IMG/VR virus record: IMGVR_UViG_3300025732_000018
Origin: a virus
Strand: one strand, 5' to 3'
DNA: 64,000 nt
The notes beneath the pieces were generated by a model, which did no database searches, was not told where the DNA came from, and worked only from the letters and a program-made list of their open reading frames with translations. Below, in pieces: positions 1-64,000 of this stretch; positions within the stretch are counted from its first letter, which is position 1; the number at the start of each line of letters is the position of its first letter. The translations under genes and the position numbers were made by a program.

Positions 1-1
1 G

Positions 2-2164
2 CACGTCGCCAATGTCCCCATCAGCAACATCACAGTATCTAAGAACGGCAAGATCGTGGTCTTTGGCTGCGAGTACTACAAGCCTAAGCTCGACAACGTT
101 CACTACGTCATGTGTAAGGACGAGCACGACCTGCTCAGTCGCTTCATCGTCCTGTGGCACAGCGATGAGTGGAAGCCTGACGTCGTGACCGGGTGGAACA
201 TCGATGGGTTCGACATTCCATATCTGTACAACCGGTTAGAGCGTGTTCTCGGTGAGCGAGAAGGTCGCAAGCTCTCCCCGTGGGGTTACGTTGAGCAACG
301 AGAGATTATTCGTGGCAAGTCTGCTTCTCGCGGTGGCAAAGGAATTGATGACAGAATTGAAGCGTTTTATGAAATACGTGGTGTATCGTCTCTTGACTAC
401 ATGGAGCTGTACAAGAAGTTCTCTTTCTCCAACCAGGAGAGCTACTCCCTTAATCACATAGCTAAGGTAGTTCTCGATCAAGAGAAGCTGGACTACTCTG
501 AGTTCAACAGCCTGTATGAGTTCTACAAGAAAGACTACGAGCGGTTCGTGGACTACAACATTCACGACGTCGTTCTCGTCGACAGACTCGAGGACAAGCT
601 CGGCTTTATCAAGCAGGTGTTCGCTCTAGCGTACGACGCCAAGGTGAACTATATGGACACGATGACAACGGTGCGTCCGTGGGACGTCATCATCCACAAC
701 TACCTGATGGACAGAAAGATCGTCATTCCGCAGCGGTTAGACTCGAGCGAGGACTTCGACTTAGTCGGGGGGTACGTCAAGGACCCTCAGAACGGAATGC
801 ACCAGTGGGTAGTCTCGTTCGACTTGAACTCTCTCTACCCTCACTTGATCATGCAGTACAACATCTCTCCCGAGACGTACGTAGGAAAGCTAGAGGGCTT
901 CTCCATCGAGTCGAGCCTGAAGGGTGTCCATGACTCCTTTCAAAAGGAGATGAAGGAACATAACGTCTGCGTAGCCGCCAACGGCTGTGCCTACACCAAG
1001 GAGCGTCACGGCTTCCTCCCTGAGATCATGGAGAAGATGTACAACGACCGCGTCGAGTACAAGAACAAGATGATTGAGGCGAAGAAGCAGTACGAGAAGA
1101 CTCCCACCAAGGATCTTGAGAAGCTCATCTCTCGCTACCACAACATGCAGTTCGTTAAGAAGATCCAGCTCAACTCAGCCTACGGCGCACTCGGCAACAA
1201 GTACTTTCGCTGGTTCGACCTCAAGCACGCCGAGGCTATCACTACCTCCGGTCAGCTCGCGATTAGATACATAGAGAATGAGATCAACGAGTATCTCAAC
1301 AAGTTGCTCAATACCAAGGAGAAAGACTATGTCATTGCGAGCGATACGGATTCAATCTATATTACTCTTGACGCGCTTGTCGGTCAACTTGGTAAAGACA
1401 AACCTGAGACTCTTAAGATCGTCTCCATCATTGATAAATTCTGTCAGGCTAAACTTGAACCGTTTATTGATGATGCTTACGAGCGCCTTGGCCGACGCGT
1501 TAATGCCTACTCCCAAAAGATGAGGATGAAGCGCGAGAACATCGCTAACAAGGGTATCTGGACAGCGAAGAAGCGCTACATCCTAAACGTGTATGACCAA
1601 GAGGGCGTGGCCTTCACTGAGCCCAAGCTAAAGATGATGGGCATCGAGGCAATCAGGTCCTCTACTCCGGCCTCGTGTAAGGACAACATTAAGAAGGCAC
1701 TCAAGATCATCATGTCGTCTGACGAGCGAGAGCTCAGGAAGTTCGTAGAAAACTTCAGACGTGAGTTCTCTCAGATGCCGTTCGATGAGGTCGCCTTCCC
1801 ACGTACGTGCAATAAAATGGCACTTTATGCCGACGCAGCTTCTATATACAAGAAGGGTACTCCTATCCACGTTCGCGGTGCCCTTCTTTATAACAATCTC
1901 ATCAAGCAGCAGAAGATGGCTGACAAGCTTCCTAGGATCATGAACGGCGACAAGATAAAGTTTGCTTACATGAAGCTTCCTAACCCCATCAGGGAGAACG
2001 TCTTCTCGACGCCTGGAGAGATGCCGAGAGAGCTCGAGCTTGATAAATACATCGACTACGAACTGCAGTTCGAGAAAGCCTTCATTGACCCTATCATGAG
2101 CATCCTCAAGGCCATTGGTTGGGATCTCGAGGAGAGGGCAACACTGAGTAAGTTCTGGAGCTAA
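2..2164 (+). CDS. 43: Family B DNA polymerase (T4 gp43-like), 5' end outside window
   Basis: Motifs TGWNIDGFD (exo II), YNIHD, SFDLNSLYP, KIQLNSAYG, SDTDS, KKRY. Confidence 0.97.
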   Translation, partial: HVANVPISNITVSKNGKIVVFGCEYYKPKLDNVHYVMCKDEHDLLSRFIVLWHSDEWKPDVVTGWNIDGFDIPYLYNRLERVLGEREGRKLSPWGYVEQREIIRGKSASRGGKGIDDRIEAFYEIRGVSSLDYMELYKKFSFSNQESYSLNHIAKVVLDQEKLDYSEFNSLYEFYKKDYERFVDYNIHDVVLVDRLEDKLGFIKQVFALAYDAKVNYMDTMTTVRPWDVIIHNYLMDRKIVIPQRLDSSEDFDLVGGYVKDPQNGMHQWVVSFDLNSLYPHLIMQYNISPETYVGKLEGFSIESSLKGVHDSFQKEMKEHNVCVAANGCAYTKERHGFLPEIMEKMYNDRVEYKNKMIEAKKQYEKTPTKDLEKLISRYHNMQFVKKIQLNSAYGALGNKYFRWFDLKHAEAITTSGQLAIRYIENEINEYLNKLLNTKEKDYVIASDTDSIYITLDALVGQLGKDKPETLKIVSIIDKFCQAKLEPFIDDAYERLGRRVNAYSQKMRMKRENIANKGIWTAKKRYILNVYDQEGVAFTEPKLKMMGIEAIRSSTPASCKDNIKKALKIIMSSDERELRKFVENFRREFSQMPFDEVAFPRTCNKMALYADAASIYKKGTPIHVRGALLYNNLIKQQKMADKLPRIMNGDKIKFAYMKLPNPIRENVFSTPGEMPRELELDKYIDYELQFEKAFIDPIMSILKAIGWDLEERATLSKFWS

Positions 2165-2166
2165 CG

Positions 2167-2448
2167 ATGAGCGACTACAACTTTGACTTTGGTTTCTCCG
2201 CCGTCACAGAGGAGGAGCTGGCCGCCGTCCAAAAGAAGGACGAGGAGATAAAGTCCGCCACTGACGCCGCGGCGTCTGCTGCAGCAGAAGCAGCGAAGGC
2301 TCATGACAAGGCTAACCAGATGTATAAGATGATCACTCCTCTCTTGGACAACCTCGTAAAGGATCCTGAGAAAGAGTACATCTACTGGCCGAACCGTCAA
2401 GCGAAGATCAAGGCCTTCAAAGAGCAGCTTCAAAAAATCCTTAAATGA
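2167..2448 (+). CDS. Hypothetical protein
   Basis: 93-aa ORF tightly packed after the polymerase, phage-like codon use. Confidence 0.7.
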   Translation: MSDYNFDFGFSAVTEEELAAVQKKDEEIKSATDAAASAAAEAAKAHDKANQMYKMITPLLDNLVKDPEKEYIYWPNRQAKIKAFKEQLQKILK

Positions 2449-3248
2449 TAAACTATCTAGCACTGGTCGTAGCGCTGTGTCTGTCGGCAGTGTCAGCATA
2501 CTACTCCATAGTAGGTCTGACTGCGCTGTTCGCTGCCGCGTTCTGGCCGGTGGTGGTAATGGGAACCGCGCTCGAGGCTGGAAAGCTGGTCACGGCCAGC
2601 TGGCTCTATAGAAACTGGAGAACGGCGCCTGAGATACTGAAGGCCTATCTCTTGCTCTCGATCATAGTTCTCATGTTCATCACCAGCATGGGAACGTTCG
2701 GGTTTCTGACCAAAGCTCACATCGACCAAACTCTCCGGATGACTGGAGAGACAGACCAACAGGTGCAGATAATCGACCAGAAGATCGAGAACATAAAGCT
2801 AGCAGTCGCCGACATCGACAAGCAAGTATCTCAGATCGACGCCGCAGTGAACAAGATGACAGATCGTGGACAAGCCACTTCCTCGCTCAGGGCGGCTGAG
2901 CAGCAGAGGAAGACCCGAGACGCTCTTACAAAGAAAAGAGACGATCATGTCAAAGATATTTCCGAACTCACGACCGAAAGAGTCAGACTCAAGTCTGAAG
3001 TTAGAAAGCTCGAAGCCGAAGTTGGGCCGCTCAAGTACATATCTGAGATCATCTACGATAATCAGTCGCCTGAGAACCTTGAAAGAAGCGTTCGCATTGT
3101 TATTATTCTTCTTGTTAGCGTTTTTGATCCACTGGCTATCGTTCTACTGATAGCAGCAAATCATGGAATCGCCACATCAAGACGGTTGACAATTATAGGG
3201 CAAAAGGATACTATAGAAATAACCGACAATGACATCCTGAAAATCTAG
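2445..3248 (+). CDS. Membrane protein with central coiled coil
   Basis: Three N-terminal and one C-terminal hydrophobic segments; ATGA overlap. Confidence 0.75.
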   Translation: MINYLALVVALCLSAVSAYYSIVGLTALFAAAFWPVVVMGTALEAGKLVTASWLYRNWRTAPEILKAYLLLSIIVLMFITSMGTFGFLTKAHIDQTLRMTGETDQQVQIIDQKIENIKLAVADIDKQVSQIDAAVNKMTDRGQATSSLRAAEQQRKTRDALTKKRDDHVKDISELTTERVRLKSEVRKLEAEVGPLKYISEIIYDNQSPENLERSVRIVIILLVSVFDPLAIVLLIAANHGIATSRRLTIIGQKDTIEITDNDILKI

Positions 3249-3260
3249 TGTGAGGTGAAT

Positions 3261-4307
3261 ATGTCTCTCAAGGACAAGCTTATTAAGAACTCGACAATCG
3301 ATCTTACGTCGACCCTGCTCGACAGCAAGATCTTTACTAAGAAGGACATGATCCCTACGTCCGTGCCGATGATCAACGTGGCCCTGTCCGGTACGGTCGA
3401 CGGGGGTATCACTCCAGGCCTAACCATGTTGGCCGGCCCATCCAAGCACTTTAAGACCGGCTTCGCCCTTCTTCTAGCATCGGCCTTCCTAAAGAAGTAC
3501 AACGACGGCGTCGTGCTTTTCTACGACTCTGAGTTCGGTACTCCTCAGTCATACTTTAACACTTTCAAGATACCTCTCGAGTCGGTGGTTCATACGCCTA
3601 TTACCGACATCGAGGAGCTCAAGTTCGACATCATGCAGCAGATGAAGAACCTCGAGCGCACTGACCGAGTCATGATCATCATCGACTCGATCGGTAACCT
3701 CGCCTCGAAGAAGGAGGTTGAGGACGCGATGGAAGGTAAGTCCGTCGCCGACATGACGCGAGCCAAGCAGCTCAAGTCTCTGTTCCGAATGGTCACGCCT
3801 CACCTGTCTCTTAAGGACATTCCGATGGTAGTGATCAACCACACTTACAAGACTATGGAGCTCTACGCCAAGGACGTCGTCGGAGGCGGAACTGGCTCGT
3901 ACTACGGCTCAGACAACATCTGGATCCTAGGGAGGCAGCAGGACAAGGATGGCACCGAGATACAAGGCTACCACTTCGTCATTAACGTGGAGAAGAGTCG
4001 CTATGTCAAGGAGAAGTCGAAGATCCCGATCACAGTCTCATTCAACGGTGGTATCAATCGCTGGAGCGGTCTTCTGGATGTCGCTCTGGACGGTGGTTAT
4101 ATTGCTAAGCCTAAAGCTGGGTGGTACGCCGTAGTCGACAAGACGACCGGCGAGCTTCAGCAGCCGAACATGCGCGCGGCCGACATAGTGAACAACAAGG
4201 AGTTCTGGATGAAGATCTTCGAGTCCACTGACTTCGCACGCTACATCGAGAACCGGTACAAGATAGCCATCGGTTCTATCATGGACGACGACTCCGAGGA
4301 CAATTGA
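3261..4307 (+). CDS. uvsX: UvsX RecA-like recombinase
   Basis: AGPSKHFKT P-loop, FYDSEFG, IIDSIGNL, VINHTY; SD GAGG. Confidence 0.95.
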   Translation: MSLKDKLIKNSTIDLTSTLLDSKIFTKKDMIPTSVPMINVALSGTVDGGITPGLTMLAGPSKHFKTGFALLLASAFLKKYNDGVVLFYDSEFGTPQSYFNTFKIPLESVVHTPITDIEELKFDIMQQMKNLERTDRVMIIIDSIGNLASKKEVEDAMEGKSVADMTRAKQLKSLFRMVTPHLSLKDIPMVVINHTYKTMELYAKDVVGGGTGSYYGSDNIWILGRQQDKDGTEIQGYHFVINVEKSRYVKEKSKIPITVSFNGGINRWSGLLDVALDGGYIAKPKAGWYAVVDKTTGELQQPNMRAADIVNNKEFWMKIFESTDFARYIENRYKIAIGSIMDDDSEDN

Positions 4308-5686
4308 TGCTTGAGGAGGTAATTCTCTCCAACCTGCTGCTCAACGAGGAGTACAGCAGGAAGGTGGTGCCGTTCTTGAAGGAGGAGTACTTCTCTCAGC
4401 AGCAGCACCGAGTCGTGTACTCGCTCATCGACGAGTACATCAAGAAGTACAACGGCCTCCCTACTAAGGAGGCCCTCGTCATCGAGCTGTCCGAGAAGAC
4501 TGGCCTCAGCGAGCAGGTGTTCAACGAGGCTAAGTCTACAGTAGTCGCTCTCGCGCCGAGCGACACTCAGATCGACTGGCTTCTCGACAACACAGAGAAG
4601 TTCTGCCAGGACAAGGCGATCTACAACGCCATCATGCAGTCGATCACCATCATCGACGACAAGACTGGCAACGCCTCGAAGGGAGCAATCCCTAAGATCC
4701 TGCAGGACGCGCTCGGAGTCTCTTTCGACTCCAGCGTCGGCCACGACTACCTGCAGGACTCTGACATTCGATACGACTTCTACCACCGCAAGGAAGACCG
4801 CATCCCGTTCGACCTGACCTTGTTAAACTCCATCACTCGCGGTGGGTTGCCCAGGAAGACACTCAACGTCATCCTGGCCGGCACCGGCGTCGGCAAGTCT
4901 CTCTTCATGTGTCATGCCGCTGCCAACAACCTGTGTCAGAACAGGAACGTCCTCTACATCACCCTCGAGATGGCCGAGGAGAAGATCGCCGAGCGCATCG
5001 ACGCTAACCTGCTCAACGTGTCGATCGACGAGCTCATGACCCTGCCGAAGGAGTCGTACGACAAGAAGATCAACAAGCTGAGAGAGAAGTACGTCGGTAA
5101 GCTAATAGTCAAGGAGTATCCAACCGCGTCGGCCGGATCAGCACACTTTAGGCACCTGCTCAATGAACTCAGAATTAAGCGTAACTTTGTACCAGACATT
5201 ATCTATATTGACTATCTTAATATCTGTAGCAGCAGTCGCATACGCGCTGGCTCTAATGTCAATAGCTATACGTACATTAAGGCAATCGCAGAAGAGCTCA
5301 GAGGACTCGCTGTTGAGTTTAACGTTCCTCTCGTCTCGGCTACGCAGACGACTAGAAGCGGATACAGCAACTCCGACATCGACCTCACAGACACCTCAGA
5401 GTCCTTCGGCCTCCCGGCGACCGCCGACTTCATGATAGCTCTCATCAAGTCTGATGACCTTAACGAGCTCGATCAGATCATGATAAAGCAACTAAAGAAC
5501 CGCTACAACGATCCGAACATAAATAAGAAGTTCGTGGTCGGAGTAGACCGACCTAAGTTCAGACTCTACGACGTCGAGGAGTCTGCACAGAATGATATTC
5601 TAGATGGACCCGTGTTTGACAAGACCCCCTATGGAGCCGGATCCAGCTCTGACTTTAAAGAAAAGTTGAAAGGATTACTGTCATGA
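4307..5686 (+). CDS. 41: Replicative DnaB-like helicase (gp41)
   Basis: AGTGVGKS, TLEMAEE, IDYLN, SATQ, KQLKNRY. Confidence 0.95.
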   Translation: MLEEVILSNLLLNEEYSRKVVPFLKEEYFSQQQHRVVYSLIDEYIKKYNGLPTKEALVIELSEKTGLSEQVFNEAKSTVVALAPSDTQIDWLLDNTEKFCQDKAIYNAIMQSITIIDDKTGNASKGAIPKILQDALGVSFDSSVGHDYLQDSDIRYDFYHRKEDRIPFDLTLLNSITRGGLPRKTLNVILAGTGVGKSLFMCHAAANNLCQNRNVLYITLEMAEEKIAERIDANLLNVSIDELMTLPKESYDKKINKLREKYVGKLIVKEYPTASAGSAHFRHLLNELRIKRNFVPDIIYIDYLNICSSSRIRAGSNVNSYTYIKAIAEELRGLAVEFNVPLVSATQTTRSGYSNSDIDLTDTSESFGLPATADFMIALIKSDDLNELDQIMIKQLKNRYNDPNINKKFVVGVDRPKFRLYDVEESAQNDILDGPVFDKTPYGAGSSSDFKEKLKGLLS

Positions 5687-6384
5687 TTGAGTCAATTCAT
5701 AAGCACGGACTCTTCGCGATTCCAATCTACAAGTTAAAGTTCTCGCGACACGAGGAGCTCAAACAGCAGTTCATAGACTATATGGAGACTGAAGATGAGT
5801 GGTCTCTGACGACCGCGCCTACCCTTAACTTCACCGCCGCCAACCTTCACAAGGTCAAGCTGTTCGAGCCTTTCGTAGAGTTCGTCGAAGAGGGCCTGAG
5901 ACGCGTGATGGACGATCAAGGATACGTGCCGAGCGTTAAGGTCACTGGAATGTGGGGTACTAAGCATGACGACGGTGGGTTTCATCATCGACACACGCAT
6001 CACAACACGTTCCTGGCGGGAGTCTATTACCTACACGGAAACGAAAGCTGCTCGGGTACATCATTCTATAACGTGCACAGTTACCATTCCATAATTCATC
6101 CAGCAAGGCAGAGGGGAAGGTCACAGAACAGAAACTCTTTGAGTAGCCACACTGAAAGGTTCGAAGAGGGTACACTGATCATCTTTCCGGCCTGGCTCCC
6201 CCACGACACGGCCAGGAACAACATGCAGAGAACAAACACGACTCGGTACATCTTGTCGTTCAACTCCATGCCGGTAGGTTCAACCAACGTCGACATGTTT
6301 GATAGGTACGACTATCCAGATCCGTCTAAGATGAAACTAATTACGAAGCTAGACGACAAGTTCGACCATCGAAGAGGCAGTTGA
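5683..6384 (+). CDS. 2OG-Fe(II) oxygenase-like protein
   Basis: HxH..GVYY, LIIFPAWLPH and RYILSFN pattern. Confidence 0.8.
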   Translation: MIESIHKHGLFAIPIYKLKFSRHEELKQQFIDYMETEDEWSLTTAPTLNFTAANLHKVKLFEPFVEFVEEGLRRVMDDQGYVPSVKVTGMWGTKHDDGGFHHRHTHHNTFLAGVYYLHGNESCSGTSFYNVHSYHSIIHPARQRGRSQNRNSLSSHTERFEEGTLIIFPAWLPHDTARNNMQRTNTTRYILSFNSMPVGSTNVDMFDRYDYPDPSKMKLITKLDDKFDHRRGS

Positions 6385-6415
6385 CAAACTTACTCAACTG
6401 ACATATATTATACAC

Positions 6416-6643
6416 ATGGTCATGAAGTGGACCCGTCACAGGGACAATCTTGGTAATGCGTGGTACGAGGGCAGGGTCGCCGGGGCTCTAGAAGCTAGGG
6501 TCTGGCACGACCCTGCCAGTCGTCTAAACTATAAATGGTTATGTAGGATACGAAATCATGCGCCGTTCTCAAAAAGATCGGCTATTCTTTGTAAGAAAGA
6601 TGCGGATGCGATAGTTTCGACTTTCTATAACCCGCTATTGTGA
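6416..6643 (+). CDS. Hypothetical protein
   Basis: ORF directly after TTGACA-17-TATATT promoter at 6381. Confidence 0.55.
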   Translation: MVMKWTRHRDNLGNAWYEGRVAGALEARVWHDPASRLNYKWLCRIRNHAPFSKRSAILCKKDADAIVSTFYNPLL

Positions 6644-6686
6644 TGACAGTTTGTGGTACCTCAACTCGCTTGAAGGATACCTGTAA

Positions 6687-7175
6687 ATGTCTAAAGAAGT
6701 AAAGAGACTGACCAGAGAGGTCAAAAAGCTAACTGGAAACGTCTCTAAGAGAAAGCTGGTCAAGGAGTCGGCTGCTTTCTTCAAAGAGTATCTATTTAGA
6801 GACAATCCCCGCCTAGCCAACTTTGTATACGTCGACTTGAAGCTAAGGTCCGGAATGGACTGTTTCGGCGAGGTCTGCTGGCAAGACAGCAACCTTAGGC
6901 CGCGCGAGTTCGACATGACTATAAACATGGACCTTCCGAACTATGACATCGTGTCTACCGCAGCCCACGAGATGGTCCACGTGTGGCAGTACTCGACCGG
7001 TAGGTTCAAGAACTATCTAGACGGAAACGACTACTTCAACGGTCGTCTCTACAAGAGAGACCTCTCGTACGAGAAAAGACCGTGGGAGAAAGAAGCCTAC
7101 AGGATGGAGACTAGACTGGTGAAAAAGTGGATCAAACACGTAAAGAAGAACGGACTCTATGAGCTTAAGTCTTGA
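6687..7175 (+). CDS. HEXXH zinc metallopeptidase-like (SprT-like) protein
   Basis: AHEMVHVWQY followed by PWEKEA. Confidence 0.7.
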   Translation: MSKEVKRLTREVKKLTGNVSKRKLVKESAAFFKEYLFRDNPRLANFVYVDLKLRSGMDCFGEVCWQDSNLRPREFDMTINMDLPNYDIVSTAAHEMVHVWQYSTGRFKNYLDGNDYFNGRLYKRDLSYEKRPWEKEAYRMETRLVKKWIKHVKKNGLYELKS

Positions 7176-7374
7176 AAGACAACTCGAGCTTCGAAGCCTG
7201 ATTCTAGCAGACCTCGAGGCTACGGACCAGATTAACGGAAGAGAAGCCGCTAGAGACATAGCGGTAGCTCAGCTATACTACTCTACGGAGTGGCTGGTCA
7301 AGACCTATCCTAGGGAGAAAGTCATAGAGTTACTCGAGACACAGCTTCGGAACATTAGAGCAAAGAAGTGGTAG
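7159..7374 (+). CDS. Hypothetical protein
   Basis: 71-aa ORF in same-strand run. Confidence 0.55.
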   Translation: MSLSLERQLELRSLILADLEATDQINGREAARDIAVAQLYYSTEWLVKTYPREKVIELLETQLRNIRAKKW

Positions 7375-7378
7375 ATCT

Positions 7379-7525
7379 TTAAGTTATTGAAAAACCATAG
7401 CTTTTTCTAAGCCTTTGAAAAGACACAGTTTTTTCTAAGTCATTGAAATACCATAGCTTTTCTTAAGCCGTTGAAGACATTGAGCTTTTCCTAAGCCATT
7501 GATCTTCAACGGCTATTTTTTTTTT
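7379..7525. repeat. Five tandem 28-bp imperfect repeats resembling IHF sites
   Basis: TAAGnnnTTGA units at 7380, 7408, 7436, 7464, 7492, each followed by a T-tract. Confidence 0.85.
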
Positions 7526-7545
7526 CAAAAAGCTGCACTTTTTGG

Positions 7546-7574
7546 TGTACATTATTTGTAAGATGGACTACTAT
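7546..7574 (+). promoter_or_regulatory. Early sigma70-type promoter (TGTACA-17-TACTAT)
   Basis: Same block recurs identically at 45979-46007. Confidence 0.8.
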
Positions 7575-7598
7575 AAGAATATAAGGAATGAGGAACTA

Positions 7599-10094
7599 AT
7601 GTCCATCTACACGACCACCAAGAAAGCCACCCCTGAGATCGACTCCCTGATCCAGGCCTTCTCCGGTAAGATCACGGTCTGCCGTCCCGGCCGGAAGTTC
7701 AAGACCTTCCGCCAGCGTGGCACTTGGGAGGCCATGGCCGCCAAGAACGGCTGCGAGACCTTCGTTACCCAAGGTCAACGAAATTCTTCCTCCATGAACC
7801 GCTCTAGGGGTTGACATTATTTCCCAGACCGGCTATAATCATACTATGGAAAACAGGAACAAACAAGTGACTCGTCAACGTACATCTGACTACGCCTTTA
7901 CCACCACTAACCCTAACGACAGTCGGATTGCCGATCTCAAGCTGCACGCTCTCATCATGGGCATGGAGAACAAGATCATCGAGCTCAAGAATCCTGACGT
8001 CGCCAAGCGTAAGTTCAAGTCTCGCTACCGTGTGGTCGTCCGCGGCCGTCTCGGCAAGGACAATCCTAACGCTCACCTCTATCGAGTCGGCGGTCCCCTG
8101 AAGCGTAGCACGTCTCAGGACATCCGGCACGAGCATGCCCAGCGGTTCGACGTGTACCTCCGCGAGGTCCGCATCTACCGTTGACATAATTACTGGTACC
8201 TGATACTATCTGACTATAAACTGTGAAAACCTGAAAGGACTATATCATGAAGATCGAAATGTCGTTCGCGGACTTCTCCGCTGGTGTCTCCTCTGTCGGC
8301 CGTGCCTTCGAGCAGTCCAAGGCCATCTTCTACGTCAAGTGCCCCAAGGGTGGCAAGGTTGAGCTCAACCTGCACTCCGGCACCTTCACCGTAGGCTCCG
8401 GCTGCAAGCTCCGCGAGGTCATCACCGCGGCTGTCGAGAAGTCTGGCTTCAAGATCGCCAAGCGCGCCAAGGGTTGGACCGTGGTCTCGGCCGACGGCTA
8501 CGACCAGGGAGACCTGCTCGCTCACTTCTGCGCCCTCTACAAGGTCGTCGAGGGTGCGGTCGCCGCTTCCTCGGCCAAGGCCACCAAGGCCAAGGCAGTC
8601 GCCAAGGGCAAGCTCGAGCTCTCAGACATGCTGAACTCGGCCCTCGGCGGCAAGACTAAGTCGACGAAGTCAGTCAGCCGCAAGGCTGCCTGATGACCCT
8701 CTTTCGCGGAGTGCCGTCAGACGGCCCGTGTCATACCGCCAACTGCCAGCTGTGGGAGGTCTTCGTTGACCAGATCAAGAAGCGAACCGGCCGAGAGCCG
8801 TCCCACGGCTGGACAGAGGCGGAAGTCGTCCAGTGGCTCGACCTCGAGGGAGATCAAGTCCTTCACGGGGATGACCGAGGGCGGAGCCAACCGAATAGCG
8901 CGCTTCTACCAGCAGATGGGGAAGCGAGTGCTCGCGCGGCCTGAGTACAACCCAGAGACCACTCTCTGGGAGTTCGAGGTGGAGTGGTGAGATGTTCGTC
9001 TTCAAGGCGTCTCTCACCGTCCTACTGCTGATCTTCGTCCTGAGGCAGGCTCGAGAGCTGGCCATCGGGCCGGTAGAGGTCAGACTGATTCTTCGCTACG
9101 TCTCGATCGCTCTGTGGGCAGTGTTCGGCCTGCTGCTGGTGATCGGCGTCTGGACCGCATGAGGTAACAAATGAGACTCGCCAAGACACTCGCCTGCGTC
9201 GCATCCCTAGGACTGGGCGGCTGCGTAGTCGCCGCGGTGCCAGATCCATACGTCGGCCCGGTGGTCACCGGCGCGTACGTGTCGCCCGTCCCTCAAGTGA
9301 CAGTCGTCGGTGGTGGCTACTACCCGCCCGTCGCCCCTGTCGTATACGGCGCCTGGAGAGGACCGTACTACGGCGGTGGCTACTGGGGAGGGGGAGGCTA
9401 CTATGGCCCTCGTCCTGGATGGGGTCCTCGTCCCTACGGTCCTCCCGGCCCTCCAGGGCCTCGTCCAGGCCCCAGACCGGCCCCTAGACCTGGTCCAGGG
9501 CCATATCAAGGCCGCTAAGCCATTGACTTTCCTTATGAAAAAAACTTAAAAATAGTGGTTGACATTATTTCTTAAATAGACTACTATAAGAATATAAGGA
9601 ATGGATAGGAAAAACGACATGGCTACCGACTTCAACGAGCTCCTCAAGTTCATCGCCCAAGATGCCAACACCGACCAGATCAAGCAGATCGTCAACGCGG
9701 TCAACTTCCGCCGCGACATCTTGAACCGCCAGAACAAGTTCATGTTCAAGGTCGGCCAGAAGGTCTGCTTCACGAAGCGCGACGGAGTAGTAGAGACCGG
9801 CATGGTCCAGAAAGTCGCCATCAAGAAAGCTCAGGTCAAGGTCGGCAACACGCTGTGGACCGTTCCCTTCAACATGCTCAAGGCTGCTTAATCATGACGA
9901 ACGAAGAGATTGCACGTAACATCCGCTACAAGTTGTTCGCTGACCGCGACTCTATCAAAGAAGCCGTCGACTACGCGTTCGAGGTCTTCCGCAGGCTCGG
10001 TCCGGACGGTGAGATCGCCGCGACCACCGCTATGATGGTCGTCCTGAACACGCTCTCGAACAAGATCCTCGAGAACGAGGGTGTAAAATCGTGA
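7599..10094 (+). other. Early region I: small hypothetical ORFs (7599-7814, 7846-8184, 8247-8693, 8693-8944, 9619-9891, 9894-10094)
   Basis: Several preceded by TTGACA-17-TACTAT/TATAAT promoters (7811, 8181, 9559); SD sequences before several ORFs. Confidence 0.7.
9171..9518 (+). CDS. Putative Gly/Tyr/Pro-rich lipoprotein
   Basis: Signal peptide with lipobox LGGC, then YGG and PGPR repeats. Confidence 0.65.
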   Translation: MRLAKTLACVASLGLGGCVVAAVPDPYVGPVVTGAYVSPVPQVTVVGGGYYPPVAPVVYGAWRGPYYGGGYWGGGGYYGPRPGWGPRPYGPPGPPGPRPGPRPAPRPGPGPYQGR

Positions 10095-10142
10095 CACTTT
10101 ATGTGACACTTTGTGTGACACGGCGTGTCTGAGAAAAAGTGG

Positions 10143-10171
10143 TTGACATTATTTCTCAGATGGTCTACTAT
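10143..10171 (+). promoter_or_regulatory. Early promoter TTGACA-17-TACTAT
   Basis: GGTTGACATTATTT family motif. Confidence 0.85.
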
Positions 10172-10211
10172 AACATAGTAAGCTGACAAACCAACTCAAG
10201 GATTCTATATC

Positions 10212-11183
10212 ATGGCTCATATGATTGAGATGATCAACGGCAAGGCGCAGATGGCGTACGCCGGTGATACGCCCTGGCACGGCCTCGGCACTCGCGTTCC
10301 TAACGACCTCACTCCGGTCCAGATGCTCGAGGCTGCTGGTCTTAACTGGTCCGTCGAGCCGGTCGAGTCGTACATCAAGCACAACGGCACCGAGATCCCG
10401 ACCGGCATGAAGTCTCTGGTCCGCTCTCTCGACTCCAAAGTCCTTACCAACATCGGTGAGAACTGGGAACCCGTGCAGAACGTCGAGGCCTTCGAGTTCT
10501 TCAACGACTTCGTCATGGCTGGCGACATGGAGATGCACACCGCTGGCTCGCTTCGCGACGGTCAGATCGTCTGGGCTCTCGCCAAGGTGAAGGAGTCGTT
10601 CTCTCTCGCCACCAAGAAGGGCGAGGACGTCGTCGAGTCGTACCTCTTGTTCTCCAATCCGCACAAGTACGGCTTCGCCCTCGACGTGCGCTTCACACCG
10701 ATCCGTGTCGTGTGCAACAACACGCTGACTCTCTCCCTGCAGGCCAAGGGCGACAACATGGTGCGCCTCAACCACCGTCGCAAGTTCAACGCTGACGAGG
10801 TCAAGGAGACTCTCGGCATCGCCAAAGACAAGCTGGCTGCCTACAAGGAGATGGCTCAGTTCCTCTCGACCAAGCGCTACACCAAGGACAATCTGGTCGA
10901 GTACTTCTCCGGACTGTTCCCGAAGCACAACGTCGAGTCGGTCAAGGAGGTCAAGGACCTGTCGCGCAACGCGGTCCGCGCCATCGAGGTTCTCGACACT
11001 CAGCCCGGCGCCGAGATGGGCGAGGGTACGTGGTGGCAGGCATACAACGCGGTCACCTACCTAGCCGACCACGAGCTCGGTCGCAGCGCCGACTCGCGTC
11101 TCACCTCGGCCTGGTACGGCACCAACCGCAACCTCAAGATGCGCGCCCTTGACACGGCGGTAGAAATGGCGGAGGCGGCTTGA
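10212..11183 (+). CDS. DUF932/DUF945 phage-plasmid protein
   Basis: PWHGLG, GSLRDG, TPIRVVCNNTL, GTWWQAYNAVT. Confidence 0.85.
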   Translation: MAHMIEMINGKAQMAYAGDTPWHGLGTRVPNDLTPVQMLEAAGLNWSVEPVESYIKHNGTEIPTGMKSLVRSLDSKVLTNIGENWEPVQNVEAFEFFNDFVMAGDMEMHTAGSLRDGQIVWALAKVKESFSLATKKGEDVVESYLLFSNPHKYGFALDVRFTPIRVVCNNTLTLSLQAKGDNMVRLNHRRKFNADEVKETLGIAKDKLAAYKEMAQFLSTKRYTKDNLVEYFSGLFPKHNVESVKEVKDLSRNAVRAIEVLDTQPGAEMGEGTWWQAYNAVTYLADHELGRSADSRLTSAWYGTNRNLKMRALDTAVEMAEAA

Positions 11184-11213
11184 GCCGCTTCCCCTCTCAC
11201 GGGAGTCACTGAA

Positions 11214-12253
11214 ATGATGGTGTTCATAGTCATGGTCGACAAGAAGAACGGTGCGACCGAGGTCAACGGCGTCTTCTCTGATCATAAGAAAGCGTACGAG
11301 TGGGTTGACTCGCTCAAGGGTCGTCAAGGCGTCGTCGACGTGTGGGTCACTCGACGCCTGGTCGAGGACTTCAAAGTTGTCTGACAACACCAACAAGTTT
11401 CTCGACGCTGTAGAGAAGATGATCGACGCGCAGGATGACATGTGGCATGAAGAACAGCACTGTAACTACCGAGAAGTTGAGCGTATCCGCGACGAGGTCT
11501 ATAAGCCGGCCCGAGAAGCAGCGCGCTGGTACTTCAGGCAAGCGATCCGGGAGATCGTTAAAGAAAGCCAATAGACACGTAGTCCTAGAGTACAACCAGG
11601 CTCCAACCGACAACGGTGAGCTGGCAAAGATGCTATACGACACTATGGATCACTACCACTACCTCGTCTGCCCCCATAAGACCGACGAGGAGAGGGAGTA
11701 CATGAACTCTCAGACTATCTTCGGAATCATCGACCTGGCCAAGACCGAGAACGAGCTTTTCGGCCACTCCTACAGAGCCTTCATCATCAACAAGATCAAC
11801 TTCTACCGAAAGATGATTGAGTTCAACCACGTCGACGACCATACCGTCGGCTACAACCCCACCAAGACGAGGTGGATGAAGTGACTCAGTCTTTCGAGGA
11901 GAGGAACCGAAAGGTCCTCAAGAAGGTCGGCTATTTCAATATCAAAAAGAAAAGAGACCAGGAGAAGGCGAAGGAATCAGTTGACAATTTTTACAGGTCT
12001 GTGTATGGTATAAATACAAGTGGAGCTAAGAAAAATGCAGCGTCCTGGTAAGGTACATAAGGCCGGTCTGGCAGACGGCACACGGTTTGACATTCGGGTT
12101 CTTCTGTCCTATCTGCACGACGCCACAAAGGCTCTGGAATCCGCCGGTGATTCGGAAGCAGCGTTTCGCTTCGAGATGCTGTACGACTATCTCAAGAATC
12201 ACTACAACCCATCGAAACCTCTGAGGTTTGAAAACAAACATTTGGGGCTATAA
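11214..12253 (+). other. Cluster of small hypothetical ORFs (including about 11630-11884 and 12035-12253)
   Basis: Short tightly packed ORFs; starts uncertain. Confidence 0.45.
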
Positions 12254-12396
12254 TGGTATACGTAGCGACTGAAGAAGGCGTACTAGTTGCGCTGGTCATC
12301 GGATCCCTAGCCGGTATCTTGGCTGGGTTCGTCTTATCTCACATCACCTATAGATAAGATCTACACCCTCAGAGGTTTTCCTGGAAAGGAAGACTA

Positions 12397-12840
12397 ATGC
12401 GTAAACTCTTGCACATTTTTCCGGCTCTGCTTATAGCCGGGTGCACGACCACCGCCGACTTGGACATGTCAGCGTCAGCAAAGGACCGAGTGGTCTATGA
12501 GCTGGTTACCAAGAAGGCAGAGGAAAACAACGTCCCAGTGAAGCTCGCTCACGCGGTCATTCGCCTGGAGTCTAACTACAACCCAAAGACGCGCGGCCGC
12601 CAGGGTGAGATTGGACTGGGACAGATCAAGTGTCAGACCGCTAGGGGTGTCGGCTTCTCAGGAAACTGTGCCAAGCTCTACGACCCGGAGACCAACTTGA
12701 CTTACTCTATGCGATACCTTAGGGAGGCTCTTAACCGAGCCGGGAACAACGAGTGCCACGCCGCCACGCTCTACAACGCGGGGCTCGGTGCTCGAATGAA
12801 GTCGTCTGCGTACTGCAGAAAAGTAATGGCTCAGCTCTGA
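12397..12840 (+). CDS. Lytic transglycosylase (SLT domain) lipoprotein
   Basis: Lipobox IAGC; IRLESNY, GLGQI, YNAG. Confidence 0.85.
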   Translation: MRKLLHIFPALLIAGCTTTADLDMSASAKDRVVYELVTKKAEENNVPVKLAHAVIRLESNYNPKTRGRQGEIGLGQIKCQTARGVGFSGNCAKLYDPETNLTYSMRYLREALNRAGNNECHAATLYNAGLGARMKSSAYCRKVMAQL

Positions 12841-12848
12841 GCCAAGAC

Positions 12849-12940
12849 GGGGGTGGGTGTTGGTACACAGGGAGACCTTATAAGTCTTTCAGCGCCCGAT
12901 TAGCGTTCTCGACTCGGTTCGAATCCGGGCACCCCTACCA
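12849..12940 (+). tRNA. Atypical tRNA, anticodon UAU (nominal Ile), long variable arm
   Basis: GGGGGTG/CACCCCT acceptor, A73-CCA, TTCGAAT T-loop, CTTATAA anticodon loop. Confidence 0.8.
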
Positions 12941-12963
12941 ATTCACTGTAAGGAGAATATGAA

Positions 12964-13476
12964 ATGCGTAACACAATCATTGCAATCGCTACTTTAATCG
13001 CTGGCTCGGCAGTCGCCGCAGACCTTCCGTCTCGCTCGGCACCGCCTGCTCCAGTCGTTCAGGCTCCGGTCTCGTGGTACGTCGGTCTCAACGGCGGCAC
13101 CATCGCCGGCAACTCCGGCACTGTCGGTGTCAACGGCGGCCTTCAGTACGGACAGTACGTTCGCGTAGAAGGCGCTTATGACTACGCTAACACCGGTGGT
13201 GGAAACCTTCTCGGTCAGAACACCAACCTGCTGACTGGAAACTTCATCGTTCAGTATCCGGTCGACCAGTTCAAGGTTACGCCGTACGCTCTCGCCGGTG
13301 CTGGCTACCGCTGGTCGTCGGTCAAGAACGAGCCAATCTACAACGTCGGCGGCGGCGTCCGCTACGGCCTTACCAGCAACGTCGACCTCGACGCTCGCTA
13401 TCGCTACGTGTCGTCGACTTCTGACTCGACTCGTAACGCCAGCGTCTACACCCTCGGCGTGAACTACAAGTTCTAA
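12964..13476 (+). CDS. Outer-membrane beta-barrel protein (Omp25/RopB-like)
   Basis: Signal peptide plus ADLPSR, alternating beta strands, PYALAGAG, C-terminal YKF. Confidence 0.85.
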   Translation: MRNTIIAIATLIAGSAVAADLPSRSAPPAPVVQAPVSWYVGLNGGTIAGNSGTVGVNGGLQYGQYVRVEGAYDYANTGGGNLLGQNTNLLTGNFIVQYPVDQFKVTPYALAGAGYRWSSVKNEPIYNVGGGVRYGLTSNVDLDARYRYVSSTSDSTRNASVYTLGVNYKF

Positions 13477-13483
13477 TCGAATA

Positions 13484-13561
13484 GGTCCCTTAGCTCAGCT
13501 GGACTAGAGCAACAGCCTTCTAAGCTGTGGGTCGGTGGTTCGAATCCACCAGGGATCGCCA
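13484..13561 (+). tRNA. tRNA-Arg(UCU)
   Basis: Cloverleaf, CTTCTAA loop, CCA. Confidence 0.93.
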
Positions 13562-13586
13562 ATATATAGACCAGGAGGAATTTGAT

Positions 13587-13799
13587 ATGTCTTTTGATCA
13601 TCTCATGGTCGAGCTCGGCTCGCGATACAAGTACAAGAACATCTTTCTCGTCTTAGACGAGCTGCAGCAGTTCATCAAGGAGGAGGGATACAAGTGCTCC
13701 CTCCTCCGTCCGTCTGACTACCACATCGACGTGGACGAGAACAGAGTAAGCGTGCTCATCAATACTAAGGATGAGATAACCGGATTCATGTTAGGATAG
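13587..13799 (+). CDS. Hypothetical protein
   Basis: SD AGGAGG, ATG at 13587. Confidence 0.6.
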   Translation: MSFDHLMVELGSRYKYKNIFLVLDELQQFIKEEGYKCSLLRPSDYHIDVDENRVSVLINTKDEITGFMLG

Positions 13800-13802
13800 A
13801 GA

Positions 13803-14243
13803 ATGGATCAACTAGTCGAAGACATGAAGAGGCTGCTGGCCACTACCTTTTCTTTCTACCTCAAGGCCCATAACTTTCACTGGAACGTAGAAGGTCAGAA
13901 CTTTCTTGATCTTCACGAGTTCTTTAAGGACATCTACGAGCAGGTGCACGGCGACGTTGACGCCATCGCTGAGGAGACTCGCGCGCTAGGATCGTATGTC
14001 CCTGGATCGTACTCACGATTCTCGGAGCTGACGGTGATTAACGATGAGACGTCAATCCCTGCGGCTTACGCGATGGTGGCTAAGCTGGCCTCTGACAACA
14101 CGACTCTGATGGCCATGCAGAAGAAGGCATACGCCTCGGCTGAGGCTGTCGGCGAGATGGGTCTGTCGAACTTCCTGCAGGACCTGTACGACAAGCATAA
14201 GAAGATGCAGTGGATGCTCACCTCCCTCAATAAGGGAGAGTGA
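13803..14243 (+). CDS. dps: Dps family ferritin-like protein
   Basis: KAHNFHWNVEG, LHEFF..IYE, D.IAE, K.QWML. Confidence 0.92.
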   Translation: MDQLVEDMKRLLATTFSFYLKAHNFHWNVEGQNFLDLHEFFKDIYEQVHGDVDAIAEETRALGSYVPGSYSRFSELTVINDETSIPAAYAMVAKLASDNTTLMAMQKKAYASAEAVGEMGLSNFLQDLYDKHKKMQWMLTSLNKGE

Positions 14244-14250
14244 GCTAGTT

Positions 14251-14342
14251 GGTGGGGTGGCCGAGAGGCTGAAGGCAGCGGTTTGCTAAATCGCCGTACC
14301 TGGAAACGGGTACCGTGGGTTCGAATCCCACTCCCACCGCCA
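14251..14342 (+). tRNA. tRNA-Ser(GCU)
   Basis: Long variable arm, G73, CCA. Confidence 0.93.
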
Positions 14343-14355
14343 GTTATAAATATAG

Positions 14356-14429
14356 CGCGGGATAGAGAAACGGTAACTCGGCAGGCTCATTACCTGCAGA
14401 TGATGGTTCAACTCCATCTCCCGCAACCA
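14356..14429 (+). tRNA. tRNA-fMet(CAU)-like
   Basis: C1:A72 mismatch, TTCAACT T-loop, CCA. Confidence 0.85.
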
Positions 14430-14431
14430 GG

Positions 14432-14505
14432 ATCGGTGAAGTGTTACGGTAGCACAGCGGTCTCCAAAACCGCGGGCGTAGGTTCGACTCCTACCACCGG
14501 TGCCA
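14432..14505 (+). tRNA. tRNA-Trp(CCA)
   Basis: CTCCAAA loop, G73, CCA. Confidence 0.9.
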
Positions 14506-14511
14506 TTCTTA

Positions 14512-14784
14512 TCAGTCGCGCGACGGCCAGAGTCCGTTGATGCAGATGATGAACGATGGCTCTCCGTTCTCGTAGCCGTAGTACTTGTTACCATGAGCGT
14601 CAGTCTTCCTCAAGTCAGGAAGCTTGAAGTTATGGACGCCATCTCCGCCGTAGTTATTTCCTAGCAGCGCGAACAGCGCTTGATTGTGGGAGATGTCTAA
14701 GGTTTGACCGGCGCAGAAGGCCCACTCTCTCGGTGGGAAGTTGCCGGCGAACATTCTAATTTCTGCTAAGTAGCCTTCCATCAT
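14512..14784 (-). CDS. Stand-alone tail-collar domain protein
   Basis: EIRMFAGNFPP.WAFC.GQ.L.I..NQALFALLG..YGGDG..NF.LPDLR. Confidence 0.88.
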   Translation of the reverse strand: MMEGYLAEIRMFAGNFPPREWAFCAGQTLDISHNQALFALLGNNYGGDGVHNFKLPDLRKTDAHGNKYYGYENGEPSFIICINGLWPSRD

Positions 14785-14839
14785 ATCTCTCCATGATGTT
14801 GGTGTGGGTGAACACAGTATTTATCACGTGAGAGTAGTC

Positions 14840-15331
14840 ATGCGAGTACACATCGGTAAGTATCCTAACAATCCAGACAAAGAGCGCAAGATCTCAGTCA
14901 AGATCGACAAGTGGGACACCTGGTCGATGGACCACACGCTCGCACTCATCATCCACCCCATGCTGGTCCAGCTCAAGGAAACTAAGCACGGCGGTCCTTA
15001 TGTCGACAACGAGGACGTACCGGAGGAGCTGTGGAACACCGACGAGCATGTAGATCCATACGCCTTAGACGATAAGTACTTTGACCGATGGGACTACGTT
15101 CTTGATGAGATGATCTTTACCTTCGAGAGCCTAACTAAAGACTGGGAGGGAGAGTACTTTATCTCTCACGGCGAGCACGAGTTCGTCGAGCACGACGACG
15201 GGTCCGGCAACGCCACCCTCAACTGGATCAAGAAGCCAGAGGTGGACCGTGAGGGTATGGAGGCCCACGGGGACCGGATCAAGAACGGCCTGAGGCTTTT
15301 CGGTAAGTATTATATGGCCCTCTGGGACTGA
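14840..15331 (+). CDS. Phage hypothetical protein
   Basis: DTWSMDHTLALII and GLRLFGKYYMALWD resemble T4-like phage hypotheticals. Confidence 0.75.
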   Translation: MRVHIGKYPNNPDKERKISVKIDKWDTWSMDHTLALIIHPMLVQLKETKHGGPYVDNEDVPEELWNTDEHVDPYALDDKYFDRWDYVLDEMIFTFESLTKDWEGEYFISHGEHEFVEHDDGSGNATLNWIKKPEVDREGMEAHGDRIKNGLRLFGKYYMALWD

Positions 15332-15342
15332 AAAAATAGTGG

Positions 15343-15378
15343 TTGACATTATTTCTAAGGTGGTTTATATTATAAATA
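15343..15378 (+). promoter_or_regulatory. Early promoter TTGACA-17-TATATT overlapped by late TATAAATA box
   Basis: TTGACA 15343, TATATT 15366, TATAAATA 15371. Confidence 0.8.
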
Positions 15379-15480
15379 ATGGCAATGACATATACACACG
15401 AGACTAGAATGAAGCCAACGACGAAGTCACACTTTAGGTCGATCCAGCCGCGAGTCAATTGCGGAGCTGCCGTCTCATGA
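15379..15480 (+). CDS. Putative attenuator leader peptide MAMTYTHETRMKPTTKSHFRSIQPRVNCGAAVS
   Basis: ATG at predicted +1; stop codon lies in the 5' arm of an antiterminator. Confidence 0.55.
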   Translation: MAMTYTHETRMKPTTKSHFRSIQPRVNCGAAVS

Positions 15481-15506
15481 CATGATCTAAACCAGATCAG
15501 AGTTCA

Positions 15507-15536
15507 AGAGGCGGGACCAAGAGTCCCGCTTTTTTT
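15507..15536 (+). terminator. Intrinsic terminator (candidate attenuator)
   Basis: GCGGGAC-caaga-GTCCCGC then T7. Confidence 0.88.
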
Positions 15537-15611
15537 ATGTTCAACAACAAGAAACTTTGTTGAACATATCGGTTGACAATATTCTCTAGGCGTGATAGAC
15601 TAACAATACAG

Positions 15612-15623
15612 GCTGTTTGAAAA
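15612..15623 (+). promoter_or_regulatory. boxA-like antitermination element
   Basis: GCTGTTTGAAAA between promoter 15573 and the first tRNA. Confidence 0.55.
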
Positions 15624-15633
15624 TAAACTAACT

Positions 15634-15706
15634 AGACTCCTGGCTCAACGGTGAGAGCGCCGGCCTTTTAAGCCGTGAGGTTCGGGTTCGAGTCCCGAGG
15701 AGTCTG
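15634..15706 (+). tRNA. tRNA-Lys(UUU), no encoded CCA
   Basis: AGACTCC/GGAGTCT acceptor, CTTTTAA loop. Confidence 0.85.
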
Positions 15707-15707
15707 C

Positions 15708-15782
15708 TGGCGCGTAGCTCAGCGGAAGAGCAAACGCTTGATAAGCGTTAGGTCGCTGGTTCAATCCCAGCCGCGCCAACCA
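15708..15782 (+). tRNA. tRNA-Ile(GAU)
   Basis: TTGATAA loop, CCA. Confidence 0.92.
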
Positions 15783-15787
15783 ATTAC

Positions 15788-15863
15788 GGACTGTTAGCTC
15801 AGTTGGTAGAGCAGGAGACTCTTAATCTCTTGGTCGTAGGTTCGAGTCCTGCACGGTCCACCA
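15788..15863 (+). tRNA. tRNA-Lys(CUU)
   Basis: CTCTTAA loop, CCA. Confidence 0.93.
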
Positions 15864-15868
15864 AATTC

Positions 15869-15945
15869 GCTCCGTTCGTCTAGCGGTCTAGGACACTGCC
15901 CTCTCAAGGCAGAGATCACGGGTTCAAATCCCGTACGGAGTACCA
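15869..15945 (+). tRNA. tRNA-Glu(CUC)
   Basis: GTCTAGCGGTCTAGGAC D-arm, CTCTCAA loop, CCA. Confidence 0.92.
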
Positions 15946-15951
15946 ATACGT

Positions 15952-16029
15952 TCGGCGGTAGCACTCTAGGTGAGCGCGCTCGGCTGTTAACCGAGAATGA
16001 GGTTGGTTCGAATCCAACCCGCCGAGCCA
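15952..16029 (+). tRNA. tRNA-Asn(GUU)
   Basis: CTGTTAA loop, G73, CCA. Confidence 0.9.
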
Positions 16030-16035
16030 AGTTTC

Positions 16036-16110
16036 GGGTGGTTAGCTCAGGGGTAGAGCGGCTGTTTTACACGCAGCGGGTCGGGAGTTCGATCCTCTCA
16101 CCACCCACCA
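16036..16110 (+). tRNA. tRNA-Val(UAC)
   Basis: TTTACAC loop, CCA. Confidence 0.92.
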
Positions 16111-16113
16111 TTA

Positions 16114-16275
16114 ATGTACCGTAAGACACAACGCTACTGAACCGATTGGTCGTCGGGTGTAGGGTAGCTGGAAGACTTACGCCTCTCTGCTTTGGAGATT
16201 GACCGCCAAAAGCACGTCGAGGAGGGCGCTGGTGCTGACCAGCAGGCAACCGTAGGAGATACGGATCAGCAACAT
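16114..16275 (+). ncRNA. Candidate structured ncRNA A
   Basis: Multiple nested helices plus a pseudoknot, followed by a T-run; no credible ORF. Confidence 0.55.
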
Positions 16276-16284
16276 TTTTTTTTT

Positions 16285-16368
16285 GGAGGATGGCGTGCAT
16301 GGTGCACACAGAGTCTTGAAAACTCCGCCACCGAAAGGTTGATGGTTCGATTCCTTCATCCTCCGCCA
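16285..16368 (+). tRNA. Atypical tRNA-Ser(UGA), possible 8/4 fold
   Basis: GGAGGATG/CATCCTCC, small D-loop, CTTGAAA loop, variable arm, G73-CCA. Confidence 0.8.
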
Positions 16369-16372
16369 ATTC

Positions 16373-16459
16373 GCTGGATTACTATAGAGACGGTGTCCTA
16401 GGTCTGTCTCTTGTGCTTACCAGTAGAGGAAGCCCGGAAACCTCTATAAACATACGGGT
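16373..16459 (+). ncRNA. Candidate ncRNA B with preQ1-like H-type pseudoknot
   Basis: TAGAGG/CCTCTA stem; loop GCCCG pairs with downstream CGGGT. Confidence 0.55.
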
Positions 16460-16467
16460 AGAATTTT

Positions 16468-16543
16468 GGGCTCTTAGCTCAGCTGGGAGAGCAGTAGCTT
16501 TGCAAGCTTCAGGTCGTCGGTTCGATCCCGACAGAGTCCACCA
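16468..16543 (+). tRNA. tRNA-Ala(UGC)
   Basis: G3:U70 pair, TTTGCAA loop, CCA. Confidence 0.93.
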
Positions 16544-16545
16544 CG

Positions 16546-16981
16546 TTTGAGAGTGAGCCTATGGCGTCTACAGGCTTATTGAGAAGTACTGGTTAGGGTT
16601 GGATCCCAACACCTCGGTGACACAACAGCCTCATAGCTCTCAAAGCAATTACTACCTGAATACGAGTAGACGCGTGCAAACAAGGTCGACCGTCAGAATG
16701 TCAGGGGTAGCGGGAATACTGACCTGAAGGCCCGCACTAGAAGCGTCGTGTTTGTCCGAGCGTCGTGGATCTCGCTGATAAATGGTTCAGCATCGGACTC
16801 CAGTTTTAGAGTTTTGGCAGAGTTCGGACGAAACTGCCTTGACTTGCACGGTTCAGGTCCTGTGCTTGTGACTGTCGCTTCGGCTGACGTTTCAGACCAG
16901 ATATACTCATGGCTGCTCGGGGGTTATGAGAAGAATTAAATCTGGGGCCGTCGTTATGACCGCCATGGATAGCCCGAGCCA
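16546..16981 (+). ncRNA. Run of candidate structured ncRNAs C-G
   Basis: About 440 bp without tRNA or credible CDS, with end-closing helices. Confidence 0.45.
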
Positions 16982-17004
16982 ATTTGAATAGCTGAGAGGT
17001 AAAA

Positions 17005-17346
17005 ATGAGAGAATATATACCAGACAATTGGGTTATTTTTAAAATAATCAAAGATGGTTTTATAATATACAAAGTTCTTGGAGGTTGGTCTGGTGGTTAT
17101 CTTCACGGCAGTTCTTGGCAAATGAACAGTGGAATTGTAGGTGTTACAGAAAACGCTTCTTATTATCACTTCAAAGGTTATTCTGGATCACTATATAAAT
17201 GCTCCAAAACATCGTATGGTATTCGTATGAATATCGCAGCAGTTGCGGATAATTTGTTGAAGAAATATCCCGATACAGTTACGTTAATGTCTGAAGATAC
17301 CAATTGGTTCGATTTGGATTTTAATACAAGTTTGGCTCAGAGTTAG
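17005..17346 (+). CDS. Phage hypothetical protein (AT-rich)
   Basis: SD GAGG; PDNWV..YKVLGGWSGGYL..W..NSGI. Confidence 0.75.
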   Translation: MREYIPDNWVIFKIIKDGFIIYKVLGGWSGGYLHGSSWQMNSGIVGVTENASYYHFKGYSGSLYKCSKTSYGIRMNIAAVADNLLKKYPDTVTLMSEDTNWFDLDFNTSLAQS

Positions 17347-17406
17347 AGGGATTGTAGGTAGGACCTGTAATATAACCGCCAAGGCGATGATTGACTGGGC
17401 AACCTT

Positions 17407-17525
17407 CATTATAACTGATGAACACTAGGCTATCATACCGATCCTCCGAGATCGTGACAACAGGCAAAGGTGGCGGGTACCACCGATGCAGGATGGGAAA
17501 CCCCCTAGTGTTCTTCTGTTATAAT
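17407..17525 (+). ncRNA. Candidate ncRNA H: long closing stem around a multiloop
   Basis: CATTATAAC/GTTATAATG and GAACACTAGG/CCTAGTGTTC. Confidence 0.6.
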
Positions 17526-17610
17526 GGGAGAGTGTCCCGAGCGGCAAAGGGGGAGGACTGTAAATCCTTTGGCTAAGCCTGCGTAGGTTCGAGTCCTACC
17601 TCTCCCACCA
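17526..17610 (+). tRNA. tRNA-Tyr(GUA)
   Basis: CTGTAAA loop, variable arm, CCA. Confidence 0.93.
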
Positions 17611-17628
17611 ATTCTAAGTGAGGTTGCT

Positions 17629-18426
17629 ATGGAAAATCGCTGCATCGTGTTCTCTATCAAGTGGGTGAACGTTCATAGTCTTAGAGACAATGAGCACTAT
17701 CACATGCTGCTGCACTCACTGAGAAGCATTAGAAAGCACAGTGACATAGACATAGTCGTCTATACCGACCCGATCGATCTTCTATTGGAGGATGAGCACC
17801 TTAGGGAAATCGCCGGCATCCAACTCATGGAGTTCGATTCGTCCAAGTTCAAGGTAGAGGGAGACCCGTGGCTGTGGGAGTGGTCAGAAGTCGTCCTCCA
17901 TAAGTGGCCGAACTGTGTAGATCTGCTTCTCAATCATAGGTACGATCGCGTGTTCTTCAGTGACCCCGACGTTCACTTCTATCAGGACCCTAACCGCATC
18001 TTCGACGCCTATACGGACCCGAGCAAGGTCTACATAAAGCGAGAAGACTGGGGTGCGGTCAAAGGGTTCAACGACGGGACGTTCATCTTGAGTCGCGAGG
18101 TTGCCGAGAAGCTGGTTGACTACATGACTCTCTATCCCCCCATCAGGGAGAAGATGATAGCCGACTATCGCGAGAGCAAGAAGTTTGATCCCGCGAAGCT
18201 CAAGCAGTTTAGGTGGGTCACCTATCAACACGCTACTCGTTACATGTTTGACGAACTAGGAATAGAGGTCGAGTGGCTGGACAAGCGTTACGTCAGAAAG
18301 ATGGATGACGAGCCAGGAGAGAACTGGGTCGATGAGTTCGTGACTGACGACCTCGTGGCGGTGCACTACTACAGACACCATGCCAGAAGGTTCGTGCCGT
18401 ACTTCAAGTACAGGCAGAAGTTATGA
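17629..18426 (+). CDS. GT-A fold glycosyltransferase-like protein
   Basis: SLRS..IVVYTD, FFSDPD (DxD), FNDG, VHY. Confidence 0.7.
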   Translation: MENRCIVFSIKWVNVHSLRDNEHYHMLLHSLRSIRKHSDIDIVVYTDPIDLLLEDEHLREIAGIQLMEFDSSKFKVEGDPWLWEWSEVVLHKWPNCVDLLLNHRYDRVFFSDPDVHFYQDPNRIFDAYTDPSKVYIKREDWGAVKGFNDGTFILSREVAEKLVDYMTLYPPIREKMIADYRESKKFDPAKLKQFRWVTYQHATRYMFDELGIEVEWLDKRYVRKMDDEPGENWVDEFVTDDLVAVHYYRHHARRFVPYFKYRQKL

Positions 18427-18488
18427 CGGAATCGGTTGGTCGCGACAAATAGACCCGCCGGGAGCCACGGTCAGCTCCCAACAGTTTC

Positions 18489-18564
18489 GCCCGTATAGCT
18501 CATCAGGTAGAGCGCCTGTTTTGTACTCAGGAGGCGGTGGGTTCGAGTCCTGCTGCGGGCTCCA
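18489..18564 (+). tRNA. tRNA-Thr(UGU)
   Basis: TTTGTAC loop, CCA. Confidence 0.9.
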
Positions 18565-18569
18565 AGACT

Positions 18570-18645
18570 GGTCTCGTAGTATAATGGTCTATTATGCTCG
18601 ACTGTCCATCGAGAGACGAGGGTTCGATTCCCTTCGAGACCGCCA
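18570..18645 (+). tRNA. tRNA-Asp(GUC)
   Basis: CTGTCCA loop, G73, CCA. Confidence 0.9.
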
Positions 18646-18653
18646 CTATATTT

Positions 18654-18730
18654 GCCTGGAGGGGGGTATTGGCTATCCCACCATCCTCATAAGATGGCTC
18701 AAGCTGGTTCGATGCCAGCTCTAGGCACCA
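18654..18730 (+). tRNA. tRNA-Met or Ile2 (CAU)
   Basis: CTCATAA loop, paired 1:72, A73, atypical D-arm. Confidence 0.8.
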
Positions 18731-18732
18731 AT

Positions 18733-18807
18733 CCTGCGCGTGGTGTAAAGGAAGCACGAGAGATTGTGGCTCTCTTAGCCCTGGTTCGATACCAGGCCGC
18801 AGGACCA
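18733..18807 (+). tRNA. tRNA-His(GUG), alphaproteobacterial type
   Basis: TTGTGGC loop, no G-1, A73. Confidence 0.85.
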
Positions 18808-18815
18808 ATATATAA

Positions 18816-18894
18816 CTGGGTGTAGCGTAGTCTGGTTTATCGCGCCTGATTTGGAGTCAGGAGATCGCAGGTTCGAATCCTGCCACCCAGACCA
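18816..18894 (+). tRNA. tRNA-Pro(UGG)
   Basis: TTTGGAG loop, CCA. Confidence 0.93.
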
Positions 18895-18909
18895 GTTAGG
18901 GAGAGAGCG

Positions 18910-19011
18910 ATGACTCTGAAGGAGTGGCTAGAGGTGCTGTTATACGTGGCGTGGATGCCACTGACGGTGCTCGCCGTCCTCGCGTTATACATCTCTCTCC
19001 TCTTAGAATGA
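18910..19011 (+). CDS. 33-aa single-TM peptide MTLKEWLEVLLYVAWMPLTVLAVLALYISLLLE
   Basis: SD GGAG; fills the gap between two tRNAs. Confidence 0.55.
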   Translation: MTLKEWLEVLLYVAWMPLTVLAVLALYISLLLE

Positions 19012-19085
19012 TGGGAGATAGTTTAACGGTAGAACAGTGGACTCTGACTCCTCTAGTCTTGGTTCGAATCCAGGTCTCCCAACCA
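19012..19085 (+). tRNA. tRNA-Gln(CUG)
   Basis: U1:A72, CTCTGAC loop, CCA. Confidence 0.9.
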
Positions 19086-19086
19086 T

Positions 19087-19161
19087 GGTGCCTGAGTGGG
19101 ACGGTAACGCACGGGACTGCAAATCCTTGAGAACCCGGTTCGACTCCGGGAGGCACCTCCA
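19087..19161 (+). tRNA. tRNA-Cys(GCA)
   Basis: CTGCAAA loop, U73, CCA. Confidence 0.88.
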
Positions 19162-19168
19162 AAGAATT

Positions 19169-19245
19169 GGTTCCGTAGCTCAACTGAAGAGAGCATCGCG
19201 CTACGAACGCGAAGGTTGAGGGTTTGAATCCTTCCGGGACCTCCA
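19169..19245 (+). tRNA. tRNA-Arg(ACG)
   Basis: CTACGAA loop, CCA. Confidence 0.9.
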
Positions 19246-19274
19246 TTATATCATGCCAACAGAAGAGGTATATC

Positions 19275-19502
19275 ATGTTTTGGTATGTAATACTCGTAGT
19301 GATCAACGCAAACGGCACTGCAAACGCCACGACACACTATCCAAAGTCTCCAGCTTACAACAACGAGACTAACTGTCGCGAGTACGCCACTGTGTTGGCC
19401 GATAAGGTTCAACTTGAGAAGGGTACCAGCAACGCGAAAGTGTTCTGGAAGTGCGAGTCACTCTCGTACGAGACAATTGCTAAGACCCTCCCTCGTACGT
19501 GA
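19275..19502 (+). CDS. Small exported/membrane protein with 2 Cys
   Basis: SD GAGG, hydrophobic N-terminus. Confidence 0.65.
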   Translation: MFWYVILVVINANGTANATTHYPKSPAYNNETNCREYATVLADKVQLEKGTSNAKVFWKCESLSYETIAKTLPRT

Positions 19503-19541
19503 AGTATAAATGTATAGTTAGAATCAGCGCAGAGAGCATCA

Positions 19542-20417
19542 ATGATCCTCATAACGTCGGCAGTCGAGACTTATCCTAGAAAGATAATAGACTGCATCAA
19601 GAGCAGATCAAGGGTGCCGGCGATAGTAGTCAACCTCAAGAGAGACCCGCGCTTGCTCAGGAACTTGAACCCGAGTCTGACGCTAGTGCACTTCAGAGGA
19701 ACTGGTTATAATGCCCTCACGCGCGACGGAAGGTTTGAGATCATAAACAGCCTCGAGTCGATCACCAACACGACGAGAAAACACTATGGCCAGATGAAGG
19801 CTATCTCTCTCGGAATACGCAGTCCCGACACGGATCCACTTCCGATAGAAGGTGGAAGTCTAGCCGTCATAGAGTCGCGCGTCGCCGCTGCGTTCGAGAG
19901 TAGGGGATGGACTAGCTGCGTCATAAAGCCGTCGACGTCGCGCGGACAGGGCGTCTTCGTCCTGAAGCTAGAACGAGACACGTTTAGAGAGACGCTCATG
20001 GGTATCAACCTCGAGATACCGGAGTGGTTCATTCAGGAGACTGTCTCTTTCAAGAGACTAGTTCGAGTCATGACTATCGGAGGCAAGATCGTCGAGGGGG
20101 CTGTAACTTACGACTACCCAAGAGACGGGAACTGGAAGTGCAGCGTGTGCATGAACCCACTAGCACTTCACGAGAGAGATCCAAGCCCGGAGCTTCTTGA
20201 CTTCATACGGTTGATAACTCAGCGACTAACCCTTACAGACAGTCGAGGCATATCTTATATCGACGTCTTTGAGACCGAAAATGGATACGTCTATAATGAG
20301 ACTAATACTAGTTGCAACCTAGTGCATCAAGAGAGAATAACTGGAGTGCCTCTAGCAGACATGACTGCCGAGTACCTACTCGGTGAGCATGACAGGCATC
20401 TATCCAGGCGGCCGTAG
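19542..20417 (+). CDS. RimK-like ATP-grasp ligase
   Basis: VIKP...GQGV, FIQE, RV..IGGK, IDVFE....YNETN. Confidence 0.85.
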   Translation: MILITSAVETYPRKIIDCIKSRSRVPAIVVNLKRDPRLLRNLNPSLTLVHFRGTGYNALTRDGRFEIINSLESITNTTRKHYGQMKAISLGIRSPDTDPLPIEGGSLAVIESRVAAAFESRGWTSCVIKPSTSRGQGVFVLKLERDTFRETLMGINLEIPEWFIQETVSFKRLVRVMTIGGKIVEGAVTYDYPRDGNWKCSVCMNPLALHERDPSPELLDFIRLITQRLTLTDSRGISYIDVFETENGYVYNETNTSCNLVHQERITGVPLADMTAEYLLGEHDRHLSRRP

Positions 20418-20482
20418 CTCAATGGTAGAGCAAGACGTTGCCAACGTTTAGACGAGGAGTTCGATTCTCCCCGGCCGCTCCA
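20408..20482 (+). tRNA. tRNA-Gly(GCC)
   Basis: TTGCCAA loop, U73, CCA. Confidence 0.92.
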
Positions 20483-20487
20483 ATATC

Positions 20488-20565
20488 GCCCCACTAGCCC
20501 AACTGGTTAGAGGTGCTTGCCTTAGAAGCAAGAGGTTCTCCGTTCGAATCGGAGGTGGGGCACCA
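20488..20565 (+). tRNA. tRNA-Leu(UAG) with short variable loop
   Basis: CTTAGAA loop, A73, variable loop only AGGTT. Confidence 0.85.
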
Positions 20566-20584
20566 AACAAACTTACTAGCGTTC

Positions 20585-20661
20585 GGTCACGTAGCTCAGC
20601 AGGACAGAGCATCGGTTTCCTAAACCGAGGGTCGGAGGTTCGAGTCCTCCCGTGATCACCA
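20585..20661 (+). tRNA. tRNA-Arg(CCU)
   Basis: TTCCTAA loop, CCA. Confidence 0.92.
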
Positions 20662-20676
20662 ACACAGGAGAGTCAG

Positions 20677-20898
20677 ATGGGTGGAGCAGCCTGGAACCCT
20701 AAGAACAAGACTCCGGAAGAACTTTTCCAAGAACTCGCGATAGATAAGCCAGAGTACTACGACCTAGAACCGCCGACTCTTGAGGATTACAAGAAAGCTA
20801 GGTGGAACGAGCTCGTAAATAAGCCTAGCGGAATGGCGGCCAACTGGTCTTGGAGCATCAAGATTGAGCGAGAATATAAGGAAAAGTATGGGGGTTGA
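20677..20898 (+). CDS. Hypothetical protein
   Basis: SD AGGAG. Confidence 0.6.
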   Translation: MGGAAWNPKNKTPEELFQELAIDKPEYYDLEPPTLEDYKKARWNELVNKPSGMAANWSWSIKIEREYKEKYGG

Positions 20899-21096
20899 CA
20901 TTATTTTAGATCTATGATACTATCTAAAAATGATGATTTGAAAGGATAACGGCATGCTTCTTACTGACATCTACCGCGAGTTTCGGACCCTCAACACCTC
21001 CACCGAGCGGGTCGAGTACCTTCGCACCCTCCAGACACTCAACCTCCACTTCGACATCAACTACGACAACCTCATCGAGTACTGGTCCACACACTG

Positions 21097-21915
21097 ATGC
21101 GTCCTACAGTAAAGTACGCGGTTCAGGCCTGCGACAAGTTCTCTAACCAGAACCAGAAAAGATACTGCGGCGACGACCGGCTTCTTCTGTGTAAGAAGTC
21201 GATCACGTCGCTTCTGTCGTCCATTGAGAACAGCCTCGACGAACATCAGAACCATGGACCGCTTCATGTGGTTCGCATATTTAACGATCGATCCTCGTAC
21301 GAGTATACTCAGTTCATGGCTGCAGCCGTCCGGAGATTCTCGTCGATGAACCTCATAGTAGAGGTCGTCAACACTAAGAAACCTGGAATCATGCAGTCGA
21401 TTCGCGAGTGCTACGAGTGGCTCATCGAGGGAGCCTCGGCGCTGGTGTACCAGGTACAAGACGACTATCTCTTCCGTCACGACGCTATCTACCAGATGAT
21501 AGACATATTTCGTCAGGTGAAGTTCGCGGTGAACACTGAGCCGGTCATATCTTCCTACAATGACCCATGGCTGTTCTTGAACAGCGACTCATACGCGTAT
21601 CGTCCGACGCCGAGGACGATCATTCCTGGAGCGAGACAGTACTGGCTTCAGTACTACGACATGAGCTGCTCGTTCATGACTAGCCCTAAGGTCATCAAGG
21701 ACAACTACGATCTGATCGAGAAGTTCCTGTCTCTCCCACCGAACGGCGACGATCAGAAGAGACTCGAGTCTATCTCTCTGAACTACATGCTCACACGGCG
21801 CGGAGTCCTTGGCCTCATGCCGTTCAGCTCGGTCGGTCTGCACATGCAGGCTGAGACTGAGAAAGATCCATACATAGACTGGAAGTCTTGGTGGGACTCA
21901 GTCGAGGAGATCTAG
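21097..21915 (+). CDS. GT2-like glycosyltransferase
   Basis: IFNDRS, YQVQDDYL; next to sugar-nucleotide genes. Confidence 0.6.
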   Translation: MRPTVKYAVQACDKFSNQNQKRYCGDDRLLLCKKSITSLLSSIENSLDEHQNHGPLHVVRIFNDRSSYEYTQFMAAAVRRFSSMNLIVEVVNTKKPGIMQSIRECYEWLIEGASALVYQVQDDYLFRHDAIYQMIDIFRQVKFAVNTEPVISSYNDPWLFLNSDSYAYRPTPRTIIPGARQYWLQYYDMSCSFMTSPKVIKDNYDLIEKFLSLPPNGDDQKRLESISLNYMLTRRGVLGLMPFSSVGLHMQAETEKDPYIDWKSWWDSVEEI

Positions 21916-21918
21916 GGA

Positions 21919-22920
21919 ATGAAGAGACTGCTGGTAAGTGGAGGAGCCGGTTTCATCGGCCATCACTTTATCGATTACGTGCTTAGAGTCACAGACTGGG
22001 AAGTGATCAGTCTAGACAGACTAGACTTTTCAGGTAACTTAAATCGGTTGAGCGACGTTCTCAAAGATGATCCAAACAGAACGCGTGTGAAGATCGTGTT
22101 TCACGACCTTCGAGCTGAAGTCAACGAGCACACGAAGAGTTTAATTGGAGACGTTGACTACTTCGTTCACATGGCAGCTGCTTCTCACGTAGATCGTTCT
22201 ATAGAAGATCCAATGTCGTTTGTTCAAGACAACGTCGTAGGAACTTGCAACGCTCTTAACCTGGCTAGAAAGCTCGACCTAGAACGGTTCATATACTTCT
22301 CTACTGACGAGGTGTTTGGTCCAGCTCCAGTCGGAGTAGACTATGAGGAGTACGATCGTTATAACTCTACCAATCCATACTCGGCCACCAAAGCCGGCGG
22401 TGAGGAGCTAGCAGTAGCCTTTAGAAACACCTATGATCTTCCGATAGTCATCACGCATACCATGAACGTCTTTGGAGAGCGACAGCATCCCGAGAAGTTT
22501 ATACCTTCTTGCATCAAGAAGATTCGAGACGGAGAGACTGTCACCATTCATAGCGATAAGACTAAGACTGTTCCAGGAAGCCGCCACTACATACACGCTG
22601 CGGACGTCGCTGAGGCCGTCATGTTTATCTTGGGTCTAGATGACAGCTCTTTGAAAACGGTATGTCCCAAGTACAACATCGTTGGAAAGCAGGAAATAAA
22701 TAACCTTGAGCTAGCAGAGATAATAGCCGCGGCTCAAGAAAAGACTCTTAGCTATGAGATGGTTGACTTTCACTCCTCTCGACCCGGCCACGACTTGAGG
22801 TACAGTCTGAGCGGTGAGAAGATGAAGTCCCTAGGATGGGAACCTAAGATAGACCTCACTGATAGAATAAAGCAAGTAGTTGATTGGACGCTGGCGCGTC
22901 CAGATTGGATGATGAAATGA
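21919..22920 (+). CDS. rmlB: dTDP-glucose 4,6-dehydratase (RmlB-like)
   Basis: GGAGFIG, AASHVDRS, STDEVFG, YSATK, RPGHD. Confidence 0.9.
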   Translation: MKRLLVSGGAGFIGHHFIDYVLRVTDWEVISLDRLDFSGNLNRLSDVLKDDPNRTRVKIVFHDLRAEVNEHTKSLIGDVDYFVHMAAASHVDRSIEDPMSFVQDNVVGTCNALNLARKLDLERFIYFSTDEVFGPAPVGVDYEEYDRYNSTNPYSATKAGGEELAVAFRNTYDLPIVITHTMNVFGERQHPEKFIPSCIKKIRDGETVTIHSDKTKTVPGSRHYIHAADVAEAVMFILGLDDSSLKTVCPKYNIVGKQEINNLELAEIIAAAQEKTLSYEMVDFHSSRPGHDLRYSLSGEKMKSLGWEPKIDLTDRIKQVVDWTLARPDWMMK

Positions 22921-23594
22921 AGAGATGCATATTTGCCGCTTACAACTTTCAAGTAGACCCTCGCTATCCAGAGCTTCACTTCAGGGTCTGCGACAAGCTA
23001 AAGACAGAAGACATCGACTATATGCCCCTGCGCTACGACAAACCTGACGGACAGGTAGTTCACTGGCAGGTGCTTGACTACGCTCTCCCCGAGCTGTTCT
23101 ACAAGAGCGGGTACGACAGCGTGATGGTCCTCGACCTCGACTGCATTCCTCTCTCGCGTGATGCCTTGATCGACACCTTTAAGTCTGCCGAAGCCGGAGC
23201 CCTCGTCGGAAACGCGCAGAGGTCAAACCACATCGAGAACGACCAGCACGTATACGTCGGGTCTTCTTGCTTCACGCTAACGCGCGACTTCTACGAGAAG
23301 ATGGGTAAGCCATCGACCGGCCTCACTTACAGATCTGACACGATCGAGGAGTTCACCTACGCCTGTGAGGAGAAGAGTCTTCCAGTAGTGAAGTACATGC
23401 CTGAGTCTTACGAGGCTATTCCCTACAGACAGAGCGAGCCATGGAAGCTAGCCGATGGAATGCCGGAGTATGGCATTGGAACTACTTTCGTCGACGTCGA
23501 CAAGAGACATATGTTCTATCACTTGTTCGAGTCTCGGTATCATGGTAACATTGGAAAGTTCATTGCAAAATGCGATACGATCTTGAAGCGATAA
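22917..23594 (+). CDS. Glycosyltransferase-like protein
   Basis: VMVLDLDCIPL DxD motif. Confidence 0.6.
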   Translation: MKRCIFAAYNFQVDPRYPELHFRVCDKLKTEDIDYMPLRYDKPDGQVVHWQVLDYALPELFYKSGYDSVMVLDLDCIPLSRDALIDTFKSAEAGALVGNAQRSNHIENDQHVYVGSSCFTLTRDFYEKMGKPSTGLTYRSDTIEEFTYACEEKSLPVVKYMPESYEAIPYRQSEPWKLADGMPEYGIGTTFVDVDKRHMFYHLFESRYHGNIGKFIAKCDTILKR

Positions 23595-24136
23595 TTCGAG
23601 GGGCTACCCTTGAAAGAGTTAACGACTTCCCATACGAGAAGATCGCCCCCCTAATTAACTCATTTAGACACTTTGATGGAGTCTATGCTCCTCCAGGTCG
23701 AGAGCACTACAGACTCTTGTCATACCTAGCTTCTCATTTTAACGGTGACGTTCTCTACGACGTAGGGACGTGGACAGGTCTATCGGCCATCTCAATGGCT
23801 ACGAACCAGAGCAACCGCATAATCTCGTACGACATAGGATTCTTTATTGAGGTTAACCGTCCAGAGAACGTCGAGTTTCGTATCGGTGACGTGTTCAACG
23901 AGAAAACTATCTTCGAGTCGCCCTTCATATTCGTAGACGTCGACCCGCACGACGGCATCTTCGAGAAGCTGTTCATCGAGCATCTCAGGAAGAACAAGTA
24001 CAAGGGTCTAGTCGGCTTCGACGACATCCACCTCAACGAGGAGATGCGCGAGATCTGGGCCAGCATCACCGAGAAGAAGTTCGACCTCACCGAAGTAGGA
24101 CACTGGTCTGGTACCGGACTGGCTATCTTTGAATGA
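23570..24136 (+). CDS. Class I SAM-dependent methyltransferase
   Basis: DVGTWTGLSA, SYDI, FVDVD.H, FDDI. Confidence 0.8.
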   Translation: MRYDLEAIIRGATLERVNDFPYEKIAPLINSFRHFDGVYAPPGREHYRLLSYLASHFNGDVLYDVGTWTGLSAISMATNQSNRIISYDIGFFIEVNRPENVEFRIGDVFNEKTIFESPFIFVDVDPHDGIFEKLFIEHLRKNKYKGLVGFDDIHLNEEMREIWASITEKKFDLTEVGHWSGTGLAIFE

Positions 24137-24729
24137 TCTCTATCGTAGTTCCCTATCTCTCGAGCTCAAGGTATATCGACTACCTCAAGCTCAAGCTTGA
24201 AGAGAACACTAGCCATGACTACGAGCTCATAGAGATAGTCGACGAGAAAGACGTCTACTACGCGTACAACCGCGGAGTGTACCAGGCGAAGTACGACAGC
24301 GTTGTCCTGATGAACGACGACATGGTCCCGGCTCCGAACTGGGACATGTTCTTCGCACCGATGATAGCGCCGGGAGTGGTAGTAACCGGCCACGTCGTCG
24401 AGCCGGATCCCGGATCTGTAACTAGAGGCAAGGGATTCTTCTCAAACATAAAGTACGACTGCGGTCGGACCATCGACGAGTTCGACTACGAGAAGTTCGT
24501 AGAGTTCGCCGAGAGGTACTCGAAGAATCAGCCCGACATGTCTAGCGGCTTCGGCTGGTACATGCCGGTCGGATTCCACAAGTCGACGTTCGTGTCGTAC
24601 CCGAACCTGAAGAAGTTTCCGTACCCGAACGACATCCTGCTTCTTGACGACATCCTTCCGTCGCTGGGCTACAGGTTCGGTCGGGCGAACTCTCTCTTCT
24701 ATCACTTTCAGAGCAAGTCGTGGAAGTGA
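24133..24729 (+). CDS. GT2 family glycosyltransferase
   Basis: ISIVVP, YN.G...AKYD.VVLMNDD. Confidence 0.8.
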   Translation: MISIVVPYLSSSRYIDYLKLKLEENTSHDYELIEIVDEKDVYYAYNRGVYQAKYDSVVLMNDDMVPAPNWDMFFAPMIAPGVVVTGHVVEPDPGSVTRGKGFFSNIKYDCGRTIDEFDYEKFVEFAERYSKNQPDMSSGFGWYMPVGFHKSTFVSYPNLKKFPYPNDILLLDDILPSLGYRFGRANSLFYHFQSKSWK

Positions 24730-24745
24730 GATATATAGAAGGCAC

Positions 24746-24819
24746 GCTCCTATAGTTAAATGGCATAACGCGTCCTTGGTAAGGACGTATCCCAAGTTCG
24801 ATTCTTGGTGGGAGCACCA
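24746..24819 (+). tRNA. tRNA-Thr(GGU)
   Basis: TTGGTAA loop, CCA. Confidence 0.92.
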
Positions 24820-24877
24820 TTCTAGTTGACAATATTCTTTGTTCGTGGTATGGTTATATCTTAATGGAGAGAGTGAC

Positions 24878-25138
24878 ATGAGCAAGAGACTGTATATGGT
24901 CGAGATCCTTACCACGTTTCGAAACTCGTTCGCCATCGAGGCCGAGTCCTCTAAGGTAGCCGAGGATCTAGCAATGACCGAGTGTGTCGACGGATTCAGT
25001 CAGCTCCACCTAGGGGATCAACTCTACCGAACGAGGGAGATCACCGAGGAAGAGTACCTGAGGACGTTCGACGGCGACAACGACTACCTGTCTAGTATAC
25101 CGACTGAAAGAAAGTTGAGCTACATCCTCAAATCTTAA
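24878..25138 (+). CDS. Hypothetical protein
   Basis: Promoter at 24826, SD GGAG. Confidence 0.7.
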   Translation: MSKRLYMVEILTTFRNSFAIEAESSKVAEDLAMTECVDGFSQLHLGDQLYRTREITEEEYLRTFDGDNDYLSSIPTERKLSYILKS

Positions 25139-25151
25139 TATATAGAAATAT

Positions 25152-25226
25152 GCGGGCGTGGTATATTGGTGGTGCCTCAGCCTTCCAAGCTGATGAGGAC
25201 CGGTTCGATTCCGGCCGTCCGCTCCA
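25152..25226 (+). tRNA. tRNA-Gly(UCC)
   Basis: CTTCCAA loop, U73, CCA. Confidence 0.92.
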
Positions 25227-25246
25227 TCTACTCTGAGATAAATCCA

Positions 25247-25717
25247 ATGAAAAAGTTCGACCTAGACGAGGTGAGAGAGTTTATAGCTAGCTCGTCTGAG
25301 ACCACGCGCGTGTACATAGGAGCTGACTCCGAGAGATACCGCAGGGGCGACCAGTGGTGGGCTGACTACACGGTAGCCGTCGTCATCCATCGCGACGGGT
25401 CGAAGGGGTGCAAGGTGTTCGGCAAGTCTGAGACAGAGCGAGACTTCGACCAGAAGAAAGATCGTCCGTCGTATCGTCTGATGAACGAGGTCTATAAGGC
25501 CGCCGAGGTGTACATGCAGCTAGCCGAGTCAATAGGAGACAGACATGTTGAAGTACACCTTGATATTAACCCTGATGTTATGCACGGTAGTAGCTGTGTG
25601 GTACAGCAGGCAATCGGGTATATACGCGGAACTTGTAACATGGTGCCTCGCATTAAGCCTGACGCTTTCGCTGCTAGTTATGCTGCTGATCGGTTGAAGG
25701 AGATCCTCGCTGCATGA
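25247..25717 (+). CDS. RNase H-like YkuK (DUF458) family protein
   Basis: IGADS, RLMNEV, EVHLDIN, KPDAFAASYAAD. Confidence 0.85.
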   Translation: MKKFDLDEVREFIASSSETTRVYIGADSERYRRGDQWWADYTVAVVIHRDGSKGCKVFGKSETERDFDQKKDRPSYRLMNEVYKAAEVYMQLAESIGDRHVEVHLDINPDVMHGSSCVVQQAIGYIRGTCNMVPRIKPDAFAASYAADRLKEILAA

Positions 25718-25983
25718 GCTTTACAGGTCTGGAGCTGCTTCTAGCAGTCGCGTGCGCGTATCTAGGTATCATGTCGGCTAGGAGCAACATATATCTAGTA
25801 CTCGATTGGATGACCAGCAAGGTCGGTCGCGAGAGAGGTCTGAAGCTTCTCTCCCTGGTCGACGTGATCATTCTCTCCGGCATGGTCTATCTCGGTTACT
25901 GGGGAATCATCCTGATTACGTTCTTCTTGTCTAAGGCCTTCTACCTGTTTAAGGTGGACTATGAGACGACGTTGAGCCAATAA
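25714..25983 (+). CDS. Small membrane protein
   Basis: Hydrophobic segments, ATGA overlap. Confidence 0.6.
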   Translation: MSFTGLELLLAVACAYLGIMSARSNIYLVLDWMTSKVGRERGLKLLSLVDVIILSGMVYLGYWGIILITFFLSKAFYLFKVDYETTLSQ

Positions 25984-26029
25984 ATAGTCCGCCTCAACGT
26001 CGAGGTGCCACAACAGGAGTCTTCATGCG

Positions 26030-26386
26030 ATGGCAAATTACTGGGGTTATCATCTCATCCTAGACTGCGCCGGGTGCGACCCGAACGCGATCAGGGACTA
26101 CGACACCATCTATAAATTCACAAAGCAGCTCGTCAAGGACATCGACATGGTGGCCTACGGCGAGCCCCAGATCGTGGACTTCGGGTCCGGCAACAAGGCC
26201 GGATACACCCTCGTCCAGCTTATTGAGACCAGTAACATCTGCGCTCACTTCGTAAACGAAGACAACACGATGTATCTCGACGTCTTCTCGTGCAAGGAGT
26301 ACGACAACGACATCGTCATCAGACTCGTCCAGGAATACTTCGGCGCGATCTACGTCCGTCCTTCATTCATCACAAGACAAGCCTAA
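26030..26386 (+). CDS. speD: S-adenosylmethionine decarboxylase proenzyme
   Basis: GYHLILD, LIETSNI (pyruvoyl-forming Ser), LDVFSC. Confidence 0.88.
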   Translation: MANYWGYHLILDCAGCDPNAIRDYDTIYKFTKQLVKDIDMVAYGEPQIVDFGSGNKAGYTLVQLIETSNICAHFVNEDNTMYLDVFSCKEYDNDIVIRLVQEYFGAIYVRPSFITRQA

Positions 26387-26401
26387 CATCAGGAGTTCGC
26401 T

Positions 26402-27055
26402 ATGAGCTACGTGAGACTGGTTGCTGTAAGCAAGCCAGAGATACCGGGATTGGAGAACGCGGGTGACCTAGTCGCCTACTGTGCCCGCGTCTCCAACCCC
26501 TCCAACCAGATGAACGCCGAGACGGCACCCAAGCTTCTCAGGTACCTCGTCAACAACAAGCACTGGTCTCCCTTCGAGATGGTGAGTCTCACCATGGAGA
26601 TCGAGACCACTCGAGACATCGCCCGTCAGATCCTTCGCCACCGCTCATTCTCGTTCCAAGAGTTCAGCCAGCGCTACGCGGACCCTCGCGAGGGTCTCGG
26701 GTTCGTCACTCGTGATGCTCGACTCCAGGATCAGAAGAATCGTCAGAACAGCGTCGAGACCGACGACGAGAAGCTGATGGCCGAGTGGAAGAACAAGCAG
26801 AAGTATCTCTCGTCTCTGGCTGAGCTGACATACGACTGGGCAGTCACTAACGGCATCGCTAAGGAGCAGGCTCGCGCGGTCCTACCCGAAGGTCTGACCG
26901 TATCTAGACTCTACATGGCCGGCACGCTCAGGTCGTGGATCCACTACTGCGAGCTTCGAATGAAGAACGGAACTCAGAAGGAGCACTCAGAGGTGGCCGA
27001 CCAGTGTTGGCGGATTATCACCCAGCAGTTTCCATCAATCTCAGGGCTCCTCTAG
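26402..27055 (+). CDS. thyX: Flavin-dependent thymidylate synthase
   Basis: HWSPFE, RHRSFSFQEFSQRY, EQARAVLP, TQKEH. Confidence 0.96.
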   Translation: MSYVRLVAVSKPEIPGLENAGDLVAYCARVSNPSNQMNAETAPKLLRYLVNNKHWSPFEMVSLTMEIETTRDIARQILRHRSFSFQEFSQRYADPREGLGFVTRDARLQDQKNRQNSVETDDEKLMAEWKNKQKYLSSLAELTYDWAVTNGIAKEQARAVLPEGLTVSRLYMAGTLRSWIHYCELRMKNGTQKEHSEVADQCWRIITQQFPSISGLL

Positions 27056-27069
27056 GGGGCCCTTTTTTT
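27043..27069 (+). terminator. Intrinsic terminator followed by late TATAAATA box (27071)
   Basis: GGGCTCCT/GGGGGCCC then T7. Confidence 0.8.
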
Positions 27070-27094
27070 CTATAAATATGCTAGGAGATAACAG

Positions 27095-28156
27095 ATGCCA
27101 GCAAAACTCAACGAAGGCGACATCCTCGAGGGCATATTCTGTCTTGCGGCCGGACTGCTTCTCGCTTACGAGACAGTCGACAAGAATAAGCTCAACCAGC
27201 TGAGGACCGTCGTCGACCCTAACAAGTTCTTAGACGGACGAGAGAGCGTCGTTATCATCAAGGATCGAGCCGACGGCCTTGACCGGAACTCGGTGACCTG
27301 CGTCATAAGACTCAAGGCCGCGACGACGTCCAGCGCCTTTGGTAAGGACTACGAGGTCCTCTACGCCAGTCAAAAAGACATCGGCAAGATCGACCAGAAG
27401 GTCACCACCATCCAGAACCTGGTCAACTCGACGTCGTTCGCAGGAAAGCTGCTGGCGCTGAAGAAGAAGTACACCACCAATAGGACCGCGGAGTCACTCG
27501 ACTTCGTAGTGACCGCCGACGGGATAGCCGGTGAGTCGTCGGGTGGAGAGATCAAGGGGGACGTTGCAGTTAAGTTCGACGTCAAGGACTTCAGAGGAAA
27601 GGTGATCGGCTCTGAGACCCTCAACTACTCCATCAAGTCCAAGTCTGTCACCGTGTCGAACCTCAGCCCCTACAAGGGAATGATCAAGATGGCCGAGGCG
27701 TTCGGAGTCACTTCGACGCGACTCATCGAGAAGTACAAGCCTATCTTCGAGAAGCCGGCTAGGGACGACGCTACCAAGGCGGCGGTTAACCAGGCCATGA
27801 ACGAGATGTACGGCATCATTCAGGACGAGGTGATCAAGAAGAACAACGACCCCAACTTCACGACCAAGGCGTTCAACTTCATCAAGAAAGAGATCTTCGG
27901 GTCGGACCTCGCGGACCTGGTCGACATCCAGGACAAGAAGATTAAGGAGATCACTAAGGACTACGTCGATCACATATCTAAGAACGTCAAGGTGAAGGCG
28001 GTGAAGGCCGGTCAGTACCTCAGGATCGTGGCGGTCACCGACCCGAAGAGCGTCCTGTTCTCGATACGTCTCAAGGTGAGGACGGGATCGTCGGGATCCG
28101 TCGAGAGAAAGTTCTACATAGAGTCGGGTAACATGCTATACGGCGGAAAGAAATGA
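27095..28156 (+). CDS. Late hypothetical protein, possibly PD-(D/E)XK-like nuclease
   Basis: NEGDILEG, KGDV...YSIK; function tentative. Confidence 0.6.
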   Translation: MPAKLNEGDILEGIFCLAAGLLLAYETVDKNKLNQLRTVVDPNKFLDGRESVVIIKDRADGLDRNSVTCVIRLKAATTSSAFGKDYEVLYASQKDIGKIDQKVTTIQNLVNSTSFAGKLLALKKKYTTNRTAESLDFVVTADGIAGESSGGEIKGDVAVKFDVKDFRGKVIGSETLNYSIKSKSVTVSNLSPYKGMIKMAEAFGVTSTRLIEKYKPIFEKPARDDATKAAVNQAMNEMYGIIQDEVIKKNNDPNFTTKAFNFIKKEIFGSDLADLVDIQDKKIKEITKDYVDHISKNVKVKAVKAGQYLRIVAVTDPKSVLFSIRLKVRTGSSGSVERKFYIESGNMLYGGKK

Positions 28157-29382
28157 GAAGCCTCAGGGGATTCATAACCGAGTCCAAGAACACACACATG
28201 GAGCACCTAGAGGACAACGTCCTCAACGCCGGCTACGACGGAGCGCGAGAGGCTGTCGACTTCTTGAAGAACCTCAAGGACACCCTCGACGGAAGGACCA
28301 AGAACAAGGTTAACCTCTCAGTCAAGTGGGACGGGGCTCCGGCGGTGTTCGCTGGAATAGATCCTACTGACGGAAAGTTCTTCGTGGCCAAGAAGGGTAT
28401 CTTTAACAAGAACCCGAAGGTGTACAAGACAGCCGCCGAGATCGACGCGGACACCGAGGGTGACCTGGCGTCTAAGCTCAAGGACGCACTCAGGTACCTT
28501 CCTAAGATCGGAATCAAGGGTGTGATTCAGGGCGACTTCCTCTTCTCGAAGAAGGACCTCAAGGTCCAGACAATCAACGGCGAGAAGTACCTGACGTTTC
28601 ACCCGAACACCATCATATACGCGGTGCCGGTCGACTCAGTCATGGCGAAGCAGCTCAAGTCCGCCAAGATTGGAATAGTCTGGCACACGTCCTACAGCGG
28701 GAAAGACTTCTCGTCGATGAAGGCTACCTACAACAAGGCCCTGTCTCTCCAGCTCAGGCCGTCGAAGGACGTGTGGTTCACCGACGCCATCTATCGAGAC
28801 GTCTCTGGAACTACTACCATGACGGCGTCTGAGACCGAGGCCGTCGACTCCATAGTAGGAAAGGCCGAGTCCCTTCTGGCCTCCATAGAGCCTAAGACCC
28901 TCAACTCTATATCTGACAACGAGGAGCTCCTGATCCTCGTCAAGACCTACAACAACTCGAAGGTCAGGGCAGGTGAGAAAGTGACCGACCTGTCGGCCCA
29001 CGTAGACGGCCTGGTAGACTTCATATCGTCGAAGTTCGCCAAGGAGGCCGAGAAGAGAAAGTCTGACACGGGTAAGGCCAGCATAGAGACCAAGAAGAAC
29101 GCCATCCTAGGCTACCTGTCTAACACACCGAAGGCTGAGCTGATCAAGATCTTCGAGCTCATGAACGTCATAGTCGACGCGAAGCACGCCTTCGTCAAGA
29201 AGCTCAATGCCGTTAAGAGCATAAATACCTACTTAAGTACCAACGCCGGATTCAAGAAGACCGGGCACGAGGGCTTCGTGGTGTCTGACCACCTGAACAA
29301 GAGCGCAGTCAAGCTCGTCGACAGGTACGAGTTCAGCTACGCCAACTTCAGCCCGGACGTCCTAAAGGGATGGCAGAGATAG
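28153..29382 (+). CDS. T4-like protein (DUF6267-like) with ligase-type motifs
   Basis: KNTHMEHLED, KWDG, QGDF, EGFVV, VKLV. Confidence 0.75.
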   Translation: MRSLRGFITESKNTHMEHLEDNVLNAGYDGAREAVDFLKNLKDTLDGRTKNKVNLSVKWDGAPAVFAGIDPTDGKFFVAKKGIFNKNPKVYKTAAEIDADTEGDLASKLKDALRYLPKIGIKGVIQGDFLFSKKDLKVQTINGEKYLTFHPNTIIYAVPVDSVMAKQLKSAKIGIVWHTSYSGKDFSSMKATYNKALSLQLRPSKDVWFTDAIYRDVSGTTTMTASETEAVDSIVGKAESLLASIEPKTLNSISDNEELLILVKTYNNSKVRAGEKVTDLSAHVDGLVDFISSKFAKEAEKRKSDTGKASIETKKNAILGYLSNTPKAELIKIFELMNVIVDAKHAFVKKLNAVKSINTYLSTNAGFKKTGHEGFVVSDHLNKSAVKLVDRYEFSYANFSPDVLKGWQR

Positions 29383-29383
29383 A

Positions 29384-30697
29384 ATGGCACAGTTTAGAAA
29401 AGACACGCATCAATACCTAGCTGATGGAAAGACCATCTTCGAGGTGATGATGCTCGCTGACCAATATGGAAGTCTAGTAGGACCAGCCAACCCATCCGGC
29501 ATGGCAGTCGACGCCTTCGGCAGGGCCAGGATGTCGACCCCACTCACTCTCTTTGACTCCTCTCACAGGTACAAAGACAACGGTCTGTGGGCTACCTCGA
29601 ACACCGCGACAGCCACGTACAGCCACAGCGCTAACTCTGGAATGATCTCTCTTACAGTCGACACCACGGCGAACGCCGAAGTCGTTAGAGAGACTACAAA
29701 GGTCTTCTCGTATCAACCTGGTAAGTCTCTGCAGGTACTAAGCACCTTCGTGTTTAACCCTGCGAAGACTAATCTCAGGCAGAGAGTCGGCTACTTCGGC
29801 GCTCAGAACGGCATTTACTTAGAACAGGACGGAACTAACATCTACTTTGTAGAAAGGTCTTACTCTGGAAACTCGCTGTCGGAGACTCGAGTCTCTCAGG
29901 CAAACTGGAACGTAGACACCCTGCTCGGTGCAGTTCCTTCGAGCCCGTCGCAGAAGACTCTAGACCTGAGTAAGGCTCAGATCCTTTTCACCGACGTCGA
30001 GTGGCTCGGACTCGGCACGGTGAGGTGCGGATTCGTCATCGACGGAAAGCTGATTCACTGTCACTCGTTTCATCACGCAAACTTGATTGATTCTACATAC
30101 ATGACGACTGCTTCTCTACCAGTTCGCTACGAGATTAAGAACACTGGAACAACCTCGAGCAGTTCAACGATGAAGCAAGTCTGCTCTTCCGTCATCAGTG
30201 AGGGAGGATACGAGCTTAGAGGAGACCAGAGATCCGTCGGCACACCCGTTCAAACACCTAAAACGCTGACGACGGCTGGAACTTACTATCCTATCGTTTC
30301 TATTCAACTAAGATCAACGACCCTCGACGCGATTGTCATCTTAACAGCACTATCTATTTTAGGCATCAACAGCAATCCCTGCAGCGTTGCTTGGAGACTG
30401 TACAGAGGTGCTACCCTTACTTCACCCTCTTGGACTCCGAGCGACTCTGACAGCGCCGTCGAATACGACACGGCTGCTACAGGTCTAAGTGGCGGGAAGG
30501 TGCTAGCACAGGGATTTGTCGGAATTAACAACCAATCGTCACAGACGATCGACGTGCTAAAAGAGGCTCTATTTAAGTTTCAGTTACAAAGAAACGGTCT
30601 AACGAGCACGGCAGAGCCACTGACGATTGCATTGGCCGCTTCGGTCAACTCCGTCAGCGCGCTCGCTTCAATGGACTGGGAAGAAGTCACGAGATGA
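29384..30697 (+). CDS. Putative virion structural protein
   Basis: DAFGR, YQPGK, WLGLG; Ser/Thr-rich beta protein. Confidence 0.65.
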   Translation: MAQFRKDTHQYLADGKTIFEVMMLADQYGSLVGPANPSGMAVDAFGRARMSTPLTLFDSSHRYKDNGLWATSNTATATYSHSANSGMISLTVDTTANAEVVRETTKVFSYQPGKSLQVLSTFVFNPAKTNLRQRVGYFGAQNGIYLEQDGTNIYFVERSYSGNSLSETRVSQANWNVDTLLGAVPSSPSQKTLDLSKAQILFTDVEWLGLGTVRCGFVIDGKLIHCHSFHHANLIDSTYMTTASLPVRYEIKNTGTTSSSSTMKQVCSSVISEGGYELRGDQRSVGTPVQTPKTLTTAGTYYPIVSIQLRSTTLDAIVILTALSILGINSNPCSVAWRLYRGATLTSPSWTPSDSDSAVEYDTAATGLSGGKVLAQGFVGINNQSSQTIDVLKEALFKFQLQRNGLTSTAEPLTIALAASVNSVSALASMDWEEVTR

Positions 30698-31947
30698 AGA
30701 AGATAGTCGTCGGCTGGGGAAGAATGAACCCCATAACTATTGGGCACGAGCTGCTGGTCAACAAGATCAAGTCAGTCGCTAGGTCCATGGGCGCCGAGGC
30801 TGCTGTCTACCTGACTCACTCTCACGACTCTAAGAAGAACCCCTTGGACTATGGCTCAAAGGTTAGCTACGCCAGAAAGGCATTTGGCTCGGTGGTGAGG
30901 GTGTCCCCTCACAAGAACATCATCGACGTCATGAAGAGCCTCAAGGGCTACGACGAGGTGACTATTATAGTGGGGTCCGACAGGGTCCTAGAGTTCAAGA
31001 CGTTCTTAAATAAATACAACGGTAAAGAGTTCAACATAAAGAAGCTAGAGGTCGTTTCCGCCGGCGAGAGAGATCCGGACGCGGACGACGTCTCTGGCAT
31101 GTCGGCATCAAAGATGAGGGCCCTAGCCGCGGCACAGGACCTCAATGGGTTCAAGTCAGGACTGCCAGAGAGACTCAGGACGAGCGCCTCGGCTATCATG
31201 AAGAAAGTAAGAAAAGGACTGATGATGGAAGACGTCAGCGATCACATCGAGGAAGAAGTCTCTGAGGGTCTAGACTACGCTCAGAGGAGAAAGCGCGCCC
31301 AAGTTTTCAAGAAGTACTCGGCCAAGATCACAGCGGCTCGTCGTCGAGCCATGTCAAGGTCGTCTACCTCTAAGGGAATCATGAAGAGGGCGCGCCGCGA
31401 GGCCATCGGTCGAATGAAGGCGCGCATGTCTAGAGGCAGGGACGTCGCCACTCTCTCCTCGCCTGAGAAGGCTAGGATCGAGGACATCATCGCCAAGAGA
31501 AAGAACGCCATCGTCAGGATGGCCACCAGGCTTCAGCCGATAGTCAGGAAGCGCGAGAAGATGAGGCTGTCCGGTGGAAGACACGCCGGGACGATCAACC
31601 CGTTCGCTGAGGAGGTCTCAAAGAAAGACGCCGAGGTGAACGTGAAGACCAAGAAGACGGTGGTCAAAGACATTAACAACAAGAAGTATCTAGAGTTCTT
31701 CAGCGCCGACTCGATGAAGGAAGAGTTTAACGAGTTCCTAGTCAAGGGTGGGTTCTTCTCAGCAGACGAGCTAGTCGAGATGAACGTGACCGAGCTAGTG
31801 GACGAAGTAATGAGCGAGGGCTCTGAGGGTCTCTGGGCCAACATACACGCAAAGCGTGAGAGAATCAAGAGAGGTTCCGGCGAGCGCATGCGCAAGCCAG
31901 GAGAGAAGGGTCGCCCGACTGAGGCTGACTTCAAAGCGTCTAAGTGA
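30694..31947 (+). CDS. Phage cytidyltransferase-like (HxGH-type) protein with basic extension
   Basis: GRMNPITIGH, VGSDR, SAGERDPD, MSASKMR. Confidence 0.85.
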   Translation: MKKIVVGWGRMNPITIGHELLVNKIKSVARSMGAEAAVYLTHSHDSKKNPLDYGSKVSYARKAFGSVVRVSPHKNIIDVMKSLKGYDEVTIIVGSDRVLEFKTFLNKYNGKEFNIKKLEVVSAGERDPDADDVSGMSASKMRALAAAQDLNGFKSGLPERLRTSASAIMKKVRKGLMMEDVSDHIEEEVSEGLDYAQRRKRAQVFKKYSAKITAARRRAMSRSSTSKGIMKRARREAIGRMKARMSRGRDVATLSSPEKARIEDIIAKRKNAIVRMATRLQPIVRKREKMRLSGGRHAGTINPFAEEVSKKDAEVNVKTKKTVVKDINNKKYLEFFSADSMKEEFNEFLVKGGFFSADELVEMNVTELVDEVMSEGSEGLWANIHAKRERIKRGSGERMRKPGEKGRPTEADFKASK

Positions 31948-31957
31948 CACAGGAGAA

Positions 31958-33156
31958 ATGAACATGGAAATTATAATTGCAGTAGTACTCATCGGGATCG
32001 CTGGTTACTTTGCGTACAAGGTGGCAGTAGGAACTGACCCGATCGACGACGCCAAGAAAGCGGCAGACGTCAACGGTGACGGAAAGCTCGACGTAAAAGA
32101 CGTCAAGGCGGCCGCGAAGAAAGTTCGCACACGCGCCAAGAGAGTCGTCGAGAAAGAAGTTGAGAAAGCTAAGACCACGAGGTCAAAGAAGAAATGAAGT
32201 CCTTCAAGGAACTCATCAGAGAGGACGTGCCTAGACACCCTCTCAGCACAATGATAAAGAACCACCCAGGGGTGCACCCCCTGCAGGTGGATCCGGCTGT
32301 TAAGCACGCTCTGACGAACAAAGACAGGGACGTCGACGGCGACGTCGACAAGTACGACAGACCAAAGTCAAAAGTGCCCGATGAGATTCCTGTAGGAAGT
32401 CAGAAGCTCAACCGGGTCATGACTAATAAGTACGCCGGTGAGCTCAAGCACATTCACAAAGGTATAGCTTATGAGCACGTCATTCCATTCGGGGAGTTCA
32501 TTGACGAGGGTGTGATCGAGGAGGATTTCGTCGTCACCGGTGAGGAGCTATACGAGGACTGGGGCGAGCCTCTCGAGGAAGCTGAGTACCAAGGTCGAAA
32601 GGTAAAGCTTGGGAAGCCGTTCCTCACCCCAGACGGACCAAAGAAGAGAGCAGTGTACGTTCAGAACGACAAGGGAAACGTCGTGAAGGTAAACTTCGGC
32701 GACCCTAACATGAAGATCAAGAAGAACATTCCGGCCAGAAGGAAGAGCTTCAGGGCCAGACATCACTGCGACACGAATCCCGGACCTAGGCATAAGGCGC
32801 GCTACTGGTCCTGCAAAGCCTGGTAACGGAGAAGAAGAATGATAAACGACCTACCAAAGTCACTCATAGAAGCAGCTAAGGCCATCAAGGTCGACGTCAA
32901 GAAGAACACTCACGACGTCAACCTTCGGAAGAGAGAGAAAGAGATAGCGGCTTCTCACAAGGCCAACGTCAAGGAAGAGGTCAAGCAGGTTGACGAGGCC
33001 CTCAAGGGAGGTCAACACAAGCTAGACGTCGACAAGGACGGAAAGCTCGAGAAGTCAGACTTTAAGAAGCTCAGGTCTAAGAAGACCAATGAGGAAGTAC
33101 AGTTCTCAGACAAAGAGCTGGCTCGAATCCAAGAGATAATTGGTACCGATAAATAA
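31958..33156 (+). other. Three late ORFs (31958-32197, 32194-32826, 32839-33156), possibly internal head proteins
   Basis: DVNGDG/DKDG and EE motifs; RRKSFRARHHC..YWSC in the second. Confidence 0.65.
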
Positions 33157-33183
33157 CAATAAGAAGAAGCAAGGAGCACAATA

Positions 33184-34020
33184 ATGTCTCAATGGAAGAA
33201 AGACGACAGCGCAGCCAACTCAGTGCTGTGGGCAGTCGCAGGATACAACAAGCCGGCTAACAGCACCACACAGGCTGCTTTCTACGGCAACACCACCGCC
33301 AGCGCCTTCATCAGCGGCATGGCCGTCGGCCAGTTCGGCGTCGACGCGGCTGAGGCCGGTGTCGGTGGCAAGGTGGCTGCCGGCGTCATAACCTACGCCG
33401 GTTCTGGCTACACAGCTAACGCCACCGTGACCCTCACGGCCACCAACGGCGGAACGAGCGCGACTGCTAACGCGACAGCAACGTCCGGCAAGATCACCGC
33501 GATCAACATCTCGGCAGTCGGTTCTGGCTACACCACCGCTCCGACAGCGGCCATCGCGGCTCCGGCCAACACCACCTTCAACGCTTCTTCTGCGGTGACA
33601 GGTGGAACCGGCAACGGCGCTAACAACGTCATAGCGATCAGCTCGGCTGGATCGTTCGCTGCCGGTGACAAGATCATCTATCGCGTGGCTGCAGGCAACA
33701 CTGCCATCAGCCCTCTGACCTCTGGAACAACCTACTACGTCCAGCACGCTAACTCGACTGTAGTCGCTCTTGCCACTACCTCAGGCGGAGCGAGAATCGC
33801 TCTTACTCCTGGATCTTCTGAGACCGGTCACGCCCTTCAGGGTGACACCGCTACTGGCTACACCACGGTATCCGGCGGTAAGGCAGTAGCTCACGCCGGC
33901 TGGGTAGTCCGCAAGGAAGGCACCGGCGGCCGCGCAGGTCGCGTCCAGTACGAGACCCTGGTGGCTATGGGATCGATGACCGGCGACGGTTCAGACGACA
34001 CCATCCTTCCAGACAGCTGA
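33184..34020 (+). CDS. Virion structural/fibre protein
   Basis: Ala/Thr/Gly-rich, HAGWV..GRVQYETLVAM; late box GATAAATA upstream. Confidence 0.75.
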   Translation: MSQWKKDDSAANSVLWAVAGYNKPANSTTQAAFYGNTTASAFISGMAVGQFGVDAAEAGVGGKVAAGVITYAGSGYTANATVTLTATNGGTSATANATATSGKITAINISAVGSGYTTAPTAAIAAPANTTFNASSAVTGGTGNGANNVIAISSAGSFAAGDKIIYRVAAGNTAISPLTSGTTYYVQHANSTVVALATTSGGARIALTPGSSETGHALQGDTATGYTTVSGGKAVAHAGWVVRKEGTGGRAGRVQYETLVAMGSMTGDGSDDTILPDS

Positions 34021-34037
34021 TAGCATAGGGGTGCCTC

Positions 34038-34325
34038 ATGGCTAACAAGAAAGTAACTGAGCTTGCCGCCGCGACGGCACCCGTAGCTAACGACGTCCTC
34101 CTCATAGTGACAGACGTAGCTAACACGGCGGTGACTAAGAAGGTCACCGCCAACACTCTCTTCAACGCCATCCCGGCAGGTAAGATTCAGCTGGCCAACA
34201 CTACCAACGCTCCGGCCAGCAGCTCGGCTACTGGGACCGTGGGTGAGGTGAGGGCGACCAGCACGTACTTATACGTCTGCACAGCGACAAACACCTGGAA
34301 GAGGGTGGCACTAGAAACATTTTGA
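34038..34325 (+). CDS. Small structural/fibre protein
   Basis: KVTEL...TKKVT, YLYVCTATNTWKR. Confidence 0.7.
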   Translation: MANKKVTELAAATAPVANDVLLIVTDVANTAVTKKVTANTLFNAIPAGKIQLANTTNAPASSSATGTVGEVRATSTYLYVCTATNTWKRVALETF

Positions 34326-34327
34326 TA

Positions 34328-34714
34328 ATGAAGCTTGATGAGACTAACTTCTTGCTGTACGCGGCCAAGAACTACGAGAACCCGCAGTGCTTCGACACCC
34401 TAGAGTTCTACGAGGACCTGAAGCACTTTAAGTACATCAAGCGTCTCTTCAACAAGTACGTCGAGACCGGTGACCTGAAAGAGAGACTGATCATCAATCA
34501 CCTGGTGATCATATATAATATGTTCGGCGTCGAGGCTGCTACAAGGATGCTGTTCTTCAAGCTCAGAGGCTACGAGAAGCTCCTAAAGCCATTCTTAGTC
34601 TACATGAACTACATGCCGGAAGTCGTGAGAGAGATCGGTATAACTGCCGAGAACATCAAGAGCTCAGACATTCCGATGGACCATAACATAATAACGACTC
34701 TCAGGAAGATCTAA
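34328..34714 (+). CDS. T4-like hypothetical protein
   Basis: NFLLYAAKNY.NPQC...EFYEDL..FKYIKRL. Confidence 0.8.
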   Translation: MKLDETNFLLYAAKNYENPQCFDTLEFYEDLKHFKYIKRLFNKYVETGDLKERLIINHLVIIYNMFGVEAATRMLFFKLRGYEKLLKPFLVYMNYMPEVVREIGITAENIKSSDIPMDHNIITTLRKI

Positions 34715-35238
34715 TGCCAGAGACAACCCCGCAGAACGTGAAGAACATACCAGGCAAGGCCTCGGTCTTCGGACAGGGCTCGGGTGTCATGCGCGCGCTG
34801 GACCTCTTCCTAGTCTACCAGTTCTTAAAGAGACTTCTCCTTCCGTTCGACAAGTGGCCGGCGTACCAGGCTGGAATCATCGACGCCGACGGCAAGGTCC
34901 TCAGGAAGAGGAACACTCTCTCCGGGCCAGAGAGAGGCGTCTGGGGTCTCTTCGACGTCATGACCGCTAACATCAAGAAGCTGATCATGAAGGCGCCCGG
35001 CGGAAAGACAAAGCTCGCGTCCGCACTAGCGGCAGCCTACCTTCTCAAGGAGATGAACAACGTCACCGAAGAGAATGTGGACCAGCTTACAGAGAACTTC
35101 AGCGTCATGCTGAACGAGGAGATAGCCAACAACGCCGGTGACGGAAAAGTGGCCGGCCTCGGGGTCGGTCCGCAGGGAGAGCCAGGTCGGTCCAAGAAGT
35201 CAGTCAAGATAATAAGAAGAACGATGAGGGCTAAATAA
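34714..35238 (+). CDS. Hypothetical protein
   Basis: YQFLKRL..PF..W.A...GIID..G; EEIAN. Confidence 0.7.
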   Translation: MPETTPQNVKNIPGKASVFGQGSGVMRALDLFLVYQFLKRLLLPFDKWPAYQAGIIDADGKVLRKRNTLSGPERGVWGLFDVMTANIKKLIMKAPGGKTKLASALAAAYLLKEMNNVTEENVDQLTENFSVMLNEEIANNAGDGKVAGLGVGPQGEPGRSKKSVKIIRRTMRAK

Positions 35239-35741
35239 TGTTACTAACACTCCTCTCTACCGTGGTTGGAGCCGCTACCAACCTCCTACCTTCGATCATG
35301 AACTACTTTGAGACAAAGCAGAAGCAGCAGCACGAGAAGGACCTGCTGGCCCTGCAGATGGAGGCAGCGAAGCAAAATGTACAGCTCAACATTCAGTTGG
35401 AGAACGTTAAGGCTGATAACGCAGAGGGACAATCTGTTCGCGATCATGATGCTCGTCTTGATGGTGGAAGCTTTATTAACGCACTCAGAGCTTCTGTTCG
35501 ACCAGTCGTCACTTACCTATTTTTCATCCTATTTTGCGCCATTAAAGCCTGCGCTGTCGTCATTATGATGCAGAAGGGGATCACCGTGGAGCAGGCCCTT
35601 CCGGTCATCTGGGACAGCGAGACCATGGCCCTGTTCGGCGCCATAATCGGTTTCTGGTTCGGTTCAAGAACGATACAGAACTTCAGGGCCCCTCAGGCTG
35701 GTCCAGAGGTCATAGCTGATACGGTAAAGAAGCGCAAATAA
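35238..35741 (+). CDS. Holin-like membrane protein
   Basis: SVRPVVTY, IIGFWFGSR. Confidence 0.65.
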   Translation: MLLTLLSTVVGAATNLLPSIMNYFETKQKQQHEKDLLALQMEAAKQNVQLNIQLENVKADNAEGQSVRDHDARLDGGSFINALRASVRPVVTYLFFILFCAIKACAVVIMMQKGITVEQALPVIWDSETMALFGAIIGFWFGSRTIQNFRAPQAGPEVIADTVKKRK

Positions 35742-35807
35742 CAGTTTACATTTTAGTAAAAGCTTAGTATAATGACTCTATAGGGTAAAAGCTATGGAGT
35801 CATTTTT

Positions 35808-36833
35808 TTGTCACTCTGGTTAGAGATCAAGTACGCCAACCTCATGAGCTTCTCGCTAGAGAGGTACAAGGTCAAGAAGCAGAAGCCGTTCAACGCTTCG
35901 TTTCGCTGTCCTATCTGTGGGGACAGTAAGACCAACAAGCTAAAGACCAGGGGTCACTTCCTTGAGCACAAGGGGATGCTGTTCTTTAAGTGTCACAACT
36001 GCTCGGCCTCTAGTAAGTTCGAGCGGTTCCTCAAGACTCAGAACTTCACTCTCTTCAACGAGTACAAGCTCGAGTACCTCAAGGAGATGGGGGAGGGACA
36101 GCCGGCCCCTCGGTACGTCCCAGAGATCGACAAGTTCAGCAAGGCTAGGGTCGACAAGTTTGACCCGCTCAAGACCCTCAAGAAGGTGTCACAGCTCCGT
36201 CACGACCATCCCGTTAAAAAATATGTTGAGAACCGCGGGATCCCGTCGACTGTCCACTATAAATTGTACTATGCTCCGAGGTTCTTCGCGTGGGTCAACG
36301 AGCACATTCCAGGAAAGTTCTCACCGGGTGTCAAGGAGGAGCCCAGACTCATCCTTCCCCTGATCGACGAGAACGGATACGTCTTCGCCGCTACAGCCAG
36401 GAGCTTCGACAAGAACTCCAAGAGTAAATACATCACCGTCAAGTTTAAGGAAGATGCTCAGAAGTTCTATGGTCTCAACGAGTTCAGAAAGGACGTCAAG
36501 GGCTACGTGGTGGAGGGACCGATCGACTCGCTGTTCCTCACCAACTGCCTCGCCATGTGCGGGTCTGACGCCGACATAGACTCCCTAGAGCTGACTGACA
36601 AGACGACGGTAGTGTACGACAACGAGCCCAGGAACAAGGAGATCGTCAAGAAGATCGAGACGGCCATAATGAAGGGCTACCGAGTCTGCCTGTGGCCAGA
36701 GACGCCGGGCAAGGACATAAATGAGATGGTGCAGAACGGGTGGCTTCCTAAGAACATCGAGAAGGTGATAGACGAGCACTCCTTCTCCGGACTTCAGGCC
36801 AAGTTACACTTTATGAAGTGGAGAAAGATATGA
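35808..36833 (+). CDS. 61: DNA primase (gp61), TTG start
   Basis: RCPICGDS, KCHNC, VVEGPIDS, DNEPRN, KDINEM. Confidence 0.95.
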   Translation: MSLWLEIKYANLMSFSLERYKVKKQKPFNASFRCPICGDSKTNKLKTRGHFLEHKGMLFFKCHNCSASSKFERFLKTQNFTLFNEYKLEYLKEMGEGQPAPRYVPEIDKFSKARVDKFDPLKTLKKVSQLRHDHPVKKYVENRGIPSTVHYKLYYAPRFFAWVNEHIPGKFSPGVKEEPRLILPLIDENGYVFAATARSFDKNSKSKYITVKFKEDAQKFYGLNEFRKDVKGYVVEGPIDSLFLTNCLAMCGSDADIDSLELTDKTTVVYDNEPRNKEIVKKIETAIMKGYRVCLWPETPGKDINEMVQNGWLPKNIEKVIDEHSFSGLQAKLHFMKWRKI

Positions 36834-37030
36834 GTGACGTGTATGTCTTAGACATAAAGGAAGACGAGAACGGTGAGCAGTACATCGAGCTAACTGAGGA
36901 GATCCTGGAGCAGATAGGATGGAAGGTGGGCGACGAGCTCGTCTACGTCGAGACTGAAGACGGAAAGATAATGCTGACTAAGGCAGACAAAACAGAGGAC
37001 GAAGATGATAGCGACGATTCAAGTAACTAA
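36830..37030 (+). CDS. AbrB/MazE-like small protein
   Basis: YIEL.EEIL..IGWKVGDEL......GKIML. Confidence 0.6.
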   Translation: MSDVYVLDIKEDENGEQYIELTEEILEQIGWKVGDELVYVETEDGKIMLTKADKTEDEDDSDDSSN

Positions 37031-39305
37031 GCGAGACGGCTCTAAGGAGAACCTAGACCTCAACAAGTTCCACCGAGTGGTGGCGTGGGCGTGCGAGGGC
37101 CTGAGCGGCGTCAGCGAGTCTGAGATCGAGCTAAAGTCACACATCCAGTTCTACAACGGGATCAAGACCTCAGAGATCCAAGAGACCCTCATCAAGGCCG
37201 CGGCCGACCTCATCAGCGACGACGCTCCAGCTTACCAGTACGTCGCGGGTCGACTCATCAACTATCACCTCAGGAAAGAAGTCTATGGTAGCTACGTTGT
37301 TCCTCATCTTCGCGATCATATTCGTCTGGTTACTAGCGCTGGATACTACGACCCGGATATTGAAAAATGGTATTCTTCTGACGATCTTGATACTCTTGAT
37401 AAGTTTCTTGACCACGAGCGGGACTTCACGATCGCCTACGTTGGCATGGAACAGTTTCGTGGAAAGTATCTTATAAAGAACCGAGCCTCTGGAAAGATCT
37501 TCGAGACGCCTCAGATGGCCTACATGCTCATCGCGATGGTTCTCTTTAGAAACTATCCTAAGGAGACGCGTCTTAAGTGGGTGAAGGACCTGTACGATGC
37601 GACAAGCAACTTTGAGATTTCGCTGCCGACTCCTATTATGGCAGGTCTCCGTTCGCCTCAGAAGCAGTTCAGCTCGTGCGTACTTATCGAGACGGACGAC
37701 AGCCTTGACTCAATTAACGCTACGGCTTCTTCAATCGTTAAGTACGTCTCTCAGAAGGCGGGTATTGGGATTGGTGCTGGCCGCATTCGCGCTCTTGGCT
37801 CTCCTATTCGTACGGGAGATGCTACGCACACTGGAGTGGTGCCTTTCTACAAGCTATTCCAAGCTGCAGTTAAGTCTTGCTCGCAGGGCGGTGTCCGAGG
37901 CGGCGCAGCGACTCTCTACTATCCTGTCTGGCACCTGGAGGTAGAGGACCTGCTAGTACTTAAGAACAACAAGGGCACCGAGGACAACCGTATCAGAGGA
38001 CTCGACTATGGCGTACAGTTCAATAAGACGATGTATGAGCGCCTACTATCTGGTGGCAACATCACACTATTCTCGCCTAACGATGTTCCTGATCTGTATG
38101 ACGCTTTCTTTGTCGACAGTGATCGCTTTAGGGAGCTATATGAGAAGTACGAGCGATCAACAAAGATCAGAAAGAAGTCAATCCCTGCAATCGACCTCTT
38201 CTCAGCATTCATGCAAGAGAGGAAGGATACCGGACGCATTTATCTGCAAAATGTAGACCACGCGAACGACCACGGCTCATTCATCAAGGAGCTGGCACCT
38301 ATCAAGCAGTCGAACCTCTGCGCCGAGATCGACCTGCCAACTAAGCCTCTTACCGACATTCATGATGAGAACGGAGAGATCTCTCTCTGTACCCTCGCAG
38401 CAATCAACTGGGGAAAGATACGTGACACTTCAGACTTTGAACGCCCTTGTACTCTCGCTGTTCGCGCTCTCGACGAGCTACTCGACTATCAGGACTACCC
38501 AATTGCAGCGGCAAGAAGCTCCACAATGGCACGTCGCCCTCTGGGCGTTGGCATCATTAATCTCGCTTACTGGCTCGCTCGCAATGATCTTACTTATCAG
38601 CATATTGACTCTGCGGGTCTGAGCAAGCTTCATGAGTATGCCGAGGCCTGGTCATACTACCTCATCAAGGCGTCGATCGACCTGGCCAAAGAGAAGGGGG
38701 CACCGAGTAAGAGCAATGAGACAAAGTACTCACAGGGACTGTTCCCGATCGATACGTACAAGCGCGATGTGGATGAGCTTGCCGCCCCGGTTTATGCTAA
38801 AGACTGGAAAGCACTCCGCGATAGTGCTACAGCCCACGGGATTAGAAACTCGACGCTCATGGCCCTCATGCCGTCAGAGACCTCTGCCCAAATATCCAAT
38901 GCGACTAATGGTATTGAGCCTCCCCGCAGTCTTGTCTCGGTTAAGCAAAGCAAGGACGGCGTGCTCAAGCAGGTCGTGCCAGAAGTCAGGAAGCTCAAGA
39001 ACAAGTACGACCTGCTCTGGGACCAAGAGAGTCCGGAAGGATACCTCAAGATCGTCGCTGTCCTCCAAAAGTTCATCGACCAAGGTATATCGGTTAACAC
39101 CTCGTACAACCCTCGCTTCTACGAGGACGAAAAGATACCGATGAGCGAGATGATCAAGCACCTGCTGATGTTCTACAAGTACGGTGGAAAGCAGCTGTAC
39201 TACTTCAACACGTTCGACGGCGCCGGCGAGCTCGAGGAGCAGAAGCCAGTGGCTCTTGAAGCATCAAGCGCGAGTGACACGGACTGCGAGGCATGCAAGA
39301 TCTGA
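37005..39305 (+). CDS. nrdA: Ribonucleotide reductase class Ia alpha subunit
   Basis: ATP cone VTKRDG, SSC, SNLCAE, C-terminal CEAC. Confidence 0.97.
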   Translation: MIATIQVTKRDGSKENLDLNKFHRVVAWACEGLSGVSESEIELKSHIQFYNGIKTSEIQETLIKAAADLISDDAPAYQYVAGRLINYHLRKEVYGSYVVPHLRDHIRLVTSAGYYDPDIEKWYSSDDLDTLDKFLDHERDFTIAYVGMEQFRGKYLIKNRASGKIFETPQMAYMLIAMVLFRNYPKETRLKWVKDLYDATSNFEISLPTPIMAGLRSPQKQFSSCVLIETDDSLDSINATASSIVKYVSQKAGIGIGAGRIRALGSPIRTGDATHTGVVPFYKLFQAAVKSCSQGGVRGGAATLYYPVWHLEVEDLLVLKNNKGTEDNRIRGLDYGVQFNKTMYERLLSGGNITLFSPNDVPDLYDAFFVDSDRFRELYEKYERSTKIRKKSIPAIDLFSAFMQERKDTGRIYLQNVDHANDHGSFIKELAPIKQSNLCAEIDLPTKPLTDIHDENGEISLCTLAAINWGKIRDTSDFERPCTLAVRALDELLDYQDYPIAAARSSTMARRPLGVGIINLAYWLARNDLTYQHIDSAGLSKLHEYAEAWSYYLIKASIDLAKEKGAPSKSNETKYSQGLFPIDTYKRDVDELAAPVYAKDWKALRDSATAHGIRNSTLMALMPSETSAQISNATNGIEPPRSLVSVKQSKDGVLKQVVPEVRKLKNKYDLLWDQESPEGYLKIVAVLQKFIDQGISVNTSYNPRFYEDEKIPMSEMIKHLLMFYKYGGKQLYYFNTFDGAGELEEQKPVALEASSASDTDCEACKI

Positions 39306-39622
39306 AGGTAGTATGTCAGGAGTGTGGTGGGGATGCTGTCCCCACCCAGACTCGCTTCGGGGTCCGACACGACTGTTGCGGCCTATGGAGCTGGGGCGGG
39401 AAGCCCCTGACGGACCGGGCCACCCACGAGGCCCGCAGAAGGGCGCACGAGTCCTTCGACAGGATCTGGGTAGGATCCCACCTCTCCAGGACCAAGGCCT
39501 ACAGAGGCCTCTCTGAGCATCTGGGGATGGCCCCTAGGGATTGCCACATCTCTCTATTCGATGTGGATACCTGCCAGAGGGTCATATCTTACTCGGACAG
39601 TCTGTTACAAAAGACAAGTTGA
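39293..39622 (+). CDS. Zinc-finger protein (DUF3268-like)
   Basis: CQECG, R..AH..FD.IW, CHI..FD. Confidence 0.7.
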   Translation: MQDLKVVCQECGGDAVPTQTRFGVRHDCCGLWSWGGKPLTDRATHEARRRAHESFDRIWVGSHLSRTKAYRGLSEHLGMAPRDCHISLFDVDTCQRVISYSDSLLQKTS

Positions 39623-39672
39623 CAGTATTTCACTTCAGTGTTAGTATGTAATATAGTGAAAAGAGGAAAGCT

Positions 39673-40323
39673 ATGAGCTTCATTAACGCGAACGTGCCGG
39701 CGATCGAGTGTTTCGTCAGGTCTAACTTCTTGCAGAACCGGCCTGAGAAGTTTGAGGCTACCGACACCTACCTGCCGTGCGTCATCATCGGCGTGGCGTC
39801 GGTGCCTCATCGGGCCCCACTGTTCCACTTCATCATGGAGGACGGTGGACTGTGGTGGAGGATGCCGATCCACGCCTTCTGCTCTCGAGAGGGTGTTGAG
39901 CAGGAGAGTCTGCATCAGCTAGTCCTGTGGGACAGCTTCTCTCCGTACGTCTCGGTGGATAAATACGACTTCCTGTCGGAGAAGAAGATGGTGTACTACG
40001 ACCGGTCTCGCAGGGAGAAGCAGGGCAAGTACCTGTTCACGCTTGACTGGCTTCAGGCGGACGCTAACGTTCTCGACGTTGGCTTCTCGCAGATACCAGG
40101 CCAGCACAAGTGCGGTCACGTGATCGAGCTTGACGACGGTAACTACGCCATTCAGCCTAACAACCGCGTCAAGGTGTTCGAGCCATCGTTCGTCACCAAG
40201 TGGGGTCAGACGGTCATCGATCGAAAGCTCGGCACGTCTTACTGGTCAGTAGAAAACCAGCCGAGGTGGATCCTGTCTGACGACGATCGCTACGAGTACG
40301 AGATCAAGGAGACGCAGACGTGA
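39673..40323 (+). CDS. Hypothetical protein
   Basis: Promoter at 39619; YLFTLDW, HKCGH, QPNNR. Confidence 0.75.
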   Translation: MSFINANVPAIECFVRSNFLQNRPEKFEATDTYLPCVIIGVASVPHRAPLFHFIMEDGGLWWRMPIHAFCSREGVEQESLHQLVLWDSFSPYVSVDKYDFLSEKKMVYYDRSRREKQGKYLFTLDWLQADANVLDVGFSQIPGQHKCGHVIELDDGNYAIQPNNRVKVFEPSFVTKWGQTVIDRKLGTSYWSVENQPRWILSDDDRYEYEIKETQT

Positions 40324-41490
40324 GTAAGTATGATGACTATGAAGAAGAGCTAGACAAGTACTACGACAAGTGGCTGTCAGAGAAGAGTCGCTCCAAGCGC
40401 CTAGAAGAGGGCGTCATGGACATGAAGCAGACGATCGCCAACCTCGAGTCGGACGTCTCTCTCTTGAAGTCTAGCAACGAGAGTCTTCGCGACAAGTGCG
40501 ACCGCCAGGCCATGATCCTTCGTTGTCTGACTCCGGAGCACTTTCCAGACACGTTCTTTATTACTTCTATTGGTGGTGAGAAAGATCAGAACGGAATGCC
40601 TGAGAGACTTTACGTCGTGCCGGCATACGGAGTTGACTTTAGCTACGTGTACGAGCGCACCGAGAGAACGACTGGACCGGAGTGGTAGTCATGGAACTCT
40701 ACATGCAGATGGTCAAGGCCTTGCGCGAAGAGCACGGTATATATGAGGCAAAGAGGATCGCTAAGGAGCGCGCTATTACAGCTCTGATAGAAGACCTCGA
40801 GGGTAAGCTTCTGTCTGTAGAGCAGAAGCAGGACGCTATCGTGTCAGTACTGAAGTTGATGAGGTTGTGATGTCTGATATAAGTGCATTCCCTATTAATA
40901 CAAATGGTATATGTGAACCTGAATGTGGCATGACCTTGCGAGATTACTTTGCAGCACAGGTCGCCGCTGGATTAGCCGCATATAGCGGAACAGAAGGCAT
41001 AAGTTTTGGTCCGTATAATATTGCGGGTCGTTCATATGAAGTTGCTGATGCAATGATGAGAGCCCGCAAAGAACTTGAGGATAAAAATAATGCAGATGAT
41101 GACTGAAGATCAGAAGAAGATGATGTTTGCCATTGAAGTGCTTCGCAATCGCGACAAGGCTTTCTGTGAAGCTAATCCTGGAGTAACTCCAGTTGCTGAG
41201 CATCTCTTTGAGTTGTCTATGAAAGAGATTGGTCAAGAAGAGTTGTGGGAAAAATTGAAAGATAGGGTTAAGTGATGACATATGAAGATGTAGTTATGAA
41301 GAGACTAGAACAGGATGGTATCTACGAGTGTGTCGTAGATATGTTTAAAGCGAAGCAGGCAGAAATAGCGCGACTGAATAAAGTTATCTACATAGCAGCC
41401 GGTATGATTAGTACTACTGAGAAATGGGCAGACAAACACCCTATGGAAGTCGTAGACATGCTTAATCGAGAGGTTGGTAGTGATGGATGA
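40320..41490 (+). other. Run of small hypothetical ORFs, increasingly AT-rich
   Basis: Overlapping start/stop codons; GMTLRDYFAA motif in 40870-41106. Confidence 0.6.
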
Positions 41491-41515
41491 CAGAAAAAAA
41501 CTCCCTGATTATGAT

Positions 41516-42083
41516 TTTAGAATTAGCGTGGTAGTCACTCCATTAAAAGAAGATGGAACATATACAGTTCAGGTGTCTAACAATCTTCCTGTTATATTTA
41601 AAGAAGCTGAACACCCACGAGAGAAGATGATAGATAGTTTTGAACGTCATCGTACGAGATGATAAAGAGATATGAAAAAATGATTCTCTGGGTAGGATGG
41701 AACGGAATGCTATTTGATAAAGGAGTCCGCTTTAACAGCGGATCTCCTTATGGTTACCTGCAGATCGGTCCTATCATGTTTAAGAGGTATTGGAAGCGCT
41801 TTAGAATTAGCGTAGTGGTCACTCCATTAAAAGAAGATGGAACATATACGCTTCAGGTGTCTAACAATCCTCCTGTTACGTTTAAAGAAGTCGACCACCC
41901 ACGAGAGAAGATGATAGATAGTTTTGATCGTCATCGTACGAGATAATAAAGAGATATGAAAAAATGATTCTCTGGGTGGGATGGAACGGAATCTTGTTCG
42001 ACAAAGGAGTCCGCTTTAACAGCGGATCTCCTTATGGTTACCTGCAGATCGGTCCTATCATGTTTAAGAGGTATTGGAAGCGC
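41516..42083 (+). repeat. 284-bp diverged tandem duplication
   Basis: 41516-41799 versus 41800-42083. Confidence 0.95.
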
Positions 42084-42085
42084 TA

Positions 42086-43192
42086 ATGTCGTACTCAGTG
42101 TTTGATTCTAACAACAAAAAAGACCACATGTCAGTCAAAGCATTCTTTGACGACGCGCCGACGATCGCCCGCTACGACAAGCAGAAGTACCCGTGGATCG
42201 AGAAGCTTACTGACAAGCAGCTCGGCTTCTTCTGGCGCCCGGAGGAGGTCGACGTGTATCGCGACGCTAAAGACTTTAAGGACCTGACACCACATGAGCA
42301 ACACATTTTTACGTCGAATCTTAAGCGTCAAATACTGCTTGACTCTGTACAGGGGAGGGCGCCGACGATTGCGTTTGCCCCTATATGTTCCCTTCCTGAG
42401 TTGGAGACCTGGATCCAGACTTGGACCTTTTCCGAGACAATACATTCGCGAAGCTATACTCATATCATCAGGAACATCTACCCTAACCCTTCAAAGGTAT
42501 TTGATGAAATAACCGACATCGCCGAGATCATTGACTGCGCTAAAGATATTAGCAAGTACTACGATGAATTGATTGATATGAATAATAGATTGGCATCATC
42601 GAGTCATGAACATCTAATACCTAATTCATATCACCATAAAAAGATGCTTTGGTTGGCTCTCATGTCAGTCAACATTCTAGAGGGAGTAAGATTCTATGTC
42701 TCGTTTGCTTGCTCTTGGGCCTTTGCAGAAGTCAAGAAGATGGAAGGTAATGCTAAGATCATCAAGTTCATCGCGCGGGATGAGAACCTACATCTCGCTG
42801 GGACGCAACAGCTCCTCAAAGCACTTACGAAGGAAGATGAAGACTTCGCTAAGATCGCCGAGGAAACTAGAGACGTGTGCATCAAGCTTTTTGTCGACGC
42901 CGTCAACCAAGAGAAAGAGTGGGCAAAGTACCTCTTTAAAGACGGGTCCATGCTAGGTCTCAACGAGGCCCTTCTCTCCGAATATATAGAATGGATAGCC
43001 AACAAGCGAATGACGGCTGTCGGTCTTCCTTCCCCTTACAAGGGTGGGTCGAACCCTCTACCATGGACTCAGAAATGGATCAGCGGCGCCGAGGTACAGG
43101 TAGCCCCTCAGGAGACTGAGATCACGAGCTACGTGGTAGGCGGCGTCAAGAAAGACCTAACCAACGACACATTCAAGGGGTTTAGCCTATAA
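42086..43192 (+). CDS. nrdB: Ribonucleotide reductase class Ia beta subunit
   Basis: FWRPEE, DSVQGR, ETIHSRSY, EGVRFY, RDENLH. Confidence 0.97.
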   Translation: MSYSVFDSNNKKDHMSVKAFFDDAPTIARYDKQKYPWIEKLTDKQLGFFWRPEEVDVYRDAKDFKDLTPHEQHIFTSNLKRQILLDSVQGRAPTIAFAPICSLPELETWIQTWTFSETIHSRSYTHIIRNIYPNPSKVFDEITDIAEIIDCAKDISKYYDELIDMNNRLASSSHEHLIPNSYHHKKMLWLALMSVNILEGVRFYVSFACSWAFAEVKKMEGNAKIIKFIARDENLHLAGTQQLLKALTKEDEDFAKIAEETRDVCIKLFVDAVNQEKEWAKYLFKDGSMLGLNEALLSEYIEWIANKRMTAVGLPSPYKGGSNPLPWTQKWISGAEVQVAPQETEITSYVVGGVKKDLTNDTFKGFSL

Positions 43193-43344
43193 TGGAAAGA
43201 TCGCACAGAATCACATGTGATAACTGTGAGGAAGAGTTCGAGATCTATTCATCATCAGAGAATAACCCACAGTTCTGTCCTTTTTGTGGCGAGTACATAG
43301 ACGAAGTTGAGGATGACGAGGACGACCTTTATGAAGAGGACTAA
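43192..43344 (+). CDS. 50-aa zinc-ribbon protein with acidic tail
   Basis: CDNC...FCPFCG; not in the ORF track. Confidence 0.7.
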   Translation: MERSHRITCDNCEEEFEIYSSSENNPQFCPFCGEYIDEVEDDEDDLYEED

Positions 43345-43634
43345 TGTCAGACTCAACCACTACGGAGACTCTGTCTCCTGCTGAGAAGAAGAGCGAGAGC
43401 ATAATGTCATCGATATGGCGTCCGTGCATGGGTTTTACTTACATGTTCATCTGTCTGTTTGACTTCGTTCTCGCTCCTATGATGCACACCGCGGTGTCAG
43501 TCCTCACTAAGACTGAGATGGTGGTGTGGAAGTCACTGACTATGTCAGAGGGTGGACTATTTCATATAAGCATGGGAGCTATTCTAGGTGTCTCGGCTTG
43601 GATCAGAGGCATCGAGAAGAGCGTGAACAAGTAA
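43344..43634 (+). CDS. Holin-like membrane protein
   Basis: WRP.MG..Y...C.FDF, GAILGV.AW.RG.EK. Confidence 0.65.
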   Translation: MSDSTTTETLSPAEKKSESIMSSIWRPCMGFTYMFICLFDFVLAPMMHTAVSVLTKTEMVVWKSLTMSEGGLFHISMGAILGVSAWIRGIEKSVNK

Positions 43635-43637
43635 CGA

Positions 43638-44048
43638 ATGGCGAAGCCATGGCTGCACGATGGAACAGAGTTTACCTCTGAGATGATAGGTGACAGCTAC
43701 GGCTTCGTCTACTTGATCACCAATGAGATCGACCAGAAGAAGTACGTGGGTAAGAAGCTGTTCTGGTCTTCCAAGACAAAGACCGTCAAGAAAAAGAAGA
43801 AGAGATTCAAGGTCGAGTCTGACTGGGCAGACTACTACGGCTCTAACAAGGAGCTGCAGGAGGACGTCGAGAGACTCGGCGCAGACAACTTTAAGAGAGA
43901 GATCCTGAGACTATGCAGGTCTAAAGGTGAGTGCTCGTACTACGAGGCTAAGCTTCAGTTCGAGAAAGATGTTCTAACTAGTGACGAGTACTACAACTCG
44001 TGGATAATGGTAAAGGTGCACAAGAATCATCTGTTGACAAAGAAGTGA
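43638..44048 (+). CDS. GIY-YIG-like nuclease
   Basis: GFVYLITN....KYVG, YYGS, YYN. Confidence 0.75.
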   Translation: MAKPWLHDGTEFTSEMIGDSYGFVYLITNEIDQKKYVGKKLFWSSKTKTVKKKKKRFKVESDWADYYGSNKELQEDVERLGADNFKREILRLCRSKGECSYYEAKLQFEKDVLTSDEYYNSWIMVKVHKNHLLTKK

Positions 44049-44300
44049 ACTTATGGTAGACTTAAATAGTCGCAACAAAGGAAACTCTATGACGTCGTTC
44101 TCTTCTCTGGCTCGAGCCCTCGAGCTTAAGACTGCTTTCTTAGAAATTGTTAAAAAAGATAAATCGAGCGGGTTCAAGGACCTCACTCCGTATGTCGCGA
44201 GTGCTATCATCTCGTCAAAGACCAAGAACGAGAAGATCTTAGACATTTGCAAGGACTACCTAGAGTGCCGGGCCTTTCATGTCATTCAGGAGAAACAACA

Positions 44301-44537
44301 ATGAACATCACGATCTATACCAAGCCAGGATGCCCGAGCTGCGACAGTCTCAAGACCTACCTAAAGGCTCACAACTATCAGTACGCCGAGAAGGTCTTGA
44401 ACGTCGACCTTACTAAGGAAGAGCTCGTCGAGTTGTTTCCAGGTGCTATGACGGTACCGCAGGTGATGATCAACGAGGTGCCCACAGGCGGGTACAGCAG
44501 CACAGTACAGTTTCTAACGGAGAGCAAGGTAGCTTAA
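44301..44537 (+). CDS. nrdC: Glutaredoxin
   Basis: IYTKPGCPSC, TVPQ, GGY. Confidence 0.88.
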   Translation: MNITIYTKPGCPSCDSLKTYLKAHNYQYAEKVLNVDLTKEELVELFPGAMTVPQVMINEVPTGGYSSTVQFLTESKVA

Positions 44538-44540
44538 ACT

Positions 44541-45551
44541 ATGGCGATTGAAGAGAATGAAATCTCGGTAAACTCTAACGGAGGAACCGAGCTAGTGAAG
44601 CGCGGTCTCGGTGAGAGACTTGAGAAAGCCTCACCGGGAATCTTAGACGACTTTCAAATCATATGCTCTCGCGTAAGAGAGCTGAAAGATGATAAGATCC
44701 GCGTCTACTGGCTGCACGACCTGCCGGAAGATCCGGAGACGAACCATCTCTCAAAAAAGGATAGTCGCGACCGGTTCCACCACCTCACTTTCTGCGGAGA
44801 GTGGCAATATAACCGGTACCGAGACTACCTAGGGATTGGCTACAGCGAGAAGCATAGCGTCATCGACAACGGTATTGAGCCTATCGAGCTGCTTCCTAAG
44901 CCTAAGGACGAGATTCGTCTCATCTACACGTCGACACCTCAGCGCGGACTCGCGATTCTAGTCCCGGTGTTCGAGGCTCTCTGTGAGAAGTACGACAACA
45001 TCACACTCGACGTGTTCTCGAGCTTCGGCATCTACGGGTGGAAGGAGTCGGACAAGCCGTTCGAGGACCTGTTCGAGAAGTGTCGTCAGCACCCGAAGAT
45101 CAACTATCACGGGTTCCAGCCGAACGCGGTCGTGCGAGAGCACCTGCAGAAGGCTCACATCTTCGCCTACCCGTCGATCTGGATGGAGTGTAACTCAGTG
45201 GCCACGATGGAGGCCATGTCGGCCGGCTGTCTGGTCGTGACTCCTAACTACGGCGGTCTAGTCGACACTACCGGTAAGATCACGATGATGTACCAAGGTG
45301 ACTCAGACCCGCAGGTGCACGCCCAGAAGTTCTACAACTCTCTGGATCACGCGATTGGCATCGCCCAGAACGAGCAGACGGTGAGCTACACGAAGTTCGT
45401 CAAGGCCTACGCAGACTCTCGCTACAACTGGAACAACGTCACGTTCCAGTGGATGACTCTACTGACTGACCTCAAGCACAGGTACGCAGACGTCGAGTCA
45501 CGACGCCTGCCGGTAGTCTCAGAGAATGTGATCAGCTACAAGACTGACTAG
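44541..45551 (+). CDS. GT-B (GT4-like) glycosyltransferase
   Basis: GGTE, WLHD, YTSTPQRGL, YPS..EAMSAG. Confidence 0.85.
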   Translation: MAIEENEISVNSNGGTELVKRGLGERLEKASPGILDDFQIICSRVRELKDDKIRVYWLHDLPEDPETNHLSKKDSRDRFHHLTFCGEWQYNRYRDYLGIGYSEKHSVIDNGIEPIELLPKPKDEIRLIYTSTPQRGLAILVPVFEALCEKYDNITLDVFSSFGIYGWKESDKPFEDLFEKCRQHPKINYHGFQPNAVVREHLQKAHIFAYPSIWMECNSVATMEAMSAGCLVVTPNYGGLVDTTGKITMMYQGDSDPQVHAQKFYNSLDHAIGIAQNEQTVSYTKFVKAYADSRYNWNNVTFQWMTLLTDLKHRYADVESRRLPVVSENVISYKTD

Positions 45552-45766
45552 TCGCAGGAGTCTGCGACTCGCATGGTCAGGAACCACTGGTCGTCTTCTT
45601 TCCAGATCCGAAGGACCTTAGGAAAGTAGACGTACCAGCTCTCCTCGTAGTGGCGACCATAATCCTTGGCCTCCTCCTCAGAAGAGAACCCCTTGTAGGT
45701 GTTATGCCAGTCACGGCCGACCTTCTGGCGGGTGACGTAGGTTAGGTGACTCCAGTCTGTTCTCAT
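45548..45766 (-). CDS. Early hypothetical protein on minus strand
   Basis: Minus-strand promoter 45815-45787 and SD AAGGAG. Confidence 0.7.
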   Translation of the reverse strand: MRTDWSHLTYVTRQKVGRDWHNTYKGFSSEEEAKDYGRHYEESWYVYFPKVLRIWKEDDQWFLTMRVADSCD

Positions 45767-45831
45767 TTTGTACTCCTTATGGTATTATAGTAGTCCATTT
45801 GAGAAATAATGTCAACCAAAAAGTGATAAAA

Positions 45832-45950
45832 CTAAGCCATTGAAATACCATAGCTTTTTCTAAGCCATTGAAATACCATAGCTTTTTATAAGCCCTTATA
45901 GATCCACGGTTTTTCCTAAGCCATTGATCTGTAAGGGCTATTTTTTTCAT
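45832..45950. repeat. Four tandem 28-bp IHF-like repeats between divergent early promoters
   Basis: Units at 45833, 45861, 45889, 45917. Confidence 0.85.
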
Positions 45951-46031
45951 TTTTTTTCATAAAAACATCACTTTTTGGTGTACATTATTTGTAAGATGGA
46001 CTACTATAAGAATATGGACAAGGAAACAAAC

Positions 46032-47535
46032 ATGATCCCCTTCGAGTTTATAACCACTCAATCTGACCTTTCCCACGACATCATCCCTATCATCGACCAA
46101 TTCGACATCCAATATGACACCTCTAACAAACTCTTCCTTATCTCCAACGACAAGCTCGACTCTTTCAAATCACTTATCGACTCACTGACTGACACCAACT
46201 TCTCCATCAACTTTCTCAACTAAGGGTCTTTGACATGATCTTCAATTCCCACAAAGTCACCCGGATCTATACCGGCCGGGACCGTATCTGCCGCTGCGGC
46301 TGCGCCGGTGAGTACGTGGAGCGCGGTGAGCCTATGTTCGACGTGCGTCTGAAGCGCTTCTGCAAGCTGTTAGAGAATTACCTCCCTAAAGACGGTGACA
46401 TCTTTGACACGTACATCAACATCTCGTACGGCAAGGACCGTGCGATGACCGTCTACTTCGACTGATAGGAGAAAGTCATGAATCGCGTTACAGTCTCACT
46501 CGTCCCCTTCGGTCCGTATGTTCTGGACTTCCGCACCGGCATCGACGACTTCATCGGCATCGTCAACGCCGTACGCGAGCGTCTCGTTCGCATGGGCTAC
46601 GGCCACGACACCAAGATCTACGTCAACGTTCGCTGAGAGGATAACATGACTCACTCTATCACAATCCCGCAAGCTCTTGACTTTATCGCCGAGTGGCCTG
46701 AGTCGCATGGGATCGTCTTCTACGCTCCCGCTCATCTACACGTACCGGGATCTGACATCCCGTGTTCCGCTTCTTGGCTTATCATATTCTAGGAGACTAC
46801 ATCATGTTCGTACTATGTGAGTGCTTCGACTACGAGGGTGAGGCCGTTATCGGTCTCTACGCCTCTCAAGAAGACGCTGTCGCCGCGGCCGAGGTGTATC
46901 AAGCCTCTCGCTTGAACAGCCGCGGTGAGTGCACCATCGACGAGCTGGCTATCTACGAGCTAGAGGTCGGTGCCGCTGCCGTCCTTCGTCCTTCCGCAAT
47001 CATGTATCTGTGAGGAAATAAGATGAAGATCACTCCAATCGACCAACCCGGCCAGAGCCGCACCGGCACCCTCTACGACATCAACGTCGCGACCATCACT
47101 CGGATCCTTGGATTTGGTCCGAACGTTCAGGACGATCCGGACAAGGTGGTCAGCTCCTGGGGGTTCGAGATCGACGGACAGAAGTTCGGAGTCTGGGACT
47201 ACAAGGGCTCTCAAGAGTTCGGTCAGTACTCGACATACGGCGACCCTGCCGTACTCGAGAAACTTTTCGGTGTACATTATTGCTAGACTTTTATATAATA
47301 GCAATATATGGTGAAAAGGAGAAAAGACATGTCTGTCGACAAGTACGGCCACGAGCTTAAGTCAATCGACCTCACGACCTGTGAGCACAGCGCTCCGGAC
47401 CTGTTTGAGGTCTACTGCCTGTTCTGTGACAAGCCGGACATGAACGCCTCGGTCGAGAAAGTCCTGTCTTTCTTCTACATGCTCAGGATCATGATCGACC
47501 ACGATCAGACTACCCGTAAGCTGGAGTCTAACTGA
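46032..47535 (+). other. Early region II: small hypothetical ORFs
   Basis: Promoters at 45979 and 47271; SD-led short ORFs. Confidence 0.65.
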
Positions 47536-48662
47536 TGGCTAAGAGCCTGCTGCAGATGAGATCGAAGAAGAAGCCTCGGGTCACGCGGTCCGAGTCCTAT
47601 CTCGTTAACGAGAAGTACCTCGGCGAGGAGCCGATCAGCAAGTCTGACGCTGAGATCACCGAGGCCGAGTACGCCAAGTGTCTCAGTTGGTACAACTACA
47701 TGGTCGATACCAAGGAGCGTCGCGGCTTCATCAAGGACTACCTCAAGTCGAACCAGCGCGGAGCTGAGGCCAAGAAGTTTGATCGCGTATCAGACACTTG
47801 GGTTCCTACTACTGCTGCGGCCATCGCTCGCATGATCAGTCGCGGCTTCAAGCTTCCTGCTTCATCTAAGCCGTTCCTCGAGAAGAGTCTCGCCGAGTGT
47901 CTGCTCAAGGCACGTGACGAGGAGCCCGAGACCGAGGAGAAGACTAACGTCGTGTCCATCCAGGATCGCATACGCGACAAGGTGCACGACATCATCGGCG
48001 ACGTAGAGGCCATGATCGACTCGGGAGAACCCGTCGAGCTATATGACTGGCTCAAGAAGTCAGAGATCCCAGCGATGCACGCCAACAAGATCGCCGCCTA
48101 CTATCGTCCGATCGTCGCTGAGTTTCAGGAGTTAGTCGACGGCGGCTGCGAGCAGCTCAAGGAAGCTTACTCACACATGAGTAAGAAGCAGCAGCGCGAC
48201 CGTCTCGCCTTCTTTGAGAACTTGGTCGAGCAGGCAGAGCGATACGCCGGCGTCACTAAGAAGATGCGTGCACCTCGCAAGCCTCGAGCCGTGTCTCTCG
48301 AGAAGCAGCTAAAGCACCTGAAGTACATGAAGGAGTCCACCGAGTACAAGCTCGCCTCGATCAACCCTGAGAAGATCCTAGGAGCCCAGGAGCTCTGGTG
48401 CTTCAACACAAAGTACCGCACCGTCACTGTGTTCCGAGCCCTAGACCGCGGTGGCCTCAAGGTGAAGCGCTCGTCCATAGTCAACTACGACGAGAAGACC
48501 AGCATGACACGAGGCACCGGTCGACAGACCGAGAAGGTAGTCGACAAGATCATGCAGGGCGGTAAGATCATCCTTAAGAAGGTGATGGACGAGCTCAAGG
48601 GTAACCAGTCGCTCCAGGAGCGTATCAACGAGAACACAATCCTACTCAAGGTGGTGACGTAA
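47535..48662 (+). CDS. T4-like hypothetical protein
   Basis: 375 aa; LSWYNY, SINPEKILGAQELW.FNTK. Confidence 0.75.
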   Translation: MAKSLLQMRSKKKPRVTRSESYLVNEKYLGEEPISKSDAEITEAEYAKCLSWYNYMVDTKERRGFIKDYLKSNQRGAEAKKFDRVSDTWVPTTAAAIARMISRGFKLPASSKPFLEKSLAECLLKARDEEPETEEKTNVVSIQDRIRDKVHDIIGDVEAMIDSGEPVELYDWLKKSEIPAMHANKIAAYYRPIVAEFQELVDGGCEQLKEAYSHMSKKQQRDRLAFFENLVEQAERYAGVTKKMRAPRKPRAVSLEKQLKHLKYMKESTEYKLASINPEKILGAQELWCFNTKYRTVTVFRALDRGGLKVKRSSIVNYDEKTSMTRGTGRQTEKVVDKIMQGGKIILKKVMDELKGNQSLQERINENTILLKVVT

Positions 48663-48834
48663 TGGACGCACCTTCCCCAACAGATCCTCTAGACATCGTT
48701 AAGCGAGAGTACAAGAAGACCGGTGACGTCGACATGGTGAGAGTCATCGAGGAGATCAAGTACCTTCGCCAATACAACGAACTCTTGATAGAGGAATTAA
48801 AGACGTGCTACCTCAAACTGATGGCAGTCGACAG

Positions 48835-49657
48835 ATGAGACTTGAGCACATGGAGCCGACGCTCATCTATGCAGACACCATCGACGCGATCGAGAAGATG
48901 TACGACGCTAAGTTCGTCTTCGACTCCTGCATACAGAGCAAGAGCGGTCAGTGGTACAACTTTCCTGCGGCCATCTTCTACACCGAGAAAGCTCATCCCA
49001 AGGGCTCTAACTACTTCGCGCTCTTCAAAAACTGCGACGAGTGGACCATTGCCGACGGTATTACTGCCACCGAGCCGTTCAATGGCGTAATAGTCGGCGG
49101 GAGGCTGTACTACTCTCGATACCGTCACGACTTCGTTACAATTCCAGGTGGGTTCGTCGACGGAGGCCGCGACTATATCAGGTGGAGCGGAGACGGCGAG
49201 ATGGTGAGAGTTCAAGTAGTAGAAGATCACCTGGAGTTGGTGGCTACATAAATATGGCATAGCCACCAGAGGGCACTACATGACAGACGTACTAAACTTT
49301 CCAGGACGCAACGCACGACTCGACGTTTCAGATCTTCCACTCAACGCCGAGGACATGGCTGAGAAGATCAAGCTGATTAGGACGGCGTACTACTCCGAGA
49401 TAGCCGACGAGCTTCTCGAGATGATAGTCACCAAGATCGCTCTCCTCAAGTTGAACAAGAACAACGAGGACGAGATCTCCGAGCACTTTCCGAAGGACAT
49501 CATGCTCCTTCGCGAGGTTCTCATCGGTCTCATGTGTAGGTTCTCGGGAATGGACCATCCGACCCACGAGGTGTTCGAGCTTCTCTATGAGATGACCGAG
49601 GACTACGACGAGGAGTCGGGCGAGCTTCTCTACAACTACAAGCAGAGAAACAGTTGA
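48835..49657 (+). other. Two hypothetical proteins (48835-49251, 49280-49657)
   Basis: YSRYRHDF..DGGRDY in the first; late box CATAAATA before the second. Confidence 0.65.
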
Positions 49658-49706
49658 CATTATTATAGAGCTGTCTTATTATAATAAGACAGGAGATGTT
49701 TACAAC

Positions 49707-50555
49707 ATGATGATCTTAGACCTCAATCAAGTCATGATCTCGACGCTGATGGTTCAGCTCAACGGCCACCACAACGTCGATCTAGAGGAGGGCCTGCTTC
49801 GGCACATGGTCCTCAACACCATTCGGTCCCTGAACAGCAAGTTCAAGGGCGAGTACGGTGAGCTAGTCATCGCCAGCGACGGACGTAACTCGTGGCGCAA
49901 GCAGGTGTTCCCTTACTACAAGGCTCACCGTCGCAAGGCTCGCGAGGAGAGCGAGCTGAACTGGAACTTGATCTTTGAGGTCTTTGACCGGATCAAGGAC
50001 GAGCTCAGCACCTTCTTCCCGTACCGTGTGGTTCGTGTCGACGGGGCAGAGGCCGACGACATCATAGCCACTCTCATCCAGGATGAGCGTCACCTTGGTG
50101 AGAAGACCCTCATCATCTCAGGTGACAAGGACTTCATCCAGCTGCACAGCCACATCGGCGTCAAGCAGTTCGACCCGGTCAAGAAGAAGTTCGTCCGCCA
50201 CGACGACCCAGAGACCTTCCTTAAGGAACACATCATCCGCGGCGACCGCGGCGACGGGGTACCCAACATCCTGTCGGCCGACGGCGTCTTCGTGGAGGGT
50301 GGTCGCCAGACGCCAATCTCATCCAAGAAGGTCGAGCAGTGGATAAGCTCCGACGTCAGCGGTCTGGATGAGAAGACTCTCCGTGGCTGGAAGCGTAACC
50401 AGACCCTCATCGACCTGAAGTGCATCCCGGCCGACATCAGAGAGACGATCGTTAATAAATATAGGGAGCAGGCTGGTAAGGACCGGTCAAAGATGTTTAA
50501 CTACTTCGTAACTCACAAGTTGAAGAACTTGATGGAAAACATTAGTGAGTTCTAA
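49707..50555 (+). CDS. rnh: T4-type RNase H / 5'-3' exonuclease
   Basis: WRK..FPYYK..R, EADD, SGDKDF.QL, GDRGDGVPN. Confidence 0.93.
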   Translation: MMILDLNQVMISTLMVQLNGHHNVDLEEGLLRHMVLNTIRSLNSKFKGEYGELVIASDGRNSWRKQVFPYYKAHRRKAREESELNWNLIFEVFDRIKDELSTFFPYRVVRVDGAEADDIIATLIQDERHLGEKTLIISGDKDFIQLHSHIGVKQFDPVKKKFVRHDDPETFLKEHIIRGDRGDGVPNILSADGVFVEGGRQTPISSKKVEQWISSDVSGLDEKTLRGWKRNQTLIDLKCIPADIRETIVNKYREQAGKDRSKMFNYFVTHKLKNLMENISEF

Positions 50556-50558
50556 ATA

Positions 50559-51531
50559 ATGCAGAAAAGAACCATAGCCTCCATCCTTAAGGAGGCGTCA
50601 CAGCAGCCGACGCCAGACGCTCGTATAGAGTTCCTGCGTCGACACGACAACCCAACCCTAAGGACTATCCTGGTCCATATGTTTCATCCCGACATCGAGT
50701 TTCTTCTCCCACCTGGTGCGCCTCCGTACAAGCCGTCTGAGTTCGACGAGTACGGTAACCTCTACCAGGAGGCGAGGAGACTGTACCTTTTCGTCAAGGG
50801 TGGCAATCAGAACTTGACGAAGGTGAAGCGTGAGAGTCTGTTCATAGACGTTCTACAGTATGTTCATAAGGAAGACGCCGAGCTCCTTATCGCCATGAAG
50901 GACAAGAAGTCTCCCTATAAGACCATCAACTTGAAGCTTATCCAAAAAGCTTTTCCAGGACTAGTCCCTACATGAAGAGAAAAGGCTACCGCGCGAACTA
51001 TCGCGGCGATTACGACGACTTTGACGAGTTTAATGTCTCGCTTAAGGACGTTAAGAAGCAGAAGCAAAAGAACCTCAACAAGAAGATAAACTCCGCGATC
51101 AAGTCCAAGAACATCGCGGCTCTCATGGAGATTGAAGATAGCTATGGCCGCTGATTTTGAGATCAAGGAATACGAGCGCGACGACCTGACTGAGCTCGAG
51201 CGCATCGTCATCCGAGAGATGTATGAGAAGGGATACGACTACCTCGACCCCGAGCAGATCAAGCTGTTCTGGGAGAGGGAACACGGTATAGCTCTTAATG
51301 GCTAACTACACGTTCTACGACACAGAGGCCGACAGGGAGTTCGACGTTACGATGCCCATGTCCGAGCTTGATGAGTACAAGGCGAGACACCCTCACCTTC
51401 AGCAGGTCATCAAGACGGTCAACATCGCCGACCCCACGCGCCTAGGGCTGAAGAAGCCCGACTCCGGCTTTAGAGATGTTCTTAACAAGGTGAAGAAGGC
51501 TCATCCAAAAGGAAACGTCAATACCTGGTAA
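50559..51531 (+). other. Small ORFs between rnh and phoH (50559-50975, 50972-51154, 51144-51298, 51298-51531 FmdB-like)
   Basis: LPPGAPPY..RESLFI; order seen in T4-like phages. Confidence 0.7.
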
Positions 51532-51540
51532 GGAGATTCG

Positions 51541-52293
51541 ATGAAGTCACTTTCTCGATCTAAGATAAGAAAACTAAAGAGACAGGGCATCATAAGCGAC
51601 GAGGAAATAGCTCAGCAGCTGCTAAAGAGAGAAAAGTCTGGCCTGAACCTAAGACACATCAGGCCTTCCACCGACAGCCAGTATAAGGCGTTCAACACTT
51701 ACAAGGAGGGGCAAAACCTTCTTCTTCACGGACTACCTGGAACTGGAAAGACCTTCATATCTCTCTACCTCGCTCTTGACTCAGTGTTGAATGATCGAGA
51801 ATATGAGAAAGTCATCGTCATCAGGTCGGTCGTTCCGACTAGAGACATGGGCTTCCTTCCTGGAAACCAGAAAGAGAAGTCCAAGGTATACGAGCTACCT
51901 TACTACAGCATCTGCAATGAGCTCTTCGGCAGAGGCGACTCGTACGACATCCTAAAGAACAAGGGTGCCGTAGAGTTCATGACCACTTCGTTCGTCAGAG
52001 GCATAACCCTCAACGACTGCGTGGTGGTGATCGACGAGGTCAACAACATGACCTTTCACGAGCTTGACTCCCTCATCACTAGGATGGGTAACAACTCAAG
52101 GCTTATCATGTGCGGCGACTTCAGGCAGAGCGACCTGAAGTACAAGGATGAGAAGCAGGGTCTAATGGACTTTATGTCAATATTGAAGAGGCTGGATAGC
52201 TTTGAGCACGTCGAATTTCATGAAGAGGACATCGTTCGGTCCGGCCTCGTTCGCGACTACATCATCAACAAGTCAAGGATGGGCTTCGTCTAA
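51541..52293 (+). CDS. phoH: PhoH-like ATPase
   Basis: GLPGTGKT, GFLPG, RGITL, IDE, GDFRQSD, DIVRS. Confidence 0.93.
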   Translation: MKSLSRSKIRKLKRQGIISDEEIAQQLLKREKSGLNLRHIRPSTDSQYKAFNTYKEGQNLLLHGLPGTGKTFISLYLALDSVLNDREYEKVIVIRSVVPTRDMGFLPGNQKEKSKVYELPYYSICNELFGRGDSYDILKNKGAVEFMTTSFVRGITLNDCVVVIDEVNNMTFHELDSLITRMGNNSRLIMCGDFRQSDLKYKDEKQGLMDFMSILKRLDSFEHVEFHEEDIVRSGLVRDYIINKSRMGFV

Positions 52294-52312
52294 GAAGTTC
52301 AACCACGTACCG

Positions 52313-52957
52313 TTGAGCTCCTCTCTCGAGGAGATGGACACCATACAGGAGGAGGCCGGCCGGTTCTACAAGACGCCGGAGGGTCTCCTCTATCCGTCTG
52401 TGACCACCGTCCTAGGACACCTAGGCAAGGAGTCGCTGATGGAGTGGAGGAAGCGAGTCGGTGAGGAGGAGGCCAACAGGATCTCTCGTCGAGCGGCCGA
52501 TCGCGGTACTAAGATGCACAAGCTGTGCGAGGACTACATCAACAACCTGCCGGTGCAGCAGGAGGACATGCTGTCGTGGGACATGTTCATGTCACTCAAG
52601 CCCGAGCTAGACGCCCACCTAGACAACGTTCGAATGCAGGAGGTGCCCCTTTACTCCAACTACCTGCAGGTTGCCGGTCGAGTCGACTGCGTGGCCGAGT
52701 GGGACGGGAAGCTCTCGATCGTCGACTTCAAGACCTCGTCTAAACCAAAGCGTCGAGAGTGGATCCAGAACTACTTCATGCAGGCCTCGGCCTACGCCGT
52801 GATGTACGAGGAGCTCACCATGAAGCCAGTAACCAGACTGGTTATCGCAATCGCGGTCGAGCACGACGATCCACAGATCTTCATGGAGAAGAGAGATGAC
52901 CACATCCACGGATTCATCAGACTCAGAGAGAGCTACCGAGAAGCGATCGGCCGCTGA
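52313..52957 (+). CDS. PD-(D/E)XK (Cas4-like) exonuclease; start uncertain
   Basis: YPSVTTVL, RGT.MH, AGRVD, VDFKT, Q..AY. Confidence 0.85.
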   Translation: MSSSLEEMDTIQEEAGRFYKTPEGLLYPSVTTVLGHLGKESLMEWRKRVGEEEANRISRRAADRGTKMHKLCEDYINNLPVQQEDMLSWDMFMSLKPELDAHLDNVRMQEVPLYSNYLQVAGRVDCVAEWDGKLSIVDFKTSSKPKRREWIQNYFMQASAYAVMYEELTMKPVTRLVIAIAVEHDDPQIFMEKRDDHIHGFIRLRESYREAIGR

Positions 52958-53126
52958 GCCTATCATCAGGGTCGTAAAGAATGGAAAGAAGTACTCAGTC
53001 TATATCGGAAACAAGCTAATAGTGCTGACCGAGCAGCACACGATCGTAAAGAAGTATCTCGAGATAGAGGCCATGCTTCAAAAGAACGGTTGACATATTA
53101 AGCTAAGTGTTTTATAAATAAGGTAT

Positions 53127-53426
53127 GGTCAAGGTCGTTGAGACGTAAAGAATAGACGTTTCGGACGCGGGGGCAGTACCCGCCGCCTCCACCATGGATA
53201 CATCGAATAAGACCGCTGAGTCGTTCTGAACTGCTGGAGCCACATTTTGTGGGGCGTCGTAAGAGCGGTGTATCTTTGCTGGGGGCGAAACAGGATCGAC
53301 GTGCGTAGTAAAGGTGCGTGGAGACCGAAGACCGCTCTTAGGTGCAAACGATAACTTTGCCCCATCTTACGCTCTAGCAGCGTAAATGAGCTCGGGGGGA
53401 GCTTGGAAACAGAATCCCCCCACCCT
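53127..53426 (+). ncRNA. ssrA: Circularly permuted two-piece tmRNA, tag (A)NDNFAPSYALAA
   Basis: Acceptor piece ends CGCCTCCACCA (53194); coding piece starts GGGGGCGAAACAGGATCGAC (53281); tag 53344-53385. Confidence 0.93.
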
Positions 53427-53526
53427 TTCGACTTGAAATACACAGGCATGTAGTTTACTGTCCTACATTATCATCTAAAAGCTACCTATAAATTAAAACA
53501 AAAGCAGTAGCATCTAGGGATTATTA

Positions 53527-53844
53527 ATGTACGACCACGACTCGGCTTGGACAGTAATGAAGGTATATCTTCTCAGCGGCTTCATGGCCATGTTCGGCGC
53601 TCTCGCCCACGTGATATACGCAGTCAGGAACGGTAGAAAGTTCTCGTATACTTTCCTGTTCATAACACTCTTCTTTGGCTTCTTCGTGGGTAACCTCATA
53701 GGAAGCTTCCTTCCGAAGGACTTCGCCTATAGGGACGGGGTCCTCATGATAGCTGGGTTCGGGTGCTACCCGGTCCTAGAGTTCCTCGAGAAGAACATCC
53801 CAGAGATCTCGTCAAAGATAGTTGACAAGTTTATAGGAAAGTGA
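53527..53844 (+). CDS. Holin-like 3-TM protein
   Basis: Hydrophobic segments, charged C-terminus. Confidence 0.6.
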   Translation: MYDHDSAWTVMKVYLLSGFMAMFGALAHVIYAVRNGRKFSYTFLFITLFFGFFVGNLIGSFLPKDFAYRDGVLMIAGFGCYPVLEFLEKNIPEISSKIVDKFIGK

Positions 53845-53856
53845 TAGAGTTACAAT

Positions 53857-54090
53857 ATGAAGATAAACTCTGTACGTCAGCCGACCGACTTCTTCATGGA
53901 GATCGAGACGCTGGTTAGTGAATATAACGTTAACTACCTCGACGCCATCCTCCTCTACGTCGAGAAGAATAACCTTGAGGTCGAGTCAGTCGCGACCCTA
54001 GTCAAGAAACATCCTGCCATAAAGTCAAAGCTACAGAAAGACTGCGAGGGACTTCGCCTCGTGGAGAAGACAGCCCGCCTTCCTATCTGA
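53857..54090 (+). CDS. 33: Late transcription coactivator gp33
   Basis: F..EIE.LV.....YLDAI..Y......E..V; upstream of 59 and 32. Confidence 0.85.
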   Translation: MKINSVRQPTDFFMEIETLVSEYNVNYLDAILLYVEKNNLEVESVATLVKKHPAIKSKLQKDCEGLRLVEKTARLPI

Positions 54091-54098
54091 GGAAACAG

Positions 54099-54686
54099 AT
54101 GACGCCGTTCGAAGCGTATTCTACGTACGTGGCCCTGAAGCAACACTTCACGAGGCCGGACTACAACTTTAAGAAGTACAACGGTAAGGTAAGACTGACC
54201 GTCGAGGCTTTCGAGAAGCGACCTGACAAGTTCTTCTTTCACAAGCTGGCCAAGCGAAACGACGTCGTCGACTACCTAGTGGCCAACCTCACTCACAAGG
54301 ATCGAGTCAACACCTGGATCGGTGAGATCGTCAACGACTCTCAGAGCGAGGACATCTACCGCGACTGGCTCAAGCGAAAGCAGTCGCTCACCTACTCCTT
54401 CCGCAAGGACCTCGAGAAAGTAGAGGACCTGCAGTCCGCGTGCACCGTTCCAGAAGGCGGTCAGCCGCCTCTGTTCAAGATGTACCTGCGCGGTGAGATC
54501 TCGATGGAGACTCTCATCATCGTTCTGTCGGTTACCAGGTGCTTCAAGTACTGGAGCAAGAACATGGTCGATGACGTGATCTGGTCCCACCACTCCCTTC
54601 TCATTCAGAAGTATGAGTCTTTCCTCGAGTACGACCACGAGAAGTGTGAGAAAATAATTAAAGAAAAGTGTTTACAAAATATGTGA
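54099..54686 (+). CDS. 59: Helicase loader gp59
   Basis: Y.ALKQHF...YNF.KYNGK, F.KR.D..FF, IS.ET. Confidence 0.9.
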   Translation: MTPFEAYSTYVALKQHFTRPDYNFKKYNGKVRLTVEAFEKRPDKFFFHKLAKRNDVVDYLVANLTHKDRVNTWIGEIVNDSQSEDIYRDWLKRKQSLTYSFRKDLEKVEDLQSACTVPEGGQPPLFKMYLRGEISMETLIIVLSVTRCFKYWSKNMVDDVIWSHHSLLIQKYESFLEYDHEKCEKIIKEKCLQNM

Positions 54687-54766
54687 AGTGGTATATATAT
54701 TAATGGTGGGCATCCACCACACACATAGCAAAACCTACATACGAACCAAACATACGGAGCAATACA

Positions 54767-55684
54767 ATGGCTACTGACTTTTCCTCACTCAAGCGCTCGC
54801 GCGACTCCTTCATGAACACCATCACAACAGAGATGGGCAAGCTCAACAAGACCGTCGTGGGCGAGTCTGACGACAACCGCTTCTGGGTTCCAGACGTCGA
54901 CAAGGCCGGCAACGGCTACGCCGTCATCCGCTTCCTTCCTGCCCCTCCTAACGAGGACGTTCCGTTCGTCCGACTGTGGGACCACGGCTTCCAGGGTCCG
55001 GGCGGCTGGTACATCGAGAAGTCGCTGACTACTCTCGGCAAGAACGACCCGGTGTCTGAGTACAACACTCAGCTCTGGAACTCCGGCATCGAGGCAAACA
55101 AGGAGATCGTTCGCAAGCAGAAGCGTCGCCTCTACTTCGTCTCTAACATCTACGTGGTCAACGACCCGGCTCATCCCGAGAACAACGGCAAGGTGTTCCT
55201 CTACCGCTACGGTAAGAAGATCTTTGACAAGATCAACGACATCATGAACCCTGGGTTCCAGGACGAGAAGCCTATCAACCCGTTCGACATCTGGGACGGC
55301 GCCAACTTCAAGCTGAAGATCCGCAACGTAGAGGGCTACCGCAACTACGACAAGTCTGAGTTCGACCGAGTCGCCCCTCTGCTGGACGACGACGAGAAGC
55401 TCGAGAAGATCTGGAAGTCTGAGCACTCCCTGCAGGAGTTCCTCGACCCGAAGAACTTCAAGTCGTACGAGGAGCTCAAGGCTAAGCTGGTGCGAGTGCT
55501 GGCTCTCGAGGGTGGGATTCCGACCTCCGGCGGTCAGTCGCGCGCCAGCGCGGTAGATGAGATGCTAGCTAGCAAGGAGCCAAAGTCTGCTCCCGCGCCT
55601 CAGCTCGCTAAGGCGTCCAGTCCTGTTGATGATGATGACGATGATGACGCCATGTCGTTCTTTAAGAACCTGGCTAAGGACTGA
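54767..55684 (+). CDS. 32: Single-stranded DNA-binding protein gp32
   Basis: DKAGNGYAVIRFLP, HGFQG..GWYIE, NYDKSEF, acidic tail. Confidence 0.96.
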   Translation: MATDFSSLKRSRDSFMNTITTEMGKLNKTVVGESDDNRFWVPDVDKAGNGYAVIRFLPAPPNEDVPFVRLWDHGFQGPGGWYIEKSLTTLGKNDPVSEYNTQLWNSGIEANKEIVRKQKRRLYFVSNIYVVNDPAHPENNGKVFLYRYGKKIFDKINDIMNPGFQDEKPINPFDIWDGANFKLKIRNVEGYRNYDKSEFDRVAPLLDDDEKLEKIWKSEHSLQEFLDPKNFKSYEELKAKLVRVLALEGGIPTSGGQSRASAVDEMLASKEPKSAPAPQLAKASSPVDDDDDDDAMSFFKNLAKD

Positions 55685-55685
55685 G

Positions 55686-55711
55686 ACTGAGGGGGCTTCG
55701 GCCCCCTTAGT
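55686..55711. terminator. Hairpin between convergent genes (UUCG tetraloop)
   Basis: ACTGAGGGGGC-TTCG-GCCCCCTTAGT. Confidence 0.85.
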
Positions 55712-57561
55712 TATATGGTGGTGAACGCTGCTTTCGCGTAGGACCCTATGTCGGCTGGAGTCCTATAGCCGCTGGCCGCGGCAGCCACGTTTAGGTCTCC
55801 TCCTCCGCCGCCTGCCGTCTGGTTATTGATAGTCGGCGCGTTGTTCATAAAGTTGTTAACGACGACCGGAGCCTGTGCCGCGCTCAGAGAGAGCTGGTCG
55901 ACGGCGCGCGTCTGAGGAGTGATACCATCGGCAGTGGGAGAAGTTTGAATTACTGGTCTTCCAGCAGAAGGCTGACTCGGAGTAGCCAGCGAGGCTCCAG
56001 GAACTACGGTAGCTAGACCATCTAAGTCTATTCCGCTGGCCCCTCTTCTCTCTTGTCCGGGTATTATTGGAGAGCTCGGAGTCCACACCGGTACGTCTCT
56101 TTGCATCAGCTCACTCAGAGGAGTCTTCTGACCTTCTGCAGCTGGCGGCGCGGCCGGAGTCTCTGTCGGCTTTGCTAGTTCTGCAGGTGGCACGCCTTCA
56201 GTAGGCTTGACTTGTTCAGCCGGCTTGGCTCCTCCCGATAGGAAGTCGTCCGCTGCTTTCTTTACCTCGTTGTAGATCTCACCGTGTCTCTGCTTGAATA
56301 GCTCGGGATTCTGAGTCATGTCGGTATCGAACGGATACTTATTGTCGGGAGTCCCGTATACGTCGTTGTAGACGTCTCGCGCGACTCCAGCCACCGCGGC
56401 TGGAATGCCGGCCACCGGTAGACCCTCAGCGGCCGCGAGAGCAGCGCCGGTCGTGTCTCCCTCCACCAGCTTGCTTATAGCGAAGCCGGCGGCAATTGCC
56501 AGTCCAAGAAGAGGTATCTGCTTTACCGCTGCTCCACCGAGTGCCTTAGGTAGACGCTTGCCAATGGCTGCAGCAATTCTTGAGCCGATTCCACCCTTAG
56601 CAGCTTTCTCCCCAGCTTCTAGACCGGCAGCCTTCACTGCTTTCTCACCGAGCTCTCCAGTGGCTTTCTGCGCCACTTTCTCACCGACCTCGCCGGTCGC
56701 TTTGGTGGCAGCTTTCTCAGCTACCTCGGTTCCGGCTTTTTGAGCTGCTTTCTCTCCGACCTCACCTGCAGCCTTACCGGTGAACTTCTCGATCAGCGAC
56801 TTCACTGGGCCGGCGGCGCCGATGGCACCGAGACCGGTCATTATTCCAGCTCCAGCTTTTCTTCCAAGAGCTCCGACACCCTTGCCGATAGCGCCGAGAC
56901 CGGCTCCCGCGAGTCTTCCAGCTCCTCTCACGGCTCCACCGGCTAGCTTACCGACTGTCTTAAGACCGAGGTAACCGGCGAGCATTCCCATCAGCCCGCC
57001 TCCTCCTCCAAACAAGTTCTTGACGCCGCCGAGTAGGCTGCCAAGAAGTCCATCTGCACCGAATATGTTTCCGAGCAGTCCGCCTAGACCACCTCCCTCG
57101 CCCATCATCTTGATCTTCTTGTCAGGAGAGAGTGACTTACTTATCTTCTCTAGTGACTTTGACATTCCAGTGAGAGTCTTCGAGATCTTCTCTAGAATGG
57201 GTCTATTATCGACGACGGCGGCCGTAGTCTTCTTAGCCTCCTTCGCTCCCTTCTTGACCTCCTTGGTGTTCTCAGCCAAGACGTCCTGAGTGTCTTTTCT
57301 CTCAGCCGAGTCCTTTAGTCTGTCGCCCTTAGCCTCGTCTTCTTTCCTTGCCAGTCGCGCGTACGCGTCCTTGATGGCCTCAATGCCGATCATGGCAGGG
57401 CCGGTGTCGATTCCTAGGTTGCCCTTGATGCCCTCGATTATCCCACGAGGTGTGAACGGCTGGACGGCGCCCCTTATCATGGATGCCGCCGTCCTCATCC
57501 CCATCTTGCCGAGTCCGACTGGTACTGCTGCCGCTCCGGCTACTAGCTTAGGAAGTGCCAT
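55711..57561 (-). CDS. Probable tape-measure / baseplate hub (gp29-like) protein
   Basis: 616 aa, Gly/Ala-rich with EKAA repeats, downstream of 26/51. Confidence 0.6.
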   Translation of the reverse strand: MALPKLVAGAAAVPVGLGKMGMRTAASMIRGAVQPFTPRGIIEGIKGNLGIDTGPAMIGIEAIKDAYARLARKEDEAKGDRLKDSAERKDTQDVLAENTKEVKKGAKEAKKTTAAVVDNRPILEKISKTLTGMSKSLEKISKSLSPDKKIKMMGEGGGLGGLLGNIFGADGLLGSLLGGVKNLFGGGGGLMGMLAGYLGLKTVGKLAGGAVRGAGRLAGAGLGAIGKGVGALGRKAGAGIMTGLGAIGAAGPVKSLIEKFTGKAAGEVGEKAAQKAGTEVAEKAATKATGEVGEKVAQKATGELGEKAVKAAGLEAGEKAAKGGIGSRIAAAIGKRLPKALGGAAVKQIPLLGLAIAAGFAISKLVEGDTTGAALAAAEGLPVAGIPAAVAGVARDVYNDVYGTPDNKYPFDTDMTQNPELFKQRHGEIYNEVKKAADDFLSGGAKPAEQVKPTEGVPPAELAKPTETPAAPPAAEGQKTPLSELMQRDVPVWTPSSPIIPGQERRGASGIDLDGLATVVPGASLATPSQPSAGRPVIQTSPTADGITPQTRAVDQLSLSAAQAPVVVNNFMNNAPTINNQTAGGGGGDLNVAAAASGYRTPADIGSYAKAAFTTI

Positions 57562-57737
57562 TACTCTTTCCTGCTTTCTTTCTCTCGCTTGAGATGGAAC
57601 TCAAGAAGCGATACATAGAGGTCTCTCTCGAAAGGTGCCATGGCCTCCAACTCTGCTATCGAGTACTTGTGGTAGTGCATGAGTATGAAGTTCAAGTTGT
57701 AGTAGTTCGACAGCGTGTTATGAGAGAGACATATTAA
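57561..57737 (-). CDS. 51: Baseplate hub assembly protein gp51 (no start codon before the gp51-like N-terminus; -1 frame to gp26)
   Basis: HNTLSNYYNLNFILMHYHKYSIAELEAMAPFERDLYVSLL. Confidence 0.75.
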   Translation of the reverse strand, partial: LICLSHNTLSNYYNLNFILMHYHKYSIAELEAMAPFERDLYVSLLEFHLKREKESRKE

Positions 57738-58432
57738 AAAAAATCACTTACGTCCTCCAAGACGTACTTCTTCTTTACTCCAGACTTGTTAACATACTCG
57801 ACCTCGTGCTTAAGTCTAGGCATCGTGTCGAAGAATTTCTGTATCTTCGTGAAGTGCTCGGAAGACAGAGAGTTAAAGAACTCGTCGACCTCCTCCTTGG
57901 TAGAGTCCCTCAGGTCGTAGACCTTGTCGTCCTCATACACCGACTCTATGCACCCCTTGATGACCTCAAACGCCACGTCGTCGTCTAACTCACCGGCGTT
58001 TGCTATGTCGAGGATCGACTCGATAGTCGGATACTTCATTATGAGTCCGACTGTCTCGGTCAGCCTGATGATCCTGTCGTGCCCTACTGTCTCTACCAGT
58101 TTGACGTCTCCAATGTTGACGTCTATCTTATAGGTCTGCTTCTCTTCTACGTCTACTATCCCAACCGGAATGACGTCACCAATCGACTTGCTCCTGATGT
58201 TCAAGAACAAGAACTCAAAGTCAAAGAAGGCCAGACGGTCAAGGTCAACCTTAGTTATCAAACAGTTGTTCATAACCTGCTTGACGGCCAAGATCATCTT
58301 CTTGACGTCGTCCTCCTCCTTGGCCACGAGAAGTATCTTCTCCTCCTTGACGGTGAACGACTTGAACCTCACCCTCTCATCGAGGGACTGTAGGTAGCAC
58401 TCAAAAACAGGCACATCAATCTTAGGTAGCAT
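57734..58432 (-). CDS. 26: Baseplate hub subunit gp26
   Basis: MLPKID.P, F.VKEEKILL, IRSKSIG, MKYP, FFDTMP. Confidence 0.9.
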   Translation of the reverse strand: MLPKIDVPVFECYLQSLDERVRFKSFTVKEEKILLVAKEEDDVKKMILAVKQVMNNCLITKVDLDRLAFFDFEFLFLNIRSKSIGDVIPVGIVDVEEKQTYKIDVNIGDVKLVETVGHDRIIRLTETVGLIMKYPTIESILDIANAGELDDDVAFEVIKGCIESVYEDDKVYDLRDSTKEEVDEFFNSLSSEHFTKIQKFFDTMPRLKHEVEYVNKSGVKKKYVLEDVSDFF

Positions 58433-58448
58433 AGTGACTCCTCATGCT

Positions 58449-59444
58449 CTATCGTATTCTTCCAAACTTATTTAACAAGGCCAGCAGAGTGTTAGTTGCC
58501 AGCGTGTCGACAATGTTCGATATGTTGTAGTAGCTATACGTCGGGGCTGTGCCGTACACTGGCGGTAGACTCGGCTGGTACGTCCTGGCCTCTACACCAC
58601 CACCTATAGTAAGAGCCGACACCAGCGTGTTGATGTTTCTCTCTTGGTCGCTCTCGATGGAGTTCTCCTTAGTGAACGTCGAGGTCCAGTAGTCGTACGA
58701 GAACGTGACCGTGAGCTGGTAGATCTGGTCCGAGTTCTCCCACGCTAGAGACACGTCGCTCACAGTCACCGGGAAAGCGTTGTGAAGCTTATACGTAGCT
58801 ACCGTCTCGGACCTAACGTCGAACACGGTGATGTCGATCGTCGTCTGGTAGCCCTTGTCTCCATCCTTATAGTAAATCTCAAATGGAGAGGCGCCGTTGA
58901 CGGTAGTCGTGCCGTTCATCGGAGAAGCGCCGTTGAAGTTAACTATCGACTGCAGCCACTTGGTGAAGAAGTTCTGAACTAGAAGGCGACTGTCACCGTA
59001 GAACGTGCAGGTCACGTCGGGAAAGTTTTGTCCCGTCGGCATCTTCGACCTGTAGCCGTACCCATAGTGATAGATGTCCTGTGTGTCGAGTGTCAGACCG
59101 GGAAGGTTGACCGCGCTACACAGGAACGGAAGGTAGACTCGAGAGAAGCCAGACTGGGCGCTGTCTCCTAGGACCTCGTCCTGCTCGGAGTCGGTCTGAG
59201 CTACCTGATCTTCTCCGCCAGTTCCAAAGCACTTAGGCGGAGTTATGTTCACTAGGAACCTACTGGTGCTCGAGATCCCCTGCATCGACGAGAGGACGTT
59301 CGACTTCAGCTTCTGAATGGAGTTGTTAAGCTGGGACCTCTCGGCCCTGTTCTGCTGCACGGTGATTCGCTTGACGACGTCGAGGTTGGTCTGCCTCGGC
59401 TCGGTGTCGCTGAGTATCTGGTTTGGGCCTAAGAAGGTCGCCAT
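58449..59444 (-). CDS. Baseplate tail-tube initiator (gp54-like)
   Basis: C.AVNLPG, F..W...I, YKL.NAFP..V....L.W, VTFSY..W. Confidence 0.8.
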   Translation of the reverse strand: MATFLGPNQILSDTEPRQTNLDVVKRITVQQNRAERSQLNNSIQKLKSNVLSSMQGISSTSRFLVNITPPKCFGTGGEDQVAQTDSEQDEVLGDSAQSGFSRVYLPFLCSAVNLPGLTLDTQDIYHYGYGYRSKMPTGQNFPDVTCTFYGDSRLLVQNFFTKWLQSIVNFNGASPMNGTTTVNGASPFEIYYKDGDKGYQTTIDITVFDVRSETVATYKLHNAFPVTVSDVSLAWENSDQIYQLTVTFSYDYWTSTFTKENSIESDQERNINTLVSALTIGGGVEARTYQPSLPPVYGTAPTYSYYNISNIVDTLATNTLLALLNKFGRIR

Positions 59445-60056
59445 TTATCCTCTTCCTATGATTCGTCTGCTCTCGGCGTAGACGGCCGCCTTGCCCGCCT
59501 TCTGGAACCTCTCGAGCGGGAGGAACAGCGCGGTGTCCCACTCGTTAGAGTCTATCTGCAGCAGTCTAGACTTTAGGTGACTAGTGAGGTACCTCTTGAC
59601 GCACGGCTCGAAGTACCTAAACTTCGCCGCCCCGTTGAGCACCTGGTAGGACAGTCTGAGTCTCGTGGTAGAGTCGTACCTCTTGTTGGATGACAAGTCG
59701 TACAGGGCGTCCATGAGTCTAGCCCTGTACTGAAGCGGGAGATAGTGCATGTTCAGTCCCATGAACCCGTCCGGCATCTTCTTGAACGGAAAGACGAGGG
59801 GAAAGGTGTCGTAGAACGGGAGGTCTGCCTTGGTCTTCGGGTCGTAGTTGAACAGGTACATGAAGCCAGGCATCACTATGTTCGTCTGCAGCTGCGAGTT
59901 GCGACTTATGATGCCGCTCGGGTTGACTCGACGCACCTCCTGAGCCTGGCTACGCAGCCAGTCCCTGGCGTCCACTGCTCTCTTAGGCAGCTCCTGGTTC
60001 TGAATAGCCGCTCCTAGCTCCTTGCTGAAGATAGAGGCGGTCGACTTAATGGCCAT
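59445..60056 (-). CDS. 2: DNA end protector protein gp2
   Basis: YDPKTK..LPFYD.FPL, GLNMHYLP, CVKRYL. Confidence 0.92.
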   Translation of the reverse strand: MAIKSTASIFSKELGAAIQNQELPKRAVDARDWLRSQAQEVRRVNPSGIISRNSQLQTNIVMPGFMYLFNYDPKTKADLPFYDTFPLVFPFKKMPDGFMGLNMHYLPLQYRARLMDALYDLSSNKRYDSTTRLRLSYQVLNGAAKFRYFEPCVKRYLTSHLKSRLLQIDSNEWDTALFLPLERFQKAGKAAVYAESRRIIGRG

Positions 60057-60493
60057 TACTTAATTCCCAGCTCTTTCTCGGTGAACACCTTGAACGACCA
60101 CTTCCTGTCGGAGCAGAACTCCTCGGCGGCCTTCCACTTGGCCTGATTGATGGCGTACGCCACGATGTCTCTCTTCTGACCTCGAGTCATCTTTCCCTCG
60201 ATGATCGGCTTCTTTGACTGACTGGCCGGCTTGACCTCTACCACGTACGTCTCGACGCTTCCCTCTGGGTTCTTCTTTCGTATCCAGAAGTCAGGAAAGT
60301 ACCTGTGGACTCTCTTGTCTACGGGACTGACGTACGGTATATAGAACTCCTCGCTGGCCCACTCTAGAACATCAGTGTGATGATCTAGGTACCTCATGAG
60401 CTTCAACTCCCACAGACTCCGATAAATAATATTGTCCGGATTCCCCTTGTATTTAGCAGGATTCCTCGGTTTAAACCGGCCCTTGTAGCTCAT
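60056..60493 (-). CDS. 4: Head completion nuclease gp4
   Basis: YKG.FKP.NP.KYKG, YRSLWE, HRYFPDF, EVKP, NQAKW.AA. Confidence 0.93.
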   Translation of the reverse strand: MSYKGRFKPRNPAKYKGNPDNIIYRSLWELKLMRYLDHHTDVLEWASEEFYIPYVSPVDKRVHRYFPDFWIRKKNPEGSVETYVVEVKPASQSKKPIIEGKMTRGQKRDIVAYAINQAKWKAAEEFCSDRKWSFKVFTEKELGIK

Positions 60494-60506
60494 TAGGTAC
60501 CCATAG

Positions 60507-61382
60507 ATGGCCAAGACAGTAGTACAGCAGCAGCTCGACGCTCGCCGAAACCCAGGCGGAGCTAGCGCTGGAATTATTTATCCTAAAGATCCGGGACAGC
60601 ACTACATGACTTTCCGGTTCTACAAGTACCAGAGGTTCACGAACAACTCTGAGAAGCGCAACTCGACCGGGTCGATCATACTTCCGATCCCTTCGAACCT
60701 TCAGGAGCAGTTCGACGCTCAGTTCGTTCAGTCCGAGCTAGGCCTCATCGGCAACGCTAAGAAGACCCTGGGGGCGATGGCCGACCCGAACGTTGATCTA
60801 ACCGGCGTGTTCAACGCTGCGAAGACCGAGCTCGGTGAGGCGTACAAGACTGTCGAGGCAGCGATCTCTGCGGGCAACGTCAAGAAGATAGCCGGTGCCC
60901 TGTTCGGGATCGCCTCTACCCCTCAGTCTATCGTCGCGCAGGTCAGGGGTCAGATAGTCAACCCGCACCTCGTCTCGTCCTTCACCGGCACCCCTCTCAG
61001 GGGTCACTCGTTCAACTGGAAGCTCTCGCCGAGGAGTCTAGAGGAGTCCCAGACACTCGAGAAGCTCATCCGCGAGATACAGAAGAAGATGCATCCGTCG
61101 AAGACCGGCGTGTTCCTAGAGTACCCAGACGAGGTGGACGTCGAGATCGTCGGAACCGCTGCCAACATATTCCAGTACAAGACGTCGGTGGTCACTAACT
61201 TCACGATCAACAGGTCAGCAGGTAACACCCCGTCGTTCTTCGCGGACGTAGGGTACCCTACGTCGTACGAGCTAAACCTGTCCATCATGGAGACAGAGGC
61301 GTGGGTGAGGGAGGACTTCACGGACGTCTCTACCTCGGCTACTTCTACCAACACGTCTAACCAGACACAAGTGAGACCGTAA
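60507..61382 (+). CDS. 48: Baseplate tail-tube cap gp48
   Basis: ILPIP, NP....F.G..LR.HSFNWKL.P.S..E. Confidence 0.82.
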   Translation: MAKTVVQQQLDARRNPGGASAGIIYPKDPGQHYMTFRFYKYQRFTNNSEKRNSTGSIILPIPSNLQEQFDAQFVQSELGLIGNAKKTLGAMADPNVDLTGVFNAAKTELGEAYKTVEAAISAGNVKKIAGALFGIASTPQSIVAQVRGQIVNPHLVSSFTGTPLRGHSFNWKLSPRSLEESQTLEKLIREIQKKMHPSKTGVFLEYPDEVDVEIVGTAANIFQYKTSVVTNFTINRSAGNTPSFFADVGYPTSYELNLSIMETEAWVREDFTDVSTSATSTNTSNQTQVRP

Positions 61383-61927
61383 TGTCTTTCTTCACATACT
61401 TTCCTAGGGTAGACTACGACGGCAAGGAGGTCATCAACCTCCTGACTCGCACGAAGCTGAACAAGCAGGCTGTGGTCGACACGACCGGACTCCTTGACTT
61501 CACTCTCAGGGACGGAGACAGACAGGACATCGTCTCATACCTGGCATACAAGGATCCAGAGCAGGCGTGGCTGGTTAACTACGCGAACGACGTGATTGAT
61601 CCCTACCACGACTGGTATCTCTCGACCGACGACTTCAACTCCTACGTCGAGAAGAAGTATGGATCGCAACAGGCCGCGATCGCCGAGATCACTGAATATA
61701 AAGTTACCAGCATACCGGGAGACGACAGGAACGTCGATCACTACGGCATAGTAGTCAACAAGGAGACGTTTGACGAGGATGCCGATCTGTCTACATACGT
61801 GTACACTGAGGTAAACGCCTTTGACACGGAGCTCGAAGAGAATACATCGAGACTAAAGATCGTGCTGTTGAACGAGCAGTATCTCATGCAGGCTAAGGAC
61901 GAGTTGGTGAAGAAGTTAAATGAGTAG
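61382..61927 (+). CDS. 53: Baseplate wedge subunit gp53
   Basis: FF..FP...Y, GDR.D.VS...Y.D....W.....N..IDP..DW. Confidence 0.85.
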   Translation: MSFFTYFPRVDYDGKEVINLLTRTKLNKQAVVDTTGLLDFTLRDGDRQDIVSYLAYKDPEQAWLVNYANDVIDPYHDWYLSTDDFNSYVEKKYGSQQAAIAEITEYKVTSIPGDDRNVDHYGIVVNKETFDEDADLSTYVYTEVNAFDTELEENTSRLKIVLLNEQYLMQAKDELVKKLNE

Positions 61928-63275
61928 GCCGGGTCAGGTAGTAGTAGAGAAGATCCTAGTTCAGGACTTCAACAAGACCAGGTCGTTCAACATCACCGAC
62001 GACTTGATCTCATTGAAGATCCATGAAGACGTGTTCAAGAACACGATGTACGGCCACATCGTGTTCCTCGACAAGATGAACACGCTTGAGGAGTTACCGA
62101 TCTTAGGAGAGGAGTACCTCTCGATAAAGTTCTATCTGCCGTTTGACAACTCAAAGAAGAGAGAGTTCGAGTTCTTCATCTACGCCATCGAGGGTCTCTC
62201 GTTCGACGACTCTCAGAGGTACACCGCGGTCACTCTCAAGTTTGTCAGCGTCGAGCAGATCACCAACGCCAAGAAGCTTATAAGCTACGGGTTCAGGGAC
62301 GGCAAGGTCACCGACTACGTCAAGAAGGTGATCGAGGACCAGGTGTTCTTGAACAGCAAGAAGAAGCTGAAGATACAAGAGTCTACTGAGACGAAGACTC
62401 TCGCTCTGCCGTACCTGACCCCACTCGAGATGATCGAGTTCTTTCGAAAGAACGCCTTTAGCTCGAACACCAAGACGAGTTCATATCTCTTCTTTGAGAA
62501 CTCCGACGGGTTCAACTTCTACACGCTCGAGGGTCTGATCAAGGAGAACAGGGACAAGGCCATCAAGCTGTACTACCAACCGACTCAGGACAAGAAAGAC
62601 GAGGAAGACCTTCTCTATAAGACTAGGACAATCACCAACATCAGCTACGTATCTCTAAACGACACGCTAGAGTCGATGAGGCGAGGGACGTACAACACCA
62701 AGATGATGTTCTTTGACTTCAACACCAAGGTCTTCAACACCGAGCAGTTCAAGATACTCGACGAGTTTCAGAACTTCACACACCTTGACCAGAACGGCGG
62801 ACTAAAGAACAGCGAGGAGTTCTTGAAGAGCATTGCTCCAGACTCGACCGAGCACTACGTGTTCAACAAGTCGTACTTCCTTCCTGACGACAGCTCTCGC
62901 GACAACAACACCACCCTCCTGTCTGTCAAGGAGATGTCCAAGCACTTCGCCTATCTCGAGATGCTGCAGCAGACTCCTATGGTGTGCAGCATCTACGGCG
63001 ACGCTACCATCAAGGCGGGCGACGTAGTCAACATCCAGATCCCTCAGCCGACGGCTGCCGAGGCGTCTACCGGAAGGCAGATGCAGAAGTACCTGAACGG
63101 CAACTACTTCGTCGGGAGGGTCAACCACGTCATCGAGGGTGACTATTACAAGATGCAGATGAACCTGTACAAGGAGTCTTACGCCAGCAAGATCGTCAAG
63201 CAGAACCCGTTCTACGCTAATGGGACAGCTAACGTGCTTGAGACTGTAGTCAAGGGTGGAGGTGGCGCACCGTGA
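61920..63275 (+). CDS. Baseplate hub / tail protein (gp27-like)
   Basis: LPILGEE, YLFFEN..GFNF, G.Y.V..V.H; between 53 and 5. Confidence 0.7.
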   Translation: MSRPGQVVVEKILVQDFNKTRSFNITDDLISLKIHEDVFKNTMYGHIVFLDKMNTLEELPILGEEYLSIKFYLPFDNSKKREFEFFIYAIEGLSFDDSQRYTAVTLKFVSVEQITNAKKLISYGFRDGKVTDYVKKVIEDQVFLNSKKKLKIQESTETKTLALPYLTPLEMIEFFRKNAFSSNTKTSSYLFFENSDGFNFYTLEGLIKENRDKAIKLYYQPTQDKKDEEDLLYKTRTITNISYVSLNDTLESMRRGTYNTKMMFFDFNTKVFNTEQFKILDEFQNFTHLDQNGGLKNSEEFLKSIAPDSTEHYVFNKSYFLPDDSSRDNNTTLLSVKEMSKHFAYLEMLQQTPMVCSIYGDATIKAGDVVNIQIPQPTAAEASTGRQMQKYLNGNYFVGRVNHVIEGDYYKMQMNLYKESYASKIVKQNPFYANGTANVLETVVKGGGGAP

Positions 63276-64000
63276 GAAATACATTCTTAGGCGTCAACGA
63301 CGTCGTCTGGTTCATAGGAGTCGTCGAGGACACCAACGACCCCCTTCAGCAGGGAAGGGTGAGGGTCAGGATTCACGGCCTGCACTCGAAAGACCCTCTC
63401 GAGCTAAAGACGAGTGATATACCGTGGGCGCCGGTCCTCATGCCGACGAACATGGGTGGCTTTCAAGGTTCTGGCTACTCCCCTTCTGGAGCTCTCGCTG
63501 GGGCTACCGTCATGGGCGTCGCGATGGACGGCGTCTCGTGTCAGTACCCCATCATCCTTGGAATCCTCATGGGTAACAACATGAGCGACGGCAATATTCC
63601 TCCGGGTCCTTACGACAACCTCGACAAGAAAGACCTTCCGAAGCTCAAGCAAGACGCGTGCGAGGGCTATAATTACCTCAAGAGCATGGGCTACAGCGAC
63701 GCTCAGGCCGCCGGCATCATGGGTAACCTCGTCGCGGAGTCAGGACTCAACACGAACGCGTTCAACTCAGCGGGTGGTGGACAGGGTGCATACGGCATAG
63801 CTCAGTGGAGAGGTGCTAGACAGACTGCGCTCCGTCAGTTTGCGGCCGGCAAGGGAACTGATCAGTCAGACTACGCCACGCAGCTAGCCTTCATTGATCA
63901 AGAGTTTAAGACGACAGAGAAACCGGCATACGCCGCCATCAAGAATGCCAACACACCAGAAGACGCGGCCAATGCTTTCTACAGCAAGTTTGAGCGTCCC
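63272..64000 (+). CDS. 5: gp5 baseplate hub spike with tail-lysozyme domain, 3' end outside window
   Basis: GTG start; WFIGVVED.NDP...GRVRVRI.G.H; AAGIMGNL.AES..GIAQW.G.R..FERP. Confidence 0.9.
   Translation, partial: MRNTFLGVNDVVWFIGVVEDTNDPLQQGRVRVRIHGLHSKDPLELKTSDIPWAPVLMPTNMGGFQGSGYSPSGALAGATVMGVAMDGVSCQYPIILGILMGNNMSDGNIPPGPYDNLDKKDLPKLKQDACEGYNYLKSMGYSDAQAAGIMGNLVAESGLNTNAFNSAGGGQGAYGIAQWRGARQTALRQFAAGKGTDQSDYATQLAFIDQEFKTTEKPAYAAIKNANTPEDAANAFYSKFERP

Follow-up and report, generated by a model that had tools for sequence, protein, structure and literature searches.

A putative leader-peptide attenuator ahead of the tRNA array of a large uncultured phage

Attenuation by means of a leader ORF is otherwise known only from amino-acid, synthetase and drug-resistance operons, and within these several variations have been described. 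Leaderless leader peptides are already known from attenuators (PMC7298713, PMC4007540), as in the leaderless trpL attenuator of the alphaproteobacterium Sinorhizobium meliloti (PMC7298713), and the distance between stop codon and terminator affects termination (PMC4824070). Moreover, some attenuators sense translation rate without codon runs (PMC4191407, PMC4335068), among them the bmrB leader of the Bacillus subtilis bmrB-bmrCD operon, which does so without runs of amino-acid-specific codons (PMC4191407). A search of the full-text literature found no report of a leader-ORF attenuator placed before tRNA genes. Large phages often carry many tRNA genes, the control of whose expression is almost unknown, and recent work connects these tRNAs with codon supply as well as with the evasion of host defences that cleave tRNA.

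Here we describe a self-contained element of about 200 nt, with a conserved gene on its 5' side and the main tRNA block on its 3' side, in a 64,000-nt stretch of viral DNA (IMG/VR record IMGVR_UViG_3300025732_000018; hereafter, the window). An earlier note on this DNA had recognized a promoter, an ATG, a short ORF, two pairing arms, a terminator and a second promoter, all of which are present at the coordinates it gave, and had read them as a ribosome-dependent attenuator gating the tRNA array. The arrangement typical of an attenuator is indeed there and has been kept in two clades, and we put the probability that the element works as a ribosome-mediated transcription attenuator of the leader-peptide type at about 0.5, judging from comparative sequence analysis and modelled folds.

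Genomic setting and conservation of the element

The window represents what we take to be an uncultured, large, T4-like phage. It holds 27 tRNA genes and a permuted tmRNA, and it encodes an NrdA about 60% identical to known phage NrdA as well as a gp33-like late-transcription factor; UvsX, DnaB and a family-B DNA polymerase are encoded by its relatives. No close cultured relative was found, as blastn against cultured phages returned tRNA matches only. The tmRNA, of the two-piece type, is located at 53098-53476 and carries the tag ANDNFAPSYALAA, and in the distant relatives L018, L020 and L027 the tmRNA tag is ANDERFALAA. The permuted type suggests that the host is, presumably, an alphaproteobacterium. 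The features that delimit the element are the following.

14804-15331: conserved upstream gene (phrog_11543, function not assigned), the 5' neighbour of the element
15343-15371, plus strand: promoter P1, sigma-70 type, TTGACA (15343-15348), 17-nt spacer, TATATT (15366-15371)
15573-15601, plus strand: promoter P2, TTGACA (15573), 17-nt spacer, TAGACT, TG extension
15634-16543, plus strand: first tRNA block (Lys, Ile, Lys, Glu, Asn, Val, Ser, Ala), starting with tRNA-Lys

P1 matches the consensus at 11 of 12 positions, is the best promoter-like site between 12 and 26 kb, and is kept in all seven variants of the element described below, with TATTAT and TACTAT as variants of the -10 hexamer. P1 and P2 both belong to a phage-wide promoter family, GTTGACAnnATT, which has 17 sites in comparison with 2.9 expected, and P1 is, by its motif, a member of the early promoter family of the phage. 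The first tRNA block, whose layout is the same in the sister phage, is the only possible target of read-through from the element.

Relatives were retrieved by searching for proteins like that of the upstream gene and then looking up their contigs. They include near relatives (L081, L082 and L083-L088) and a sister clade (L092, L102 and L098-L101), in which the upstream protein is about 59% identical to that of the window and where the L098-L101 contigs, up to 157 kb long, have the same gene order and a tRNA array. Across these two clades the element occurs as seven distinct variants, one copy per genome, always located between the same upstream gene and P2 plus tRNA-Lys. It is absent from relatives carrying the upstream gene at 45-59% identity (L001-L080, L089, L093-L097); in L044 a simple promoter stands ahead of the tRNAs. 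A second copy was not found by nhmmer in the window or the sister phage, DNA-pattern scans of viral contigs gave no match to the element, and a metagenome scan returned only a duplicate of L085. L081-L088 are near-identical mosaics whose flanks match the window at 100% identity; little can be read from their conservation, which was dropped as evidence of constraint, and the sister clade is the informative comparison.

The surroundings of the upstream gene show two further traits. The flanks at 13587-14784 are 99-100% identical to L083/L084 and the 175-codon gene at 14804-15331 only 79%, a low-identity stretch that, from these identities, reads as a sharply bounded recombination patch ending near the 5' part of the leader. 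A 90-codon minus-strand ORF at 14512-14784, in which a tail-collar domain (PF07484) is called in all relatives, is the lone minus-strand gene within the tRNA region. A minus-strand gene at the element itself was considered and dropped, there being only a 59-codon ORF that overlaps the end of the upstream gene.

The leader ORF and its start

We then focused on the short ORF downstream of P1, for which three features matter.

15379-15408, plus strand: first part of the P1 transcript, opening with two ATGs in frame (15379, 15385); probably 5' UTR, or an optional leaderless N-terminal extension
15400-15403, plus strand: purine motif resembling a Shine-Dalgarno sequence, reading GAGA here, GGGA in L081 and AGGA in the sister clade
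15409-15480, plus strand: leader ORF of 23 codons plus UGA (33 codons if counted from 15379), open in seven of seven variants

The 33-codon ORF that starts at ATG 15379 ends with the TGA at 15478-15480 and had been described earlier as leaderless. This ATG is located 8 nt past the -10 hexamer of P1, and leaderless genes are likely in this phage. What speaks against a leaderless start here is that the first ten codons appear unconstrained, their substitutions being almost all non-synonymous and the sister clade having a 3-nt deletion there, and that a Shine-Dalgarno-like motif precedes the conserved ATG 15409 by 5-6 nt; AGGA with a 6-nt spacing is also the motif seen before real genes of the window. 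Taking these observations together, we regard a 23-codon, Shine-Dalgarno-led ORF with its main start at 15409 as more likely than a leaderless 33-codon ORF. Since the phage seems to have leaderless genes, a second, leaderless start at 15379 is possible. Elsewhere in the window, three promoters of the GTTGACAnnATT family have an ATG exactly 7 nt after the -10 hexamer and lack a Shine-Dalgarno sequence (6380-6643, 7810-8184 and 53821-54090). They open ORFs of 75, 112 and 77 codons, respectively, the last of which matches the PHROG 'late promoter transcriptional regulator' (that is, gp33-like), and all three are probable leaderless mRNAs in a T4-like phage.

Several observations point to translation of the leader ORF. 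Its UGA is found at the same structural position upstream of the tRNAs in all seven variants, a conservation that the earlier note had proposed looking for, and frames 2 and 3 hold two to three stops; base composition by itself would leave a frame open with a probability of 0.15-0.23 per variant. For the last 23 codons, pN/pS between the window clade and L092/L102 is 0.33-0.39 in the ORF frame and 1.05-3.8 in the other two frames (Fisher p 0.004-0.04). In L099 the synonymous excess is weak and non-significant, because its middle codons are replaced. In addition, the ORF frame is preserved across the 3-nt deletion and, apparently, across +4/-4 indels in L099, where ACAC is inserted and 4 nt are lost around a shared TCGATCC, a reading obtained by visual comparison, as the alignments themselves place no gaps there.

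Some purifying selection on the peptide fits a functional small protein equally well, and this brings in an alternative that we find rather unlikely, namely that the element is an autonomous small gene: the P1 mRNA, ended by its own terminator, would encode a basic peptide of 23-33 residues or act as a small RNA. The hairpin over the stop codon would then serve RNA stability or processing, for instance as an RNase III-type site splitting the mRNA from the tRNA precursors, and its overlap with the terminator would have no regulatory purpose. Promoter, ORF and terminator do form a complete unit, with P2 opening a new one straight after, and RNase III sites are known in phage early transcripts, which the hairpin, with 16-18 pairs and internal loops, resembles. 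Attenuator RNAs and leader peptides can, moreover, act in trans (PMC7298713), in line with such a gene. Nevertheless, the central residues of the peptide are replaced in L099 while its N-terminal part is unconstrained, the leader peptide has no match in Pfam or PHROGs, and the ORF is not among the genes called on the contigs of relatives, all of which weighs against such a gene; the folds bear on this alternative as well (see below).

The codon content of the ORF was the basis of a further earlier claim, that of a general tRNA-pool sensor built from special codons. This could not be upheld, as the ORF resembles ordinary stretches of the phage's genes in every respect examined. Its 17 residue types, without runs, compare with 14.5% of 33-codon gene windows having at least 17; 20 of its 33 codons are exactly cognate to phage tRNAs (gene-window mean 18.2, sd 3.2); and its codon adaptation (0.66 vs 0.73 for genes) is within the range of ordinary 33-codon windows. 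The emphasis placed on AGA, AGG and GGA was overstated, given that the phage uses these codons commonly in its genes (relative use 0.75-0.86). The ORF shows neither an enrichment for the amino acids that the adjacent tRNAs carry nor a codon match to that block, and the L099 variant has fewer cognate codons, the variable middle differing among variants. Codon matching to the adjacent block or to the phage tRNAs was therefore dropped, and the lack of a regulatory codon run, or of a codon or amino-acid match to the downstream tRNAs, has to be counted against attenuation.

Competing folds over the stop codon

The RNA structures considered here are located in the second half of the leader.

15448-15464, plus strand: hairpin located within the ORF, with the stem CCGCGA/UUGCGG; candidate pause signal for RNA polymerase
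15470-15514, plus strand: antiterminator, a long hairpin whose 5' strand consists of the last three sense codons plus UGA
15483-15499, plus strand: apical stem-loop of the antiterminator, TGATCT (15483-15488) / AGATCA (15494-15499), loop AAACC
15506-15536, plus strand: intrinsic terminator, core GCGGGAC/GUCCCGC (15511-15529), loop CAAGA, U7

The antiterminator has 16-18 pairs and is made up of the basal helix CCGYCUC/GAGGCGG, the helix UGA(C)/(G)UCA with the stop codon in it, and the apical stem-loop. In the window, CCGTCTCATGA (15470-15480) pairs with TCAAGAGGCGG (15504-15514) at 10 of 11 positions, with one G-U pair and one A-A mismatch. The terminator, with arms at 15511-15517 and 15523-15529 followed by T7 at 15530-15536, extends to 12 pairs (15506-15534) and is the only strong plus-strand terminator between 12 and 26 kb. 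As bases 15511-15514 are common to both folds (15506-15514 when A/G-U extension pairs are counted), these are mutually exclusive, in agreement with the earlier proposal. The overlap between ORF end and antiterminator is conserved too, the stop codon lying in the 5' strand of the antiterminator in all seven variants.

Calculated stabilities of the antiterminator are -18.7 kcal/mol in the window, -20.6 to -22.3 kcal/mol in the near relatives, -24.6 kcal/mol in L092 and -28.0 kcal/mol in L099, and those of the terminator range from -16.3 to -18.0 kcal/mol. Six of the seven variants have a hairpin whose stability exceeds that of the overlapping terminator, an arrangement that sits poorly with an autonomous gene relying on that terminator. 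The window's antiterminator is 0.8 kcal/mol more stable in isolation, yet loses in the whole-leader fold. In transcripts ending at 15514-15522, before the 3' arm of the terminator exists, the antiterminator is part of the minimum-energy fold. In folds of whole leaders, the terminator state is lower than the antiterminator state by only 2.8-6.6 kcal/mol, and the minimum-energy fold retains the antiterminator in five of the six variants folded whole.

Pairing of this kind could be a by-product of C-rich coding sequence beside a G-rich arm, in which case the locus would consist of a plain terminator for the upstream operon and an unrelated strong promoter. Shuffled controls lend this some plausibility, given that in 78% of them 4 nt or more of the terminator arm find a pairing partner upstream, and the near-identity of the L081-L088 mosaics means that their conservation says little against it. 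However, the helix is far stronger than such incidental pairing: the 3' arm of the alternative helix adds -12.1 kcal/mol in the window, a value matched by 0.8% of 1000 dinucleotide shuffles, and an equally strong helix was seen in 0 of 500 shuffles for both L092 and L099. Furthermore, the helix is kept in the sister clade, where the apical stem has been re-made with a different sequence and loop in the same place and still pairs, and where the A-A mismatch becomes a single bulge with the basal helices kept. The third positions of the last codons (GCC GCC UCA) are invariant, with many synonymous changes upstream, which points to a constraint on the RNA arm and is not expected of a by-product. 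Altogether, we consider the plain-terminator explanation improbable.

Nine substitutions among the near relatives were examined. The four that affect paired positions (one in the antiterminator, two in the apical stem as U-G, one in the terminator) preserve pairing via wobble, and the five others are located in loops. Every close variant is 100% compatible with both folds, which the sister clade also retains. Position 15473 is U in the window and C in all relatives, giving G-U in place of G-C. The terminator is kept in all variants: its top pair is U-G in L081; the top pair is lost and a basal G-C gained in L092 and L102; and L099 has both a U-G top pair and the gained basal G-C. The earlier note had also proposed a search for covariation; no two-sided covariation was found in the basal helices, whose arms are nearly invariant and hardly leave room for it.

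Upstream of these folds, the hairpin at 15448-15464 has five of its six stem pairs invariant in the seven variants; L092/L102 lose the A-U pair closing the loop and differ in loop sequence. It is located where a pause hairpin would synchronize ribosome and polymerase, a role it may have, and it does not sequester the antiterminator arm. Other structures were considered and dropped: a GAGAC:GUCUC pairing of the window's minimum-energy fold, taken as an anti-antiterminator, is lost in all relatives; the hairpin at 15419-15441 of the same fold is not kept in relatives; and for a tRNA-like or T-arm remnant in 15495-15515 the stems are unpaired, with ARAGORN and Rfam silent. Rfam, including T-box, riboswitch and known leader families, gave no match in 15332-15633 at E up to 1, its only matches being to tRNAs.

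To describe the competition between the folds, we used a thermodynamic switch model in which the last 8 nt are held in the RNA-DNA hybrid and a ribosome is represented by a masked footprint of 30 nt, applied to all seven variants. With no ribosome, or with the A site 10-15 codons before the stop, the modelled probability of the antiterminator is 0.70-1.00 and that of the terminator core 0.00-0.57; once the A site has come to the stop or to 5 codons upstream of it, the antiterminator falls to 0 and the terminator core reaches 0.22-0.83. In the model, the antiterminator would thus win over the terminator unless a ribosome covers the last five or so codons or the stop, the outcome obtained when the earlier suggestion of folding both states was followed. 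For an autonomous gene this would be awkward, as a terminator that seldom forms unless the 5' strand of the hairpin is masked makes a poor constitutive terminator.

Two properties of the switch deserve attention. By estimate, the strand exchange through which the terminator replaces the antiterminator has a barrier of only 4-12 kcal/mol, so the switch may leak, and most so in the window's own variant, which has U at 15473 and the lowest barrier. In addition, the stop context UGAC is a slow termination signal in E. coli; a slow stop would prolong masking, but the same bases are also constrained by pairing. Finally, as no anti-antiterminator is conserved, the default without translation would be read-through, unlike in trp.

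The second promoter, a proposed mechanism and comparison with known systems

Downstream of the terminator, the tRNA array is preceded by P2 and by two further sequence features.

15536-15568, no strand assigned: perfect 12-bp inverted repeat, TATGTTCAACAA, 9-nt spacer, TTGTTGAACATA, between the terminator and the -35 hexamer of P2
15612-15623: boxA-like sequence GCTGTTTGAAAA, just past the predicted P2 start

P2 is conserved in L081-L088, L099 and L102, that is, in every variant that reaches it. The distance from terminator to P2 is 37 nt in the window, and in L102 the -35 hexamer of P2 begins 5 nt past the U tract. P2, which shares its family with P1, is the predicted promoter of the tRNA array itself, a good one by its sequence, and would bypass the switch, as the earlier note had cautioned of a second promoter at 15573. 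Because P2 is conserved and follows closely after the terminator, the tRNAs do not depend on read-through, and an array with its own promoter leaves the switch only the possibility of adding to or modulating expression. The word 'gating' in the earlier description consequently has to be given up.

The inverted repeat is unique in the window, has one mismatch in L099 and is missing in L102, which accounts for the short distance to P2 there, and is evidently dispensable; it could serve as an operator or form a second hairpin, and probably does not belong to the switch. The boxA-like sequence is conserved as GYTGTTTGAAAT in L082, L099 and L102 despite variable flanks, and a boxA-like GCTGTTTGAAA follows P2 in all variants, which suggests Nus-type antitermination of the largely untranslated tRNA transcript and makes P2 probably antitermination-proficient. 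At L082:885-1084, an additional stretch of some 120 nt, structured-looking by eye, comes after P2, with tRNA-Phe(GAA) and then tRNA-Lys behind it; tRNA-Phe was not found in the window.

With Nus-type antitermination possibly operating nearby, the choice between the folds could also be made by a factor. Elements in which a factor selects between folds are known (RAT/BglG-type, nut/put-type), and here an RNA-binding protein of phage or host, or a trans-acting RNA or tRNA, would bind the hairpin, the ORF being incidental. Such a site would account for two conserved competing folds and for the conserved internal loops or bulge beside the UGAC/GUCA helix. On the other hand, the apical loop and stem, the usual parts for protein recognition, are the least conserved, the element has no Rfam family match, and both the maintenance of the ORF and its frame-specific synonymous bias would be left unexplained. 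For these reasons we think that a factor-dependent site has a slim chance of being the correct explanation.

Ribosome-mediated attenuation would operate as follows. P1, together with transcription arriving from upstream genes, would produce an RNA with a short ORF, most likely started at ATG 15409 and perhaps also at the 5'-terminal AUG. The last sense codons and the UGA would form the 5' strand of the antiterminator, whose 3' strand is the 5' half of the terminator. Were a ribosome to stand on the last five or so codons or on the stop when the polymerase meets the U tract, the antiterminator would be blocked, the terminator would fold, and the transcript would end at about 15536. A ribosome that lags, stalls further upstream or never loads would let the antiterminator form first, with read-through past P2 into the tRNAs. 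Slow translation from whatever cause would therefore mean more read-through, adding P1 output on top of the basal level from P2, and such a sensor would be generic, with no tuning to particular codons. The analysis shows the sequence features, how they are conserved, signs that the ORF is translated and the energetics of both folds; where the ORF starts, how ribosome and polymerase are coupled, whether there is a pause and the entire regulatory outcome are inferred.

What such a switch might sense is more tentative. A possible, though doubtful, role is that of a sensor of translation capacity, in which slow ribosomes on a test ORF would bring P1 read-through into the main tRNA array on demand. 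The level from P2 would be constitutive, P1 transcription would otherwise stop after about 158 nt, and the slowing might be caused by starvation, translation inhibitors or host tRNA-cleaving defences; that starvation or defence nucleases in particular elicit a response is conjecture. If true, a leader-ORF switch would establish a feedback loop between translation capacity and tRNA supply.

Comparison with described systems places the element among attenuators. In lambda pR'-tR', a short 6S transcript is extended when Q antiterminates, and the element shares with it a strong promoter, a short terminated RNA unless termination is overcome, and a long downstream unit; however, lambda uses a protein that modifies RNA polymerase, and the element has competing RNA folds and an ORF, with no Q-like factor or site identified at this locus. 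With the classical attenuators trpL, hisL, leuL, thrL and pheL, it has in common a mini-ORF close to the promoter, antiterminator and terminator hairpins that exclude each other, a ribosome at the ORF end that would mask the 5' strand of the antiterminator (here from geometry and model), and a short RNA released on termination (here predicted). It differs from them in lacking a codon run for a single amino acid and a conserved 1:2 anti-antiterminator, with read-through as the default, in having phage tRNAs downstream instead of biosynthetic genes and a second promoter after the terminator, and in matching no Rfam leader family. The modelled logic, termination dependent on translation, would be nearer to bmrB-type leaders than to trp (PMC4191407). 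As in bmrB-bmrCD (PMC4191407) and mef/mel (PMC4335068), a leader ORF without amino-acid-specific codons is combined with alternative stem-loops that control a terminator, and read-through rises when leader translation slows (for the element, in the model); in bmrB, general codon composition tunes the basal read-through. Both of these systems control drug-efflux or resistance genes in Firmicutes and have the terminator within or at the end of the leader ORF, whereas the target of the element described here would be a phage tRNA array.
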